A stretch of 64,000 bases of DNA, from NCBI GenBank assembly GCA_951813565.1, contig OX638351.1, forward strand, positions 704,001 through 768,000, read 5' to 3'. Of this stretch, positions 1 through 64,000 are shown one piece after another. Every line of letters starts with the position of its first letter. Within the stretch, counting starts at the first letter, position 1. The stretch comes from an uncultured Poribacteria bacterium. GTDB lineage: Bacteria; Poribacteria; WGA-4E; WGA-3G. The position numbers were made by a program, and so were the translations under genes. Below the pieces are notes generated by a model. The model was not told the origin of the DNA. It worked only from the letters and a program-made list of their open reading frames with translations, and searched no databases.

Positions 1-361
1 TGATCGGAAGATACTGAATAAAATATCCGATAATCAGAACAGGTATCAACCAAAGAACATTAGCAATAATGCAGACTCCGAAACTCAGCAGGAAATTGCC
101 AAGATACAATGGATTACGGACATAGCTATAAGGACCTGTTGTAACAAGATCGCGGGCGGCACCGAGAGAAGTGGCTCGTGTGGAGCCACCAGCATATCCG
201 ACTGCCCATATTCGGAGCAATTCACCTATAGAGATAAACAAGATGCCTATTAGTGTGGTATGCCAGGTTGATTTTGCGAAATAGAGCAATGCGAGAATAA
301 ATGGAATCGGGGTGAAACTGCGGATTTTGAAGAAAAAGTTACCGAGTTTGGGGGAAATCAT
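1..361 (-). CDS. Isoprenylcysteine carboxylmethyltransferase / PEMT-family membrane protein, running off the window start
   Basis: Manual translation from ATG at 361: MISPKLGNFFFKIRSFTPIPF...LVTTGPYSYVRNPLYLGNFLL, the family LvTtGPYxxvRNPlY motif. Confidence 0.8.
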   Translation of the reverse strand, partial: MISPKLGNFFFKIRSFTPIPFILALLYFAKSTWHTTLIGILFISIGELLRIWAVGYAGGSTRATSLGAARDLVTTGPYSYVRNPLYLGNFLLSFGVCIIANVLWLIPVLIIGYFIQYLPI

Positions 362-452
362 GATAGTCGTGGAAAACTTTGGGAACAGACTTAAAATCGG
401 AAAAGGTTGAGTGTAGGTTACTGGACAATGTGAGGACTCTACCTTTAAATTT

Positions 453-1514
453 CTATCTTGGCGTTCGCCATATTAAGATACTACCGACAATACCGTATAA
501 AATGTTTGCGCCCCAACAGGCTACAAAGGGATGGAGTTTGCCGTTCTCACTTAGTCCTTCAAGCGTGGCAAAAGAGAGTGCCCAATAGATAAAGACAAGG
601 AAGAAAGCGATCACTAAGCCCGCGAAAAATCCGGCTTTTCCGAAACGTATTGCAATAGGCGCGCCTAACATTACAACAACAACCGCTGCAAATGGATATG
701 CTCGTTTGTGATGTAATTTGACGTGTTCAATCCGAGAAATTTGCCCTGCTTCTTTTTTATAGGCGATCTGTTCTTTAAGTTCCTTAATCGTCATCCCCCT
801 TGGGTCTTTATCGCTACCGATGAAGCGTGCAGGGTCCTCATAACGTTCTATAGACATCTCTTTAAAAGTTTCATAATCAACTTCTGTTTCATTTTCAAAG
901 TGGCGAATGTGTCCTTCGGTCAGCACCCAATGCGTCGGTGTCCATGTTGTTTCCTTGGCATAAATAGTACGCTGGAGTTCCCCTGCCTCATTCGATTCCC
1001 AAATGGTCATTTTACTAATTATTTTGTCTTGTAAATTAATTCTGTGGGAATAAAAGATACGATTGCCTCTGCCTTTAAAAACAAGGTGTCTTCCGTATCG
1101 TGGGCGTTCTTTTTTTTGTAGCAGATTCGCTTCATGGTAAGCTGGAGATGCGATGCGGTCATAAAAAAAAGCAAAAAGCACACAAATAACAAGCGTCACA
1201 ATAAGAACAGGGGTAAGAATTCGGTAGACGCTTATTCCACCTGCTTTCATTGCAACAAATTCGTTATTACGAACCATCCGTCCAAGGACGAAGAAGATAG
1301 CGACAAAACCTGACACGGGGACGATCTCCATAATCCGCCGCGGTGCTTGGAATAGAACGATTTTCACAGCAGCGAAATAAGCGATACCCTCTTCAAAATG
1401 TTTGATATCCTTATCTAATAAACGAACGATGACAACGAGCGCGCTAAAGAAAAAGAAGCCGACGAAAAAGGCTTTGAGGTATTCTTTAATCAGGTACCGG
1501 TCTAAGATATTCAA
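453..1514 (-). CDS. lptG: LptF/LptG-family LPS export ABC permease (LptG-like)
   Basis: ILDRYLIKEY start, NEFVAMKAGGIS motif, C-terminal 3 TM with 'W.ANI'; likely TTG start at 1514 (ORF track extends to 1562). Confidence 0.8.
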   Translation of the reverse strand: MNILDRYLIKEYLKAFFVGFFFFSALVVIVRLLDKDIKHFEEGIAYFAAVKIVLFQAPRRIMEIVPVSGFVAIFFVLGRMVRNNEFVAMKAGGISVYRILTPVLIVTLVICVLFAFFYDRIASPAYHEANLLQKKERPRYGRHLVFKGRGNRIFYSHRINLQDKIISKMTIWESNEAGELQRTIYAKETTWTPTHWVLTEGHIRHFENETEVDYETFKEMSIERYEDPARFIGSDKDPRGMTIKELKEQIAYKKEAGQISRIEHVKLHHKRAYPFAAVVVVMLGAPIAIRFGKAGFFAGLVIAFFLVFIYWALSFATLEGLSENGKLHPFVACWGANILYGIVGSILIWRTPR

Positions 1515-1536
1515 GCGATTTTTCCTACTTTGCCCA

Positions 1537-2739
1537 TTAAGATTCCGCGTTTCTATTAACAAAAAGCGGAATTTTACGTTCTTTATTATGCCATGCCCTT
1601 AGTTTACCTTCGCTCATCATGCCGGTAAATAGCACTATTCCGAGCACACCGACAACAAGATTTGGAAGCCACATTGCCAAAGCAGGATGGAATTGACCGC
1701 TTAAGCCTGTACTTTGTCCAATCTGAAGCAGTAGGTAATATAGCAGTATAACGGCTAACCCGATACCAAATCCGATCATTCTTCCGTTCTTTTTTACCAT
1801 AAATCCGAGTGGGATGCCGATTATGCTAAATGCTAAGCAGGCAAACGGAAGGGCAAACTTTTTGTGATACTCAACCTTTGCATACCGGAGTCTATTTAAA
1901 GTGTACTCAGATGGTTTTTCAGGTTTTAGGGATTTTTCTAATTTTTTGATATGTGTGTTAAGCTCTCCGATACGCATTGCTTGCGGATGCTGTGTCTTAT
2001 ATTCTCTCCGTTGTAAATCTTCTTTATAGTTGAGAGCGATCTGTTGTTCTTGAAATTGCGTAATTCTGAACCCTTCGGAGCCGTCAGTTAAGGGCTCATA
2101 GGTATGCCCGTCGTAAAGCGTCAATTTGGTACTGCCGCCTTCAAAGCCAAGACTGGCGGATTGTGCGAGAGTGAAGCGCGGTTGCCCCGGAAAAATTTCG
2201 TCCCAGATTCTCACATTCTGTAACCTTTCTGTTTTAGGATCAGTAGATTCGTACATCCAAAGTTTTCCCTCTGTTTCAAGCTCTTTCATGACGGTGTCTT
2301 CTTCCAAAATGAGAGCAGGATTGTGTTTTTGGATGTCGCGTTTAAGTGAAACAGAAGAAAGTGTTGCTCGTGGCAGTACATATTCCATCAGTGCTAAGTC
2401 GACCGCACTTAATATTACAGTTGCGCTCAGGAGGGGTACCATAAGTTGATGGAAACCAACACCATGAGCACGCATTGCCATTATTTCTGAATCTGTAGAG
2501 AGTCGTCCTAATGCCAACAGGATTGCAACTAACGCCGCCATCGGAATTGACAGAACAACCGTTGCAGGCATCACATACAGCAGTGATTCAATCAGATAAA
2601 GGGGGCTTACCCCTTTCTTAACGAAAAGTTTGACTAACCGAAATAGCTCGTCAAAAAGTATGATACAGGTAAAACAGATAAGTGATATTAAAAATGGTGG
2701 AATGAACTCTTTTAGACAATAACGTGACAGTATTTTCAT
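1537..2739 (-). CDS. lptF: LptF/LptG-family LPS export ABC permease (LptF-like)
   Basis: MKILSRY, GRLSTDSEIMAMRAHGVG, AMWLPN motifs; tandem with lptG-like gene. Confidence 0.8.
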   Translation of the reverse strand: MKILSRYCLKEFIPPFLISLICFTCIILFDELFRLVKLFVKKGVSPLYLIESLLYVMPATVVLSIPMAALVAILLALGRLSTDSEIMAMRAHGVGFHQLMVPLLSATVILSAVDLALMEYVLPRATLSSVSLKRDIQKHNPALILEEDTVMKELETEGKLWMYESTDPKTERLQNVRIWDEIFPGQPRFTLAQSASLGFEGGSTKLTLYDGHTYEPLTDGSEGFRITQFQEQQIALNYKEDLQRREYKTQHPQAMRIGELNTHIKKLEKSLKPEKPSEYTLNRLRYAKVEYHKKFALPFACLAFSIIGIPLGFMVKKNGRMIGFGIGLAVILLYYLLLQIGQSTGLSGQFHPALAMWLPNLVVGVLGIVLFTGMMSEGKLRAWHNKERKIPLFVNRNAES

Positions 2740-2924
2740 AATTTCTTTTTAACTCTATACACAATTTCGTAGAGCAGATGCACTTGTGAACAGCAAGCAG
2801 ACTTTACATTTATTAATCTCTTTGATTAGACTCCTGCAATCTGGCAGAACACATAAGGCTTAATTTATTATTAGTTGCTTTTTAAGTAAAAAATGTTTAA
2901 AAAATTTGCGTTTTTAATTAGAAA

Positions 2925-3422
2925 TTGTGTTATGGACATGTTATCATGTTAATTATGAACATTACACTGGAATCAATTCAGTTAACTACATCAGATTTGT
3001 CAGAGTATTCTGCCCATCTAAGTTCATCGCAAGAACTTTATTCTCCGACTGCGCCTGCAAAACCTATTGCACAATTCGGTTGGCGTGATCGATGGTGGTT
3101 GAATAATGCGCCTGCGGAACAAGTCGCACTCAATTATTGGTTTTTTCAATCATCTGATGAGGCTTACACTGCAGCTGATGAAGGTCGCCTTCGGTTGTCT
3201 CCGCGAACCATCTCAAAATTCGGTGGACACGAATCTATTTATCAGCCAGTATCCAAAGATCAGGTTGAACTTGGAGATTCAGTGTGGCAGGCGGGACCGA
3301 ATTGGCTTTTCGTTCGAGAGACCGTCGTTGTCCTCGTCGCTGAAATCGGCGGACAAGTTTCCGATGAGACAACCCTGCAAATAGCACGTAAGATTCTTAA
3401 GAAAATTGAAAACGGACTTTAG
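2925..3422 (+). CDS. Hypothetical protein
   Basis: 165-aa ORF filling the gap between flanking genes; start uncertain (possibly 2946 or 2955). Confidence 0.55.
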   Translation: MCYGHVIMLIMNITLESIQLTTSDLSEYSAHLSSSQELYSPTAPAKPIAQFGWRDRWWLNNAPAEQVALNYWFFQSSDEAYTAADEGRLRLSPRTISKFGGHESIYQPVSKDQVELGDSVWQAGPNWLFVRETVVVLVAEIGGQVSDETTLQIARKILKKIENGL

Positions 3423-3539
3423 CAGGACAGATTGATAGATAGAGATACCGTTTAACGTGGCGGAGGTGAGCACGTAACAATCACCACCGCTCTTGTAAAC
3501 GCACTCACCCATAGGATTGATCAATCCATTGTCTGTCCG

Positions 3540-4613
3540 CTACTGATAGTCTTGATACCAATTTTCAGATTGCGCGGCTAAGCGAATGTTTTCTGTCCCT
3601 CCAAAGTGACGATGTTCAAACCACGGTAACGCGTTTTCTGCTGCTGCATTTGCATTATGGAAATTGGTTGTTGCTTCATTTTCGAGAAATTGCGTGACTG
3701 CCCCAGTGTCAGGATAAAAATCAACAGCATCTTTCCAAATTGCGCGTCCGCATAGGAACCCGCTCGCGCCTGCTGCTGAAGCGAGTTGAACGTTTTCAAT
3801 GAATTCCTCAATATCTACTCCAGCACTTAAAATGACCCACGGCAACGTTGAAGCTTCATCTAATTTCTGACAGACATCTTTAACCTCACTCAAGTCGTAA
3901 GCAGATTCACCCGCATAAAACGCTCGATCTTTATACGCATCCGTGTATTTTAAATCCGCCGGAAATTCTAATTTCAGAATATCAACTTTATAGGATGGGT
4001 CGGTAAATTCTTCAACACTGCGGATGACCAGGTCCGGTTTCTGCTTCGCAAATCCAACGCTCTTTGTTGTGCCTTCTAAAGCATAGCTCACGAGTTCAAG
4101 TAGAAACGGCAGATCATGTTTCTCACATTCATCTCCAACATGACGGACAAAGGCTTGTTGATGCTGCAGCGTTGCTTCAGAAGCATCGGGATGATAATAT
4201 GCGAGTAGTTTGATAGCGTCTGCGCCTGCCCGCTGTGCTTTTTCAATAGTCCAATTTTCGATTGGGTTGGAGAGCCGCTCATTTTCACTAACACCTTCAC
4301 TCACGTAGCCTGATGCTTCATAAGCCAGAAGTAGCGCTACATCCCGTGGGATCTCCATAATTGAATACGGGTGTCCATAGATAGGGTCAGTCAAAACTGC
4401 TGTAGCATTCGGGGCAAGAATTCGTGTAATTAAAGTTTTTAGCGATGCAACATCAGAATATTTGACATTTGTTTTGTCAATGTCAAGGACTTCTCCAAGT
4501 TTGGTCACCATAGAACCGCGTTGGTCAATCGCCATCATCTTAAACTTTCCGCTTGCGTCGGCGAGTTTCATGAGTCCTCTCAATTTTCCAGATGAAATAC
4601 CAATCGTAGCCAT
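3540..4613 (-). CDS. lacD: Tagatose-1,6-bisphosphate aldolase (LacD/DeoC-family class I aldolase)
   Basis: MAIDQRGS, VLTDP, DAIKLL.YY, LKLEFP, LSAGV, GFLCGRAIW motifs. Confidence 0.85.
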   Translation of the reverse strand: MATIGISSGKLRGLMKLADASGKFKMMAIDQRGSMVTKLGEVLDIDKTNVKYSDVASLKTLITRILAPNATAVLTDPIYGHPYSIMEIPRDVALLLAYEASGYVSEGVSENERLSNPIENWTIEKAQRAGADAIKLLAYYHPDASEATLQHQQAFVRHVGDECEKHDLPFLLELVSYALEGTTKSVGFAKQKPDLVIRSVEEFTDPSYKVDILKLEFPADLKYTDAYKDRAFYAGESAYDLSEVKDVCQKLDEASTLPWVILSAGVDIEEFIENVQLASAAGASGFLCGRAIWKDAVDFYPDTGAVTQFLENEATTNFHNANAAAENALPWFEHRHFGGTENIRLAAQSENWYQDYQ

Positions 4614-4631
4614 TAAAATAAGTTCTCCTTA

Positions 4632-5696
4632 CTAATATTCGCGTTCAACGAAAAAGTGAATTAGGGATAAAAACAGGTGCTTTGCCCTATTATTTGGAAG
4701 GTGGGCAAAATTCTGATTAAACTTTTGTGCTGCTTCTTGAAGTAGTGTTTTAGAACACTTCTGTGCATATTGAATAGAGTTGTATTTCTGCATCAATTGT
4801 AAGACACTTTGAACGTCAGCTTCCGTTTTTTCAGTTCGTGGTCGTGCCATGATGTCAATAACGTCTTGTGCTTCTGATGGTGTACAGGAATTGAAAAGAT
4901 GGATAAGTACAAGAGTCCGTTTACCTTCACTAATATCCCCTGCGATCTCTTTGCCGTATCTACCAACATCGCCAATTAGATTGAGAACATCATCCTGAAT
5001 TTGGAATGCAACCCCAAGAGATTTTCCGAGTTCAATAAAAACATCAGCTTCTTCAGCACTTGCACCGCCGATGATTGCCCCCACACGACAAGGAGTGATG
5101 CAAGTATACCACGCAGTTTTCTGGATACACATGGTCCAATAATCGTCTTCGTTGAGGTTCCATTGATTATTGTGAACCCAGCTCAGTTCAATGTGTTGTC
5201 CTTCAACGACTTGGTTGCTCAGTTGTATGAATTCGGATAGGATACGGAAGGAGAGTTCGTGTCCGAGGATATCAGTATTTCGGTGAAGCATTTCCCACAT
5301 TTTACAGTGCAGTGCATCTCCGACATTGATAGCCATCGGGATTCCATGTTTTTGATGAAGGCAAGGTTCACCACGTCGAAGTTCAGAACCGTCTTCAATG
5401 TCATCGTGAATGAGAAGCCAATTCTGAAGTAGCTCCAACGCTGCAGCAGTATTGACAGCACGTTCTGCATCTCCACCGAATACCTCGCAGATAAGCAAGC
5501 AGAGTGCGGGTCTTAATCCTTTTCCCGCACGTTGCGGATAATCTAACATCATTTGGTATAACTGATGTACATCCTGATGCTTATGGGTGGTGGGAAGAAA
5601 GTCAAAGATACATGCATCTACTTTGGTTTTGACTTCCTTGAGATAAGCGGTGACGAGGTCTTTTGTTGGTGCTGGTTCACGCCCAGATTTCGGCAT
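4632..5696 (-). CDS. Polyprenyl synthetase (GGPP synthase-like)
   Basis: GKGLRP, LIHDDIED..RRG, KT, FQIQDD, GDISEGK motifs. Confidence 0.9.
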   Translation of the reverse strand: MPKSGREPAPTKDLVTAYLKEVKTKVDACIFDFLPTTHKHQDVHQLYQMMLDYPQRAGKGLRPALCLLICEVFGGDAERAVNTAAALELLQNWLLIHDDIEDGSELRRGEPCLHQKHGIPMAINVGDALHCKMWEMLHRNTDILGHELSFRILSEFIQLSNQVVEGQHIELSWVHNNQWNLNEDDYWTMCIQKTAWYTCITPCRVGAIIGGASAEEADVFIELGKSLGVAFQIQDDVLNLIGDVGRYGKEIAGDISEGKRTLVLIHLFNSCTPSEAQDVIDIMARPRTEKTEADVQSVLQLMQKYNSIQYAQKCSKTLLQEAAQKFNQNFAHLPNNRAKHLFLSLIHFFVEREY

Positions 5697-5801
5697 GGAT
5701 CTTTTTAATTCCTTTTCCAGTCGGTTCTCCTATAGCTGCATATATCAATTATAAAGTATACCATATTGTGTGGTGAAAATCAAGTTTTTTGTTGAATAGG
5801 C

Positions 5802-6123
5802 AGGGTTATTTAGTTTTAAGAATTATCAGTTACTGAGTTTTACTGTGAGTTTATATCGTCCGTCGGGTAGCGCTTACGAAACCCGACAAATGCCAAAAAG
5901 CGCACTTGACGTTGATTTGGACATGGTAGTAGGCACGCGCCGCTTTCCGTCCGAAAGCCAAGAAATTACGGCACACGGCGTGTGCCTACTACTTTGCATC
6001 GCACATCTTTTTTGTAAGTTGAGGCTATGGATAGAGTGATAGCGAAACCCGACCACAATGCTGCTATAAAACATTAACGTTTGTGATGAAATACGCCAGA
6101 AAAACCGAAAACTAAATAACCCT
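5802..6123. mobile_element. MITE-like element with AGGGTTATTTAGTTTT terminal inverted repeats, carrying REP hairpins
   Basis: agggttatttagtttt (5802) and aaaactaaataaccct (ends 6123); a related left end recurs at ~24190. Confidence 0.6.
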
Positions 6124-6153
6124 ATTGGATAGGTATGTACAGTTTTTGTAGAT

Positions 6154-6262
6154 TGTCTGAACCAAGATTTGCAAGATTATAGGATTTCCAAGATTAGTCT
6201 TATGCTGTGCGGATGCTCACCATCCTGTAAATCTGGAAATTCTGATAATCTTGGTTCAGACA
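6154..6262. repeat. Inverted-repeat element TGTCTGAACCAAGATT...AATCTTGGTTCAGACA with internal 9-bp periodic repeats
   Basis: 16-bp perfect terminal IR; second copy at 26445-26729. Confidence 0.65.
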
Positions 6263-6278
6263 AGGATAAAACCTTGTA

Positions 6279-6422
6279 ATACCAATTCTAATAGAAAACG
6301 TATCATTACAGAGATTTACTGGGATTTTGAAACTCGACGAATGTGAATGTAAGAGGCGCAATGAATTGCGCGACTACAAACACGTTTTTTGTTAATGATG
6401 ATCTATCATTCAGAAATGGTAT
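6279..6422. mobile_element. MITE-like element (ATACCAATTCT...AGAAATGGTAT) containing REP GTAAGAGGCGCAATGAATTGCGCGACTAC
   Basis: Related copies or ends at ~22705-22783, ~26498-26604, ~56419-56491; the REP also occurs at ~20172. Confidence 0.55.
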
Positions 6423-6500
6423 AATATCGGACTTACAAAGTCCTCCTACAAGAAAGGGGCGCGACAATCTATTAAAATGTGGATAGAATTGGCGCGTAAT

Positions 6501-6728
6501 CTATGATTCCGTATTGTGGTCAAGATCGAGGGCGATGAAACGAAATCCGGTGGGTTTGAGTTTTTCAACGAGGGTGGTGCGCAGTTCAAGTACACGCGTA
6601 AACTCAGAATCGGACACTTGTATTCTTAAAACCGGTTTATGGTCAAATAGTGTGGCACTTTTAATATTGAATTCTTCAATAAGTTGCTCCGCTTGCTCCA
6701 AAGCAGAAAGTGCTGGTTGGATTTCCAT
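6501..6728 (-). CDS. Small protein resembling the LarE C-terminal domain
   Basis: MEIQPALSALEQAEQLI...HKPVLRIQV...KLKPTGFRFIALDL; ATG 1 nt after the SDR stop. Confidence 0.55.
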   Translation of the reverse strand: MEIQPALSALEQAEQLIEEFNIKSATLFDHKPVLRIQVSDSEFTRVLELRTTLVEKLKPTGFRFIALDLDHNTES

Positions 6729-6729
6729 A

Positions 6730-7536
6730 TTATGTGCGTTTTCTCCAGTCACTGCCTGCCATAAATCCACCATCAACGAACACCATTTGTCCGGTAACAA
6801 AATCTGATGCGTTAGATGCAAAGAAAATCGTCAATCCTGCTAAATCTTCCGGTTCACCCCAGCGATATGCGGGTGTGCGGTTAAGAATCCATTCGTTTCG
6901 GCTATCTTCTCGCGCGGGGGCGGTCATCTCTGTCCGGATAAATCCAGGTGCAATCCCGTTGACTTGGATATTATGCTCTGCCCATTCAACAGCAAGCAGT
7001 TTTGTAAGTTGTAAGAGACCGCCTTTCGCTGCAGTATATGCCACACTTGTCGGGAGTCCAATTGCTGATGTAAGAGATAACGTATTGATGACCTTACCGC
7101 CACCCTGTTTTTCCATGACTTTGCCGCAGGCTTTCGCGAGGAAAAATGCTCCCTTCAAATTGACATCCGTGACGAAGTCCCAATCTTCTTCATTGAATTC
7201 CAATGCGGGGTTTCGCACATTCACACCCGCATTGTTCACCAGTACGTCAAGTCTACCGAAAGTTTCAACGGTTTGTGCAACGAGCGAGTCAATTTCCTGA
7301 AGATTCCCAACATCCGCCCGAATTGGTAGAACGGTTCTGCCGGTTTCGTCAGCAATTTGTTCAGCAACAGGAGTGAGCGTAGCCATCTCTCTACCTGCGA
7401 TGACAAGTTCAGAACCTGCGCCTGCAAGCCCTGCAGCCATAGCTCTGCCGATGCCGCGACTTGCGCCACTCACAAGACTCACCTTACCATCTAACCGAAA
7501 ATGCTGAACAGTATCTGCAGCAGATTTATGATTCAT
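6730..7536 (-). CDS. SDR oxidoreductase (gluconate 5-dehydrogenase/KduD-like)
   Basis: SGASRGIG, NNAG, YTAAK, NGIAPG motifs. Confidence 0.9.
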   Translation of the reverse strand: MNHKSAADTVQHFRLDGKVSLVSGASRGIGRAMAAGLAGAGSELVIAGREMATLTPVAEQIADETGRTVLPIRADVGNLQEIDSLVAQTVETFGRLDVLVNNAGVNVRNPALEFNEEDWDFVTDVNLKGAFFLAKACGKVMEKQGGGKVINTLSLTSAIGLPTSVAYTAAKGGLLQLTKLLAVEWAEHNIQVNGIAPGFIRTEMTAPAREDSRNEWILNRTPAYRWGEPEDLAGLTIFFASNASDFVTGQMVFVDGGFMAGSDWRKRT

Positions 7537-7557
7537 ACCTATATTCCATTAAAAGGG

Positions 7558-8742
7558 TTATTTAGTTTTATTTAACTCCATCAACTTATCCGAATCAATA
7601 ACCTTAATTTCTCCGTTATGTTCATAAGCAAGAGAAATGAGTAGGTGTGCGTGAGGGGAAAGTCGTGGATCAATTTCCAGGGCGACGACATAGATTCTTG
7701 CGTTTTTTATGTTTTTTTCACGCATCGTGTCAAGAATTTTCTGTGGGTCAATTTCAATATTGGGCCCCTTCGTTGGAAGTCCATCCGTAACCAAAACAAT
7801 CACAGTGGGATCAAACGTTAAAGCTTTTTCAAGAGCACCAAGGATATTCGTCTTTGTGTTATCTTGGATACTTTTAGGAGTGTAAGTGTCAAGGTATCGC
7901 AAAGCCTGTTTTATATTTGTTTCATCTGCGGGTAGCAATCTCTCACTCATTAGCCTTGCAGTGAGAGAGAAAGGAAGGATATTAAAAGTAGACTCACTAC
8001 TGAGCGCTAAAACGGAATCTTTGACAGCATTGAGTGCCAATCCGAGCTTATTTAGACCGGGGGCTCCCATACTTGCAGAGATATCAAGACAGTAAACGAC
8101 ATCCTGCGGACCACCAAGATCATTGAGAAACTTGATAATATCGAGAGGGTCTTTGCTACCGGAATGTCCACTGCCTTCAAGGAGTCCACCACCGTCACCA
8201 CCTTGGGAAATCCCGCGATATTTGCCTGTCCCGTCACCACGTGCGCGGACCCGTCCTGTAACAAGTCCTTTGCCATCAGTCTGTCCGGGTTGTGAGATAA
8301 GGCGGCTGAGGTTTGATGCTTCAGCGTCCCTTAGCTTTGCATCTGTCATCAAGTCCGGCACTAATTCGTTTACAGGTGCATTGTTGACTTCAACGTCATG
8401 AATAACAATTTTTTCGCTCTGTTTGACAACTTCATCGCGCTCGTTCCTTGCAGCATCTATTCTTTTCTGCTCCGCGTCTTTCGCGAGGTTTTGCTTTGGG
8501 TCGAACCGTTTTTTTGTAAGCGGTGGTTTTGGCCGCATTCTTCGTTCCGCCAGAGGATCCTGCTCCTTAAATAGATCGAAAGCAAGTGCGTCTGATTGGT
8601 CATTCGCAACCGGACTCAAAGGTAAAAAAAGGTAAACAATAGCAACAGTCATGTGAAGGATAAGCGATAGCAAAATAATTGAGCGCATCCGAGTTTTGCG
8701 CTGTTCTTTTTCAGCATATCGGTTTGTCATTTCATCTAACAT
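7558..8742 (-). CDS. Membrane-anchored vWA-domain protein
   Basis: N-terminal TM with 'SLILH', Gly-rich linker, MIDAS DISAS and 'LVTDG'; start after GGAGG RBS. Confidence 0.75.
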   Translation of the reverse strand: MLDEMTNRYAEKEQRKTRMRSIILLSLILHMTVAIVYLFLPLSPVANDQSDALAFDLFKEQDPLAERRMRPKPPLTKKRFDPKQNLAKDAEQKRIDAARNERDEVVKQSEKIVIHDVEVNNAPVNELVPDLMTDAKLRDAEASNLSRLISQPGQTDGKGLVTGRVRARGDGTGKYRGISQGGDGGGLLEGSGHSGSKDPLDIIKFLNDLGGPQDVVYCLDISASMGAPGLNKLGLALNAVKDSVLALSSESTFNILPFSLTARLMSERLLPADETNIKQALRYLDTYTPKSIQDNTKTNILGALEKALTFDPTVIVLVTDGLPTKGPNIEIDPQKILDTMREKNIKNARIYVVALEIDPRLSPHAHLLISLAYEHNGEIKVIDSDKLMELNKTK

Positions 8743-8774
8743 TTTAATTTCCTCCGAGTGAATTAGTGAAGGCT

Positions 8775-9290
8775 TCAATCATTACTATCAGGAAGTTTTT
8801 CAAGCGCATCAATCCATTGGCTGCCTTCGGATGTCAGTTCATAGTATGTATGGTTTCTGTGTTTTATCCATTTTCCTTTGACGATGTTTTTTCGGTAGTG
8901 TATAATCCTTCCTTCTACACGTTTCAATCCGCCAAGTTCCCTAAGTTTGCGATGACGTTGCTGCATTTCTTCAAGTGGAATTCTTAAAGTCTCCGCAACG
9001 ACTTTTGAATAATCCATCCCTAATTCTTGGTGGTGCTTCAATATAAAATAATCGGTTTCATCTAATTCCGCAACTTCAGATGGAATATCCTGTGAAGTAT
9101 CAGGTATTTTGGACTTATGAATCTCTTCCCACGATACATCTAACAATCTTTCTGCTCTCAAACTGGAAACTGCTGAACATGATGAATCGTGGACAGTAAT
9201 GGTGCCATCCTCCTTGAAATAGCCTATAATCTGGTTATCTTTTTCAGGTGTACAACACTTTGCGATTTTATATGTGAGTTCATCTACCAT
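8775..9290 (-). CDS. RelA/SpoT-type zinc-finger (CC) domain fused to DUF2250-like winged helix
   Basis: AKCCTP...IIGY...ITVH.SSC...ERLLDVSW followed by ILKH...DYSK..A..L.IPLEE...HRNHTYYELT.EG. Confidence 0.65.
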   Translation of the reverse strand: MVDELTYKIAKCCTPEKDNQIIGYFKEDGTITVHDSSCSAVSSLRAERLLDVSWEEIHKSKIPDTSQDIPSEVAELDETDYFILKHHQELGMDYSKVVAETLRIPLEEMQQRHRKLRELGGLKRVEGRIIHYRKNIVKGKWIKHRNHTYYELTSEGSQWIDALEKLPDSND

Positions 9291-9333
9291 TTGCCTGAAA
9301 CCCTACAAACCTTAATCGAATAGGATTGAAATT

Positions 9334-10608
9334 TCAGATTCGCGATAATGCCCGATACCCAATATCTGTTCGCCAATGTGCATTATCAATATGGATCGCA
9401 GAAACACCACGATATGCCTGTTCTATAGCCGATTTTAGGTCGTCTGCCAACGCTGTAACACCTAACACGCGCCCACCATTTGTGACCACATTCTCTCCAT
9501 CCTGTTTTGTTCCCGCGTGAAAAACGTTAACGCCATCAATTAATGAAGCGTCTGCTAAGCCTGTTATGATTTTTCCTGTCTGATACGGGTTTGGGTATCC
9601 GCCAGAAGCCATTACAACACAGGCTGCTGCTTCAGTATGCCATTGGACATCAGCCAGTTGGTCAAGCGTTCCATCAATACACGCCATCATCAAAGGTACA
9701 AGATCGCTTTTGAGACGGGGCAACAGAACTTGCGCTTCAGGGTCACCAAAACGACAGTTGAACTCCAGTACCTTTGGGCCCGCATCTGTAATCATCAGTC
9801 CAACATATAACACGCCTTTGAACGGACATCCGATGTTTGCCATCCCTTTGACAGTCGGATAAACAACGCGTTCCATAACGTAGTCGTGAAGTTCAGGCGT
9901 CATAACAGGTGCGGGAGAATATGCCCCCATTCCACCAGTATTTTTACCGGTATCCCCATCATGCGACATCTTGTGGTCCTGCGAACTAACAAACGTTAAG
10001 CAGTAAGAACCATCAACAAGAACAGTAAACGATGCTTCTTCTCCGATTAACTCTTCTTCAATGACAACACTATTCCCTGCGTCTCCAAATGTCTTATCAA
10101 CTAAAATTGTCTTGACTGCCTGAGTCGCCTCATCAATAGTCCGTCCGGGGATGACACCTTTGCCAGCCGCTAATCCATCTGCTTTGACGAAAACTGAGGT
10201 GTTGTTCGTTTTGATATAGTCAATTGCTTCATCTACATCTACAAAAGTGCGGTATAATGCAGTGGGGATGTCGTTTTCTACCATCAACTGTTTGGCAAAA
10301 TCCTTGCTTCCTTCAAGTTGTGCGGCTCGTTTATCGGGCCCAAACGCTTTCAAGCCGCGTTCACGAAACACATCAACGATACCAGCTGCTAAAGGGTTTT
10401 CAGGACCGACAACCGTTAAGTCAATGTTAGTGGATTCTGCCCAGTCCGCGAGTTCATCAAAATCATTTCCCATTGGGATTGGCTCAGCAATTTGGGCGAT
10501 GCCTGCGTTCCCAGGAGCACAGTAGATTTTTTCAACAAGTGGACTCTGGGCAATCTTCCATACGAGAGTATGTTCGCGACCTCCTTGTCCAATAACCAGA
10601 ATTTTCAA
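9334..10608 (-). CDS. purD: Phosphoribosylamine-glycine ligase
   Basis: MKILVIGQGGREH, APGNAG, KADGLAAGKGV, NTGGMGAYSP, EFNCRFGDPE. Confidence 0.97.
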   Translation of the reverse strand: MKILVIGQGGREHTLVWKIAQSPLVEKIYCAPGNAGIAQIAEPIPMGNDFDELADWAESTNIDLTVVGPENPLAAGIVDVFRERGLKAFGPDKRAAQLEGSKDFAKQLMVENDIPTALYRTFVDVDEAIDYIKTNNTSVFVKADGLAAGKGVIPGRTIDEATQAVKTILVDKTFGDAGNSVVIEEELIGEEASFTVLVDGSYCLTFVSSQDHKMSHDGDTGKNTGGMGAYSPAPVMTPELHDYVMERVVYPTVKGMANIGCPFKGVLYVGLMITDAGPKVLEFNCRFGDPEAQVLLPRLKSDLVPLMMACIDGTLDQLADVQWHTEAAACVVMASGGYPNPYQTGKIITGLADASLIDGVNVFHAGTKQDGENVVTNGGRVLGVTALADDLKSAIEQAYRGVSAIHIDNAHWRTDIGYRALSRI

Positions 10609-10745
10609 CGTGGTGTCCTTTTAGTATGTATTTTTCAGTTCTAAAATAGAGATAAAAAGTCCGTTTCACTCTTCTATTCAAATCTATATTTTAACATAGT
10701 TTAGTCAACTATTCAACAAAAAAGTTCGTTAGGAATAGGATTGTT

Positions 10746-10874
10746 TACGGTGAATTATTAAAATAATTAGACACTTCACATGTCCGAGCGATCTCCGAAT
10801 CGCGACGGAACAGTGGTATTCTGCATGATTCACCGCCTACTGGGTGAAGTGTTTATTTTTTCTAATCCACTATA
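10746..10874. mobile_element. TATAGTGGA-ended MITE containing a REP; supplies the stop codon of the methyltransferase
   Basis: Imperfect IR tacggtgaatt...aatccactata; family members at 18193, 43445 and 62036. Confidence 0.55.
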
Positions 10875-11479
10875 AGAGGTTTTTCAAATATGAATAGGTT
10901 ATTGCATCCGAACCCCCAACGTTCCCACTTTATTAGATTCCACTGATTGAAAATATCTGGAAGGCATTCTGGATTAAAACCGTAATGCTCATGTATTGAG
11001 AATCCTTCAACAATCTTAAGTGTTTTTAGTAGATCAAGTAACTTCTCAACGCGTGGGTGTTGCACTGTGATTATAACCTGTCCACCCGGTTTCAAGTATT
11101 TCCAGCAAGCATCTGCAACCGATGGGAGGGCATTCATCGGGATATGCTCAACGGTTGCCAACATCGTAATGACATCATAGGTTTCATCTTTAACGAAGTC
11201 GTATGGAAAATACCCAGGTACAAGCTGACACGTCCCAAATTTTACGGTTTGTGTGAGATGTGAGTCAATACCTATAGCTGCTTGCAGATGTCCATTGAGG
11301 TAACGTAAAAAGTTACCGTCTCCAGTCCCAACGTCCAAGAGACGTGCGCCTATCGGAATGTACGGTTCGACTTTAGTAAATCGCAGATATTCAAGGAAGG
11401 AATCCAGGGGTTTTCTTGGATACTGATCGCCTTGTTGATACTTCCTGTTTTTGAGAAATCGGGTAATAGAGTTTGCCAT
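10862..11479 (-). CDS. Class I SAM-dependent methyltransferase
   Basis: LLDVGTGDG, YDVITMLATVEH, LKPGG; abuts the stop of the upstream OST-like gene. Confidence 0.9.
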   Translation of the reverse strand: MANSITRFLKNRKYQQGDQYPRKPLDSFLEYLRFTKVEPYIPIGARLLDVGTGDGNFLRYLNGHLQAAIGIDSHLTQTVKFGTCQLVPGYFPYDFVKDETYDVITMLATVEHIPMNALPSVADACWKYLKPGGQVIITVQHPRVEKLLDLLKTLKIVEGFSIHEHYGFNPECLPDIFNQWNLIKWERWGFGCNNLFIFEKPLIVD

Positions 11480-13338
11480 CTATTCTTTGGCTTGTTCGCT
11501 TGGCTCTATAGCAAGATATTTGTCATCGGTTTCTATATCAGAAGGATAATGAATTTCCCAAATTTTGAGAGGGACGGTATCTTCACCATTTGTAGGATAT
11601 ATTGGGACAAAGATGTCGGAGAAGTCCCCGAGGAAGTAAAGACGAACAGCAAGACTTTGCCAACCGAGATTAGAAATATGGTAGGCTTTTTCAAGATCAT
11701 CCTTTTCATCGTAATAAAGGATAACATTTCCGTGTGGATTGTCGTCAATTGAGGTTTTGTGGATATGGCGTTTGTTGCCCTTGAATGCTACATACGGGAG
11801 GCGTGCTATTCCACCTTCTTTCAGACGTGCCGTTATGAAATCAGGCGGTGATGCTATATCAGGTTCTTCAATGTACAGAAAAGGCGTTTTTTCTATTTTT
11901 GAGAGACGTTTGTATCCAAGTTGAACAAGGCGGGTGAGTCCGAATCTTCTATCAATGTTTTCGTCGCTGCCGATATAAGAATAGGTAGAGGCACGGTCAA
12001 TCAGTCCCCACTCTCTTAACATGAGATGTGTTGCACCGTGCGTTTTGAGAAATTCAAGTGCCTCTCGTACGTCTTGTGCGCAATAGACGTGGCGGTAATA
12101 GAGGTGTATCCAGTGTGGGAGAAACGTGTCCTGATCGGTGATGGTTTTGACACCGCCAAAAACGTTAAGTCGACTGCCATAACTCCAGTTCGCTGCCATG
12201 ACAGTATCTTGTGAAAGTTCGGTATCTATCCAATTGAGTGCTTGCGCGATATCTCCTGTTCCAGGGAGCGGTTTGCGCCAGTAAGCGGCAGCAGGAACTG
12301 TCCTATTTGCATGCCCACCGAGGGGAGTCCAAAAAAGAACGGGTATCAAAACGGCAATTGCAATTGTAGCGGGTATCCACTGCGGTTTTTTGAATTGTTG
12401 TGTGAGTGTCGCTGGCAACTGCCATAAGAGCCATGCAGTGCCGTAGGCAAGCGGGACACCTATGAAGAAATCATAACGTTTTGCACCACGTGAGAGTGCC
12501 ACCCACAACACAAACCACACAAGCATTATAACTGTTACCAATTCGTTTTTAGTTGTTTCTTTTCGCAAACATGCAATTGCGAGAGTGATGGCCATGAGTC
12601 CCAGTGAAATGAGAAAGAGTGTTTCGCAGCTGCCCTCCCCAATTGCCTCACTTAGAGGCCATCGGAAAAACGTCGTTGCGGTGAAGAGCGTGAGGGCTGT
12701 GGCAAGCGGGATTCCGTTCTGTTTCCAGATATACAAACTCCCAAGTATCAAGCCGAGACTACCCAACATAAATACGGTGCCGTACCGGGCTGGCCAATAT
12801 CCAAAGTTCGGATCAACGAGTTCTGTCATGTCTTTCATGAGTCGGTTTTCTTTAAATATGAACGCGGTATTCTCAAATGTCCCGGATTGCAGCAGAATAT
12901 AACCGATTCCGATTGCAATGCCGAACAGAGTGAGTCCTCCTGCAAGTTTCCGGGCATGCGGACGTAGCGGTGGGTAATATTTCAAAAGCAGGTATCTCAA
13001 TCCACGCATGATGAAAACTGCAATCGGTGGGACAAGCGTAAGTGCTGCCAGATGCGTTGCATAAGTATATCCGCTCCGATAAGCAGGACTGATAAGGTAA
13101 AGTCCCGGAACGAACATGAGTATCCACATTAGATACTCTTTTAGGTGAGATTCTGTCTCTGTAGTGCAGAATTTCCAGAGTTCTGCACAGAGGATAATTA
13201 AAACAAAAAGCCCGAAACTTTCCCATGAGAGTCCACCTAAAAAAACGACAAACCCAGCAAGCGCGGTGGCGAAATATCTGTACCAATTACGAATCCCTTT
13301 ACCTTCTTTTTCAGCAACCCCCGTTCCCCCCTTGACAA

Positions 13339-15017
13339 CTTACTATTACCCATAAGTCGAAATTCTTACTATTGATCATAAATTCGACATAAAGTGCAGA
13401 CATCTATTTTCTTGATTTACATTCACCTGTGCTGTCAAGATAAGTGTATTTTCGCTTGGGTCATTGGGTCATAATATACTTGCATATCAAGGACATTTGT
13501 GTTATGTTCAATAGATATTATTACCAACACAAGTAACACTTATGGATCTGATACATTGGAGTGAATAATGATGTCTACAAACAAGAAAGAGTTATCTACA
13601 TCTTGGAGTATTGAAGAGTTTACGGGTCTTGATTTGGGAGATGCCCGTCTAAATAAAAGGTTGCTCAGCGTTGCAGATGCGTTGGCGGCACATCCTACCG
13701 CAACCATCAACGCTGCGTGTGGCGATTGGGCATCGGTGAAGGGTGCCTATCGTTTATTTGATAATGAAAAGGTTTCTTCAGAGAAGATATTGGCACCTCA
13801 CTTTAGACAGACGATTGCGCGGATGTGTGCGTATCAGCGTGTGTTTGCTATACAAGATACAACCTATCTGGATTACACCGATCACCCGTCAACAGAAGGT
13901 TTAGGTCCGATTGGTGCCTCGTCTCATCACCATTATGGTTTTGTCAAACACACGACACTCATCGTGAGTGGGTCGGGGCTCCCGCTTGGGTGTTTGACAG
14001 ATAAAGTGTGGGTTCGGGATGCGCCGACACAAGAAAAAAAACGGAAATCCAGACCGCTGGTAGAAAAAGAGAGCTACAAGTGGATTGAAGCAGTGTCGGC
14101 AATAAAATCCGAAGCCCCAGAAGGTGTTGAGGTGATTTGCATTTGTGATCGTGAAGCTGATATTTATGAGTTTTTCGTTGAAGCACAAGAGATGCCTTTT
14201 GTAATGCGTGCTGCGCAAGATCGTGTGGTTGATAATGATGTTGGTAGATTGCGTGCTTTAGCAGAAAGTCTACCGGTTGCTGGTGAGTTTAGCATACAAG
14301 TTGCAGCGCGTGGTGCCCAACCTGCCCGAGAAGCAACTCTGAGCGTTAGTTTCACAAAAACGACGCTTCTCCCACCGCATCGTTCGCAAGCATCACGCTC
14401 CCAAGAGCTGCCTGCTGTGGAAATATATCTCGTATGGGTGATAGAGACGAACCCACCCGATGGCACAACACCTGTGGAATGGCTGCTCCTTACAAATGTG
14501 AAAGTCACAGATTTCTCAGATGCGATTGAACGGGTAGACTGGTATACGCAACGCTGGCACATTGAAGTCTATTTCAAAATCCTCAAATCAGGAACGAAAG
14601 TTGAGGAAGTCCGCTTCCAAACCCAAGAGAGACTCCTACGCTTTATTGCCCTGCTGAGCGTGATTGCTTGGCGTCTTTATTGGTTGACAATCATCAATCG
14701 GCAGGCACCGGATACGGACTGCACACATATATTGACTGAAGTTGAGTGGAAAGCACTTTACTGTATAACACATAAGACGCACATTTTACCGAAAAAACTG
14801 CCAACTGTGTCTGAAGTCGTTGTTTGGATCGCCAAACTGGGTGGCTTTTTAGGACGAAAGTCCGATGGTAAACCTGGAGTGACCGTTATTTGGCGAGGAT
14901 GGCAAAGGCTTAGTGATATTTCTGACACCTTTGCTCTTTTTCACCAATACACACAAAACAATATCGGTCAGAACCTTATTGATGGACATGTTCCATAAAC
15001 TTATGGGTAATAGTAAG
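13339..15017 (+). mobile_element. IS4-family (IS50/Tn5-like) insertion sequence, 1679 bp
   Basis: Perfect 19-bp IRs CTTACTATTACCCATAAGT (13339-13357 / 14999-15017); 9-bp TSD CCTTGACAA (13330-13338 / 15018-15026). Confidence 0.95.
13568..14998 (+). CDS. IS4-family Tn5-like DDE transposase
   Basis: LGDARLNKRL, IQDTT, DREADIY, Y..RWHIE.YFK.LK, IAKLGGFLGRKSDG.PG. Confidence 0.95.
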   Translation: MMSTNKKELSTSWSIEEFTGLDLGDARLNKRLLSVADALAAHPTATINAACGDWASVKGAYRLFDNEKVSSEKILAPHFRQTIARMCAYQRVFAIQDTTYLDYTDHPSTEGLGPIGASSHHHYGFVKHTTLIVSGSGLPLGCLTDKVWVRDAPTQEKKRKSRPLVEKESYKWIEAVSAIKSEAPEGVEVICICDREADIYEFFVEAQEMPFVMRAAQDRVVDNDVGRLRALAESLPVAGEFSIQVAARGAQPAREATLSVSFTKTTLLPPHRSQASRSQELPAVEIYLVWVIETNPPDGTTPVEWLLLTNVKVTDFSDAIERVDWYTQRWHIEVYFKILKSGTKVEEVRFQTQERLLRFIALLSVIAWRLYWLTIINRQAPDTDCTHILTEVEWKALYCITHKTHILPKKLPTVSEVVVWIAKLGGFLGRKSDGKPGVTVIWRGWQRLSDISDTFALFHQYTQNNIGQNLIDGHVP

Positions 15018-15704
15018 CCTTGACAAGGGGGTTTAATAGTATCTGTTCTTTCCACAGATAAACGGCAACAGCAAGTACGCCAAGCATCCAGCACCATGCA
15101 TCGCGATCGCCAAAGCCTGCGGCACTACGTTCGACACTTCCTGGTAACGTTGCCAATAGCACGCTAACAATAGACGCAAACAGCAGACCATGACTACGCA
15201 CAAGGACAAGAAATAGTACACCAAGCCCTAAGGTAAAACAGATAGCGGTAATGTAGAGTTGAATGTGGTATCGCGTGAGTGCAGGAAAGAGCCACGCCAT
15301 CGCTTTATGCGTATAAGCGATGGCATAGGAATAAAGTGGTAGCAGTTGACCGTTGTCTCTGCCGAGCGGAAGCCAACGGTGCGTATCGCGTGACGGAAGG
15401 GTGCCGTTTTCTGCAATTTTCTCCGCCATCCACTGATAGAGGAAAGCATCGTTTTCTGTAAAGTGTCCAGCAGGGAGATGCTCTACACCTTGGATACGTA
15501 TCCCAAAAGTGAGAAACATGAGGTATAAAAGTAAGGCACAGACAAGAATTTTCTGAAGATAAGGAGGTAATTGCATCCTAATTTCAATTTTCAGGGATGG
15601 GTTCTGTAAGCTAATTCAATAGCACACTTATAGCAGGGCAAGGTTTCTGACTGTAGAAGTGATCCAACGTTTTGGCAACTACATGTCTTGTGAATCCTTC
15701 ATAC

Positions 15705-15968
15705 CTATTTCGTCTCGTGTTCGGTTGTGGTTAAGACTTTCTTCAATATTGGATTGCTTTCAAACAAATCTTTATTTGCTTTTATTATACGTTCCAGCCG
15801 ATCTGCACAGCATTTGCAGTTTTTCTTCTTTGCAGTAGGTATTGTGATAGCATGTGTTTGCTTTGACGTGTGCATCGGAAGCGTATTCGTTGCGTATCCA
15901 ATAAAACAAACGAGAATACCAACGATGGCAAGGATGCCAACGCTATATACGAAAAAGTTGTCTTTCAT
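15705..15968 (-). CDS. Small single-TM protein with a CxCC motif
   Basis: GGAG RBS, MKDNFF start, TM segment, KKKNCKCC. Confidence 0.6.
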   Translation of the reverse strand: MKDNFFVYSVGILAIVGILVCFIGYATNTLPMHTSKQTHAITIPTAKKKNCKCCADRLERIIKANKDLFESNPILKKVLTTTEHETK

Positions 15969-15988
15969 AAAAGTGACTCTCCATTTTC

Positions 15989-16717
15989 TCAAAACTTCGG
16001 TACAAATCCATGGTCACGAAGCATCTCTAAATGCCTTTTCGCGCCTGCTTCTGAAGCAAAGTTCTGTATCTGTTGTTTAAAAAGTTCAAGGACTTCATCT
16101 ATTGTTTCCTCTGAATATCCTTTTGATTGCCCATTTACCCTTAATGATTCAAAAAAATTAGGTGGCATTTCTTCAAGTACTTTACCACTTCGGATATTTT
16201 CAAAATATGCTTGCTGTTCTTCAGCAGAAAGAGAGTTTAAATGATTTGCAATTTCTTTATTTCGTATTTCTGACTGCTTCTTGACTTCATCTATCCCAGC
16301 TTTAATTTCATTTAACTTGTTATCGATAGTCTCCAAATACTTTCTTTTCTTATCCATTTCCTCGGCACTTAAGTCTTTATGATTATGACCATTAGAATCA
16401 TCCGGATGATGTGTGTGCTGATTTAATACTTCTGACACAGAGTCTGGTAATGTGTTTACTGACCCCTCACTTTCTACAAGTGTATCAGTAGTGTCATCAT
16501 CATCTTCTTCTTGAGATATTTTCTGCCCTTGAGATGTTTCTACAGACGCTGCGTCTGACGTGTTTTCCATTGTTGTTTGGGATTCGGTGTTGTAACGCAT
16601 AACCGGTTCCGCTATGAGTTTAGGACGTACAATGGCGGAATACCATATTGCCCATCCTAATATTCCTATAACACACGAGATGCCTGAAGCAAGAAAGATT
16701 TTTTTCCAAGTGAACAT
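15989..16717 (-). CDS. Hypothetical single-pass membrane/exported protein (acidic linker, His-rich patch, coiled coil)
   Basis: GAGGTG RBS before MFTWKK; TM, EEDDDD, HTHHPDD..GHNH. Confidence 0.7.
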   Translation of the reverse strand: MFTWKKIFLASGISCVIGILGWAIWYSAIVRPKLIAEPVMRYNTESQTTMENTSDAASVETSQGQKISQEEDDDDTTDTLVESEGSVNTLPDSVSEVLNQHTHHPDDSNGHNHKDLSAEEMDKKRKYLETIDNKLNEIKAGIDEVKKQSEIRNKEIANHLNSLSAEEQQAYFENIRSGKVLEEMPPNFFESLRVNGQSKGYSEETIDEVLELFKQQIQNFASEAGAKRHLEMLRDHGFVPKF

Positions 16718-16814
16718 ATTTATCACCTCTTTGGTTTTGAGACAAACACCGCATTTCCAGCAAAAAATCGGTATTTGTCTCATGAAGTTAACGTTTCACA
16801 GAATGAGTAAACAA

Positions 16815-17162
16815 TTAAGAGTCGCAGCCTCCAGTATCACAACCTCCGCCATTGTGTTCTGCTTCGCAAGCATCAATGGCGGCTCTAAGCTCCCTACCAC
16901 GTTCCCAAAGGTAATTTACGACATCATTAGCAGCATCAATCATCCATTGTGGGGCTCCTATATCTATCAGGTAATCCCTTGCGTCTATCGCCCATGATAA
17001 TGCTTTCATAACTAGATTTAATAACACTTCAAGCCAACCACAATGCCACGCCAACGCTGGCATAACAGTTAGAAACATCATAGCACAAATGAGAATTAAA
17101 CTCGTCACAACTAAGAATATAGAGTTGTTTCTCGGCAATGTAATTGTATTCGTCATTTTCAT
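16815..17162 (-). CDS. Small secreted Trp/Cys-rich protein
   Basis: Signal peptide ending PALA; mature part starts WHCGW and ends CEAEHNGGGCDTGGCDS. Confidence 0.65.
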   Translation of the reverse strand: MKMTNTITLPRNNSIFLVVTSLILICAMMFLTVMPALAWHCGWLEVLLNLVMKALSWAIDARDYLIDIGAPQWMIDAANDVVNYLWERGRELRAAIDACEAEHNGGGCDTGGCDS

Positions 17163-17411
17163 TTTCTTCCTTTCCAACTTCTGTCCAAGAAGTTAGTGTT
17201 AGTAGAAGGAGAAAATGCAATTTGTAAACGCTATCCGAATCGTGCTTCCATTTTACACTTATCGCGAACAGTGTTTTGTAAATTGTACCATTTCTCCCAC
17301 AATTTATCAAATAAAATAAATCAATTATTCTCCCGCTTAACCTTTGTAGTGGCGTTTTGCGTTACGGTTTTCTTCCACCGCTTTATCACCCGTTTCACGC
17401 ACACTTCAATG

Positions 17412-18080
17412 TCAGTCGGGGGAGATACCTAATTTTTCGCTAATCTCTTTGAGAGGTTGATTGTCTAAATACCGTTCCATAATCTTCTGTTCTTGAGATG
17501 GAAGATTATCAAGCAGTTCGTCTAATTGGTGCGCAATCGGGCGTAACCACTTGAGTATCCGTTCCCACCTTTTCTGAACAACCTCGGGAGTGGAACCTAT
17601 TGCTTCGGCAATTTGCTTCGGCTTTAGGTCATCTAAGAAGTGTTCAACAACCTCAAGATCCTTTTCTGATAGAAGCCGCAGGAGACAAGTCAATAGATAA
17701 AGATCCATCTCAGTCTGCTGCGTCTGTTGTGCTGCAAGCATTGATGCATCTGCAGCTTCTCTTTCACCATCCATATTATCAAGAGAGACGAATTCAGACA
17801 TCTGCTTAACTTCTCGTTGTCTGTCTCTTAATCGGTCAATCGCCGCATTTTTCGCGGTGGCATATAACCATCCGACGAGTTTATCTGGATACTTGATCGT
17901 TTCTCTCTTGTTGAAGGCTTTGCAGAAGGTTTCACTCGTGATTTCATCTGCATCGTGATGATTTCCTATGATCTTGGTAACGGAAGCACGGATTGGTTCA
18001 TAATACTTCCGCATAAGCAGACTTAGTGCTTCATCGCTACCTGTTTCCACAAATTGCCGATTTAGGACGTTATCATTCAT
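17412..18080 (-). CDS. ECF-type sigma-70 factor with two sigma4-like modules (second truncated by a probable frameshift)
   Basis: DADEITSETF..A, WLYATAKNAAIDRLR; two HTH segments; GGAGGAG RBS. Confidence 0.85.
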   Translation of the reverse strand: MNDNVLNRQFVETGSDEALSLLMRKYYEPIRASVTKIIGNHHDADEITSETFCKAFNKRETIKYPDKLVGWLYATAKNAAIDRLRDRQREVKQMSEFVSLDNMDGEREAADASMLAAQQTQQTEMDLYLLTCLLRLLSEKDLEVVEHFLDDLKPKQIAEAIGSTPEVVQKRWERILKWLRPIAHQLDELLDNLPSQEQKIMERYLDNQPLKEISEKLGISPD

Positions 18081-18192
18081 CTCCTCCCCCAGTGACTATA
18101 ATCACTACCTTCATAAATAGTCACGTAAATTTGGGGACAATTCCGACATAAAATCGTATATTTTAGAAAATTTTGATTTATGCGTCCGTATA

Positions 18193-18362
18193 TATAGTGA
18201 CCTTTAGAATTAACAGGACATTTTGAGTTGTAGGAGGGAACTCTGATTCCCGACTATCAATGCGTTTTGTCGCGATTCGGAGATCGCTCCCGCCAAATGC
18301 CAAAAGCGCATTTGGCGTTGATTCACAGAAAATGTGCCTCTTTAATTTCAAAGTTCACCATA
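18193..18362. mobile_element. TATAGTG-ended MITE with REP doublet and micro-element insert
   Basis: Imperfect terminal IR; internal gtaggagggaactctgattcccgac...gtcgcgattcggagatcgctcc as at 43483-43543. Confidence 0.55.
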
Positions 18363-18830
18363 CAACTAATTTAATCTTAATACATGTCTATCGGTACTGA
18401 AATTTCCGTAGTCGATTTGATAACAAAGCAAATAAACTAAAATACGGTCAGAGTTGAAACTTCTTATGAAACAAGACTTATGTAAAACGTCCAGCATGGA
18501 TTCACTAAAACAGTGGTATATAATACCCTTTATAATTTAAGACACAGTATTATGCCGGAAAGGGTGCATAGCATAAAAAATATTGGGTCTCATCTAAAAA
18601 TAGATTTGCGTTAGTCCAATATAAAGATAATTTTAGTGTGTAGGGTTCATGTTGGGTTTCGTTCCTCAACCCAACCTACAATATAACCTTTTAGGAACAC
18701 GCATCAATTGGTAATTCTTAAAACTAATATCCCTGGCAAATACTACTTGTCTATTGTCAATTTTCAATCTATTGTGATACAATAATTGGAAATAGAGAAA
18801 TCTACTTCATTTGGATTATTGGAGGACTAT

Positions 18831-19958
18831 ATGAAAATTGATAAGATTGAGTCGTTTTTCATTGGAAACGGTTATGTAATCAGGATTCGGACCGATACGG
18901 GACTGAGTGGCATCGGACAGACAGCGTGTTGGGGCTATCCTGAGGCAGTTGAGAAAATTGTGAATACCTTTGAGAAATATCTCATTGGACAGAATCCGTT
19001 ACGTATTGAACATCATTGGCAATATCTCTACCGGATGGGGCCGTTCAAAGGAACTGCGTTAAGTGGGGCTATTAGTGCGGTTGACATTGCATTGTGGGAC
19101 ATTAAAGGCAAACACCTCGGCGTACCAATATGGGAACTGTTAGGAGGAAATTGTCGGGATAAAATTCGATTGCATCTTCTTGGCGGTGGTGGCACACCTG
19201 AAACAATGTTTGAAGCAGCAAAAGCTGCTGTAGCGGAAGGTTTTACCGCACTTAAGTTTGATCCGTTGGTCGGTAATTACCAGGATATGGCGTTAGACAG
19301 GCTTGTCAAGACAGCACGAGACCTTGTTGCTGCAGCAAGAGAAGGCGGCGGTCCTGACCTTGATTTAATCGTAGAGGTGCATCGAAAACTAACACCGATG
19401 AATAGTATCGTATTAGAGTCGGCACTGGCACCGTTTAACCTCTATTTCATTGAAGACCCGATTCAGATAGATACGATAACAACGCAAGCAGAATTAGCAA
19501 AACGGATGACAACGCCTCTCGCTATAGGTGAACGCAATGTAAGCATTTGGGAGTTCCGTGAGATCTTGGAGGCAGGAGGACCGCAATATGTGCGTCCGGA
19601 TGTCGGTTTGGCAGGAGGACTAACACACTGTAAAAAGATCGCTGCGATAGCAGAGGCATATCATAGTGCTGTTGTTACGCATAACTTTCTTGGTCCTTTG
19701 ATTACCGCTGCTTCGCTGCATTTAGATGCAAGCATTCCGAACTTTGTCACACAAGAATATACCAAAGGGGATGAATCTGATCGTTTTGCGGTTTATAAAG
19801 TTGCATATCAGCGAGAAGGCGGCTACATTCCGATTCCTGATGTGCCAGGTTTAGGTGTTGAACTTGACGATAGTTTAATTGAAGCGACTCCATTTCAACC
19901 GATGAATACCGGCTCTACACTTTTACGTGAAGATGGTTCGGTTGCTTACGCCGTGTAA
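18831..19958 (+). CDS. Mandelate racemase/muconate lactonizing family acid-sugar dehydratase (DgoD-like)
   Basis: AISAVDIALWDIKGK, LKFD, EVH, IEDP, GER, HN motifs; GGAGG RBS. Confidence 0.88.
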   Translation: MKIDKIESFFIGNGYVIRIRTDTGLSGIGQTACWGYPEAVEKIVNTFEKYLIGQNPLRIEHHWQYLYRMGPFKGTALSGAISAVDIALWDIKGKHLGVPIWELLGGNCRDKIRLHLLGGGGTPETMFEAAKAAVAEGFTALKFDPLVGNYQDMALDRLVKTARDLVAAAREGGGPDLDLIVEVHRKLTPMNSIVLESALAPFNLYFIEDPIQIDTITTQAELAKRMTTPLAIGERNVSIWEFREILEAGGPQYVRPDVGLAGGLTHCKKIAAIAEAYHSAVVTHNFLGPLITAASLHLDASIPNFVTQEYTKGDESDRFAVYKVAYQREGGYIPIPDVPGLGVELDDSLIEATPFQPMNTGSTLLREDGSVAYAV

Positions 19959-20281
19959 GCTCCGTAAGTCTATTTGATTTCAACTTTTTAGATTTTTGGA
20001 AGAAAGTAGCGAGCTGGAGGTCGCTCCTACAGTAAGTGTTTGGAATTACTTGAACACTCTGCGCCAGCGAGGTTAGGAAACCTCCAAATCAAGAAATCAA
20101 CGCTACAAATGCCATTTAGGCATTTGGCGGGTATGAATGCCATTTAGGCATTCCCCGCCTACCGGTGTGAATGTAAGAGGCGCAATGAATTGCGCGACTA
20201 CAAACGCACATAAGGATTTGGGGAGTCGCGAGCTGGAGCTCGCTTCTACAGTAAGAGTTTGGAACTTGCGAGGAGATAAAG

Positions 20282-21082
20282 ATGAATGCAGATGAAAAAT
20301 ATCTATTTGATCTGAACGGGTATCTCGTTATAAAAAATGTGTTGACCCCTGAAGAGGTCGCATTAGCAAATGAAGCGATTGACAAGCATAGTGAGAACTT
20401 GAATATTCGTCCACGTGAGCAGGCACTTGATGGTGGTTCTGCGGAACTAAGAGGAGAACACGGTAGAGGCGAACTTGGCGGAATGCTCGGATGGGAGGAA
20501 CCGTGGTGCAATCCGTTTCGGCACATGCTTGCACATCCTACACTTGTTCCATATCTCAATGTTATATTAGGTAAGGGTTTCCGCATGGATCATCAGATGT
20601 TTCTGCTTTCTATGGACAAAGGGGCGGAAGGCTTTATTTTTCACGGATCATCCGGTCCTGGGTTTGACCCTAATCAGTATTATATTTTCCGAGATGGGAG
20701 AATGCACAACGGTTTAACCGTTGTCACATTTCAACTCACTGATGTACCACCCGGTGCGGGTGGACTGATTGTCATTCCCGGAAGCCATAAGAGTAACTAC
20801 CCGTGTCCACAAGAGATGCGCCTTTATCAGAAACACCAAGAACACATCCGACAACTCGTTTGTGACGCTGGCGATGTTGCAATTTTCACTGAGGCGGTAA
20901 CGCACGGGACGTTACCATGGACAGCAGATCATCCGCGACGTTCAATTTTAACGCGCTACACTACAGGTAATATGGCTTATGTTCCAGCTTATCCTATCCC
21001 CGAATGGGCAAATGAACGGCAACGGGCAGTTATGGAACCGCCATATCATTCTCGATTAAATCGTCCGACTCTGGAGACGTAA
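20282..21082 (+). CDS. Phytanoyl-CoA dioxygenase (PhyH) family protein
   Basis: YLFDLNGYLV, GG..VIPGSHK, AGDVAIFTE.VTHG. Confidence 0.85.
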   Translation: MNADEKYLFDLNGYLVIKNVLTPEEVALANEAIDKHSENLNIRPREQALDGGSAELRGEHGRGELGGMLGWEEPWCNPFRHMLAHPTLVPYLNVILGKGFRMDHQMFLLSMDKGAEGFIFHGSSGPGFDPNQYYIFRDGRMHNGLTVVTFQLTDVPPGAGGLIVIPGSHKSNYPCPQEMRLYQKHQEHIRQLVCDAGDVAIFTEAVTHGTLPWTADHPRRSILTRYTTGNMAYVPAYPIPEWANERQRAVMEPPYHSRLNRPTLET

Positions 21083-21102
21083 ACCAAGAAAGGAATTTTA
21101 TA

Positions 21103-22164
21103 ATGTCTTCTTCAACAAGTGCGATTCTCGGATTAGTCTTTTTAGGATTAGCGAATGCGTCAGTTTTCTTGATGTTTAAGTTGTGGGGGTACCCGTTTAA
21201 TCATGAAACACATAAAAGTGAAGCACCGCGATCATTGATGCTGCTACATCGTTGCCTCGGTTATGCGTACGCGATACTTTATATCTTTATGATGTGGCAC
21301 ATGATACCACGCTTGTGGAATTATCAGGTAGAATTACCACCCCGTACTGTTGCACACTTAATGCTCGGTATTACCATTGGTGTGTTAATTCTGCTCAAGG
21401 TTGCTATCCTTCGGTTTTTCCGACATTTTGAGGAAGTAATGCCGTATATCGGTGTATCCTTACTCATTTGTACCTATCTGTTAATAGGGCTATCCGTGCC
21501 GTTCACATTTCGTGAAACTGTCCTAAGGACGCAAACAGGAGCGTTTAGCGAAGAGGGTATAGCGAGAACTCGAAAACTAATTGAAACAGCAGGATTACCA
21601 CCAGAGGCACCACTTGACCAACTTGCATCAAAGCGGAAACTCCGTGAAGGACAACATGTGTTACAACGCAAATGCGTTGTCTGTCACGACTTACGGACGA
21701 TTCTTGTCAAACCACGCACACCACCAGACTGGGTGCGTCTGGTCAATCGAATGGCAATAAAGCCGATGATCGGTGAACCGATTTATAAGGAAGAAGAGTG
21801 GACAGTCTCGGCATATCTTATCGCAATTACACCGGACATTAAGACCGCAGTCAAACAACAACGTGAAGAACAGATGCGGGCAGATGAAGCAAAAGCAGCT
21901 GTCGAAATTGCTACGTCTATTATGGGGGAAGAATCGTCAACTGTTGCAATAGTGGCTTCTTACGATGAGGCAGAAGCAAAAGCACTCTTTGAGGATAAAT
22001 GTTCACAATGTCACCCGCTTTCGGATGTTGAAGATTATCCACCTCGTTCTAAAGAGGAAACAACCGAGATGATTACTCGGATGATCGAAAATGGGCTTTA
22101 TCTTGAAGAGGAAGAAATTGAGTTGATTACGCGTTATGTAAATGATAACTATCTTGAAGAATGA
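21103..22164 (+). CDS. Membrane-anchored diheme c-type cytochrome with a 4-TM His-containing N-terminal domain
   Basis: CVVCH and CSQCH, each followed by an 'RM' distal-ligand candidate; TM His residues in LLHR and AHLMLG. Confidence 0.75.
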   Translation: MSSSTSAILGLVFLGLANASVFLMFKLWGYPFNHETHKSEAPRSLMLLHRCLGYAYAILYIFMMWHMIPRLWNYQVELPPRTVAHLMLGITIGVLILLKVAILRFFRHFEEVMPYIGVSLLICTYLLIGLSVPFTFRETVLRTQTGAFSEEGIARTRKLIETAGLPPEAPLDQLASKRKLREGQHVLQRKCVVCHDLRTILVKPRTPPDWVRLVNRMAIKPMIGEPIYKEEEWTVSAYLIAITPDIKTAVKQQREEQMRADEAKAAVEIATSIMGEESSTVAIVASYDEAEAKALFEDKCSQCHPLSDVEDYPPRSKEETTEMITRMIENGLYLEEEEIELITRYVNDNYLEE

Positions 22165-22204
22165 TAATCATGCAACAAATGGAAATATCATGGAGAAATA
22201 AAAA

Positions 22205-22648
22205 ATGAAAACCTTTACACTTACAACAGAACAGCTGATTGAGAAACCGCGGGATGAGGTTTTTTCATACTTTTCGGATGCACATAACCTGGCAGAAATT
22301 ACGCCGCCATGGCTCAAATTTGTGGTGCTTACGCCTCGTCCGATTGAAATGGAAGTTGGCACCCTGATAGACTACCGTTTAAAGCTCCGTGGTATTCCTG
22401 TTCGATGGCAAAGCGAAATAACAGAATGGAACCCTCCACATTTTTTCGCAGATGAACAACGTAGAGGCCCCTATCGATGCTGGATACATAAGCATACATT
22501 TGTTGAAACTGATGAGGGAACACTTGTAGGAGACGAGGTCGAATACGGTGTGCTGGGAGGACAACTGATCAACAAATTTTTGGTTCGACCTGATATAGAA
22601 AAGATTTTTGAGTATCGTTCACAAAAATTGCTGGAATTATTGAATTAA
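22205..22648 (+). CDS. SRPBCC family protein
   Basis: NLAEITPP, FADEQRRGPY..W.H.H.F, IFEYR. Confidence 0.88.
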   Translation: MKTFTLTTEQLIEKPRDEVFSYFSDAHNLAEITPPWLKFVVLTPRPIEMEVGTLIDYRLKLRGIPVRWQSEITEWNPPHFFADEQRRGPYRCWIHKHTFVETDEGTLVGDEVEYGVLGGQLINKFLVRPDIEKIFEYRSQKLLELLN

Positions 22649-22785
22649 AGCAACGTCTATAATCATTGATTTAGTCTCTGTAATGATCTTTCACACACAA
22701 TTTTAAATGTAAGAGGCGCAATAAATTGCGCGACTACAAACATGTTTTTTGTTAATTAAAAGCGGTCATTCAAAATAGTATAATA

Positions 22786-23030
22786 TAACGTGAGTTTGAT
22801 AATTAAATTGAATATAATAGGTTGGGTAGAGCGAAGCGAACCCAACAATTCAACCATCTTGACAGTCCTAAAGAGTTGGGTTTCACTTATTTTTCAGAAA
22901 TGTAGACCTCAAATGGGTCAACAACCTCTCTTTAGAGGCTGTTTTTTATTGCCCATTTTCGTTCTATCTCACCGAATGCCATAGGCGCATTCGGTGTTGA
23001 TTCCCTACGGGATTTATCAAATTCACGTTA
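22786..23030. mobile_element. MITE with TAACGTGAGTTTGATAA terminal IRs; near-identical inverted copy at 62874-63193
   Basis: 17-bp IR with one mismatch; the two copies align almost base for base. Confidence 0.8.
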
Positions 23031-23148
23031 ATATAGGCGCGGTTACAAACCGCGCCTACAAAAAGAGTAGACATATAAGAGCAGTTATAAACCGCCCAAT
23101 CAACGCCTTATACGTGTATGGTATTCGGTGCCTACAGAGGTTCACAAA

Positions 23149-24141
23149 CTATTCGTCAAGCCAACTCATCATACTACGTAAATTTTTTCCTACTTCTTCA
23201 ATTTCCAATGCTGACTCCTGCCGTCGAAGTGCTTGCAGGACTGGTTGATTTGCCTGATTCTCAACTACCCATTCTCGTGCGAAGATACCGCCTTGCACGT
23301 CTTTTAGTATCTGGCGCATTCTGTCCCGAACACTATCGTCAATGAGTTGTGGACCGCGCGTCAGGTCTCCATATTCAGCGGTATTACTAACATCGTTCCG
23401 CATTTTGCTTAAGCCACCAGTATAGATGAGGTCAACAATCAACTTCAATTCGTGAAGGCATTCAAAATATGCCATTTCGGGTTGATACCCTGCTTCAACG
23501 AGTGTATCAAACGCTGCTTTAATTAGGGCAGCAGTGCCACCACAAAGCACAGCTTGTTCACCAAAAAGGTCGGTTTCAGTTTCTTCGCGGAATGTGGTTT
23601 CAATCACCCCAGCGCGTGTGCCGCCGATGCCTCTTGCATAAGCGAGTGCTATATCGCGAGCAACACCTGTTGTATCTTGATGGATAGCAATAAGACACGG
23701 CACGCCACCACCACCTTCAAATACTTCGCGGACGAGAGAACCAGGTCCTTTTGGGGCAATCATGGTTACATCAATATCATCGGCAGGGACAATCTGCCCA
23801 AAATGGACGCTGAATCCGTGCGATACCATCAACATGTTTCCAGCCTGCATATTTGGTGCGATCTCATCACGATACACGGCAGAATGTTTTTCGTCAGGGA
23901 TTAGAATCTGGACAATGTCTGCCATTGCTGAGGCTTCTTCAACTGTTTTGACAGTGATTCCTTCTGCTTCTGCGCGTGCTTTTGAACGGCTGCCTTTGTA
24001 TAATCCAACAATAACGTTCGCGCCGCTATCTTGAAGATTTAGTGCTTGTGCCCTACCTTGCGCGCCATAACCGATGATGGCGACGGTGCGTTCTTTCAGT
24101 AAATCAAAATTGGCATCGCTATCGTAATAAATTGTTGCCAT
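23149..24141 (-). CDS. ilvC: Ketol-acid reductoisomerase
   Basis: [37 protein letters not shown]. Confidence 0.97.
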
Positions 24142-24426
24142 AAAATCTTTCCTCTCTTGAATCTTAGTAATAACGTCTATCCAGTCTATAGGGTTATTTA
24201 GTTTAAGAATTGCCGGTTGATAAGTTTTACTATGAGTTTAAGTTTTGAGTGGCAGGTGCGGCTTCCTAACCAATGCAGGTAGTTTGTGCCATTCAAGTCC
24301 GCAAACTAAAAGTTTACGCTACAAAATCTTGGTGAATAATGAATCATTCATAATTAAAAACGGTATCTGCATGTCTAAATCTTATAGGTAGCAATTTGGG
24401 TTATATTATACATTGTGCAATCACTT

Positions 24427-25338
24427 TTATTTTACTTTTTCAGGTTGCAGGTTCACAAGATAAATTCCTGCTGCCACTAATCCAGTGCCCACCAATAAGC
24501 TAGCCGTTAGCGTATCGCGTAAGAATAAGTTGCTAAACAATACTCCCGACACCGGCATGAGAAAAGAAAAGACCACCAGTTTGCTTGCTTTGTATTTTCT
24601 TAGCACCGATGTCAAGACTAAAAAGCAGAAGCCTGTGACAATCCATCCTTGGTAAAGCAAACCAGCACTGCTTGCCAATGTCCACTCAATAGGTTTGTTA
24701 CGTTCAAATAGATAGCTTAAAAAGAAAAAAAACGGAATGCTTAAACCTAATAACCAGACGAGGAGTCGATACGGATAAATCTCTTGAACAAACAATTTTG
24801 TCAACGTAATGCGGAATGCAAGCAAACAAGCCGACAACGTTACAATCAAGTCGCCGATGAGATGCTCCACAACACCCACGCCTTGTAGATTCGGTGCGAG
24901 CGCTACAAACATACCGCCGAACGCGGCGAGGATTCCTAATAACTTTGTGGGAGAAAGTCGATCACCCAGAAGCCAGAAATGACCGAACAGGACCACAAAT
25001 ACTGGATACAGTGTATGACAAATAGTAGAACGCGAAGCCGTCGTGAATTGCGTGCCGACATTCATTGTAATTGTATGTAATGCCTGGAGTGCTGCAAGCA
25101 AGAGTAACCGGGGCAACTCCTCAAAACGCAATCGCATTGACACCCCATAGCAGAATCCTATCCCTCCAACAACGATAAGACCTAATATGCTACGCAAAAG
25201 TGCCATTTTCAGTGGTGGGAAGCCTTGCAAACCAATTTTAACAGATAATGATCCCGCACCTAAAAGAGAAACAACAAACAATATGAGGACTATAATCTTA
25301 CCGGAGGGATCTTCATTTCTAAATTCTTTTTCTATCAT
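24427..25338 (-). CDS. DMT/EamA-family transporter
   Basis: 10 TM segments, two EamA repeats, 'IGDL' and 'PV.GV' motifs. Confidence 0.85.
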   Translation of the reverse strand: MIEKEFRNEDPSGKIIVLILFVVSLLGAGSLSVKIGLQGFPPLKMALLRSILGLIVVGGIGFCYGVSMRLRFEELPRLLLLAALQALHTITMNVGTQFTTASRSTICHTLYPVFVVLFGHFWLLGDRLSPTKLLGILAAFGGMFVALAPNLQGVGVVEHLIGDLIVTLSACLLAFRITLTKLFVQEIYPYRLLVWLLGLSIPFFFFLSYLFERNKPIEWTLASSAGLLYQGWIVTGFCFLVLTSVLRKYKASKLVVFSFLMPVSGVLFSNLFLRDTLTASLLVGTGLVAAGIYLVNLQPEKVK

Positions 25339-25889
25339 AAATACTTTCTTGCCTTTGTAGTGCCTCGTGAGCTCCCAATGGTAAGTCCATAGATGAGGGA
25401 CTGTGTTTCCTGTTCTTCTGCGTGGAGGATTGATGTTGCAGCCCCAAATATTACATATTACTTCGATTTCTCACATTTACCTCCGTTGTTTTGATATAAC
25501 CTATCTTTAGAGAGATTGTTCATTGGTAGGTATTGTTTAAGTAATACCACTTCTATATGATAATAGGACATTATTTCGTAGGTCGGGTAGAAGCGTTAGC
25601 AAAACCCGACTTTTTATGGTGTCTGCCCGTTGCATGGCACGTCCTGCACAGTGGCGGGGCACCAAATCAAGAAATCAACGGTATGAATAACATTTAGTTA
25701 TTCACCGGGTATGAATGCCTTATGGCATTCCCCGGGACCCCGCCCTACAGTGGAAAACGCCGCGTAATCATTGCAAATTGAACCTATGTAACCAAATATT
25801 TACACACCCGTGACAATTTGTCAATTAGAAATGATATGATGATATGGGAAAGTAACTAACCGGAGAATTGAAGGCTACACTAACAAGTC

Positions 25890-26387
25890 CTATTTTGTAG
25901 TACCCCGCATCATCGCTACTTTGCCAGTGCGCGATAATTCAAGGATACCGTAGGTATTGAAAATATCTATCGCCGCTTTCAATTTACCCTCATCCCCAGT
26001 AATTTCAAGCACTAAAGAGGCAGGTTTCATATCAATAACACGTCCACGGAAAACCTCTGCAACTTGTAGAATCTCGGTACGTTTTTGCGGATCATCGGTC
26101 GCAACCTTGATAAGAACGAGTTCACGTTCAACATGTGTTCCGGTGGTTAGGTCTGTAACCTCAATAACGTCAATTAACCTATTCAGATGCTGATAGATCT
26201 GATCAATTATCTGTGCATCCCCATGTGTAACAAGCGTCATGTGTGAGATGCTCTTGTCGTGGGTTTCGGCGACGTTGAGACTGTCAATATTAAAGCCGCG
26301 TCCACTAAAAAGTCCCGCCACGCGTGCAAGGACTCCAAATCGGTTTTCAACCAAAACTGAAAAAATATGTCTTTCTTCTTTGCTCAT
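25890..26387 (-). CDS. ilvN: Acetolactate synthase small subunit
   Basis: VLVENRFGVLARVAGLFSGRGFNIDSL, ERELVLIKV, RTG. Confidence 0.95.
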   Translation of the reverse strand: MSKEERHIFSVLVENRFGVLARVAGLFSGRGFNIDSLNVAETHDKSISHMTLVTHGDAQIIDQIYQHLNRLIDVIEVTDLTTGTHVERELVLIKVATDDPQKRTEILQVAEVFRGRVIDMKPASLVLEITGDEGKLKAAIDIFNTYGILELSRTGKVAMMRGTTK

Positions 26388-26444
26388 TTTCTATATTAAC
26401 TTTTACACCGCTTGTTAAATCGGTTGTTGATTTGTAGGTTATTA

Positions 26445-26729
26445 TGTCTGAACCAAGATTAGCAAGATTATAGGATTTTCAGGAATAGCATCTTCTAATA
26501 CCAATTCTATGAATTATTTTCCCTTTTGAAAAATGTAAGAGGCGCAATAAATTGCGCGACTACGAACGGTCTATTTCAAAATAGTTATTTTTGAGACATG
26601 GTATAATGTAATGTCTTTTCACAAGATAGGCATAATTGCTTATCAAGCATTAACATCTATCCGTTGAAAAACATATATCTTCACAGCAATCCTGAAAATC
26701 TGTCAATCCTGAGAATCTTGGTTCAGACA
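26445..26729. repeat. Second TGTCTGAACCAAGATT element with a nested ATACCAATTCT-type MITE
   Basis: Same terminal IRs as 6154-6262; nested element at ~26498-26604. Confidence 0.6.
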
Positions 26730-26777
26730 TACTACTCAATTAGGGAATAATGCAGTATAATCACATAACACAAGTAT

Positions 26778-28460
26778 TTAGGACAGTCCGCGGATAACAT
26801 CCCCAAGTCCTGCTCCTGCTGGTACCATCGGGAATACGTTCTCCTCTTCATCAACGATAAAGTCAATAACAACAGGACCGTCATTGATTCCTTTTGCTTT
26901 TAGCAATGCAGGCTCAACATCTTCAGGATGTTCAACGCGAAGACCAGTTGCACCGAATGCTTGCGCAAGCAATGCGAAATCGGGGTTGTCGTGATAATCC
27001 ACAGCGGAATAGCGTTTGTGGTGGAAAAGTTCCTGCCATTGCCGCACCATCCCTAAATACATATTGTTGATGATGAAGATTTTAAGTGGCAACTTCATTG
27101 TAATCGCGGGCACTAATTCTTGAATGGTCATAATATATGAGCCATCACCGTTAATATTGACAACGGTTTTGTCTGGACATCCGAGTTGTGCGCCGATTGC
27201 TGCAGGAAGACTGAATCCCATTGTGCCGAGACCACCCGAGTTCAACCATTGACGCGGTTCAGTAAATTTGAAGTATTGTGCTGCCCACATCTGGTGTTGC
27301 CCAACATCCGCTACGACAATCGCATCGCTGTAATGTTTATAAATCTGCTCTATGACATATTGTGGCATCACCTTATCGGCTTTTTGCTCATATTCAAATG
27401 GATACTTCTGTTTCCACTCCTGAATTTGCGTGCGCCATGGGTCAATATCTGCTGTGTCGACCTGCTTATTTAATTCAGTAAGGACATTTTTCGCATCGCC
27501 AACAATTGGAACATCTACGGGTACATTTTTCCCAATACAGGACGCATCAATATCAATATGGATTTTTTTAGCATTGGGAGCGAATTTGTCAAGGTCACCG
27601 GTAACCCTATCATCAAATCTTGCACCGATTGCAATAACGAGATCAGCATCGGTGAAAGCATAATTGGCACAGCAAGAACCGTGCATTCCGGGCATCTCCA
27701 TCGCCAATGGATGTGTTTCGGGAAACGCGCCAAGTCCCATCAATGTGACGGTAATAGGGATACGCGTTTTGAGAGTTAACTCTTGCAGTTCTTTGCTTGC
27801 ATTTGCCAGCACTACACCACCACCAGCATAAAGCATCGGTTTTTCTGCTTCCTTAATTAACGCTGCGGCTTTTGCGATTTGCGCGGGATCACCATGCACT
27901 TGCGGTTTATAACTGCGAATATCAACTGTTTCTGGATACTTAAACAGAGTCTCATTTCTCTGAGCATCTTTAGCAATGTCAATAATAACGGGACCAGGTT
28001 TTCCAGTACTTGCGATGTGGAATGCTTCAGCGACAACGTCTGCCACCTCATCACAACTTTTGATGAGATAACTGTGCTTACATATTGGTCGGGTTACGCC
28101 AATAACATCACATTCTTGAAAAGCATCGCTGCCAATCCAGTGGGTAAACACCTGTCCGGTAATCGCTACCATCGGAATAGAATCCATATAGGCTGTTGCG
28201 ATTCCAGTGACGAGGTTAGTTGCACCTGGACCGGAGGTTGCCAGTGCAACACCAACTTTTCCAGTGGCGCGCGCATATCCATCGGCAGCGTGAGAAACTC
28301 CCTGCTCATGCCGCATCGGAATCAATTTCAATTCTGTTTCGTCGTATAGAGCATCGAAAATCGGCATTGCCGCGCCACCGTTCACACCGAAGATATATTC
28401 GACACCTTCACGTTTGAGACAATCAACCAGGATTCTTGCTCCTGAAAGTTCCATGCCCAT
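26778..28460 (-). CDS. ilvB: Acetolactate synthase large subunit
   Basis: RHEQG..HAADGYAR, TSGPGATN, GARFDDRVTG, GDGSY..N ThDP motif, GMVRQWQ. Confidence 0.97.
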   Translation of the reverse strand: MGMELSGARILVDCLKREGVEYIFGVNGGAAMPIFDALYDETELKLIPMRHEQGVSHAADGYARATGKVGVALATSGPGATNLVTGIATAYMDSIPMVAITGQVFTHWIGSDAFQECDVIGVTRPICKHSYLIKSCDEVADVVAEAFHIASTGKPGPVIIDIAKDAQRNETLFKYPETVDIRSYKPQVHGDPAQIAKAAALIKEAEKPMLYAGGGVVLANASKELQELTLKTRIPITVTLMGLGAFPETHPLAMEMPGMHGSCCANYAFTDADLVIAIGARFDDRVTGDLDKFAPNAKKIHIDIDASCIGKNVPVDVPIVGDAKNVLTELNKQVDTADIDPWRTQIQEWKQKYPFEYEQKADKVMPQYVIEQIYKHYSDAIVVADVGQHQMWAAQYFKFTEPRQWLNSGGLGTMGFSLPAAIGAQLGCPDKTVVNINGDGSYIMTIQELVPAITMKLPLKIFIINNMYLGMVRQWQELFHHKRYSAVDYHDNPDFALLAQAFGATGLRVEHPEDVEPALLKAKGINDGPVVIDFIVDEEENVFPMVPAGAGLGDVIRGLS

Positions 28461-28514
28461 TTACCTCATAAACGGTAGTAGACACACTCTGTTGTGTCGT
28501 GATTTGTTGAAAGT

Positions 28515-28830
28515 AAAAAACCCTCTCGTTCCACTTTGGAGACGAGAAGGATACGTAAAATAACCTTACCGTGGTACCACTCCAATTCTCTCCCTTGTTT
28601 CAAAGAATAAGGTTTTTACCTTACAGAACAAGGAAAAGCACTCTTGGGATGCAATAACGGACATCACACCGACTAACCCTACTTATCGCGATTCGGAGAT
28701 CGCTCCTACAGTTGTTCAGATTAGCAGCTCCAGGGCGACCTTCAGTCTTTAGGTACTTGGGAAAACCTTTCAGCCAATGAGTCTTCCTCTCTTGCAAGCC
28801 CGGAGGACCTACTCCTCCCCTTCAACGCTT
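28515..28830 (-). promoter_or_regulatory. T-box riboswitch leader of ilvBN(C) with terminator
   Basis: Minus strand: GCGTTGA, AGTA, GAGAG, GCTGAAAG, TGGAGC (stem I); stem II; CCGTTA; T-box AATTGGAGTGGTACCACGG (28569-28587); terminator hairpin plus T-run (28515-28550). Confidence 0.88.
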
Positions 28831-28912
28831 TTTAGTAATCTATTTAATTTTATTACACACCGTTTTTCCTAACAATTACCGGCGTTTGAAATGTATTATC
28901 TGTATCCTTATA

Positions 28913-28941
28913 ATTATAATATCATTAAGAGGAAATGTCAA
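28913..28941 (-). promoter_or_regulatory. Sigma70 promoter for the ilv T-box leader
   Basis: TTGACA-17 bp-TATAAT, perfect consensus. Confidence 0.8.
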
Positions 28942-29035
28942 GAAAATTGTTGACAAACCTCCCAAAAGTTCAGTTGCCGTAGCCTCAATCAGAAGATTGG
29001 GACTACGGATAATGGATTCTTCTAATGAAGGTCAA

Positions 29036-29848
29036 CTATCTTAGGGACTTTATCTGTCCCCACACAACGCTAACTTTATCCGTAGGGTCTACCGATTGTG
29101 CTTCAGCAAAACGATTTGAAATAAGTTCTGCATATTCGGTTGCGACTTGTTCGTTTCCAGGTATTGCAGTGCCGCAACAAGAGGTATGGAAATTGATAAA
29201 CCATCCCTTCATATCTTCTGTTCGATAAGCAATTGGATCGGCATTTGTGCCATCATCTGCATAACTTTCAAACTCAAAATCATTTTGTTCCAAAACATTA
29301 AGACCTGCTGGACGATTCGAAGTCCATTTTTCGAGAGAAGGTATGTACTTTTTACCGAGCTCTGTCGGAGACACGTTTGCTACACTGGCATTGGTAACGG
29401 TAACCCCAAACACCTTTTGCTGTCCTGCTCCCGCTGCGGTAACTCGTGCATTTGCACCAAAATCCCAAAAATAGTAGAAGGGATAATCTCCAATGAAGCC
29501 ACCGATACCACCATCTCTCAACCATGAATAAATTGGGTCCTCTTTACCTTTATTTTCAAAAATTGTTTCAGGTGTATTTCCCTGTGTAAGAATATAGATG
29601 CCTTTCGGGTTCGCATCCATATATTCTGCTAAACCTTCAGCGTCAACAATTTCCGCAGTCAGTTTTTCATCTTGAAGTTTTTCTACAATTAGTTCTGCTA
29701 ACTGTTGTGCCCCCGCCACCCCACCTGTAATACCTAAGCCAGCGCCATTTTCCATTTTTCCATCGTAAACGACAGCGACATCTTGTCCGAAACTGTAACT
29801 CACGAAAGTTAGAGCGATAATTGATACAAAGCAAAATACCCTTTTCAT
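29036..29848 (-). CDS. Secreted protein with a Poribacteria-type C-terminal motif
   Basis: Signal peptide; C-terminus SVDPTDKVSVVWGQIK; GAGG RBS. Confidence 0.7.
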   Translation of the reverse strand: MKRVFCFVSIIALTFVSYSFGQDVAVVYDGKMENGAGLGITGGVAGAQQLAELIVEKLQDEKLTAEIVDAEGLAEYMDANPKGIYILTQGNTPETIFENKGKEDPIYSWLRDGGIGGFIGDYPFYYFWDFGANARVTAAGAGQQKVFGVTVTNASVANVSPTELGKKYIPSLEKWTSNRPAGLNVLEQNDFEFESYADDGTNADPIAYRTEDMKGWFINFHTSCCGTAIPGNEQVATEYAELISNRFAEAQSVDPTDKVSVVWGQIKSLR

Positions 29849-30071
29849 TGTCCGGTCCTCCTAATTAGGAACTCAAATTGGTTTTAACATTATTGAATCT
29901 TCGCTTGATGATTCAGTATAACACGTTTGGACAGAATATTATAGTAAATTGTGATTCAGCATTCAACGATTCATCTTCAGTTTCTGAAAGAATCGTTGGT
30001 TGTGTAGGTGGATGGGAAGTCGGCAGCGTGTGGATGCTATTTAGGAAATAGGGGCAGATTGGGGACCGCCC

Positions 30072-30397
30072 CATAAGTGTAAACTTAAGAAAAAAATGCT
30101 GGCTCATCTCTTGTGGGAGGGCTTTCTAAGCCCGATTTTGCGAGACTCAAGCTGTTAAATCCAAATCAACGCAGCATGCGCCAAATCAACGCAGCATGCG
30201 CCAAATCAACGGTATGAATGCCATTGAGGCATTTGGCGGGTATGAATGCCTGTTGGCATTCCCCGTCCGGCATGCTGCCAAATCAACGCTGAATGCGCGT
30301 TAGGCATTCAGCCAAATCAACGCAGCATGCGCGTATGGCATGCTGCGGGGTTGAAAACCCTTCCACAAGAAGAAATTTCCTTAAATTGACACCTATG
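30072..30397. mobile_element. IS4-like MITE with a 20-bp TSD, containing a REP doublet and a micro-element array
   Basis: IRs CATAAGTGTAAACTTAAG / CTTAAATTGACACCTATG; flanks GGGCAGATTGG(G/A)GACCGCCC. Confidence 0.75.
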
Positions 30398-30439
30398 GGG
30401 CAGATTGGAGACCGCCCCTATAAAACGTCAAATCGGATT

Positions 30440-31051
30440 TTAGGCGTTTGCCGCATAGATTTCGTTGACCCGTGCCCAGTTAACGATATTTTTCCACGCC
30501 TCAACGTAGTCTGGACGACGGTTCTGATAGTTCAGATAATATGCGTGTTCCCATACGTCAATTCCAAGAAGAGGTGTATGTCCCTGCATAATTGGACTAT
30601 CTTGATTTGCTGTGGAGTAAATCTCCAATCCATTATCACCGATAACAAGCCATGCCCAACCTGAACCGAAACGTTTGGTTGCAGCAGTAGTGAATTCTTC
30701 ATCCGCAGCTTCAAGGGATCCAAAAGCAGATTTTAGCGCAGCTGCGAGCTCTCCACCGGGGTCGCCACCGTTGCCTTTGGGGCACATGACTGACCAGAAA
30801 AGTGAATGGTTTGCATGCCCGCCACCGTTGTTAATGACTGCCTGCCGAATGTCTTCTGGTACTTGATCAATATTTCTAAGCAGTTCTTCAACATCTAATT
30901 TAGCGAGGTCGTCATGACCTTCTAATGCAGCATTCAGATTGTTTACATAACCTTGATGGTGTTTTCCGTGATGGATTTCCATCGTTTGTGTGTCAATATG
31001 TGGTTCCAATGCATCGTGTGCATAAGGGAGTCTTGGTAATGTGTGTGCCAT
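30440..31051 (-). CDS. sodA: Mn/Fe superoxide dismutase
   Basis: [29 protein letters not shown]. Confidence 0.95.
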
Positions 31052-31133
31052 TTAATAATAGCCTCCTTCAAAATTTAGGTCACAGAAAAGTATAGCAGAT
31101 TTATACAAAGTGCGCAAGTTTTACTTTTCTGTC

Positions 31134-32592
31134 GGGTGTGTAAAGTTTTTTGCATGAGCATCACGCAGCTTTTGTATCTGGGAACCAATACCTATCCCAA
31201 GCCTTATTCTTGGACAAACATCGCCACTTCAGCACGGCATTGATACCCGGTTTCTCCCACCTCATAGATGCTTGTTTACATCTCTGCCCCACAACATGTG
31301 GACAAGCACTTTCAATCACACCGCTTCCGATTTGATAGCTTTTTTCTCTAAACGCTTTATACTGCGGACGCTTCTTATGTTTTTCAAAATAGCCTGCCTC
31401 TCTTTCTAAAATATCCGATACTTCCGGGGTCTGTGTGTCTAAGCCACGAATGCGTGCGGCTACTTCTGTAATGTTGCCATCATAAAGGATAGGTTCTGTC
31501 GTTTTTACCCAGTCTTGTATCGCCTCTGTTTCAGTCTCTCCGAACGCAACTTTAGCAACATCATATAGATGAGACTTCGCATGCATATAATCCACAATCT
31601 CTACAGCATTGGGGAAGTATTCATCCGCTAAGTTCCATATCCACGCAGCACCATCACCAAGAAACACAATCTCTTGCGTATCTATCGCTTCTTGGTAGAT
31701 GCCACTATTGGTTGCTAACGCATATAACTCCTTACCAAAATGTGCTGCATCATTACGCGTTGCGACATAACGGATACTTGTCTCTCTCGCACTTGACACC
31801 GCATCAGAACCACATTGTGGATAATCTCTGTAAACACTACCAACTTTTGTCTCTTTCCACCCATCAGGGGAGTTGGTATGACACCCATCACAACTCACAG
31901 GCCATCGCTCATTTTCTGCGAGTTTTTGAGGTGCCACTTGTTCACAGACGCTCAAATCTTCTGACCATTCACTCACTTTGTGTTGGAGCGTCGTGTGGCT
32001 GACTTCTATACCTTGATGCGACAACTCTGATGCCGCTTCTCTATAGTCAAGAAGGGCAGACAGACGACACATCGTTTCAGCAACACGACGCGTGTATTGA
32101 CCCAATAACTTCTGTTTGACCTCCCACGGCGCGTGACGATGTCCTTGTTCACAACAATACACCCAACGATTTACGCTTGTTTTTCCACAAAGTGTTGTGA
32201 AATAACGCGCACGCATACGCAATGGACGACAAAGTTCTTGACACGCTGGACATTCAACTGGTTCACGCTCTTTCTTATTTGACTTTTTAGAAACACACAT
32301 TTCTAAAAACTTTTGTTTAAAAGAACAAAATGCTTCGGAAACACGGACTTCAACATCACCTAAAGATAAACCCTCGTCAGAATTGATGTCTACATAAAGA
32401 TCGTTGATCTCTTTTACAAACTCGTTAAAATCTGCTTTGTAATCGTTGCCTTCACAAGGACTTAATGATATACTTGGCATTGGTATCCTCTCCTATAATA
32501 GTGTGATAATTATTAGGGTAGGATACCAGTTATATACATTTTCTACAAGAACTCCATTCATTTCAATTTCATGCCAAAAACTTTACACACCC
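31134..32592 (-). mobile_element. ISKra4/ISLre2-like insertion sequence
   Basis: 24-bp IRs GGGTGTGTAAAGTTTTT(T/G)GCATGA; no TSD visible. Confidence 0.85.
31161..32480 (-). CDS. ISKra4/UPF0236-like DDE transposase
   Basis: CPAC, SCDG, LGDGAAWIW, VD.MHA..HL, IGSGVIESAC, MRW. Confidence 0.85.
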   Translation of the reverse strand: MPSISLSPCEGNDYKADFNEFVKEINDLYVDINSDEGLSLGDVEVRVSEAFCSFKQKFLEMCVSKKSNKKEREPVECPACQELCRPLRMRARYFTTLCGKTSVNRWVYCCEQGHRHAPWEVKQKLLGQYTRRVAETMCRLSALLDYREAASELSHQGIEVSHTTLQHKVSEWSEDLSVCEQVAPQKLAENERWPVSCDGCHTNSPDGWKETKVGSVYRDYPQCGSDAVSSARETSIRYVATRNDAAHFGKELYALATNSGIYQEAIDTQEIVFLGDGAAWIWNLADEYFPNAVEIVDYMHAKSHLYDVAKVAFGETETEAIQDWVKTTEPILYDGNITEVAARIRGLDTQTPEVSDILEREAGYFEKHKKRPQYKAFREKSYQIGSGVIESACPHVVGQRCKQASMRWEKPGINAVLKWRCLSKNKAWDRYWFPDTKAA

Positions 32593-32608
32593 ATAAATCA
32601 GAAAAAAG

Positions 32609-32637
32609 TTGACAAATACTTGGTAATCGTGTATACT
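32609..32637 (+). promoter_or_regulatory. Sigma70 promoter of the tRNA pair
   Basis: TTGACA-17 bp-TATACT. Confidence 0.75.
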
Positions 32638-32653
32638 ATTATATTGTTCTTTA

Positions 32654-32739
32654 GGTCGAGTGGTGGAATCGGTAGACACAATGGACTTAAAATCCATCGC
32701 CCATAAACAGGCGTGAGGGTTCAAGTCCCTCCTCGACCA
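32654..32739 (+). tRNA. tRNA-Leu(TAA)
   Basis: GGTCGAG/CTCGACC acceptor stem, ATGGA-CTTAAAA-TCCAT anticodon arm, long variable arm, GTTCAAG T loop; CCA not encoded. Confidence 0.95.
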
Positions 32740-32752
32740 TATTGATTTTTGC

Positions 32753-32826
<74 letters not shown>

Positions 32827-32979
32827 TCTTCCTTATTTCCCCCGCAATTTTTTCCTTCTATACATCTATAATACATAACACCTCAATAGGCGCGCTTACA
32901 AAAAGCGCGCCTACTTGTGATTGTAAGAGCCGTTGATGCTGCGCTATAAATGTTTTATGTGATGATGTAGTAACTTGGG

Positions 32980-34044
32980 TTAGTGTAAGACACTGAAATC
33001 ATCGGGAGGATGCACTGGATAGGGACTGATATCGTAGTCACCATCCAGCGAAATATCGTCAACCATGACGATTTTATCTGATAGCGCGGATTGGTGCATC
33101 GCAAAAATAGTCTGGATGATGTGTAAGTTGCTGCGTCCATCTGTAAGCGGTTTGTTGCCCATTTGCAAGCATTCAAGAAAGTGAACCATTGCATTACCGA
33201 AAGCATCAGGAAACCAAGTTCCGTCTATTTCGGGTTTAATCTGGTGTATTTCAGGTTCTGTGAGGTGAACGGTCATATCTGCGCTATTTCCGTAGATAAC
33301 ACCTTTGGTGCCTTGAATTCGGATTTCTTCGTGTGGATGTTTGAGATTGTGGCCAGAATTTGCGAGGAATGACCAGTTACAGGAAAGCAATCCTTTTATT
33401 CCGCTGCGGCATTTGAAAAGAGCGACAGAAATTGTTTCGCCTTCTTCAACGGATCGGTCATGTCCATGTGCTTGGCAGTAGACACTTTCAAACTCTCCAA
33501 ACCATTTATGGATAAGACTGATATGATGCACTTGCATTACAGGGATAAGGTGTTTTCCGGGATAGGTGGTATGAAATCCGTTGCAGGTAATGGAAACGTG
33601 GTAGATTTCACCGAGGTGTTCGGTGTTTATATTGGGCTCAATAGCGAGAAATCCCGGCACAAAACATGAGTTTTGGTTTATCATGAGTTGCACATTGTGC
33701 TTGTCACAGGTGTTTACCATCTCAACGGCTTGGGGCATCGTCATTGAAAAAGGTTTTTGGCAGAAGATGTGTTTTCCTGCTTGGGCGGCAGCGTTCACAA
33801 TGGGCGACCGTATCCACGGATGGACTGCCATGTCAACGATATCAACATCTGCATCAGCAATCAAGTCAACGATGCGGGTATACCGTTTGTGGATGTTAAA
33901 CCTGTCGCTAACCTCATGCAGGCGTTCTTCGTTTTTATCACAAATTGCAGCGACTCGTAAGTTCTTACGTTGATAACCGAGTAGGTGTTGCTGTCCTATT
34001 CCTAAGCCTATTAGACCGATGCCGAGGTCTTGCAAGTTTGTCAT
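32980..34044 (-). CDS. Gfo/Idh/MocA oxidoreductase
   Basis: IGLIGLG, GKHIFCQKP. Confidence 0.88.
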   Translation of the reverse strand: MTNLQDLGIGLIGLGIGQQHLLGYQRKNLRVAAICDKNEERLHEVSDRFNIHKRYTRIVDLIADADVDIVDMAVHPWIRSPIVNAAAQAGKHIFCQKPFSMTMPQAVEMVNTCDKHNVQLMINQNSCFVPGFLAIEPNINTEHLGEIYHVSITCNGFHTTYPGKHLIPVMQVHHISLIHKWFGEFESVYCQAHGHDRSVEEGETISVALFKCRSGIKGLLSCNWSFLANSGHNLKHPHEEIRIQGTKGVIYGNSADMTVHLTEPEIHQIKPEIDGTWFPDAFGNAMVHFLECLQMGNKPLTDGRSNLHIIQTIFAMHQSALSDKIVMVDDISLDGDYDISPYPVHPPDDFSVLH

Positions 34045-34101
34045 GTGTTTTGTAATTTCTTGATAGAGAGACAGCTTGTATTACACTATAAACACAAAAT
34101 C

Positions 34102-35364
34102 TCAAATGCCTAACCCGTCATCAATTTCTTGCTGATAAGTATTGATGGATTCGTCAAGCATTTTGTCCAAGTGAACGATTTGTCCTGTCGCACCGGATTC
34201 AAGCATCGCATAAGAGATTGCAACGGAACGGGTGCCTTGATACGCATCAACTTCAATAGGATGATTGCCAGCAATTGCTTCCGCGAAATCACCATACTCA
34301 ATTGCAATGATCTTCGCATCCGTATCGGGAAACGGGAAATTATATTGCCACAGACGGTCACCACCGAACAGGTCAGTCGTAACGGCATCAAGACGAAAAT
34401 CCGGCACAAGGTCTAATAATTTTTCATCGTTAATCGTGCCTTGTCCATCAATTTGTAGAGAGATAACTCTGCCACTTCTGTCCCCTGGAAGTGTCATTGA
34501 GCCTTGAGACCCGTTAATTTGTCTGACCCAACCCCCTTGTCCCCACGCGCCGTGGTCTTCAATATATTGCCCGACGACTCCATTTTTAAAAGTCAACGTT
34601 GCATACGCCGCGTCTTCTGCTGTTGCCTCAAATTCAGCAGGCATTTTACGTTGCCATTCCGTATAGACACCCGCGGGATTCGACCCGGATTCACCACTTA
34701 TTGCAGCAGGGTTGTGTCGGATCGGTTCATGAAGGCGAGTTTGCGCGTAGACGGTTTCAACTTCACCGAGCAGATACTCAATGATATCGGCATAATGGAC
34801 ACCAACATCAAGCAGGACACCACTTTGATCTTTTTGATGCCGCCAGACAGAGATAAGCATGCGATTTGAACCACCAATCGCATGATGAATAAGAAAGCGC
34901 GGTTTCCCAATAACTTCCGCATCAAGCAAGGCTTTAGCAAGCCGATTGACAGGGTCGCGCCGATAGTTCTCTGCGACACTCAGCACAGCATCAGATTTTT
35001 CTGCTGCACGACGGATTAGGTTACATGCGCGAACGGTCAATCCCATCGGTTTTTCTACCATCGTATGCCATCCACGTTCAAGTGTTTCAACGGCAACGGT
35101 ATGGTGATACGGTGGTGTAGTTGTTACGTCAACGGCGTCAACACCGATTTCAGCGAGTTCTTCCAGATTTCCAACAACAGCAGGTTTCTTGCCGAAACGC
35201 CCCTCTGCTTGTGCAGCAAGTGACTCAGCATTGGCAAGAACAGGGTCACACGCGCCGACGAGATCAAACCGCTCCCATCCTGCCCGATGGAGTTCTGCTA
35301 ACCCATACATGTGTCGGTGTCCCATACCGCCACATCCAACAATTGCTAATCGAATAGTATTCAT
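34102..35364 (-). CDS. Gfo/Idh/MocA oxidoreductase
   Basis: AIVGCGGMG, VEKP, LLDVGVH. Confidence 0.9.
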   Translation of the reverse strand: MNTIRLAIVGCGGMGHRHMYGLAELHRAGWERFDLVGACDPVLANAESLAAQAEGRFGKKPAVVGNLEELAEIGVDAVDVTTTPPYHHTVAVETLERGWHTMVEKPMGLTVRACNLIRRAAEKSDAVLSVAENYRRDPVNRLAKALLDAEVIGKPRFLIHHAIGGSNRMLISVWRHQKDQSGVLLDVGVHYADIIEYLLGEVETVYAQTRLHEPIRHNPAAISGESGSNPAGVYTEWQRKMPAEFEATAEDAAYATLTFKNGVVGQYIEDHGAWGQGGWVRQINGSQGSMTLPGDRSGRVISLQIDGQGTINDEKLLDLVPDFRLDAVTTDLFGGDRLWQYNFPFPDTDAKIIAIEYGDFAEAIAGNHPIEVDAYQGTRSVAISYAMLESGATGQIVHLDKMLDESINTYQQEIDDGLGI

Positions 35365-35373
35365 ATCTCGTTC

Positions 35374-36996
35374 CTAATTCTTAAGTATAACTTCCAACCT
35401 TTTTAGATCTTTTTCCAGTAGTTTTCTATCACTTTTATATAGGTCTCGACGGTTTAGCACACTTTCAGCGTATTTTTTCCCTCTGCTGATAAGTGGGCCT
35501 CTTATCCTTACTTTGCCGGGACCGACATTATATGCACCGAGTGCCAGGGTTACATTATTGAGATATTTCTCTAAAAGATAGTTGAAATAGACCAATCCCG
35601 CGTTTAGGTTTTTCTCAGCGTCAAATCGCTCATCTACTTTCCTATCAAAGTTTGGTTTAAGTTTATTCGAGTATCTTGGGACTTTCAAGCCGTATTCCCG
35701 TGCGGTTCCAGGCACCATCTGCATTAAGCCGCCTGCCCCAGTTTTTGACACAGCCACAGGATTAAATTTTGATTCTACATAAATAATGGCTAACATCAGT
35801 TCAATAGAGATGTTGTGTTTTTTTGCAATTTGAATGCTCTTTTTTAGTGAAGAATTAGGTGTAGGTTTAACTTTTTCGGGGTAAGGCTTATCAGGTGTTT
35901 GCGGTGTTACGTGGGGTGTTGTACTGCTAAGGTCTGATTCAGCACCTTTTAGGTTATCAGGTGTTTGCGGTGTCTCAATGGGAGTTGTGTTGCTGGATAT
36001 AGGTTTGACTTTTTCGTTTCTAAGCCTATCAGATGTTTGTTGTGGTTCACCAAAAGTGAGACCAATTGAAAGTAGATGTTTATACTCAAGATTGTTTTCA
36101 TTCAAAAAAGTATAATAGGTTTGCTTCCCCCACTGTTTGAATGCGAGTCCTAAACTCCATGAGTGAGTAGGTGTTCCAGTGTCAAAGGAGAAATGCGATC
36201 CGACATTAGCAGAAAGAGGTCCTGTCACGATTTCCACACTTGTACCCAAACTCGGAGGTACAGTATTAAAACTGGCATGCCATCTAACAAATTGATGGGG
36301 TATTAGGGTAGTTCCTACAGCAAATTGCGGGTCAAAGGTTTTTAAAACTATACCATTTTTATCTTGAATGGATACACCGCTAATATCGCGAATCTGCATG
36401 CCTACGATAGCATGAGGGGAAAGAGTCATCAATGCTCCGATATCATAATTTGGAGCCCAGAGGCTGTTCTGATAAGGGGCACGACTATATCCAGTGCTTG
36501 CTCCAAGCTGCACCGGTCCGAATTTCCTTGCATAGGAGAGTAGAGCTTGATTGTAACCGTACTCAAATGTGCCAATAGGGTTGGAATCGTGATTTACCAA
36601 GAAACGATCAGAAAGGTTGAGATCAAGGAGGTTTATACCGAAAGTTCCAATTGGGTTAATAGGATATGCAAGGGAAAACGCACCTTGTGAGAAATCATAA
36701 ATCAGATTTCCACGGTCAAGGGATGCGAGTCCTGCGGGATTCCAAAGCGGACTTGTTGCATCATCAGCACCACTAATAAAAGCACGACTCAATCCGAGTC
36801 CGCGCGTTCCAATTGCAGGTCTCGGTTGATGTGTTTCAATTTCGTGCTGACTGTTGACCGAATCTGAAAAGATGTGATTTCCACTGGGAAAACACATGAA
36901 TAGGAGGAGTAAGATGACTGTGAAAAACCATCTTGGTTCACGGGAGATCAAGGTGGCGAGCTGGATTTTCACTTTTCCCTTTGTATCTAATTTCAA
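35374..36996 (-). CDS. PorV/FadL-like beta-barrel fused to a soluble lytic transglycosylase (SLT) domain
   Basis: GTRGLGLSRAF...ADDATSPLWNPAGL; C-terminal IIYVESKFNP.AVS..GA.GLMQ..P.TA and AYNVG; start uncertain. Confidence 0.75.
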   Translation of the reverse strand: MKLDTKGKVKIQLATLISREPRWFFTVILLLLFMCFPSGNHIFSDSVNSQHEIETHQPRPAIGTRGLGLSRAFISGADDATSPLWNPAGLASLDRGNLIYDFSQGAFSLAYPINPIGTFGINLLDLNLSDRFLVNHDSNPIGTFEYGYNQALLSYARKFGPVQLGASTGYSRAPYQNSLWAPNYDIGALMTLSPHAIVGMQIRDISGVSIQDKNGIVLKTFDPQFAVGTTLIPHQFVRWHASFNTVPPSLGTSVEIVTGPLSANVGSHFSFDTGTPTHSWSLGLAFKQWGKQTYYTFLNENNLEYKHLLSIGLTFGEPQQTSDRLRNEKVKPISSNTTPIETPQTPDNLKGAESDLSSTTPHVTPQTPDKPYPEKVKPTPNSSLKKSIQIAKKHNISIELMLAIIYVESKFNPVAVSKTGAGGLMQMVPGTAREYGLKVPRYSNKLKPNFDRKVDERFDAEKNLNAGLVYFNYLLEKYLNNVTLALGAYNVGPGKVRIRGPLISRGKKYAESVLNRRDLYKSDRKLLEKDLKRLEVILKN

Positions 36997-37753
36997 AATG
37001 CAGATGAGGACCTGTTGAAATTCCGGTGTTTCCGGTCAAACCGATAACTTGTCCTTGTCGGACGAAATCACCGACGGATACATAAATCCTTGACAAGTGT
37101 CCATAAGATGTGCTGAAATCGTCTTCGTGTTGTATGGAGACTGTTTTGCCATAGCCGCCTTTTCTTGCTGCATAGGTAACTGTCCCTGTCTTTGAAGCAT
37201 AAACTCGTGTACCAGTTCTTGCACGGAAATCTATGCCTTCGTGCAGACGGTAATGGCGCGTTACAGGATGGTTGCGATAACCGTAATGTGATGTTACAAC
37301 TAAAGGAATTTGTAACGGAATTTCGAAACCGACACTTTCATGAACCGGGATAAAAATTTCCTGACCTATTTGGAGTTGTTTCGGATTGGAAATGTTATTT
37401 ATTTTTTGAAGTTCTTTCCAATCCTTAATATTGTGCTTTCGTGCGATATTATATAATGTATCCCCGTCTTTAATAACATGCCAAGTCCCATCCGCACTTC
37501 CACCGGCATTTGGGGTTTTTGCGTCGATTGGGATTATTAACTTTTTTCCAATTTGCAAGTGATCTATAGACTTCAAATTGTTGGTTTTGGCAATAGATTT
37601 TACGGACACATCATATTTTCTGGCAATCCCTGACAATGTTTCTCCTGCCTTGACCTTATGTACTAGTCCTGCAATACACGAAGATGTCCACGATACTGAA
37701 ATAAAAACAATGGATAAAACGGTTATAACTACTTTAAAATTTTTTCTCTTCAT
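36938..37753 (-). CDS. LysM x2 + M23 peptidase
   Basis: HKVKAGETLS.IA, HEGID, YGHL, STGPHLHFE. Confidence 0.92.
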   Translation of the reverse strand: MKRKNFKVVITVLSIVFISVSWTSSCIAGLVHKVKAGETLSGIARKYDVSVKSIAKTNNLKSIDHLQIGKKLIIPIDAKTPNAGGSADGTWHVIKDGDTLYNIARKHNIKDWKELQKINNISNPKQLQIGQEIFIPVHESVGFEIPLQIPLVVTSHYGYRNHPVTRHYRLHEGIDFRARTGTRVYASKTGTVTYAARKGGYGKTVSIQHEDDFSTSYGHLSRIYVSVGDFVRQGQVIGLTGNTGISTGPHLHFEIRYKGKSENPARHLDLP

Positions 37754-38044
37754 TTCATACCTACAATTGGGTTATGCCAGCCTGAAACTATCTTATGAAC
37801 TGCAATAAATAGTGCTTAATAGACCCTTGCCACGCTTATGAGGTGAATATTATAATAGATTTTACAATTGAATGATACATCTTGATAGGTCCGCTTACAG
37901 AGCACACCTCCAAGTAGATGTATACCTATTTTATACTTTACTATACCATATAAATAACGAAATGCCCAATGAATTTTTTCTGTTGACGAGATTTACGCTC
38001 CATTTGAGTTTAGTACGATAGTTCGTTTTCCTATAGCTGCGATG

Positions 38045-38578
38045 CTATTCACGGGCTACCTTTAGCAATATCTCTGTCGTATCTGAAAAAATTTGCGTGT
38101 CGGTTTGAATTCCTGTGGATTCAACAGAAACGACTTCGCTGATCACAGTCACAACGAGTTGTAGAACCTCAACCCGCGTATTTACTTCACCTAACGTATC
38201 GGGGGCTGTCCATGTTACTGGATTGTCGTTGGTGGAGGAAAGCGTTCCATAATCGGTAATGTTTAGCCAATGTAAGACGACACTTGTTCCTCTAACCCCC
38301 TTAACTGCAGCAGTCAGTTCTACTTGTTCTCCCGGCTTGACCACTTTTTTTGTAACCGTCACTGTTACATCAAGATCACCCGCTTCCTCTACGTTTCCTA
38401 CCTCTTCGGTGGTTTCTAATGCAACGATAGCATCACCAGAATCCGCTATATCCTCTTCCACCAAATCAGCGTCAGTTACGGGGTTATTCAAGTTACTACC
38501 ACCGCATCCTGAGATATTTAAAACTAACCCAACAAAAAAAATGCTAAAAAATAATACAAGAAATTGAAATGTTCTCAT
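38045..38578 (-). CDS. Putative lipoprotein with an Ig-like domain
   Basis: Lipobox ISGC; 'VTWTAP' Ig-like motif. Confidence 0.65.
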   Translation of the reverse strand: MRTFQFLVLFFSIFFVGLVLNISGCGGSNLNNPVTDADLVEEDIADSGDAIVALETTEEVGNVEEAGDLDVTVTVTKKVVKPGEQVELTAAVKGVRGTSVVLHWLNITDYGTLSSTNDNPVTWTAPDTLGEVNTRVEVLQLVVTVISEVVSVESTGIQTDTQIFSDTTEILLKVARE

Positions 38579-38850
38579 GACTCCACCCATTTTCTACATT
38601 TGGGACAGAACGCTCAACATTACTTGTCCAAATCCCGTCTCCGTAGATAAGACAGATTAGGTTTTTGGTTTTAAGCGCACACGCAACACTATACGCCTTA
38701 AAATCTTTGGGCAAACCCAATCCGTAAAAATTAATATGGATACACAATAATTTTAATACGGATAAAGCGGAAAACGGTTGCAAAAAAAAATGAGTGAGAC
38801 ACTAAAAGAGGGATTTGGCAGGGCAGAATTGCCTCTGCCAAATCAATAGG

Positions 38851-39630
38851 TTATCTTGCGGAACTTTCCAATTGCTCACGCAGGAAGGTGACAATGTCCG
38901 CTATATCTTGGTCACTGAGGATATCAGAAGCGTAGAAAGGCATTAGAGTGCTACCGCCACCACGAATTGTTTTAGCCCAGCGAACTACTGTTTTATCAAT
39001 ATCACGCGGTAATCTGGTCCCAACAATCCGAATACCGATACCGGATTTTTTAGCCGTAGGATGACAGACGACACAAGCACGTCCGAAAAGTTTCCATCCT
39101 TTTTCTGCATCACCGGGCATCGCAGCGATTTTTTCGCCAGCTGCCGTTTTTGCATCATCATCTAACATTTCCATTTTAAATTCCGGGCCTTTGTTATCTC
39201 CCGAAATTGCTTCAAAGTAAGCCATGAGTGCTTCCGCATGCTCGGCTGGAATCGCAGTAGGGTTAACTTTATCGGGACGGACCTTTTGTAAAAAGTGCTC
39301 ATAACAGAAACCACCACCACCGGCAGCACGTGCAAAATTAGCACCTGAAATCATCCCGCCTTTTGCTGATCCGCGTTGTGGGACACCGATCATACTATGT
39401 CCCGCACGAATTAAACCGTCAGGCTTGGCAGATTCATCAAAATCTGCATGGCAGTCCGCGCAAGAAAGTCCTGTTGCGACTTTAGGACTGATAGTTCCTT
39501 TAAATGTTGGGTCATGAAAAAGTTCGCGTCCAAGTTGCGCTTTGTCTCCTAACTGTTGTGCTTGTGTAAAATAGACTAACGCCGCTATCAACATTATTAC
39601 GCAAATTGAAAGCGATACGACTTTACGCAT
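38851..39630 (-). CDS. Periplasmic diheme cytochrome c, TsdA-like architecture
   Basis: Signal peptide, GLSCADCH, lone Cys (FCYEH), GDAEKG..LF..ACVVCH, MP..LSDQDIAD. Confidence 0.7.
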   Translation of the reverse strand: MRKVVSLSICVIMLIAALVYFTQAQQLGDKAQLGRELFHDPTFKGTISPKVATGLSCADCHADFDESAKPDGLIRAGHSMIGVPQRGSAKGGMISGANFARAAGGGGFCYEHFLQKVRPDKVNPTAIPAEHAEALMAYFEAISGDNKGPEFKMEMLDDDAKTAAGEKIAAMPGDAEKGWKLFGRACVVCHPTAKKSGIGIRIVGTRLPRDIDKTVVRWAKTIRGGGSTLMPFYASDILSDQDIADIVTFLREQLESSAR

Positions 39631-39777
39631 CAAAAATCTCCTTTTATGTTAAAAATATGTTATGCTTTAGACATTCTATCAAATATAAAATACGTTGTCA
39701 AGAAAAAAACGTTTAAATTAAAATATTATCGCTGTTGATATTGATAATTAATAGGATTTCTGGTGTATTCAGCAATG

Positions 39778-40314
39778 TTAAATGTTTTCTAATACAGCAA
39801 TGTATGGCAAATTTCGATGTAATTGTCCATGGTCAAGCCCATATCCTACCACGAAAACGTTCGGAATTTCAAAACCGGAATAATCAACCGGAACTGAAAC
39901 TTCGCGTCGAGATGGTTTATCCAGAAGGGTACAGATCTTAATAGTCTTTGGGTTTAATGAACCGAGATGTTCTACAAGAAACTTCAAGGTGCGTCCTGTG
40001 TCAATAATATCCTCTACAATAAGAACATGTCTATGTTTAATGTAATCGCTCCCCGCCCGGATAAATTCAATATTTTTAGATGATTCCGTACTATTATAGT
40101 AACTTGAGGTTTGCAAGAACTCAAAGCGAAGTGGTAAAGATATTTCACGGGCGAGATCCGCGAAAAACAACGTTGCACCTCTCAGTACGCAGACAAGGAC
40201 AAGTTCCTGATTTTCATAGTCCTTGGATATTTGCTTGCCGAGTTCCTGAATTCGCTTCTGAATCTGTGATTCAGAAATCAGAACGGATTTAGGAAACGGT
40301 TTCATCTTTTCCAT
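39778..40314 (-). CDS. hpt: Hypoxanthine phosphoribosyltransferase
   Basis: VLRGA..FFADL, VEDIIDTG.TL, LLDK, FVVGYGLD; overlaps the tilS end. Confidence 0.95.
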   Translation of the reverse strand: MEKMKPFPKSVLISESQIQKRIQELGKQISKDYENQELVLVCVLRGATLFFADLAREISLPLRFEFLQTSSYYNSTESSKNIEFIRAGSDYIKHRHVLIVEDIIDTGRTLKFLVEHLGSLNPKTIKICTLLDKPSRREVSVPVDYSGFEIPNVFVVGYGLDHGQLHRNLPYIAVLENI

Positions 40315-41704
40315 AATGTAAGTGAAGATACCTTTGTGTTTGCGGTTGGATTTTGAACCTCTCATTGGTGGTAAACCCAATGACCCACAAAATTTCATCA
40401 CCATAGACAAGCATTGGAATACGATTGCGTTCACTGCCTGGCACCTTTATATCCATAAAGAAATCCTTAATTTTTTTCGTCCCGTGCATGCCATGCGGTT
40501 GAAATCGGTCACCCTGTCGCCGATTGCGGACTATTAGTGGCAATTGGATCTCGCTGTAATCAAGCATTGCCTCAAAAGTTCCATCAGGTAAGGGTGGAAA
40601 ATCGTCTGGAGATGTATCGTATAAATATGCCGTGATTTCTGTATTTAATGCGGGGATAAACGTTTTCCCCGGCACATTCAGTGGATAGGCGAAATCCCCT
40701 GTCTCAACAGGTGTTTTCGCAAAAACAAGTTGTTCATAAGCACGTCTGAACTGGATACCGTTCGGAAGCGATAACACAGCATTCGGCTTATCCCTATTGA
40801 TAAGACCGAGAATTGCTTGAAAATGTTCGAAATAGAAGTCATCTACCTGTCCAAAAAATTCAGCGATGCTGTGCCTTAGAATCCGTCTTTGCAATGCAAT
40901 GTGATTCTGTAGGAATTTTTCCCTATCTAACACAATGCATGTAGATTGAGATGACGGAAGTCTACAAAGGTCAAATGTCTCACGCGCAATTGCGCCAAGA
41001 TAATCCGATTCTGCGTTTAAAACTTCAGCGGTCCGACTTAATCCTGTTCTGATATTTGAATTATAGTCCTGTTCAAGCAGCGGAACCAACTCATGGCGAA
41101 TTCGGTTACGAAGATAACGTTTATCTGTATTCGTTGAATCCAATCTTGGCACAAGATTAATTGATTTGAGAAATGCTTCAATTTCTTGGCGGGTGAACGC
41201 TGCGAGCGGACGGATAAACTTTCCGGCTCTGATAGGTGCGATCCCTTTTAACCCATCAGATCCTGTGCCACGAAGTAGATTCATCAACACTGTTTCGGCT
41301 ATATCGTCTCGGTGGTGTCCGAGGGCAACTTTGGTCGCGCCTATTTGTGCACAGACAGATTCATAAAATTCGTAACGTGCCTTACGCCCTGCAGCCTCTA
41401 CAGAAAGTTTCCACTGTTTTGCTAAATGTGGTAAATCGACGGCGTGCTCAATAAAAGGTAACCATAAATGCACGGCGTGTTCACAGACAAATTGAGCGTC
41501 TGCGTCAGAATCATCTCTGATACCGTGATCAAGGTGAACAACGTGAAGGTGGCAGTTTAGATGTGTGTGCAGGGCATGCAACCCGTAAAGTAGTGCAAGT
41601 GAATCAGCACCACCTGAGACTGCAACGAGCACCGTTTCTCCATCCTCAATCATCGTGTGCTGCAAAATGAAACGATACATCTCTTGCACAAAACGGGCTT
41701 CCAT
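40289..41704 (-). CDS. tilS: tRNA(Ile)-lysidine synthetase
   Basis: AVSGGADS, HHRDD.AET, D.TN....Y.RNRIRH, C-terminal GDRF.P.GM.GTKKIKD. Confidence 0.96.
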   Translation of the reverse strand: MEARFVQEMYRFILQHTMIEDGETVLVAVSGGADSLALLYGLHALHTHLNCHLHVVHLDHGIRDDSDADAQFVCEHAVHLWLPFIEHAVDLPHLAKQWKLSVEAAGRKARYEFYESVCAQIGATKVALGHHRDDIAETVLMNLLRGTGSDGLKGIAPIRAGKFIRPLAAFTRQEIEAFLKSINLVPRLDSTNTDKRYLRNRIRHELVPLLEQDYNSNIRTGLSRTAEVLNAESDYLGAIARETFDLCRLPSSQSTCIVLDREKFLQNHIALQRRILRHSIAEFFGQVDDFYFEHFQAILGLINRDKPNAVLSLPNGIQFRRAYEQLVFAKTPVETGDFAYPLNVPGKTFIPALNTEITAYLYDTSPDDFPPLPDGTFEAMLDYSEIQLPLIVRNRRQGDRFQPHGMHGTKKIKDFFMDIKVPGSERNRIPMLVYGDEILWVIGFTTNERFKIQPQTQRYLHLHYGKDETVS

Positions 41705-41726
41705 GAGGTGGGCCTTCAAAGAACAA

Positions 41727-41798
41727 TGCCGGTGCGGAGAGTCGAACTCCGGACAGCACGATTATGAGTCGTGTGCTCTACCACTGAGCTACACCGGC
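41727..41798 (-). tRNA. tRNA with CAT anticodon (tRNA-Ile2 or elongator Met)
   Basis: GCCGGTG/CACCGGC acceptor stem, CACGA-CTCATAA-TCGTG arm; lies directly upstream of tilS. Confidence 0.9.
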
Positions 41799-41816
41799 AC
41801 GTTAAAATCTGATTTA

Positions 41817-41845
41817 AGTATATCACATGTTTTTTTTAAAGTCAA
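41817..41845 (-). promoter_or_regulatory. Sigma70 promoter for tRNA(CAT)-tilS-hpt
   Basis: TTGACT-17 bp-TATACT with extended TG. Confidence 0.7.
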
Positions 41846-41895
41846 ACATATTTTGTTCTCTCTGTGGGAAGTTTTCTCCATAATCTATAAATCAG

Positions 41896-42142
41896 GGATA
41901 TGTAAAGTTTTTGTAGAAATCCGCACAACTCCTATTGTAGGGGCGGGTCTCCGGGGAATGCCGAAAGGCATTCGGACCGTTGATTTGGTGCCTGCCCGTT
42001 GCATGGCACGTCCTGCGCAGTGGCGGGGCACCAAATCAACGGTATGAATGCCTTATGGCATTCCCCGGGACCCCGCCCTACAGTGGGAAACGCCGCGTAA
42101 TCATTGCAAATTGAACCTGTATAACCAAATATTTACACACCC
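41896..42142. mobile_element. MITE with ends like the ISKra4-like IS; partial copy at ~25618-25809
   Basis: GGATATGTAAAGTTTTTG...ATTTACACACCC versus IS end GGGTGTGTAAAGTTTTT. Confidence 0.7.
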
Positions 42143-42202
42143 CCTCAGCAATAACTCAGTTTGGATATTGCGAATTCTGAATAACAGTGATATAATTTAG
42201 TT

Positions 42203-43441
42203 ATGAATATACATCAATTAAAAGGAAAAACCGTCGGCGCAGCGGTCTCAGGCGGTCTTGATAGCTGCACAATTACGAAGTGGTTAGTTGATAACGGTGT
42301 CAACGTTGTCTGCTTTACGGCTGATCTTGGACAGCCCGATGAGCGGGATGTTGAGGAGATTCGGGAACGGATGTTGGCCTGCGGTGCCCAAGAAGCGGTC
42401 ATGGTTGATGCAAAGGATAACCTCGCTGAGGCAGGTATCCGCCTCATCCAATGTCAAGCGATGTATGAAGGCGGATATTGGAACACGACTGGCATCGCTC
42501 GGCATGTTACAGTAAAAGCACTGCTGCCAGAGATGGAAAAGCGCGACATTTCTATTTTAACACATGGGGCAACAGGGCGTGGGAACGATCAAGTTCGATT
42601 TCAACTTGCGACTAACATGCTTAATCCGAATTTTTCTGTCTATGCCCCATGGCGGGATGCCGAATTCCTCAAACACTTCGGCGGCAGAAAAGAGATGATA
42701 GATTTCTGCCAAGAACACGGCTTGCCAATTACAGCGACCCATGAAAAACCATACTCTACAGATGCGAATTTGTTGGGATTAACGCATGAAGCGGGCAGGT
42801 TAGAATCGCTAAAAACACCAGCAGGTTTTATTACACCGGGGATGGGTGTACATCCGAAAGACGCACCAGACGATGTAGAACACTTCACCGTTACATTTGC
42901 ACGGGGAATGCCTGTTGAAGTCAACGGCAGTCCTTGCACACCACTGATGAGTCTGATAGAGGCGAACCGAATTGGCGGACGGAACGGAGTTGGTATCGGG
43001 ATTCATACTGTTGAAAACCGATTTGTCGGGATCAAAAGTCGCGGGGTGTATGAATCACCCGGAATGGAATTGCTTGGCAGATGTTATGAGTTTCTGCTGC
43101 AACTGATTTTAGATAGACGTGCCCGTCGGCATTTTGATGGCGTAGCTTCTACAATCGCTGAACAGATTTATCAAGGCTACTGGTTTGATGCTGCTACGCA
43201 GGCATTGCTGGCATCAATTGAACCTTTGACACATTTGGCAAGTGGCACGATTACGGTTGCACTGTATAAAGGGAATGTTGCTTTTCATGCTGCAGGTGGT
43301 GTTTCGCATTCACTCTATTCTGAAGAAACAGCTTCAATGGAAGCAATTGGCGATTTCGACCACGCGGATTCAGAAGGGTTTTTGGCTGTGCTTGGTGTCG
43401 GTGCACGGGCTTCTGCTATTGCTGGGCAGACAGAGGAATAG
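42203..43441 (+). CDS. argG: Argininosuccinate synthase
   Basis: SGGLDS, HGATGRGNDQVRF, YSTDANL, VENRFVGIKSRGVYE. Confidence 0.95.
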   Translation: MNIHQLKGKTVGAAVSGGLDSCTITKWLVDNGVNVVCFTADLGQPDERDVEEIRERMLACGAQEAVMVDAKDNLAEAGIRLIQCQAMYEGGYWNTTGIARHVTVKALLPEMEKRDISILTHGATGRGNDQVRFQLATNMLNPNFSVYAPWRDAEFLKHFGGRKEMIDFCQEHGLPITATHEKPYSTDANLLGLTHEAGRLESLKTPAGFITPGMGVHPKDAPDDVEHFTVTFARGMPVEVNGSPCTPLMSLIEANRIGGRNGVGIGIHTVENRFVGIKSRGVYESPGMELLGRCYEFLLQLILDRRARRHFDGVASTIAEQIYQGYWFDAATQALLASIEPLTHLASGTITVALYKGNVAFHAAGGVSHSLYSEETASMEAIGDFDHADSEGFLAVLGVGARASAIAGQTEE

Positions 43442-43444
43442 TAT

Positions 43445-43579
43445 TATAGTAGATTTTAGAATTACTTGCACACTTTTGAGCTGTAGGAGGGAACTCCGAT
43501 TCCCGACATTCACAAGAGGTCGCGATTCGGAGATCGCTCCTACAAAAGACGTGTAAACTTATTTTTCTATTCTACTATA
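43445..43579. mobile_element. TATAGT-ended MITE with a REP doublet
   Basis: tatagtagattttaga...tctattctactata; internal GTAG...CTAC REP pair. Confidence 0.6.
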
Positions 43580-43602
43580 ATCGGTTTTACTTCTTCACTG
43601 AA

Positions 43603-44595
43603 TTAAGGAACTTCAATTTTTGAAAATACCTGCCTGACAATGCTTTCAATGTCAAGTCCTTCCGCCTCTGCTTCATAACTTATGATCACCCGATGTCTTA
43701 GAACATCCATTCCCACTTCATGAATATCTTCAGGTGTAACATATCCGCGCTGAGAGAGAAATGCTCGTGCCCGAGCGGCAAGTGCCAGAAAAATGGTTGC
43801 ACGAGGCGAAGCACCATACTCAATCAGAGGACTCAAATCATCTAATTTATATGCCTCTGGCGCGCGTGTTGCACACACAAGGTCAACAATGTAAGTTTCT
43901 AACTGGTCTGCCATATAGATATCGCGTGTGAGTTCACGAAATCTGATAATATCTTCACAGGAGACCACCTGCTGAATTTCTGGTATATCTTCCGTTGTCA
44001 TCCGGCGAAGGATTTGTAATTCCTCTGAGTGTGATGGGTAGTTAACCTTAACCTTTAGCATAAATCTATCTACTTGTGCTTCGGGAAGTGGGTAAGTGCC
44101 TTCATGCTCAATCGGATTTTGTGTGGCTAAAACGATAAAGGGGTCGTCAAGTGGATAGGTGGTGCCGCCAATCGTAACCTGCCGTTCTTGCATCGCTTCC
44201 AGTAAAGCGCTCTGCACCTTCGCTGGTGCGCGGTTTATTTCATCTGCGAGGACAACGTTCGCGAAAATGGGACCTGTTTTGGTATAGAACTCGCTTTTTT
44301 GTTGGTCGTAAATCAAAGTGCCGATGAGGTCTGCTGGGAGCAGGTCAGGCGTGAATTGAAGTCGGTTGAAAGAAGCATCAATCGTTTTTGCAAGTGCTGC
44401 GATAGCGGTGGTCTTTGCAAGTCCAGGGACACCTTCCAGCAAAACATGCCCGTTACAAAGCAATCCAATAATCAAGCCTTCAAGCAGTGCGCGTTGTCCA
44501 ACGATGATTTTGCCTGCCTCATCCAGGATTTGCTGTATGAGACTGCTATCGGCTTGGATGCGGGCATTCATTGCCTCTAAATCGTAGTTTTGCAT
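43603..44595 (-). CDS. MoxR-family AAA+ ATPase
   Basis: GVPGLAKT, QFTPDLLPAD, DEINRA, ATQNPIE.EGTYPLPEAQ.DRF. Confidence 0.95.
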   Translation of the reverse strand: MQNYDLEAMNARIQADSSLIQQILDEAGKIIVGQRALLEGLIIGLLCNGHVLLEGVPGLAKTTAIAALAKTIDASFNRLQFTPDLLPADLIGTLIYDQQKSEFYTKTGPIFANVVLADEINRAPAKVQSALLEAMQERQVTIGGTTYPLDDPFIVLATQNPIEHEGTYPLPEAQVDRFMLKVKVNYPSHSEELQILRRMTTEDIPEIQQVVSCEDIIRFRELTRDIYMADQLETYIVDLVCATRAPEAYKLDDLSPLIEYGASPRATIFLALAARARAFLSQRGYVTPEDIHEVGMDVLRHRVIISYEAEAEGLDIESIVRQVFSKIEVP

Positions 44596-44686
44596 ATTAT
44601 AATGGCTATCGGTTGTCAGTTTTCAGAGGAGGGGTTTGATAAAACAAATCTCTTTCTGACTGCTGACCGCTGATTACTGACTGCTA

Positions 44687-46045
44687 TTACGTGAAGAAAG
44701 GCTGTGTTTCCCCTTCCTGAAAAGACTGCTCAAGCCAGGGGTCTTTGGTTTTCTGCCTGAATTCAATGACCTTTCGGCGCATTTCGTTTACTGTGTCTTG
44801 TAATTCCGCAACATCAATCAGGTTTTGGGATTCTGCTGGGTCACTCTGCATATCAAACAACGCTTCACGACTTTGATGCACAAAATCTTCCCGTTGTCGC
44901 TCTCCCAACTTCTGAATGTTATCATTTCGCACGGCTGTCCATGAAATAGAACGGAACAGGTCGCTCGGAAGTGGTGTTTCTAACTGATATGCCAAATTGC
45001 GGACATACTTATATCTTCGGCCACGCAATACCCGATATGGATAGTAGTTGGTTACTTCGTGGAAGCAGTGAGAGTAATATGTTTCTTCCCATTGTCCGTT
45101 GCCGGGATGGGGACTGTCGTCTTCAAGAATAGATAGCAATGACCTACCGGGGAGCGCATCTTCTCCATCAGGGTGAGAGACACCGCACCAGTCTAATATG
45201 GTTGGGCAGAAATCAACCCAATTGACAAGTGCCTGATTGCGGAGTGCACGCCGCTGTTGTGTGGGACTGGCAATAAGCAACGGACAGTGATGTCCACTAT
45301 CAAAACTGGATGCTTTTGCGCCGGGAAACGGCATCGCATGGTCTGTTGTTACAAAGACGAGTGTATCATCTGCACGTCCAGAAGTGTCAAGTGCATCTAA
45401 AGCGGCACCGACAACAGCATCCCATCGCGAGACACTTTCATAATAGTCGGCAAGGTCTTCGCGCACGGCAGGAACATCTGGTAGGAAATTTGGCACAATT
45501 ATCTCATCAGGGCTGTAGGAACCCGGCTCTATCCCAGCATGCTCCCGATCATTTCCAAATCCCTTGCCAGCCCGATGCGGATAGGTGCATCCAATATGCA
45601 AATAAAATGGTGTCCCCGTGTTTTGTGCAAAGAATTGTTCAATTCTGTCCGCTACTTCCACAGGACTACGGGGGTTAACCTTTGGTTCATAATCAAAAGG
45701 GTAAACACTCTTAGGTTCAACATGCTTTTTTCCAATACAGGCAGTAGCAAATCCGTGTGCTTTTAGAATTCTTGGGACAGACTGCATGTGTTCATGCGTG
45801 CGGAATCCGTGAATGCCGTGGCAGTGCCCATATTGCCCGTGTGTGTGGCTATGTTGCCCCGTGAGAATACATGCGCGGCTTACAGCACAGGAGGGACTTG
45901 TGCAGAATCCGTAATCAAAAACAACACCGCGCTCTGCAAATTCATCAATACGAGGTGTTCTGATAACCTCATTACCGTAACATCTTGCGATGCGACTCCA
46001 ATCGTCCGCAATAACGAACATAACACTTTTATGGAAATTTTTCAT
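44687..46045 (-). CDS. Sulfatase (N-sulphoglucosamine sulphohydrolase-like)
   Basis: IADD, SPSCAVSRACILTG, GKKH, PH, DH. Confidence 0.9.
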   Translation of the reverse strand: MKNFHKSVMFVIADDWSRIARCYGNEVIRTPRIDEFAERGVVFDYGFCTSPSCAVSRACILTGQHSHTHGQYGHCHGIHGFRTHEHMQSVPRILKAHGFATACIGKKHVEPKSVYPFDYEPKVNPRSPVEVADRIEQFFAQNTGTPFYLHIGCTYPHRAGKGFGNDREHAGIEPGSYSPDEIIVPNFLPDVPAVREDLADYYESVSRWDAVVGAALDALDTSGRADDTLVFVTTDHAMPFPGAKASSFDSGHHCPLLIASPTQQRRALRNQALVNWVDFCPTILDWCGVSHPDGEDALPGRSLLSILEDDSPHPGNGQWEETYYSHCFHEVTNYYPYRVLRGRRYKYVRNLAYQLETPLPSDLFRSISWTAVRNDNIQKLGERQREDFVHQSREALFDMQSDPAESQNLIDVAELQDTVNEMRRKVIEFRQKTKDPWLEQSFQEGETQPFFT

Positions 46046-46162
46046 AGTTTCCTGACTCAATCCTTTTTTGTGGAGGCATTTACGATTTTCGAGTATTTTT
46101 GTCAATGAAAAAGGCGGTGGGCATTATACACAATACCTACCACCTCTGCTATAACGAGAGTG

Positions 46163-46656
46163 TTACTTATCTTCGCTTTCAAGTGTTTCATCTGCCCAAT
46201 CTTCTTCGGTGTAGTTAAGTCCATGTTTCTCACAGAAATGTTTGAAGCGTGCGCGCTCTTTTTGTTGTGTTTCCGCTACAGCTTCTGCTACAGCCTTCGG
46301 CACAGCTTCTGCTACAGCTTCTGCCACAGCTTTCTGTGCTGCCTTCTCAATAATCTCTGGCATTTTCTTTCTCAATTCCCAATACATTATCATCCTCCTC
46401 ATGTGTGGAAGTATCATAAAAAATACGGCTTCAACAAATCCAAACCGAGCCAATGAGGAAAGCGTTGATCTAAACGCAACAATTTCGGTTGATCTACAAG
46501 AAACTCCCAAGTCGTGATGCCCACTGTTGCTACGCAAAAGATAATACCGTAAATTAGGAGCGATATGTTATATTTCCTGCGCGGAATTAACATTCCAAGC
46601 ACGGATACCGTATCATCTTCTCCGAGCAGTTCGGAGAACCAGTTTCTATCTTTCAA
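46163..46656 (-). pseudogene. Two-TM hypothetical protein with AVAE repeats, split by a single frameshift near 46490
   Basis: ORF 46414-46656 (TM1) and ORF 46163-46537 (TM2 plus repeats) join with one added base at GAT CAA (A)CC GAA. Confidence 0.5.
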
Positions 46657-46780
46657 AATGCTCTCTCATTCTGTCTTTTTAACTCAACACGTCCTTCTCT
46701 ATGTGATTCTCTAAACCGGCTTGCTAATTTCTCCATAGCACTATTGTAACTTCTTATGTTGTGATTGTCAAGGAAAATGC

Positions 46781-49102
46781 TTACACCAACCCGCCCCGTT
46801 TCCGTAAGAACCACTCAAGACCGAGTAGCATAAGGATCATACCGAAAATCAGCGGTAGATCCCAGATATCAACATCAGTTATCTGTGATGTTGCACTCTC
46901 CACAAGTGAAATTTGGTTAACTAATTGGTCTGCCTCTTCAATAGGGTAATATTTGCCGCCGCTCCTGTCTGCAAGGTTTGTGAGGAGTGAGACATTGAGT
47001 GCTGCATCACTAAACTCTGCATAAGAAGGTTTCACCTCAAAAAGTGCCTGCTGTTTGCCGAGGTTTTCGCCATTAAGGGTCCCCGTTGCTGTGACGGTAT
47101 ATTCACCAAACCGTCCCGGAATAAATCGAGCGGTGTATAAACCATCTTTGCCTAATACCTGTTCAAGTGGAAGTTCCGTTCGTGTACCAGTTTCGTCAAC
47201 AATGATTGCGCGCAACTTCGCTTTATTCGTTAATTCAAAGGTTTTATCCATTGCGGTGACCTCAATTACAACGGGTTCCTTCAATGTATATTCAGTCTTC
47301 GCAATATCAAGTTTGAGAGCAGCTTTTGGTGCGGTTGTCAACCATTTTGCCATCTGCCGCCAGAAACGTTCATTACTGTCATCTTCGGACGGCATGCCCA
47401 ACTGCCATGGCGCTGAATTATTCGGGGTAAACACCATGACCCGTCCTGCATTAAAATTATGAGTTGCGATGAGGATGCGCTTCCCAAATTCATTTCGCTC
47501 ACTTGGATGTTCGGCGAGGACCGTTGCCCCTGCTTTCGCGCGTTTGACTTTGCTATAACCAAAAAGTTCCGACATCTTGTTCCAACGTTGCAGGTTTTCA
47601 GCGGAGTTACCTGCCAATTCCATCAACGGGTCCGATTTACCTTCTGTTGTCAGTTGCAACTTGAAGCCTTCTGCTCTTGGCATCTGGGATGGTGGAAGGG
47701 TAGACACTGGTGGTGGAGGGGTGCCTAATTCTAATTCAACAGGAAGTAATTCGGCGATTGGTGTGTTGAGATATGAATCAGTTACTTCCGAACTACCTAT
47801 GGAAAACGTCCCACCTAACATTAAAAAACCGCCGCCGCGTGTGCGAACGAATTCAACTGTATTTTCAAGCTGCGTTCGCGTGAATTCGGAAGCCGAAACA
47901 TTACCGAAAATGATTGCGTCAAAATTGAAGAGAACATCTTTTGAATCCGGATAGAATTTGAAGTCTTCGTCTGCACCACCTTGTGTGCCCCCGAAACTCT
48001 GTTCACTTGTCTTATACCGGTCAGTTAAGACGATATTCGGATCGTCTTGCAAGGCACGTTTGATAAATTTAAAACCAGAATAAGGTCTGGAAACGAATAG
48101 TATCTTTACACGTTTCGTAGGGGCGACTTTCAAAATAAAAGTTTTGGTGTTGTTTTGTGGGATTGCTTCGTCTGCTTCGGTGAGTACATGCACCTCATAT
48201 TTTTGGGTGCCTGGCTGGCGCGGGGTAAATCTGAGTGGGACTCTTGTTGTGTCACTTTTAAATGAGACCGGAACTGTTTCAAGAATCCTTCCATTCTCTA
48301 TTAATTGGATTGTAACTTTCTTTTGGGCGTTACCTGTACGTCTCACCGTCGCGGATATTTCGACGGGAAAATCTTCCTCTGCGGTCCGGGGGGTATCCAC
48401 CTTGACCAATTCTATGTCAGGGACACCTTTTTCTGATCCAATACCGACGGTATGGATAGGTGCTTTTCTTTCTCGGACTTGCATCACAAATTTTGTTATG
48501 TTTGTACCACTTCGGTCAACTCCATCGGTGCAAAGTACAATACCAGAAAGTGGGATGCCTTGTAAGTCTTCAAGTGCTTCATTTATTGCGTTCGGGATAT
48601 TTGTGTTTTCCCCTTTTGCGCTCGGTAATGGTTCATTTTCAATTCGTTTTGCTTCTGTGTCGAATCCAAAGAGTCTGACCTTGAATTTGTTCGCGTTCAG
48701 TTTGTCAATAAGCCCGCCGCCATCTTCAGGATTTTCACCAAAGAGCAGCTGATTAGTTCGATTCAATCGCGATTCACCATCATCTGAATCGGTAATCTGC
48801 ATACTCTTGGAACGGTCAACCATTACTAAAAGGTAGGAATCATCAGGATTGTTTTGATAGATTGTCAAGAGAGGTTTGAGTAGACAGAAGGCGAGGAAAC
48901 ACAAGACAATTGTGCGGAGAACAATGAGAAATCCGCGGAACACGCGTCCAGTTCGACCTCTTGCGCTCCGATATGCCCAAATAGTTGCTGCAACAAGCGC
49001 GACCATTAGGACGAATATAAGAAGTCCCGGTATTGGCACGCCGAACGAGAAATCCCCCTCCCGAAAAACGTCAATCGGGTACTTCATAAGTTGTTCAAAC
49101 AT
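46781..49102 (-). CDS. Membrane-anchored vWA + GATase1-like domain protein (MoxR-associated)
   Basis: DRSKSM MIDAS, TDG, GGG.LMLGG, LLPV, C-terminal EWFLRKRGGL. Confidence 0.8.
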   Translation of the reverse strand: MFEQLMKYPIDVFREGDFSFGVPIPGLLIFVLMVALVAATIWAYRSARGRTGRVFRGFLIVLRTIVLCFLAFCLLKPLLTIYQNNPDDSYLLVMVDRSKSMQITDSDDGESRLNRTNQLLFGENPEDGGGLIDKLNANKFKVRLFGFDTEAKRIENEPLPSAKGENTNIPNAINEALEDLQGIPLSGIVLCTDGVDRSGTNITKFVMQVRERKAPIHTVGIGSEKGVPDIELVKVDTPRTAEEDFPVEISATVRRTGNAQKKVTIQLIENGRILETVPVSFKSDTTRVPLRFTPRQPGTQKYEVHVLTEADEAIPQNNTKTFILKVAPTKRVKILFVSRPYSGFKFIKRALQDDPNIVLTDRYKTSEQSFGGTQGGADEDFKFYPDSKDVLFNFDAIIFGNVSASEFTRTQLENTVEFVRTRGGGFLMLGGTFSIGSSEVTDSYLNTPIAELLPVELELGTPPPPVSTLPPSQMPRAEGFKLQLTTEGKSDPLMELAGNSAENLQRWNKMSELFGYSKVKRAKAGATVLAEHPSERNEFGKRILIATHNFNAGRVMVFTPNNSAPWQLGMPSEDDSNERFWRQMAKWLTTAPKAALKLDIAKTEYTLKEPVVIEVTAMDKTFELTNKAKLRAIIVDETGTRTELPLEQVLGKDGLYTARFIPGRFGEYTVTATGTLNGENLGKQQALFEVKPSYAEFSDAALNVSLLTNLADRSGGKYYPIEEADQLVNQISLVESATSQITDVDIWDLPLIFGMILMLLGLEWFLRKRGGLV

Positions 49103-49346
49103 AACAGTATGATACCTCTATAAGCAGAATAACAGCGAATTAGGGAGGCGTATTTAATCTCGACAAATTTGGCTTCGCTGTTTGTATAATTATATTATAC
49201 ACGGGAGTAGCAAATGAGTTCAACCTATTTTGAATCATATAGGTTTAATTTATGAAGAGAACCTCGCGTTTCTCTACTGTAGGGCGAGGTCTCTGTGCCT
49301 CGCCATGTTCAACATGTCAAAGCAATGGGTCGGACCAGAGAACACC

Positions 49347-49519
49347 CATAACTGTCAATTTAGCGGTTCGCCACCTTAGTAGGCGCGTTTTGATGAAGAT
49401 TAATTTTTTAATTCGGTATTATTTTCTTAAACTTCATCAAAACGCGCCTATCTTTGGGTAATAAATCGGGCTTAGAAAGCCCTCCCACAAGAAAATCAGG
49501 CACTAAATTGATGGCAATG
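49347..49519. mobile_element. IS4-like MITE with a 19-bp TSD inside a REP arm
   Basis: CATAACTGTCAATTTAG / CTAAATTGATGGCAATG; flanks GGT(C/G)GGACCAGAGAACACC. Confidence 0.7.
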
Positions 49520-49587
49520 GGTGGGACCAGAGAACACCCTATGATAAAGGTTGACCTATCTGAAAGGAAACTCAGACTCACAAGAGT

Positions 49588-50571
49588 TTAGTCAGGTAAA
49601 CGAATTCGCTGCCCGGTATGTGCAGATTCATGCAATGCATCAATGACGCGCATATTTCCGAGCGCGTCTGCAATGGGCAAGCGGAGCGGTGTGCCGTTTT
49701 GGACTGCTTCACACAGATTTAAAATCTCAGCAGCATAAGGATTCACACCGTTAACGCTGAAAGTTTCTCCATTGACGGTAAAGTGTGATTCTCCTTCACC
49801 GTTTCCCCAAGCCTTCTGGACAAAGAGAGTTCCTTTTGTGCCAGCAACTTCATAACATTCACGCCATGTCCAACCAAAACTGCAGTCAAATTGTCCGGTG
49901 ATACCATCGCCAAAGTCTAATGTTCCGATGAGGGTTTCCCAGACGTTGTTAATCGGTTCATACTTGCCTGTAGCCCACACAGACTGCGGTTCTTGTCCCA
50001 TGACATAGCGAATAATGTTGATACAGTAGCACCCTAAATCCATCACAGCACCGCCACCGAGGTCACCTCTTAACCGCCAATTTGTTCTATCGGTGAGTCC
50101 AGTTGAAAAAGTGGAGCGTGCATAGCGGACCTCCCCGATTGCGCCCTCCTCAACCTTTTCCTGGACCGCCAACGTTAACGGATGATGCCGATACATAAAC
50201 GCTTCCATCAAGATGATGTTGGCACGTTCTGTAACTTGAATCATCTGCTCAAGTTGCGATGTATTGACAGCAATCGGCTTTTCAACGAGGATTCCCTTGA
50301 CACCACAGCGTACTGCTTCCAAGACATTTTTAAGATGGCTTGAAGGCCAAGTGGCAACAACGAGAATATCAGGGTTCTGTTTCTCCAGCATCTGCCGAAG
50401 GTCGTTGTAAGTATTCTCAACGTTATATTCTGTGGCAAAACGCGAGAGCGACTCAAATTTCTCATCGCATGCACCGACAATCTCAATCTCTGACACATTT
50501 CGCCAGGCGTTTCCGTGCGCGTGTGAAATTCCACCGCACCCAACGATTGCCACGCGATATTTTTTCGCCAT
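49588..50571 (-). CDS. Gfo/Idh/MocA oxidoreductase
   Basis: AIVGCGGI, VEKP, EAFMYRHHP, GGGAVMDLGCY. Confidence 0.9.
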   Translation of the reverse strand: MAKKYRVAIVGCGGISHAHGNAWRNVSEIEIVGACDEKFESLSRFATEYNVENTYNDLRQMLEKQNPDILVVATWPSSHLKNVLEAVRCGVKGILVEKPIAVNTSQLEQMIQVTERANIILMEAFMYRHHPLTLAVQEKVEEGAIGEVRYARSTFSTGLTDRTNWRLRGDLGGGAVMDLGCYCINIIRYVMGQEPQSVWATGKYEPINNVWETLIGTLDFGDGITGQFDCSFGWTWRECYEVAGTKGTLFVQKAWGNGEGESHFTVNGETFSVNGVNPYAAEILNLCEAVQNGTPLRLPIADALGNMRVIDALHESAHTGQRIRLPD

Positions 50572-50580
50572 TATTTTACC

Positions 50581-51552
50581 CTATAACGAAGAAATCTGGA
50601 CAAGTCTATTCTCCTGTGCGGAGATATTTGCTGCGAGTGATATTTCAAGCGTCTTGACTGCATCGGTATAAGGACTCAATATCTGAGATGCATCACCGCT
50701 ACGGACTGCATTCACAAAAACTTCGTCAATGGTGGGACCAGGTTCCGTCTTATCTACCCATTCACCATCTTCTTGCACAGAGACTCTCGCTGGATTCCAA
50801 TTCAACAATTCACCGTCATATAGGATATCTAAAACATTGGCATTGTTCCAACCGCCTGCATAAGCCCATGCTGCTGTCATTGAACCTACAACGCCATCAG
50901 TAAATTGGAGCGTTACACTATTGCTATCGGGACAATCAATCTCTTTCAGGAAGCGATTTGCCTGCATTGCATAGACTGATTCCACCTCACCGATGAGATT
51001 ACGCATCATGTCAATTGTGTGTGTCGCCTGTTCAACTAATTGTCCACCAGATTTGTTCATTTGTCGCAACCAACCTTCAGGATTACCACGTCCGCTGCCG
51101 CACCAATACTTGCCGACAACCATGTTAATTGTCTTGCCTGCAAGGATTTCCTGCGTTATTCGTGTTGAGCCAAGATAACGGAGTTGATAGCCGACACAGG
51201 TTATTAGTCCTGCTTTGGTTACCGCAGCTTCAACTTCACGCGCGATGTCCATGTTGATCGCTACCGGCTTCTCAACGAAGAATGGTAAGCCCCGTTCAAT
51301 CACGTCTAATTCAGGTTGACCGTGTGCAAAAACAGGGAGACTCAGATAGATAGCGTCAAGGTCATCTCGTTCCAACATTACGCGGTGTTCTGTATACGGA
51401 TCCGCGTTGTGTTTTTCCGCTGCATTTTGTGCTTTTTGTGGCACAATATCACATATTGCAACGACGTTTGCGCCTTCCATTTCAGATAACCGATTCATGT
51501 GACCATTCGCATTGCCACCCGATCCAATAAACCCAATTTTAATTTCTTTCAT
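50581..51552 (-). CDS. Gfo/Idh/MocA oxidoreductase
   Basis: GFIGSGG, VEKP, SGGQLVEQATH. Confidence 0.9.
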   Translation of the reverse strand: MKEIKIGFIGSGGNANGHMNRLSEMEGANVVAICDIVPQKAQNAAEKHNADPYTEHRVMLERDDLDAIYLSLPVFAHGQPELDVIERGLPFFVEKPVAINMDIAREVEAAVTKAGLITCVGYQLRYLGSTRITQEILAGKTINMVVGKYWCGSGRGNPEGWLRQMNKSGGQLVEQATHTIDMMRNLIGEVESVYAMQANRFLKEIDCPDSNSVTLQFTDGVVGSMTAAWAYAGGWNNANVLDILYDGELLNWNPARVSVQEDGEWVDKTEPGPTIDEVFVNAVRSGDASQILSPYTDAVKTLEISLAANISAQENRLVQISSL

Positions 51553-51643
51553 ATTTTACCTTTCTGTTCGCAAATTCAAAGCTGCAGATTTTCTTATGTT
51601 TTGGATACTGCAGCTTGTTGTTATGCGCCGCATCTAACGACGT

Positions 51644-52858
51644 CTAACGCGCTTTAAAATTAACCTGTAATGCTTTTTCTATATCTTCACGGGGATGAAC
51701 CCCAAATTGTTTTTCGAAATTCTCATCAAATGCAGCTTCTTCTTCCGGATCAGGTTGAAGGGGTAATTGAATAGGTTGCCGATTTGACTGCACAGAACGA
51801 CGTGCGGCGATAACCATCTCCTGATCAGCTCTACCCATCTCTCCTGTCCAAAGCGGTTGTGTATTATCTCTAACTGCACGTCCGATACCATCAAGCATTG
51901 TGGCAAGTGAAATGCCGCCCTCGGAGATTTGGGTATGCCGATAGGGATTAAGCCATTCAACCGTACCACCAAGAGATTCGGGAAGTTCAACAAAGATACG
52001 CTGCAGCACCTTATCCTCACCGTATTCCCTCTGAAATTCATAAGTTTGTGCTCTTCCTGCATTTTGGCTAATATCTTCATCTGTGCAAACGTTGACAGTT
52101 TCACCGCCAGAAGCACCTTGGTTGCCGTTTGTGATAATTGTGCCGCGCTCACCACACGTCTCAAAACCGACAAGTTTGTTCCGTCCGAGACATCCATTCT
52201 TGTTGCCTACCATTGCGATGCCGAGTCCACCATTGTCAAAATCAACAGCGTAAAATTCTAAGCCTTCCTGATTGAAATCTCGTTTTGCTCTGTCAACATA
52301 AGGCACAACAGGCATAGAATGTCCGATGCTACTTACCGTTATTGGTGCAGCGTTCATTCTACACCGTATTGCTGCAAGACCGTGATAACCTGTTGTGGAA
52401 AACAACCGATAACATTTATGCACCTTGCCAATTACGTCTTCCTGAATAAGTTTGCAGACAAACTGTTCCACAGGAACAAATGGAAAGTTCTCTGATGTTT
52501 GGAGTTGGACCCCATTTTCAGCAGCATCCGCTATCATCATATCCATCAAACCGAGAGTCGGGGCAAGTGGGGTTTCCACATTCTGTGATATACCGCAACG
52601 GGACAGGTAACAGGAAACGATATGATGTAGCGGTGCAGGCACAACGACATCGCAGACATCGGGCGACATCTCGTCAACAAGTTTTCGGACATCGGTATAT
52701 GCCTTTACACCGACTCTTGCTGCGCCCGCCTCCGCTGATTCTTGATGTGCATCGCACACCGCAACGATTTCAAAGGTATCCTTTAGTGCGGCAGCGGTTG
52801 ACAGATGTGCTGAACCGCGCCGTCCATGACCGATTAATGCGTATTTTAAACGTGACAT
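51644..52858 (-). CDS. Gfo/Idh/MocA-like oxidoreductase
   Basis: ALIGHGRRG, VAVCD, VETP. Confidence 0.8.
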   Translation of the reverse strand: MSRLKYALIGHGRRGSAHLSTAAALKDTFEIVAVCDAHQESAEAGAARVGVKAYTDVRKLVDEMSPDVCDVVVPAPLHHIVSCYLSRCGISQNVETPLAPTLGLMDMMIADAAENGVQLQTSENFPFVPVEQFVCKLIQEDVIGKVHKCYRLFSTTGYHGLAAIRCRMNAAPITVSSIGHSMPVVPYVDRAKRDFNQEGLEFYAVDFDNGGLGIAMVGNKNGCLGRNKLVGFETCGERGTIITNGNQGASGGETVNVCTDEDISQNAGRAQTYEFQREYGEDKVLQRIFVELPESLGGTVEWLNPYRHTQISEGGISLATMLDGIGRAVRDNTQPLWTGEMGRADQEMVIAARRSVQSNRQPIQLPLQPDPEEEAAFDENFEKQFGVHPREDIEKALQVNFKAR

Positions 52859-52895
52859 TTTCTTTCAACTTCCTAAGAATTGGAAATCGCTCCTA

Positions 52896-55355
52896 CTACT
52901 TGAGGATTAGCATTTTGCGCGTGGCAGTAAAGTCACCGGCGGTGAGGGTGTAAAAATACACACCGCTCGCAGCAGGTTCACCGAGTGCGTTTCTGCCATC
53001 CCAATGCGCAGCACGGCTGCGAGTTTGATACAGGCCTGCACGCTGATGTCCTAAATCTAAGGAACGTACAACATGTCCCTTGATGTCGTATATCGTCAGT
53101 GTGACATCGGCAGGTTTGGACAGCTGATACGGAATCCACGTCTCTGGGTTGAACGGGTTCGGGTAGTTCGCAAGCAGTGCGGTTTCTTCTGGTGTGAACA
53201 GTGCCAAGAGTCGCTCTACAACAGCAATACCCCGCTGGTAAGTGCGGGAGGTGTTTCCCGATGCGCGCGCCTCAGTGAGATATCTTTGGAGTTGTGCTTT
53301 CGTGAAATGTGATTGCACCTGCGCGCGGGCAGCGGGTGCAGCTGCCGCACTGTCCACCGCGGCAGCAACCAAGATGAAATCGTCCACGTTGACAATTTCA
53401 TCTCCGTTGACATCCGCAGCATTGCTCCCGGTACGTCCATACCGCTGTGCGACTACAATCAGATCATTAACATCCACAATCCCATCACGGTTCACGTCCT
53501 CCTTGACGATTGTGGGATTAACTGGAGAAAAAATGCCGATGGCTATACCTAATGGAATTTCCAATCCTTGTGTGACGAGGTCTTCGACGTTTGAACCATC
53601 AAGGTTTGCGCGCTGGATTTTATCCGTGCCAGTATCTGTCCAATACATCTTGCCACCCGCCACATCTAACGCTATGCCCCTTGGACTGCGTAATCCCTGT
53701 GTAACGAGGTCTTGAATGTCTGATCCATCCAGGTTTGCCCGTTGGATTTTATCCGTGCCATAGTCTGTCCAATACATCTTGCCACCTTCCACGTTTAACG
53801 CTATTCCGCTTGGAAACTCTAATCCTTGTGTGACGAGGTCTTGAACGTCTGATCCATCCAGGTTTGCCCGTTGGATTTTATCCGTGTCAGCATCTGTCCA
53901 ATACATCTTGCCACCCGCCACATCTAACGCTATTCCGCTTGGACTGCGTAATCCCTGTGTAACGAGGTCTTGAACGTCTGATCCATCCAGGTTTGCCCGT
54001 TGGATTTTATCCGTGTCAGCATCTGTCCAATACATCTTGCCACCCGCTACATCTAACGCTATGCCCCTTGGAAACTCTAATCCTTGTGTGACGAGGTCTT
54101 GAACGTCTGATCCATCCAGGTTTGCCCGTTGGATTTTATTCGTGTCAGTATCTGTCCAATACATCTTACCATCTTCTACATCTAACGCTATGCCCCTTGG
54201 AAACTCTAATCCTTGTGTGACGAGGTCTTCGATGTTTGAGCCGTCCAAGTTCGCCCGTTGGATTTTATCCGTGCCAGTATCTATCCAGAAAATCGTCAAC
54301 AGAGCTTCTCCCCTGTTTGCAGTGACGTGTATTTCTGTAGTTAGCGCGGTGCCTTTATAGTTTGTGATCGCGCCAGATGCCACACTGAAGGTCAATGCAC
54401 TATCCCTGACAAAGTCGGTGCCATCAAAATCAAGTTCAACCGTTATTTCAGTATCGCTGAGGCGTTGCACGGAAGCGGTGTCTACTGCTACGCCATTGAT
54501 ACCGGATACCATCACGGCATTTCTGATCGTGGAGATGTCCTGCTCAAAAGCTGCACCAGTAAGGACCAGTGAGACAATGCTCTCATCCAGCGTCGCTTCT
54601 GTCAAGGGAGAAACCACTGAAGCAGAAACAACTTCTTTAATAGCGGTGACAGTTATTTCTGCAATGAGTTCTTCTCCTATGTAGTTTGCTATTGCCTCTG
54701 CTGCCACGTTGAAACTGAGTGCAGTATCAGTGTCAAAGTCGGTCCTATCAAAATCAAGATCAATTGTTATTTCAGTATCGCTGAGGCGTTGCACTTTTGC
54801 GGTGTCTATCGTTACACCATTGATACCGGAGACCATCACAGCATCTCTAATCGTGGCAACGTCCGCCTCGTAAGTATCATAACTGAGTGTCAATGTGACC
54901 ACACCTTCATCCAAAGTCGCCTCTGTTAATGGAGACACAGCTGAGGCTGAAAGCCTTGTGTAACTTGTCGTTCCTTCGTGAATAGCGCCTGAATCTATGC
55001 GCACCTCGTACGTAGTCCCGGGAACAAGACTTTCAATTGTATAACTTCTTGTAGCAGTCTCAACTTCGTTGGGTATCCGATAAAATCTCCAAATCACTGT
55101 ATAACTCTTATTGGCTGATTTCCACTCCCCTGGGGATGTTTTTTGCCTCCATTCAAAGAGAAATGTTTTAGTCTCAATACCCGAATGATTCTCCAAATAA
55201 CTGAAATTAAATGTTACTTTTAGCGAAGTGTCGTTATCACCAGGCTCAACTGAGACGATATCAGCGTAACTTGCAGTTTGTGCATTACATATCAATACTA
55301 TCACCATGAGAACTAACAAAGTAATTTTTCGATTCATAACTAACATTTTCATCAT
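52896..55355 (-). CDS. Secreted multidomain protein: FN3-like, two ~100-aa repeats, six-blade YWTD (LDL-receptor class B) propeller, dockerin-like, FlgD/T9SS-like C-terminal domain
   Basis: LVPGTTYEV; MYWTD x5 plus IFWID; DVNRDGIVDVNDL; NYPNPFNPETWIPYQL...RKMLILK. Confidence 0.88.
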   Translation of the reverse strand: MMKMLVMNRKITLLVLMVIVLICNAQTASYADIVSVEPGDNDTSLKVTFNFSYLENHSGIETKTFLFEWRQKTSPGEWKSANKSYTVIWRFYRIPNEVETATRSYTIESLVPGTTYEVRIDSGAIHEGTTSYTRLSASAVSPLTEATLDEGVVTLTLSYDTYEADVATIRDAVMVSGINGVTIDTAKVQRLSDTEITIDLDFDRTDFDTDTALSFNVAAEAIANYIGEELIAEITVTAIKEVVSASVVSPLTEATLDESIVSLVLTGAAFEQDISTIRNAVMVSGINGVAVDTASVQRLSDTEITVELDFDGTDFVRDSALTFSVASGAITNYKGTALTTEIHVTANRGEALLTIFWIDTGTDKIQRANLDGSNIEDLVTQGLEFPRGIALDVEDGKMYWTDTDTNKIQRANLDGSDVQDLVTQGLEFPRGIALDVAGGKMYWTDADTDKIQRANLDGSDVQDLVTQGLRSPSGIALDVAGGKMYWTDADTDKIQRANLDGSDVQDLVTQGLEFPSGIALNVEGGKMYWTDYGTDKIQRANLDGSDIQDLVTQGLRSPRGIALDVAGGKMYWTDTGTDKIQRANLDGSNVEDLVTQGLEIPLGIAIGIFSPVNPTIVKEDVNRDGIVDVNDLIVVAQRYGRTGSNAADVNGDEIVNVDDFILVAAAVDSAAAAPAARAQVQSHFTKAQLQRYLTEARASGNTSRTYQRGIAVVERLLALFTPEETALLANYPNPFNPETWIPYQLSKPADVTLTIYDIKGHVVRSLDLGHQRAGLYQTRSRAAHWDGRNALGEPAASGVYFYTLTAGDFTATRKMLILK
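53560..54290 (-). repeat. Six near-identical 120-bp tandem coding repeats (YWTD blades)
   Basis: Repeated ggtttgcccgttggattttatccgtgtcagcatctgtccaatacatcttgcc at 120-bp spacing. Confidence 0.9.
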
Positions 55356-55430
55356 AAACTCCTTTGTAAACATTCTTTGAAGATCAGGCGCACAAAGTCA
55401 TCTCCATTTATGAAATAGATTGTAGTTGAA

Positions 55431-56378
55431 TTAGTTAACACATTGATACCCAACTGCCTCAAGTTCACTCCGAATTTTGTCTATTTCAGCAGTAGACAAC
55501 TGACGCAGTGGTCTGCGCATCGTCATGGATGGAAATCTACCCATCAACCATCTGGCACACTTCATGCGTTGGTGTGCATCACTACTCGGTTCACCGAAGT
55601 TGTAAACAATCCGAGCTAAGGTATCTACCTGATTACGTGCTTTGCGTGCGCCTATCAAATCATTATTGAGCGCGGCGTGTACGACAGCGACCATCAATTC
55701 GGGAACAAATCCAGCAAATCCAATGAGTGCGCCATCGCTACCTTCCAAGAGGGAGGCAAGTAAATATTCATCATGGCATGTTAAAATAGGGACATGTGGC
55801 GCTGCTTCTCTCAATTGTTCGTAATCCCACCGCCAACGCGCCATGTCGCGGGTGCCCATTTTAATACAAACAACTTGTGGGATTTTCACCATCTCCAACA
55901 TCTCTTCAAGGCTATATCCTGCCTTTGTCCACGCGGGGTACTGATGCACAATAATAGGTATGTCCGCACCTTCAGCGACATCTTGGAAATAGCCGACTGC
56001 GGTTTCAGGTGTTCTGCCGAAACGCAACCAGTGATGTGCAGGCATCAACAGAATCGCGTCAGCCCCTGCTTCCTTCGCTGCGAGCGCATCGTCAATTGCG
56101 GGCAAACTTCCTTCAGCACTAACGCCTGAAACGACTTTAACCTTGTCGCCAACGGCATCTGCAGTGATTTGGGTTACGCGCTGCCGTTCATGTAAACGGA
56201 GCGACATGATTTCACCGGTGTGCCCATTACAGACGACACCTTTTATACCTTCTACGTTGGCGAGTCCCTGCATATATTGACGTAAACCGTCTTCATCAAT
56301 TGATTCATCTGAATGGAAAGGACAGAGCGTTGCCGGAAATACGCCCGCCCACGGATGCTGCTGCCAATTAAGATTCAT
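55431..56378 (-). CDS. DHDPS/NAL-family aldolase
   Basis: GVFPATLCPF, NGHTGE, GADAILLMP, IKMG. Confidence 0.88.
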   Translation of the reverse strand: MNLNWQQHPWAGVFPATLCPFHSDESIDEDGLRQYMQGLANVEGIKGVVCNGHTGEIMSLRLHERQRVTQITADAVGDKVKVVSGVSAEGSLPAIDDALAAKEAGADAILLMPAHHWLRFGRTPETAVGYFQDVAEGADIPIIVHQYPAWTKAGYSLEEMLEMVKIPQVVCIKMGTRDMARWRWDYEQLREAAPHVPILTCHDEYLLASLLEGSDGALIGFAGFVPELMVAVVHAALNNDLIGARKARNQVDTLARIVYNFGEPSSDAHQRMKCARWLMGRFPSMTMRRPLRQLSTAEIDKIRSELEAVGYQCVN

Positions 56379-56700
56379 TATGTTATCAATACCTCTCTTT
56401 ATCACAGATGAGGAAAATATAAGAGGCGCAATAAATTGCGCGACTACAAACACTTTTTTGTTAATGAAAAGCGATCATTCAGAAATGGTATTATATAAGG
56501 ATAAGCACGGAATTCCGTAATAGTTTTCAATTTGACACTATTTTAACTTGATTTTAAATCCAAAGTCAAGTATTATTTTTATAATGGAAAAGGATTTATT
56601 ATATCTATTTTAGGGTAATTCAATAACATCGTTGACGGACGATTATGTTTTTCATTGGTGTGTTTTAGGGAGATTTCGTATTGTTACGGAGGATTTTCAC

Positions 56701-57126
56701 ATGAAACAGAGAAGACTGAAAATTATCGCTGCCAGTGCCATTTTGCTCTGTGGTTTCGCGTTTTTGGTGCTGTCTATGACTAAAAAAGAGAGCATGCCAG
56801 AACTTTCCCCTGCTAAACTTGTCGCTAATGCGGACAAAACGGATAATCAAAATGTCAAGCTTGTTGGAGTCATCTTAGAGGAGAGTTCTACATGGGATGC
56901 TGCCAATACTAAATTGACCTTTGCAATACGCGAACCTGAAGGCAGTGAGACAGTTAACGTAGTTTACGCTAATCTCAAACCGGACAACTTCACTGATGGT
57001 GGCAATGTTTTTGTAGAAGGCATGTATGATGCAGAGGAAAATCTCGTTGTGGCTACTAAGCTAACGACAAAATGTGCTTCTAAATACGAAGGCGCTGAGA
57101 GTGCGACAACGCAGAAGAGTTCCTAA
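56701..57126 (+). CDS. ccmE: Cytochrome c maturation heme chaperone, CxxxY type
   Basis: TM, PDNF..G..V.VEG, TKCASKYE. Confidence 0.88.
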   Translation: MKQRRLKIIAASAILLCGFAFLVLSMTKKESMPELSPAKLVANADKTDNQNVKLVGVILEESSTWDAANTKLTFAIREPEGSETVNVVYANLKPDNFTDGGNVFVEGMYDAEENLVVATKLTTKCASKYEGAESATTQKSS

Positions 57127-57189
57127 CTAAACTCTAACGTTAGGGATTTTTCGATACATTTCGCAACAGTCAGATAATAGAGGATTACT

Positions 57190-59346
57190 ATGTTCATAGA
57201 GGGCCTTGTGGGAAGTATACAACAGGTGACAGCTGAACTTGGGCAAGCTGCTATATGGCTTTCCGTATTCTCTGCGTTATGGACAATTGGTGCACTCCTC
57301 ATTGGACTACGTCAGCGCAATTCCAACGTTGTGCGGAGTGGTCGAAACGCTATAATTGCCACCTTTATCCTCATCAGTATTGCCACTGGCGCGCTAATCT
57401 TCGGCTTTGTGACGAATGATTTCTCAATGAAATATGTCGTTGAGGTTTCCAGTGCAGCGCAACCGATCCTCTATAAAATCACGGCATTCTGGGGGGCAAT
57501 GTCTGGTTCGCTCCTACTCTGGCTTTGGATACTTACCATTGCTGGTGCTATCGTTGTCTGGCAAAACCGGAAAGCAAACGATACCCTTCCGGATTATGCC
57601 CTGATTCCCATCGCCATTGTCCAACTTTTTTTCATTATCCTTGTCACTGGCTTAATTGAAGGGATTTACAATCCACTTGATCGATTTCCTGATGGCGTAG
57701 TAATGCCTGATGGTCGTGGGATGAACCCACTCCTACAGACACCCAGCATGGCGATCCATCCACCAACGTTATATATCGGTTGGATTGGTCTAACAGTGCC
57801 ATTTGCTTTTGCTGTAGCAGCGCTTATGTCCGGTAGAATAGGAAGCGATTGGATACTCCGTTCTCGAAGATGGATGTTGTTCTCATGGATTATTTTAACT
57901 ATTGGCATTACCCTTGGTGGTAATTGGGCGTATCAGGAACTTGGTTGGGGCGGATACTGGGCATGGGACCCAGTTGAAAACGCTTCCTTTATGCCGTGGC
58001 TACTCGGCACCGCTTATCTGCACTCTGTGATGATTCAAGAAAAGCGGAATATGCTCAAACTGTGGAATATCCTCCTGATTACCTTAGCCTTTCAATTCAC
58101 CTTGTTAGGTACATTTATAACCCGAAGTGGGATTATCACATCGGTGCATTCCTTCGCACAATCCGATATTGGCGGGTATTTTCTGGGTTTTATCCTCGCT
58201 TCAACTGGGGGTGTTATAGCACTTATGGTATACCGCTGGCAACGACTCAAAAGTGCTAACCGTCTTGAATCTCTCCTTTCACGTGAAAGTGCTTTTGTTC
58301 TAAATAATTGGCTCCTTGTTGGATTAACCTTAATTATTCTTTGGGGAACGTTGTGGCCTATTATCTCCGAAGCGATTAAAGGTGAAAAAGCAGCTGTCCC
58401 CGAATCCTTCTTCAACCAAGTTGTTATTATTCCTGGACTCCTACTTCTCTTTTTGACCGGTGCCGGACCCATTATTTCATGGAAAAAGATTACACCCAAC
58501 AATTTTCGCCGCATGTTTTTATCACCAATTTTTGTCGGTTTGGTAGCAGCAGCAGTGGCATGGATATTTCTTGCTTTCAGAGCTACCGCTGCTACTGTCG
58601 CAACTGCAGAAGCAGCTGCTGTAGCGGTTACTGATGTTTCTACACCTAATTTGTTTACGCGGGTATGGGAATTTCTTATTTTTAAAGGGAATTCAATCCC
58701 AATTTTTTCAGTACTCTGTGTTTTTGCCAGCGTATTTGTGATTGTCGCAATCTTTAGCGAATTTTATCGTGGTGCTAAACTCCGAACAAAACGGCAAGAA
58801 ACATCCTTCCTTAACGGTTTGTGGCTTCTTATCCAGCGCAACAAACGCCGGTATGGCGGTTATATCATCCATATCGGTATTGTTATTGTCTACATAGGTA
58901 TTATGGGGTCTAAAGGGTATTTTCTACTTGAGTCGGCAAGTCTTAAACTCGGTGAGTCAATGGAGGTAGGTGTCTATCAACTCACGATGATAGATACGTT
59001 TCAGGAGGAACGCGGAAACCACTTCCGGGCGGGAGTCGTTTTTGAGGTTGAAAAAAATGGTCAACACGTGACAACAATGAGACCTGCGCGCCACTACTAT
59101 TATAAAGCAGGACAAGGAGAAAAAGATACAATTGAATCTGCTATCCATGCAATCGGTATGAACCATCTCTATATCGCCCTCGGTCCGTTGCCCGCAAATA
59201 TTGATCCAGAGACCGATGTCAACGTCCAAGTTTACCACAATCCACTGATTAGGGTGGTCTGGATCGGTGTTGCTGTGATGGTGTTGGGTGGAATTATAGC
59301 GATTGCCCAGAAGTTCGATCCTGAGCCACGTTCCCAGACAGCATAG
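57190..59346 (+). CDS. ccmF: Cytochrome c heme lyase
   Basis: GMNPLLQ, IHPP.LY.G, WGGYWAWDPVENASFMPW, TRSG..SVHSF. Confidence 0.96.
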   Translation: MFIEGLVGSIQQVTAELGQAAIWLSVFSALWTIGALLIGLRQRNSNVVRSGRNAIIATFILISIATGALIFGFVTNDFSMKYVVEVSSAAQPILYKITAFWGAMSGSLLLWLWILTIAGAIVVWQNRKANDTLPDYALIPIAIVQLFFIILVTGLIEGIYNPLDRFPDGVVMPDGRGMNPLLQTPSMAIHPPTLYIGWIGLTVPFAFAVAALMSGRIGSDWILRSRRWMLFSWIILTIGITLGGNWAYQELGWGGYWAWDPVENASFMPWLLGTAYLHSVMIQEKRNMLKLWNILLITLAFQFTLLGTFITRSGIITSVHSFAQSDIGGYFLGFILASTGGVIALMVYRWQRLKSANRLESLLSRESAFVLNNWLLVGLTLIILWGTLWPIISEAIKGEKAAVPESFFNQVVIIPGLLLLFLTGAGPIISWKKITPNNFRRMFLSPIFVGLVAAAVAWIFLAFRATAATVATAEAAAVAVTDVSTPNLFTRVWEFLIFKGNSIPIFSVLCVFASVFVIVAIFSEFYRGAKLRTKRQETSFLNGLWLLIQRNKRRYGGYIIHIGIVIVYIGIMGSKGYFLLESASLKLGESMEVGVYQLTMIDTFQEERGNHFRAGVVFEVEKNGQHVTTMRPARHYYYKAGQGEKDTIESAIHAIGMNHLYIALGPLPANIDPETDVNVQVYHNPLIRVVWIGVAVMVLGGIIAIAQKFDPEPRSQTA

Positions 59347-59892
59347 GTGATTGCAATGAAAATTATGAATACACGTTCTGTTGAAAAAATTTGTGCCGCT
59401 CTGCTATTGGCTGCTGTTTTATTATTCTTCACTAGTTCTCCAATAGCACAAGAAACGGGTGACGCTTTGACCATTGTATCTGATGATGGTAAAATGTTTG
59501 AATCACAATTAGAAGAACTGCTGACAACGGTTTACTGTTACTGTGGATGTGTGAAAGAAACTATCAAAGCATGTGTCTGCGGGACGGCGCAAAACGTTGA
59601 AACCGATTTTCGTAATCGATTATCAGGTGGTGACACAGTTGATGCAATTCGCACCGAGTATCTTGAAAAATGGGGGCCTCAATTTTCCGCACTTATGCCA
59701 GCAAAAGGTGTCAATCTTCTTGCCTATTTGATGCCAGCAGTTATTCTAATTGCTATCGGGGGTGTCATCTTCATTATTCGGCATCAATCAAGCGGAAACA
59801 AGATACCCGCAGCGCAACCCAACCAACAGATTTCTGATGAACTCCAACAAAAGCTTGAATCAGAACTCGAAAAATACAAGGAAGAAAATTAA
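59347..59892 (+). CDS. ccmH: CcmH-like cytochrome c biogenesis protein
   Basis: Position after ccmF; CYCGC..C.C, Y..KWG, P..G.N.LAY..P plus TM. Confidence 0.65.
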   Translation: MIAMKIMNTRSVEKICAALLLAAVLLFFTSSPIAQETGDALTIVSDDGKMFESQLEELLTTVYCYCGCVKETIKACVCGTAQNVETDFRNRLSGGDTVDAIRTEYLEKWGPQFSALMPAKGVNLLAYLMPAVILIAIGGVIFIIRHQSSGNKIPAAQPNQQISDELQQKLESELEKYKEEN

Positions 59893-59901
59893 GGCGTTGT
59901 T

Positions 59902-60255
59902 ATGGTTTTTATTGTCTTCTTGTGGATAGTTATTCTTGGAATTATGGTTTTGGTGTATGTCACCTTCCCACTTTTTGGTAGATCAGGTATATTCCCAGAA
60001 GCTGATCCTACAGAAGCACGCATGCAAACCCTCTCTCTTGAACGCGAACAGAGTTATTCTGCTTTAGTTGATCTTGATGAAGATTATGAATCGGGTAAAC
60101 TTTCAGAAAATGATTATAAGGAATTACGGGATGCTCTTTTGCAAGAAACAGCTGATATTGTTAGCCAGCTTGAAGCTGATAGCCAGCTTGAAACTGCTGC
60201 GAAAACAGATGTTGAAGCTGAGATTGAAAGGTATAAACAGCAGAAAAGCGGATAA
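59902..60255 (+). CDS. CcmI N-terminal-like membrane protein
   Basis: TM, then L.DL.EDY..GKLSE.DY..LR. Confidence 0.6.
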   Translation: MVFIVFLWIVILGIMVLVYVTFPLFGRSGIFPEADPTEARMQTLSLEREQSYSALVDLDEDYESGKLSENDYKELRDALLQETADIVSQLEADSQLETAAKTDVEAEIERYKQQKSG

Positions 60256-61580
60256 TGAAAATACAGAATAGTATGTTTTTTATTAAAAGGAGTTGCAGCA
60301 TCTTAAGCCGTGCAAAAACCGTTAGGTCCCTTAGAAAGTTATTGGTAGTAGCACTTGCATTTCTGTTATGGGTTCCGGTTACGCATTCCCAAAATGAGGT
60401 CGGTGACATTCACGGTAAATTGACCGACAGTAAGCAGAACGAACCTATTGCTAATCATCCTGTTATTCTCAATATCCATAAAGCGGGAGACGTTACACAA
60501 CAAGAAACGACAACTGATGAAAACGGCACCTACCGTTTTGAGAATCTGCCAATTGATTTTGAGACACACTATTCACTCTCTACAACCTATGATGGTGTTG
60601 AACATACAGAGAAGGATTTGGTACTATCTTCACTTGTGCCAAACCTTCTTGTTGACCTTAATGTCGGTGAAGTAACGGATAAGGTGACAGATGACTCATC
60701 ACAGATTCGGGTAAAATCGTATACTATTCTGATTGGGTTAGCGCCTGAACAGCACGCAAAAGAAGGGGCAGTGGCAGTCAATGAGTTTCTGAATGTAGAA
60801 AACTTGAATATCTCTCCATTCCAAATTATACGCGAAAAAGAAGCAGTTGGGTTTAGTTTTGATCTGCCTGAAAGGTCAAAGGAATTCCAACCGCGTAATC
60901 CGAAATCCCTAAAACGTAGTGCTACCGGCAATTATATCGTCCTTGATGAGCCGTTACCTCACGGTGCAACTGTAATATGGTACGACTACCTCTTTCATGC
61001 TAATACCCCCCAAAATGCCAGTAGCCTTGAACTTGATTTATCCCGACGAATGCAATTTCGCACGGACGAAATTTCTATCCTTGTCCAAGATGGTATCAAC
61101 TTAACTCCACATTCAAAATATTTTAAGCAGACTAAATCTGAAGCGATTAACAATGTGGTTTACAAAGCTTACGCAGCAGTTCGAGGGGTAGGGTTCTCAG
61201 AAGGTGAAATAGTGGACTTGAAACTGGGAGTACCTAAGCCACAATCCAATATCGGTCAAATGGTGTTTATAGCCTGTGCTGCAGCTTTGGCTGGTGGGTT
61301 TCTTGTCGCAGCGATTTTCATGCTACGCGGCGCACAACGCGTTTCCGAAGAATCTGATGATGGGCAGTCTGTGTCAACGGACGCAGGCTGGCTTCGTAAA
61401 CTTAGCGATGTTGACCTTGAGCATGCACGTGCCACCAGACTTGAATTTATAACGAGACTTGATGAAATGCACGAAGAACAGAATATTTCGGAACGGGTCT
61501 ACAACCGATTACGTAAGGAACAGACTGAGCGCCTCACAGAGATTCTTAACCAACGTCAAGAACGCGGATTAAACAACTAA
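60255..61580 (+). CDS. Carboxypeptidase-regulatory-like domain membrane protein of the ccm operon
   Basis: TTTDENGTYRFENL; C-terminal TM and LDE.H....ISE..Y..LR. Confidence 0.65.
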   Translation: MKIQNSMFFIKRSCSILSRAKTVRSLRKLLVVALAFLLWVPVTHSQNEVGDIHGKLTDSKQNEPIANHPVILNIHKAGDVTQQETTTDENGTYRFENLPIDFETHYSLSTTYDGVEHTEKDLVLSSLVPNLLVDLNVGEVTDKVTDDSSQIRVKSYTILIGLAPEQHAKEGAVAVNEFLNVENLNISPFQIIREKEAVGFSFDLPERSKEFQPRNPKSLKRSATGNYIVLDEPLPHGATVIWYDYLFHANTPQNASSLELDLSRRMQFRTDEISILVQDGINLTPHSKYFKQTKSEAINNVVYKAYAAVRGVGFSEGEIVDLKLGVPKPQSNIGQMVFIACAAALAGGFLVAAIFMLRGAQRVSEESDDGQSVSTDAGWLRKLSDVDLEHARATRLEFITRLDEMHEEQNISERVYNRLRKEQTERLTEILNQRQERGLNN

Positions 61581-61754
61581 CATTACTACAACTTATCTCA
61601 TAAACCACTTGTAGGGCGAGGTCCCTGTGCCTCGCCATGTCTTGAGGATGGAACATCGGGCGGGCACAGGGACCCGCCCCTACAATAGAAGTGAACTTCA
61701 GTGCGAACAATGAGTAAACTCAAAAATCGGATTTATGAGATACACTCTACTATT

Positions 61755-62035
61755 ATAACCTAAGTTTCTACGGACAAGATTTTAAGTTAGCAAACACTGC
61801 TTTTTACTGAAAAAACAAGGCTTTTTCGCTGATTCTTATGTTTTTTGTTCTAAATCGGTAGCAACTTGGGTTATTATAACCTAAGTTGCTACGGACAAGA
61901 TTTCAAGTTAGCAAATACTGCTTTTTACTGAAAAAACAAGGCTTTTTCGCTGATTCTGGATGTTTTTTGTTCTAAATCGGGGTTAGAAACCCCTCCTACA
62001 AGAGCATTTGCGAAATAGGTGGCAACTTGGGTTAT
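61755..62035. mobile_element. Two tandem MITE copies with ATAACCTAAGTTGCTAC / GTAGCAACTTGGGTTAT ends
   Basis: 61755-61874 and 61876-62035 are near-identical; the second carries an extra REP. Confidence 0.75.
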
Positions 62036-62189
62036 TATAGTGAAATCTAAAATTACTTTACAGTTCTTTATAGGTTTGATGTGTTTGTAGTCTTTTGTAG
62101 GAGCGACTTCCCGGTCGCGACTTTAAAAACTGTAGAACACTTTGTCCGTGCCGAGTGACAATGTCCAGTTAATTGTAAAATCCACTATA
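62036..62189. mobile_element. TATAGTG-ended MITE with a REP
   Basis: tatagtgaaatctaaaatta...taattgtaaaatccactata. Confidence 0.55.
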
Positions 62190-62243
62190 AGGCGTATTAA
62201 AAGGACAAACCATTTTTTAGGAATAGCAAAAGGATTTAATAGG

Positions 62244-62849
62244 ATGAGTGATGAACAACGTATTGCAGACTTAATTGAGGATTTAGAGGAATTGGATGAC
62301 GATATTCGTGATGCTGCGAAGGTTGAATTGATTGAAATCGGTGAACCGGCAATACCGCAGCTGATTGAAGCACTGGCACATAACCTTTCGGATGTAGCTG
62401 ACCAGGCAGCCGATGTCTTAGTAGCAATCGGTGAACCCGTAATACCTAATCTTGTTGATGAGATGGAGATTGCTGAAAAACACCATGCCCTTGCTATCGT
62501 CAGTGCACTTACCCGTATAGGTGAACCCGCAATACCGTTTTTGTTGGAAGTATTAACCCAAAAACCGAGCGAAGAGCTCCGAGAATACGCAGTTCGCGCA
62601 TTCAGTGGGATGGGGGTTACGGCAACAATTGCAATCCCTGCACTTATTCAATCTTTAGGCGATCCCGACGATGAGGTTCGGACTTATGCTGCTTATGCAC
62701 TTTCTAAAATGGGTGAAGCAGCAGCGGATGCAGTACCCGCTCTCATCAAGGCACTTGAAGATGATTCTGAGCGTGTTCAACATCATGTAGCTTTTGCATT
62801 GGATAAAATTGGAACTCCAGAAGCACAAGAAGCACTTAGAGCATTGTAG
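62244..62849 (+). CDS. HEAT/PBS-lyase repeat protein
   Basis: Repeated IGEPAIP.L, AIPALI..L.D, VR..AA.AL. Confidence 0.88.
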   Translation: MSDEQRIADLIEDLEELDDDIRDAAKVELIEIGEPAIPQLIEALAHNLSDVADQAADVLVAIGEPVIPNLVDEMEIAEKHHALAIVSALTRIGEPAIPFLLEVLTQKPSEELREYAVRAFSGMGVTATIAIPALIQSLGDPDDEVRTYAAYALSKMGEAAADAVPALIKALEDDSERVQHHVAFALDKIGTPEAQEALRAL

Positions 62850-62873
62850 TGTAACGCGAGTTCAATTATACCG

Positions 62874-63193
62874 TAACGTGAATTTGATAAATCCCGTAGG
62901 GAATCAACACCGAATGCGCCTATGGCATTCGGTGGGGTAGAACGAAAATGGGCAATAAAAAACAGCCTCTAAAAAGAGGTTGTTGACCCATTTGAGGTCT
63001 ACATTTCTGAAAAAATAAGTGAAACCCAACTCTTTAGGACTGTCAAGATGGTTGAATTGTTGGGTTTCGCTTCGCTCTACCCATAGGCGTCAATTTAAGG
63101 TATATCCAGCATTTTTTCTTAAGTTGACAGTTATGGGTTTCGCTTCGCTCTACCCAACCTATTATATTCAATTTAATTATCAAACTCACGTTA
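62874..63193. mobile_element. Inverted copy of the 22786-23030 MITE with a nested 54-bp IS4-like MITE (63082-63135)
   Basis: Alignment with the empty copy; perfect 19-bp TSD GGTTTCGCTTCGCTCTACC. Confidence 0.85.
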
Positions 63194-63528
63194 CCTGTAG
63201 TAAATCAAGCCTCATGTACTTATAGTTTTCGTCATATTAACGCCTTGTGCGTGGCACGCTGCAGGACACAGAGAACACTGCCCTACCATAGAAGTAAATA
63301 ATCGGGCTTGCAAAGCCCTCCTACAAGATATGGTGTGGTTAATGTCAAAAACTTTACATGTAGATTAAAATAAAACTTGAAAACTAATCTGTAAATATGG
63401 TATAATTAAAAAAAGAAGATTATTAGTATTGTTGACAAAGGAAATTTTACGAACCTCTTAAGAAGGCGCGAAATAATAAAATAATTAATAGATTGAGCAA
63501 ATTTGCTAACAATTAGAAAGGAGCCAAG

Positions 63529-64000
63529 ATGGCAAAGTACGATTTTGTAGTCGCCATAGGTGGGGCACCTGGACAAGGTATAGCTACAGCAGGCAAGAAC
63601 TTAAGTCAATTTTGTGCTCGGCACGGACTTCATGTTTTCGCTTATAGCGCTTACCAATCCCTCATCCGTGGCGGTCATACCTTCCTTACCATCCGAATTA
63701 GTTCGGAGCCAGTTGCAAACCACGGTGACCAGATCGACCTGATCATTGCCCTTGATAAAAACAGTTTAGAAAAACACATACCGCATGTCAGACCCGGCGG
63801 GGCAATTGTCTATAACAGTGATGATGTAAAAAAACAGGCACCGGAACGGGACGATATCCAGTTGTGTTCTATTCCTTATAAAGAGTTTTCCAAGGAAATT
63901 AAAGATAGAAAGACACAAAAAGCAGCTCTGAATACATGTTTGCTTGGTGGTGCTCTACGACTCGTGGGTGCAGATTTAAAACCGCTTGAAGAGATTCTCA
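63529..64000 (+). CDS. 2-oxoacid:ferredoxin oxidoreductase alpha subunit (5' part)
   Basis: MAKYDFVVAIGGAPGQGIATAG...YQSLIRGGH; AAGGAG RBS; runs off the window end. Confidence 0.85.
   Translation, partial: MAKYDFVVAIGGAPGQGIATAGKNLSQFCARHGLHVFAYSAYQSLIRGGHTFLTIRISSEPVANHGDQIDLIIALDKNSLEKHIPHVRPGGAIVYNSDDVKKQAPERDDIQLCSIPYKEFSKEIKDRKTQKAALNTCLLGGALRLVGADLKPLEEIL

Follow-up and report, generated by a model that had tools for sequence, protein, structure and literature searches.

Tagged hairpin units of 34 to 36 bp, stacked inside a Poribacteria REP, are likely among the smallest mobile DNAs

RESULTS AND DISCUSSION

A real stack of very small repeat units interrupts a REP next to sodA in an uncultured Poribacteria bacterium, a sponge symbiont, within a window of 64,000 nucleotides (the whole stretch of DNA analyzed here) taken from a genome assembled as one contig. 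The units belong to a non-coding family built of an AATCAAC tag and a covarying 9-bp hairpin. Strong indirect evidence indicates that this family is mobile, which likely places its units among the smallest mobile DNAs, and a borrowed single-strand transposase probably moves them.

Anatomy of the array and its host REP

The insert is 185 bp long (30162-30346) and contains two plain units of 34 bp, a further unit interrupted by a nested hybrid, and a duplicated half-unit. Five heads, all exact copies of CAAATCAAC, start at 30162, 30182, 30202, 30279, and 30313, just where the original prediction had placed them; the 64-kb window holds 10 matches to this sequence versus 1.32 expected. All parts of the array lie on the plus strand. 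The first is an orphan half-unit (30162..30181), comprising a head and an A-type 5' arm, which is a 20-bp tandem duplicate of the next 20 bases and is unique in the genome in this tandem form. It is followed by the 5' half of an A-type unit (30182..30201), which is split at the C^G of its own loop and resumes with its 3' half at 30265..30278. Between the two halves lies the nested hybrid (30202..30264), made of a 36-bp head and hairpin (30202-30237), an extra G (30238), and a head-less D-type hairpin (30239-30264), apparently a recombinant of the composite at 20085-20155. A complete 34-bp C-type unit (30279..30312), in tandem at the preceding tail, and a complete 34-bp A-type unit (30313..30346), with 18 identical copies in the genome, close the array. 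The small unit size predicted earlier holds, with actual lengths of 34-36 bp in place of about 33-35 bp, and so does the tandem and nested stacking, although only 30279-30312 and 30313-30346 are plain units. A different hairpin had been proposed after each head, but three of the five heads share the same arm. Folded as single-stranded DNA, the array region has a z of -4.9, and Rfam returned no match for 29800-30500 at E values up to 1. More units and composites of the same family lie in the window at approximately 5886-5919, 18291-18323, 20085-20155, 23096-23127, 25663-25733, 41953-41987, and 42032-42066.

Deletion of 30162-30346 joins AAATC (30157..30161, plus strand, with the C at 30161 as the host base before the cut) to GGGGTTGAAAACCC and restores a REP at C^G, as anticipated. 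The remainder of this interrupted GTGG-tagged REP spans 30347..30370 (minus strand, with the G at 30347 as the host base after the cut), and the restored element is the right member of an inverted GTGG-REP pair whose left member, also host sequence, lies at 30109..30141 (plus strand). Its claimed match to a REP near 61973 is found in the empty comparator at 61974..62003 (minus strand), but the two are paralogues and not identical, differing by three substitutions and one gap over 30 columns. A direct repeat of approximately 118 bp, read by eye, just precedes this comparator in the window (about 61750-61990). Empty sites in paralogous REPs, expected if the array is an insertion, do exist: among 50 left-flank paralogues in the genome, 27 are empty at the exact C^G of the array, 20 are filled at the same base, and 3 are otherwise arranged. 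By eye, 25 of the 27 empty paralogues carry a reverse-oriented unit at a second site of the same REP, so that hosts and units have partly spread together and the copies are not independent events.

The REP pair is enclosed by an outer inverted-repeat module (left arm, 30073..30092, plus strand; right arm, 30377..30396, minus strand) close to sodA (30440-31051, minus strand). Around this module, at 30048-30421, the hairpin found 3' of sodA, likely the sodA terminator, is duplicated over about 22-25 bp, with a left copy (30048..30072) and a right copy (30397..30421), both on the plus strand; in close relatives it is single. The outer module looks like the product of a separate insertion process that duplicates its host hairpin, and two related loci (L012 and L017) carry the same module at the same sodA hairpin with different inner REPs. 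The array itself is absent from the 29 relatives' sodA loci examined, 12 of them syntenic. The close syntenic loci L015, L019, and L020 have a single hairpin without the whole REP module, and locus L021 carries family units within another REP.

Sequencing reads support most of the array. Both unique array flanks were found in all four of the four sequencing runs. An exact contig piece at about single-copy depth (X8, 30193-30246) covers the genome-unique hybrid, and two further pieces at similar depth (X9, 30331-30420, and X5, 30331-30392) link the last unit to the unique right flank. Among the pieces listed, none spans the whole array or the 20-bp duplication, which is therefore unconfirmed.

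A genus-wide family of tagged hairpins

The genome holds 539 simple units in about 470 clusters (457-487 depending on the search pattern), and CAAATCAACG occurs 550 times. The family is a short intergenic hairpin in high copy, with a single cluster inside an open frame that looks like a chance match. Clusters have a single orientation in 419 of 470 cases, and CA-headed runs are single units in 222 of 243. Across 410 unbulged units, stem positions 3, 4, 5, and 8 switch among C-G, A-T, T-A, and G-C pairs; the units surveyed were preselected for at least seven of nine pairs, so that only the variety of pair types counts. Position 2 shows a C-T mismatch in 100 copies, D-type units have a bulge in the stem, and four other heads examined as a control were followed by 0-4 hairpins in 147-393. 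On the head strand, A-C mismatches outnumber G-T mismatches (29 versus 15 distinct, p = 0.049), which weakly favors folding of the opposite strand. Counts by replication strand are 225 versus 194 (p = 0.14), with a GC skew too irregular for assigning replichores.

The unit pattern is present in 24 of 24 genomes of the same genus (“Ca. Poribacteria”) and in none of 16 genomes from three other families; a reversed-pattern control gave 0. In a 21-mer search of genome contigs, 79 of the 80 matches listed are “Ca. Poribacteria” records, and the same unit variants are found in several species. In a viral scan, a loose pattern gave 120 stretches with a single match each.

At least 313 of 470 arrays touch repeats, compared with 36% of non-coding CG sites under a noisy mask. 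Within their hosts, units lie in either orientation and in arms, loops, and tags. Residence inside REPs, as originally described, is correct for the window array but is not a general rule, since hosts are not only REPs. In genome G001, most sampled hosts are short tandem repeats without a GTAG tag, and a non-palindromic short tandem repeat family (GGATTAC[G/A]C-like; L194-L204) is the main host of D-type units. Turning to relatives, both flanks are adjacent in this genome for 24 of 196 units, all in repeats, and no cross-species presence/absence at a single-copy site was confirmed among these 196. We also observe a sister unit in this genome (G000) with the head AATCAT(G) and about 90 hairpins, mostly inside main-unit stems and joined at AAT, and present in addition at C^G as a double-headed palindrome of 41 nt.

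Junctions and array growth

With the tail defined without reference to the flank, the unit ends in C in 539 of 563 cases, and what follows is G (407), a new head (117), or A/C (15). In the CA class (333 units), C precedes the cut in 326 of 333 and G follows it in 266 of 271; position -2 is rarely C, +2 is never A, and the remaining context is variable, including -3 to -6. These junctions are not random, and they conform to the C^G joint without duplication that had been proposed. Removal of CA runs restores an 18-mer present elsewhere at the exact cut in 135 of 243 cases, while shifted cuts give 0 apart from 12 and 1 cases that also match exactly, and 108 of 243 match nowhere. As a complete account of the family, however, the proposal falls short, because the G-headed class (161 of 539 units) differs: it joins at G^G or A^GG, often with an extra G and with host bases lost, commonly 1-5.

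A resolvable empty paralogue is available for 166 of 219 isolated sites, some best-match empties being clearly wrong paralogues. The commonest outcomes at these 166 sites are clean gains of TG (36), CA (32), and CG (16), followed by CA with loss of an A (14) and by G with an extra G and a replaced A (10); head-side losses of TA, GTA, and CTGTA occur too. Of the two joints, that on the tail side is fixed and that on the head side loose.

Tandem followers are CA-headed in 117 of 117 cases and no G-head follows a tail, which bears out the idea that arrays grow at the C^G regenerated by the tail, and the growth is confined to that end. The C^G of the loop is the other internal insertion site. A nested 49-nt block recurs 32 times in 21 left contexts, so composites travel, or are converted, as blocks. 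Runs of identical 35-bp units, nine at G000:C1:3536220 and seven at L200 (G023), are compatible with slippage or rolling amplification. Double-headed units were considered as fill-in products and this was rejected, as the 17 cases look by eye like nested reverse insertions or inverted-copy deletions. D-type units have C at -3 in 67 of 94 contexts (the C directly before the head carries no weight, having been part of the search pattern). IS608-type elements follow a four-base guide rule, which failed to predict this preference.

Search for a mobilizing enzyme

Y1_Tnp is the most widespread candidate enzyme, found in 36 of 40 genomes. The RAYT model matches in 35 of 40, 25 of them over the cut-off, and this genome has two intact RAYTs (G000:C1 near 242,000 and 5,071,000); tblastn found no further Y1 genes. 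We examined 59 distinct Y1 loci (10 + 30 + 20, one shared), which are part of the Y1 loci of the genus, and at none of them is the unit the flanking repeat family of the Y1 gene, i.e., none forms a cognate REPtron. Most RAYT loci have a tagged REP family of their own at their flanks, with units within 330 nt at 3 of 30, and 20 further Y1 loci have no units. In this genome, units lie just upstream of 2 of 10 Y1 loci, inside host REPs, as do the unit copies near Y1 genes in the few cases viewed in context. Several RAYT clades occur in Poribacteria, most flanked by their own REP arrays (L164-L193 and L325-L344), which makes for an unusually rich set of REPtrons.

IscB is present in 14 of 40 genomes, and resident TnpB hits number 51, from several families with near-identical right ends. 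The earlier proposal looked to TnpA(Y1), RAYT, IscB, or TnpB genes flanked by the unit hairpin, and the examined loci contain none. An ATGC...GCAT stem is never found at the 51 TnpB right ends, 5 IS605 TnpA left ends, and 19 IscB loci, and where IS605/IscB ends are discernible they carry CCCC...GGGG-type hairpins, which gives no support to the suggested descent from IS200/IS605 (PATE) ends. The guide rule of IS605 predicts pre-hairpin bases that change with the target, and at IS605 left ends in G000 these bases covary with the apparent target (AAAC with TTAG and AAAT with TTAA). No autonomous parent element was found among the 234 heads without a near tail, as far as listed, among 41 doubly flanked ORFs, whose N-termini were read by eye and among which only cas1 stood out, or among the ORFs beside 22 of the 24 largest arrays.

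A proposed RAYT-type nuclease acting in trans

We favor, tentatively and with slightly less than even confidence, movement of the unit as single-stranded DNA by a REP-associated Y1 HUH nuclease of the RAYT type acting in trans. This reading is suggested by the tag-plus-hairpin build, by the dinucleotide target without duplication, and by the rule given in excerpts of PMC8266576, under which AACG would match C^G, since base 4 pairs with the base before the cut and base 3 with the base after; the same excerpts describe RAYT retargeting. Excerpts of PMC3333891 report that specificity is limited to a dinucleotide, that cuts fall as far as 400 nt from the REP, and that tandem assembly takes place in vitro, and such long-range, low-specificity cleavage and tandem assembly also argue for a RAYT. 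By our own parse, the opposite strand of G-class targets of the GT[A]GG type gives CC^T, the canonical RAYT site.

A RAYT-type enzyme would bind the unit in its folded state, and the AACG tetranucleotide just 5' of the stem may serve as a guide through which C^G is chosen. Units would thereby enter C^G sites without duplicating the target, whether in other repeats, in their own loop, or at their own tail. Because tail and target share C^G, a single specificity would suffice for the precise tail-side joint. Either a second cut or host repair could complete the head-side joint, which would account for the CA, TG, CG, or G prefixes and for the small deletions in the host. Slippage or rolling amplification at a later stage is the likely origin of long identical runs and of the 20-bp duplicate.

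Several observations count against a RAYT. The excerpts of PMC8266576 include no C^G cleavage by a RAYT, the C^CA junction on the head side does not correspond to C^G, and most hosts sampled in G001 lack GTAG. If the opposite strand folds, AACG is not 5' of the stem, which speaks weakly against the guide. The missing cognate REPtron also weighs against it. Unit copy number does not track RAYT presence (15 versus 10 genomes, p = 0.44, kin not being independent), and two genomes with no Y1 match have many unit matches, namely, 167 in G023 (one contig) and 76 in G001. The canonical RAYT-flanking REP pattern, however, gives 75 matches in G023, 145 in G010, and 1 in G001; as two genomes without a detectable RAYT keep 75 and 145 REP matches, RAYT absence alone does not decide against the RAYT reading.

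A more ambitious version, which we regard as rather doubtful, makes the family a third tagged-palindrome class: a 34-bp, one-hairpin, gene-less REP parasite whose own AACG guide would retarget a borrowed RAYT from C^T to C^G, rebuilding its landing site and carrying nested cargo of more than 100 bp. If true, no natural substrate shown for HUH transposition would be shorter than the unit, which would also amount to a minimal programmable module for single-strand insertion.

Alternative explanations

The main rival, unlikely in our judgment though a serious one, is host template switching without a dedicated transposase. Here synthesis would be primed on a donor unit from a host C, at a nick or a stalled 3' end, with the switch made by host polymerase or repair proteins, and would return to the target via 1-3 nt of microhomology; tag and stem would be retained through a conserved host protein or the fold, either of which would define where switching occurs. 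It accounts for the extra G at sites where GG is common to donor and target, for the graded head-side loss of A, TA, GTA, or CTGTA, and for the 49-nt nested block in its many left contexts, and it suits the presence of units in every genome of the genus tested without a universal mobile enzyme. Homologies of 1-2 bases nevertheless explain poorly how C^G insertions could be exact to the base in hundreds of cases, and the explanation names no host factor. Template switching explains the loose class better, and the exact class worse, than the RAYT reading.

That the units are terminal-only PATEs, the fused ends of IS200/IS605 or ISC elements moved by a resident IS605 TnpA, was the view of the original prediction and strikes us as improbable. 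This genome does contain an intact TnpA and many TnpB elements, excerpts of PMC3119063 offer 52-bp single-hairpin PATEs that may move as a precedent, and some ISC elements begin with 5'-CA without duplication (excerpts of PMC4810608). The ends of resident elements, however, have another stem and another spacing, the target is a dinucleotide in a weakly defined context and not a 4-5-mer, and neither the tail-less heads, as far as listed, nor the doubly flanked ORFs include a long head-to-tail element.

Target-primed reverse transcription usually leaves a fixed 3' joint and a variable 5' joint, a footprint that matches the fixed and variable joints observed here. Retroposition of a short processed RNA (tag plus hairpin), with a reverse transcriptase priming at a nicked C, could also draw on two RT genes in this genome; these, however, are a Drt4 and a CRISPR-adjacent RT, and RT is present in only 18 of 40 genomes and lacking in the copy-rich G006, G012, G017, G023, and G001. 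Together with the missing poly(A) tail and duplication, and with G-U-type pairs that are not favored on the head strand, this makes retroposition a little more improbable still. At loci L042 and L043 we observe a Drt4 antiviral RT and a group II-like RT adjoining a CRISPR-like repeat and cas1.

We judge it very improbable that the units were integrated by Cas1-Cas2, by a bridge recombinase of the IS110 type, by a Y2 transposase of the IS91 type, or by an integron integrase. The unit has a spacer-like length and one cas1 region has units on both sides, but Cas1 occurs in 29 of 40 genomes, is absent from G006, G016, and G017, and the insertions show no target duplication. In that region, cas1 and a neighboring ORF lie between two inward-facing units (G000:C1:1201868-1203938, L345), probably by chance. 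The tag ends in AAC and a G follows the stem, a layout that we take to be loosely like an integron attC; integron integrase over the cut-off was found in 0 of 5 genomes, as was IS110 with a working control, and IS91 Y2 was found in 0 of 40 with a silent control. RT, Cas1, IS110, and IS91 all fit worse than a RAYT-type enzyme. Lastly, an assembly artifact or simple tandem slippage of local sequence, the former raised in the original prediction, has in its favor only the genome-unique 20-bp duplicate, which is unseen among the read pieces listed, and is next to negligible for an array with unique junctions present in independent runs and for a family dispersed over 85 distinct CA-class contexts and 25 genomes.

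Comparison with known systems

REP junctions are usually ambiguous, which obscures how REP-sized repeats spread. Hundreds of junctions in the family described here are base-exact and have matching empty sites; the family also offers two junction classes and nested histories, and it sets a low size bound for apparent mobility. The RAYT reading makes a single sharp prediction, that an AACG guide directs a C^G cut. Within the scope of titles and abstract openings on Poribacteria repeats and small elements, subscription papers lying outside it, the unit family is undescribed.

The SDRs of Nostoc and relatives are reportedly 21-27 nt long and self-nesting, and we know of no enzyme that moves them. 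Nostoc SDR1-8 are likewise very small dispersed units with precise insertion inside a palindrome. If SDRs are defined as dispersed, shorter than about 40 nt, with exact empty sites and self-nesting, the Poribacteria units share all of these features. They differ, in a likeness drawn from description, by occurring in a different phylum, by their fixed unpaired tag and 9-bp stem, and by targeting C^G and not HIP1, into which SDR5 is inserted (excerpts of PMC4390886).

Tagged REPs and REPINs likewise combine an unpaired 5' tag with a hairpin, measure 20-50 nt, and have hundreds of intergenic copies, and CGTC-tagged REPs, like the Poribacteria units at the loci examined, flank no transposase gene (excerpts of PMC3733652, PMC8266576, PMC3333891, and PMC3116915). 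A GTAG-REP, however, has GT[AG]G 5' of the hairpin foot, whereas the 539 units have AATCAAC(G), neither GTAG nor CGTC; a REP with its RAYT forms a REPtron, in contrast to 0 of 59 Y1 loci here; and a REPIN moves as an inverted doublet, whereas the Poribacteria unit is single (222 of 243 CA runs, with 419 of 470 clusters in one orientation). Unlike REPs, the units also land inside REPs and inside themselves.

PATEs, as do the Poribacteria units, lack terminal inverted repeats and target duplication, and the 52-bp terminal-only PATE shares their single-hairpin form (excerpts of PMC3119063). The units are shorter, at 34-36 bp, and have no parent IS605 element with matching ends; IS200-IS605 derivatives have a fixed 4-5 nt target, whereas here only C^G is fixed. 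According to the same excerpts, SMR-A of Haloquadratum walsbyi targets palindromes of other mobile elements but, unlike the Poribacteria units, is about 110 bp long with terminal inverted repeats. The supplements on PATE ends (PMC3119063) and atypical REPs (PMC6006769) may bear on this comparison. By its defining features the family is not a GTAG-REP, a REPIN, or a PATE: in the way it works it resembles an SDR or a terminal-only PATE, and in its build a tagged REP.
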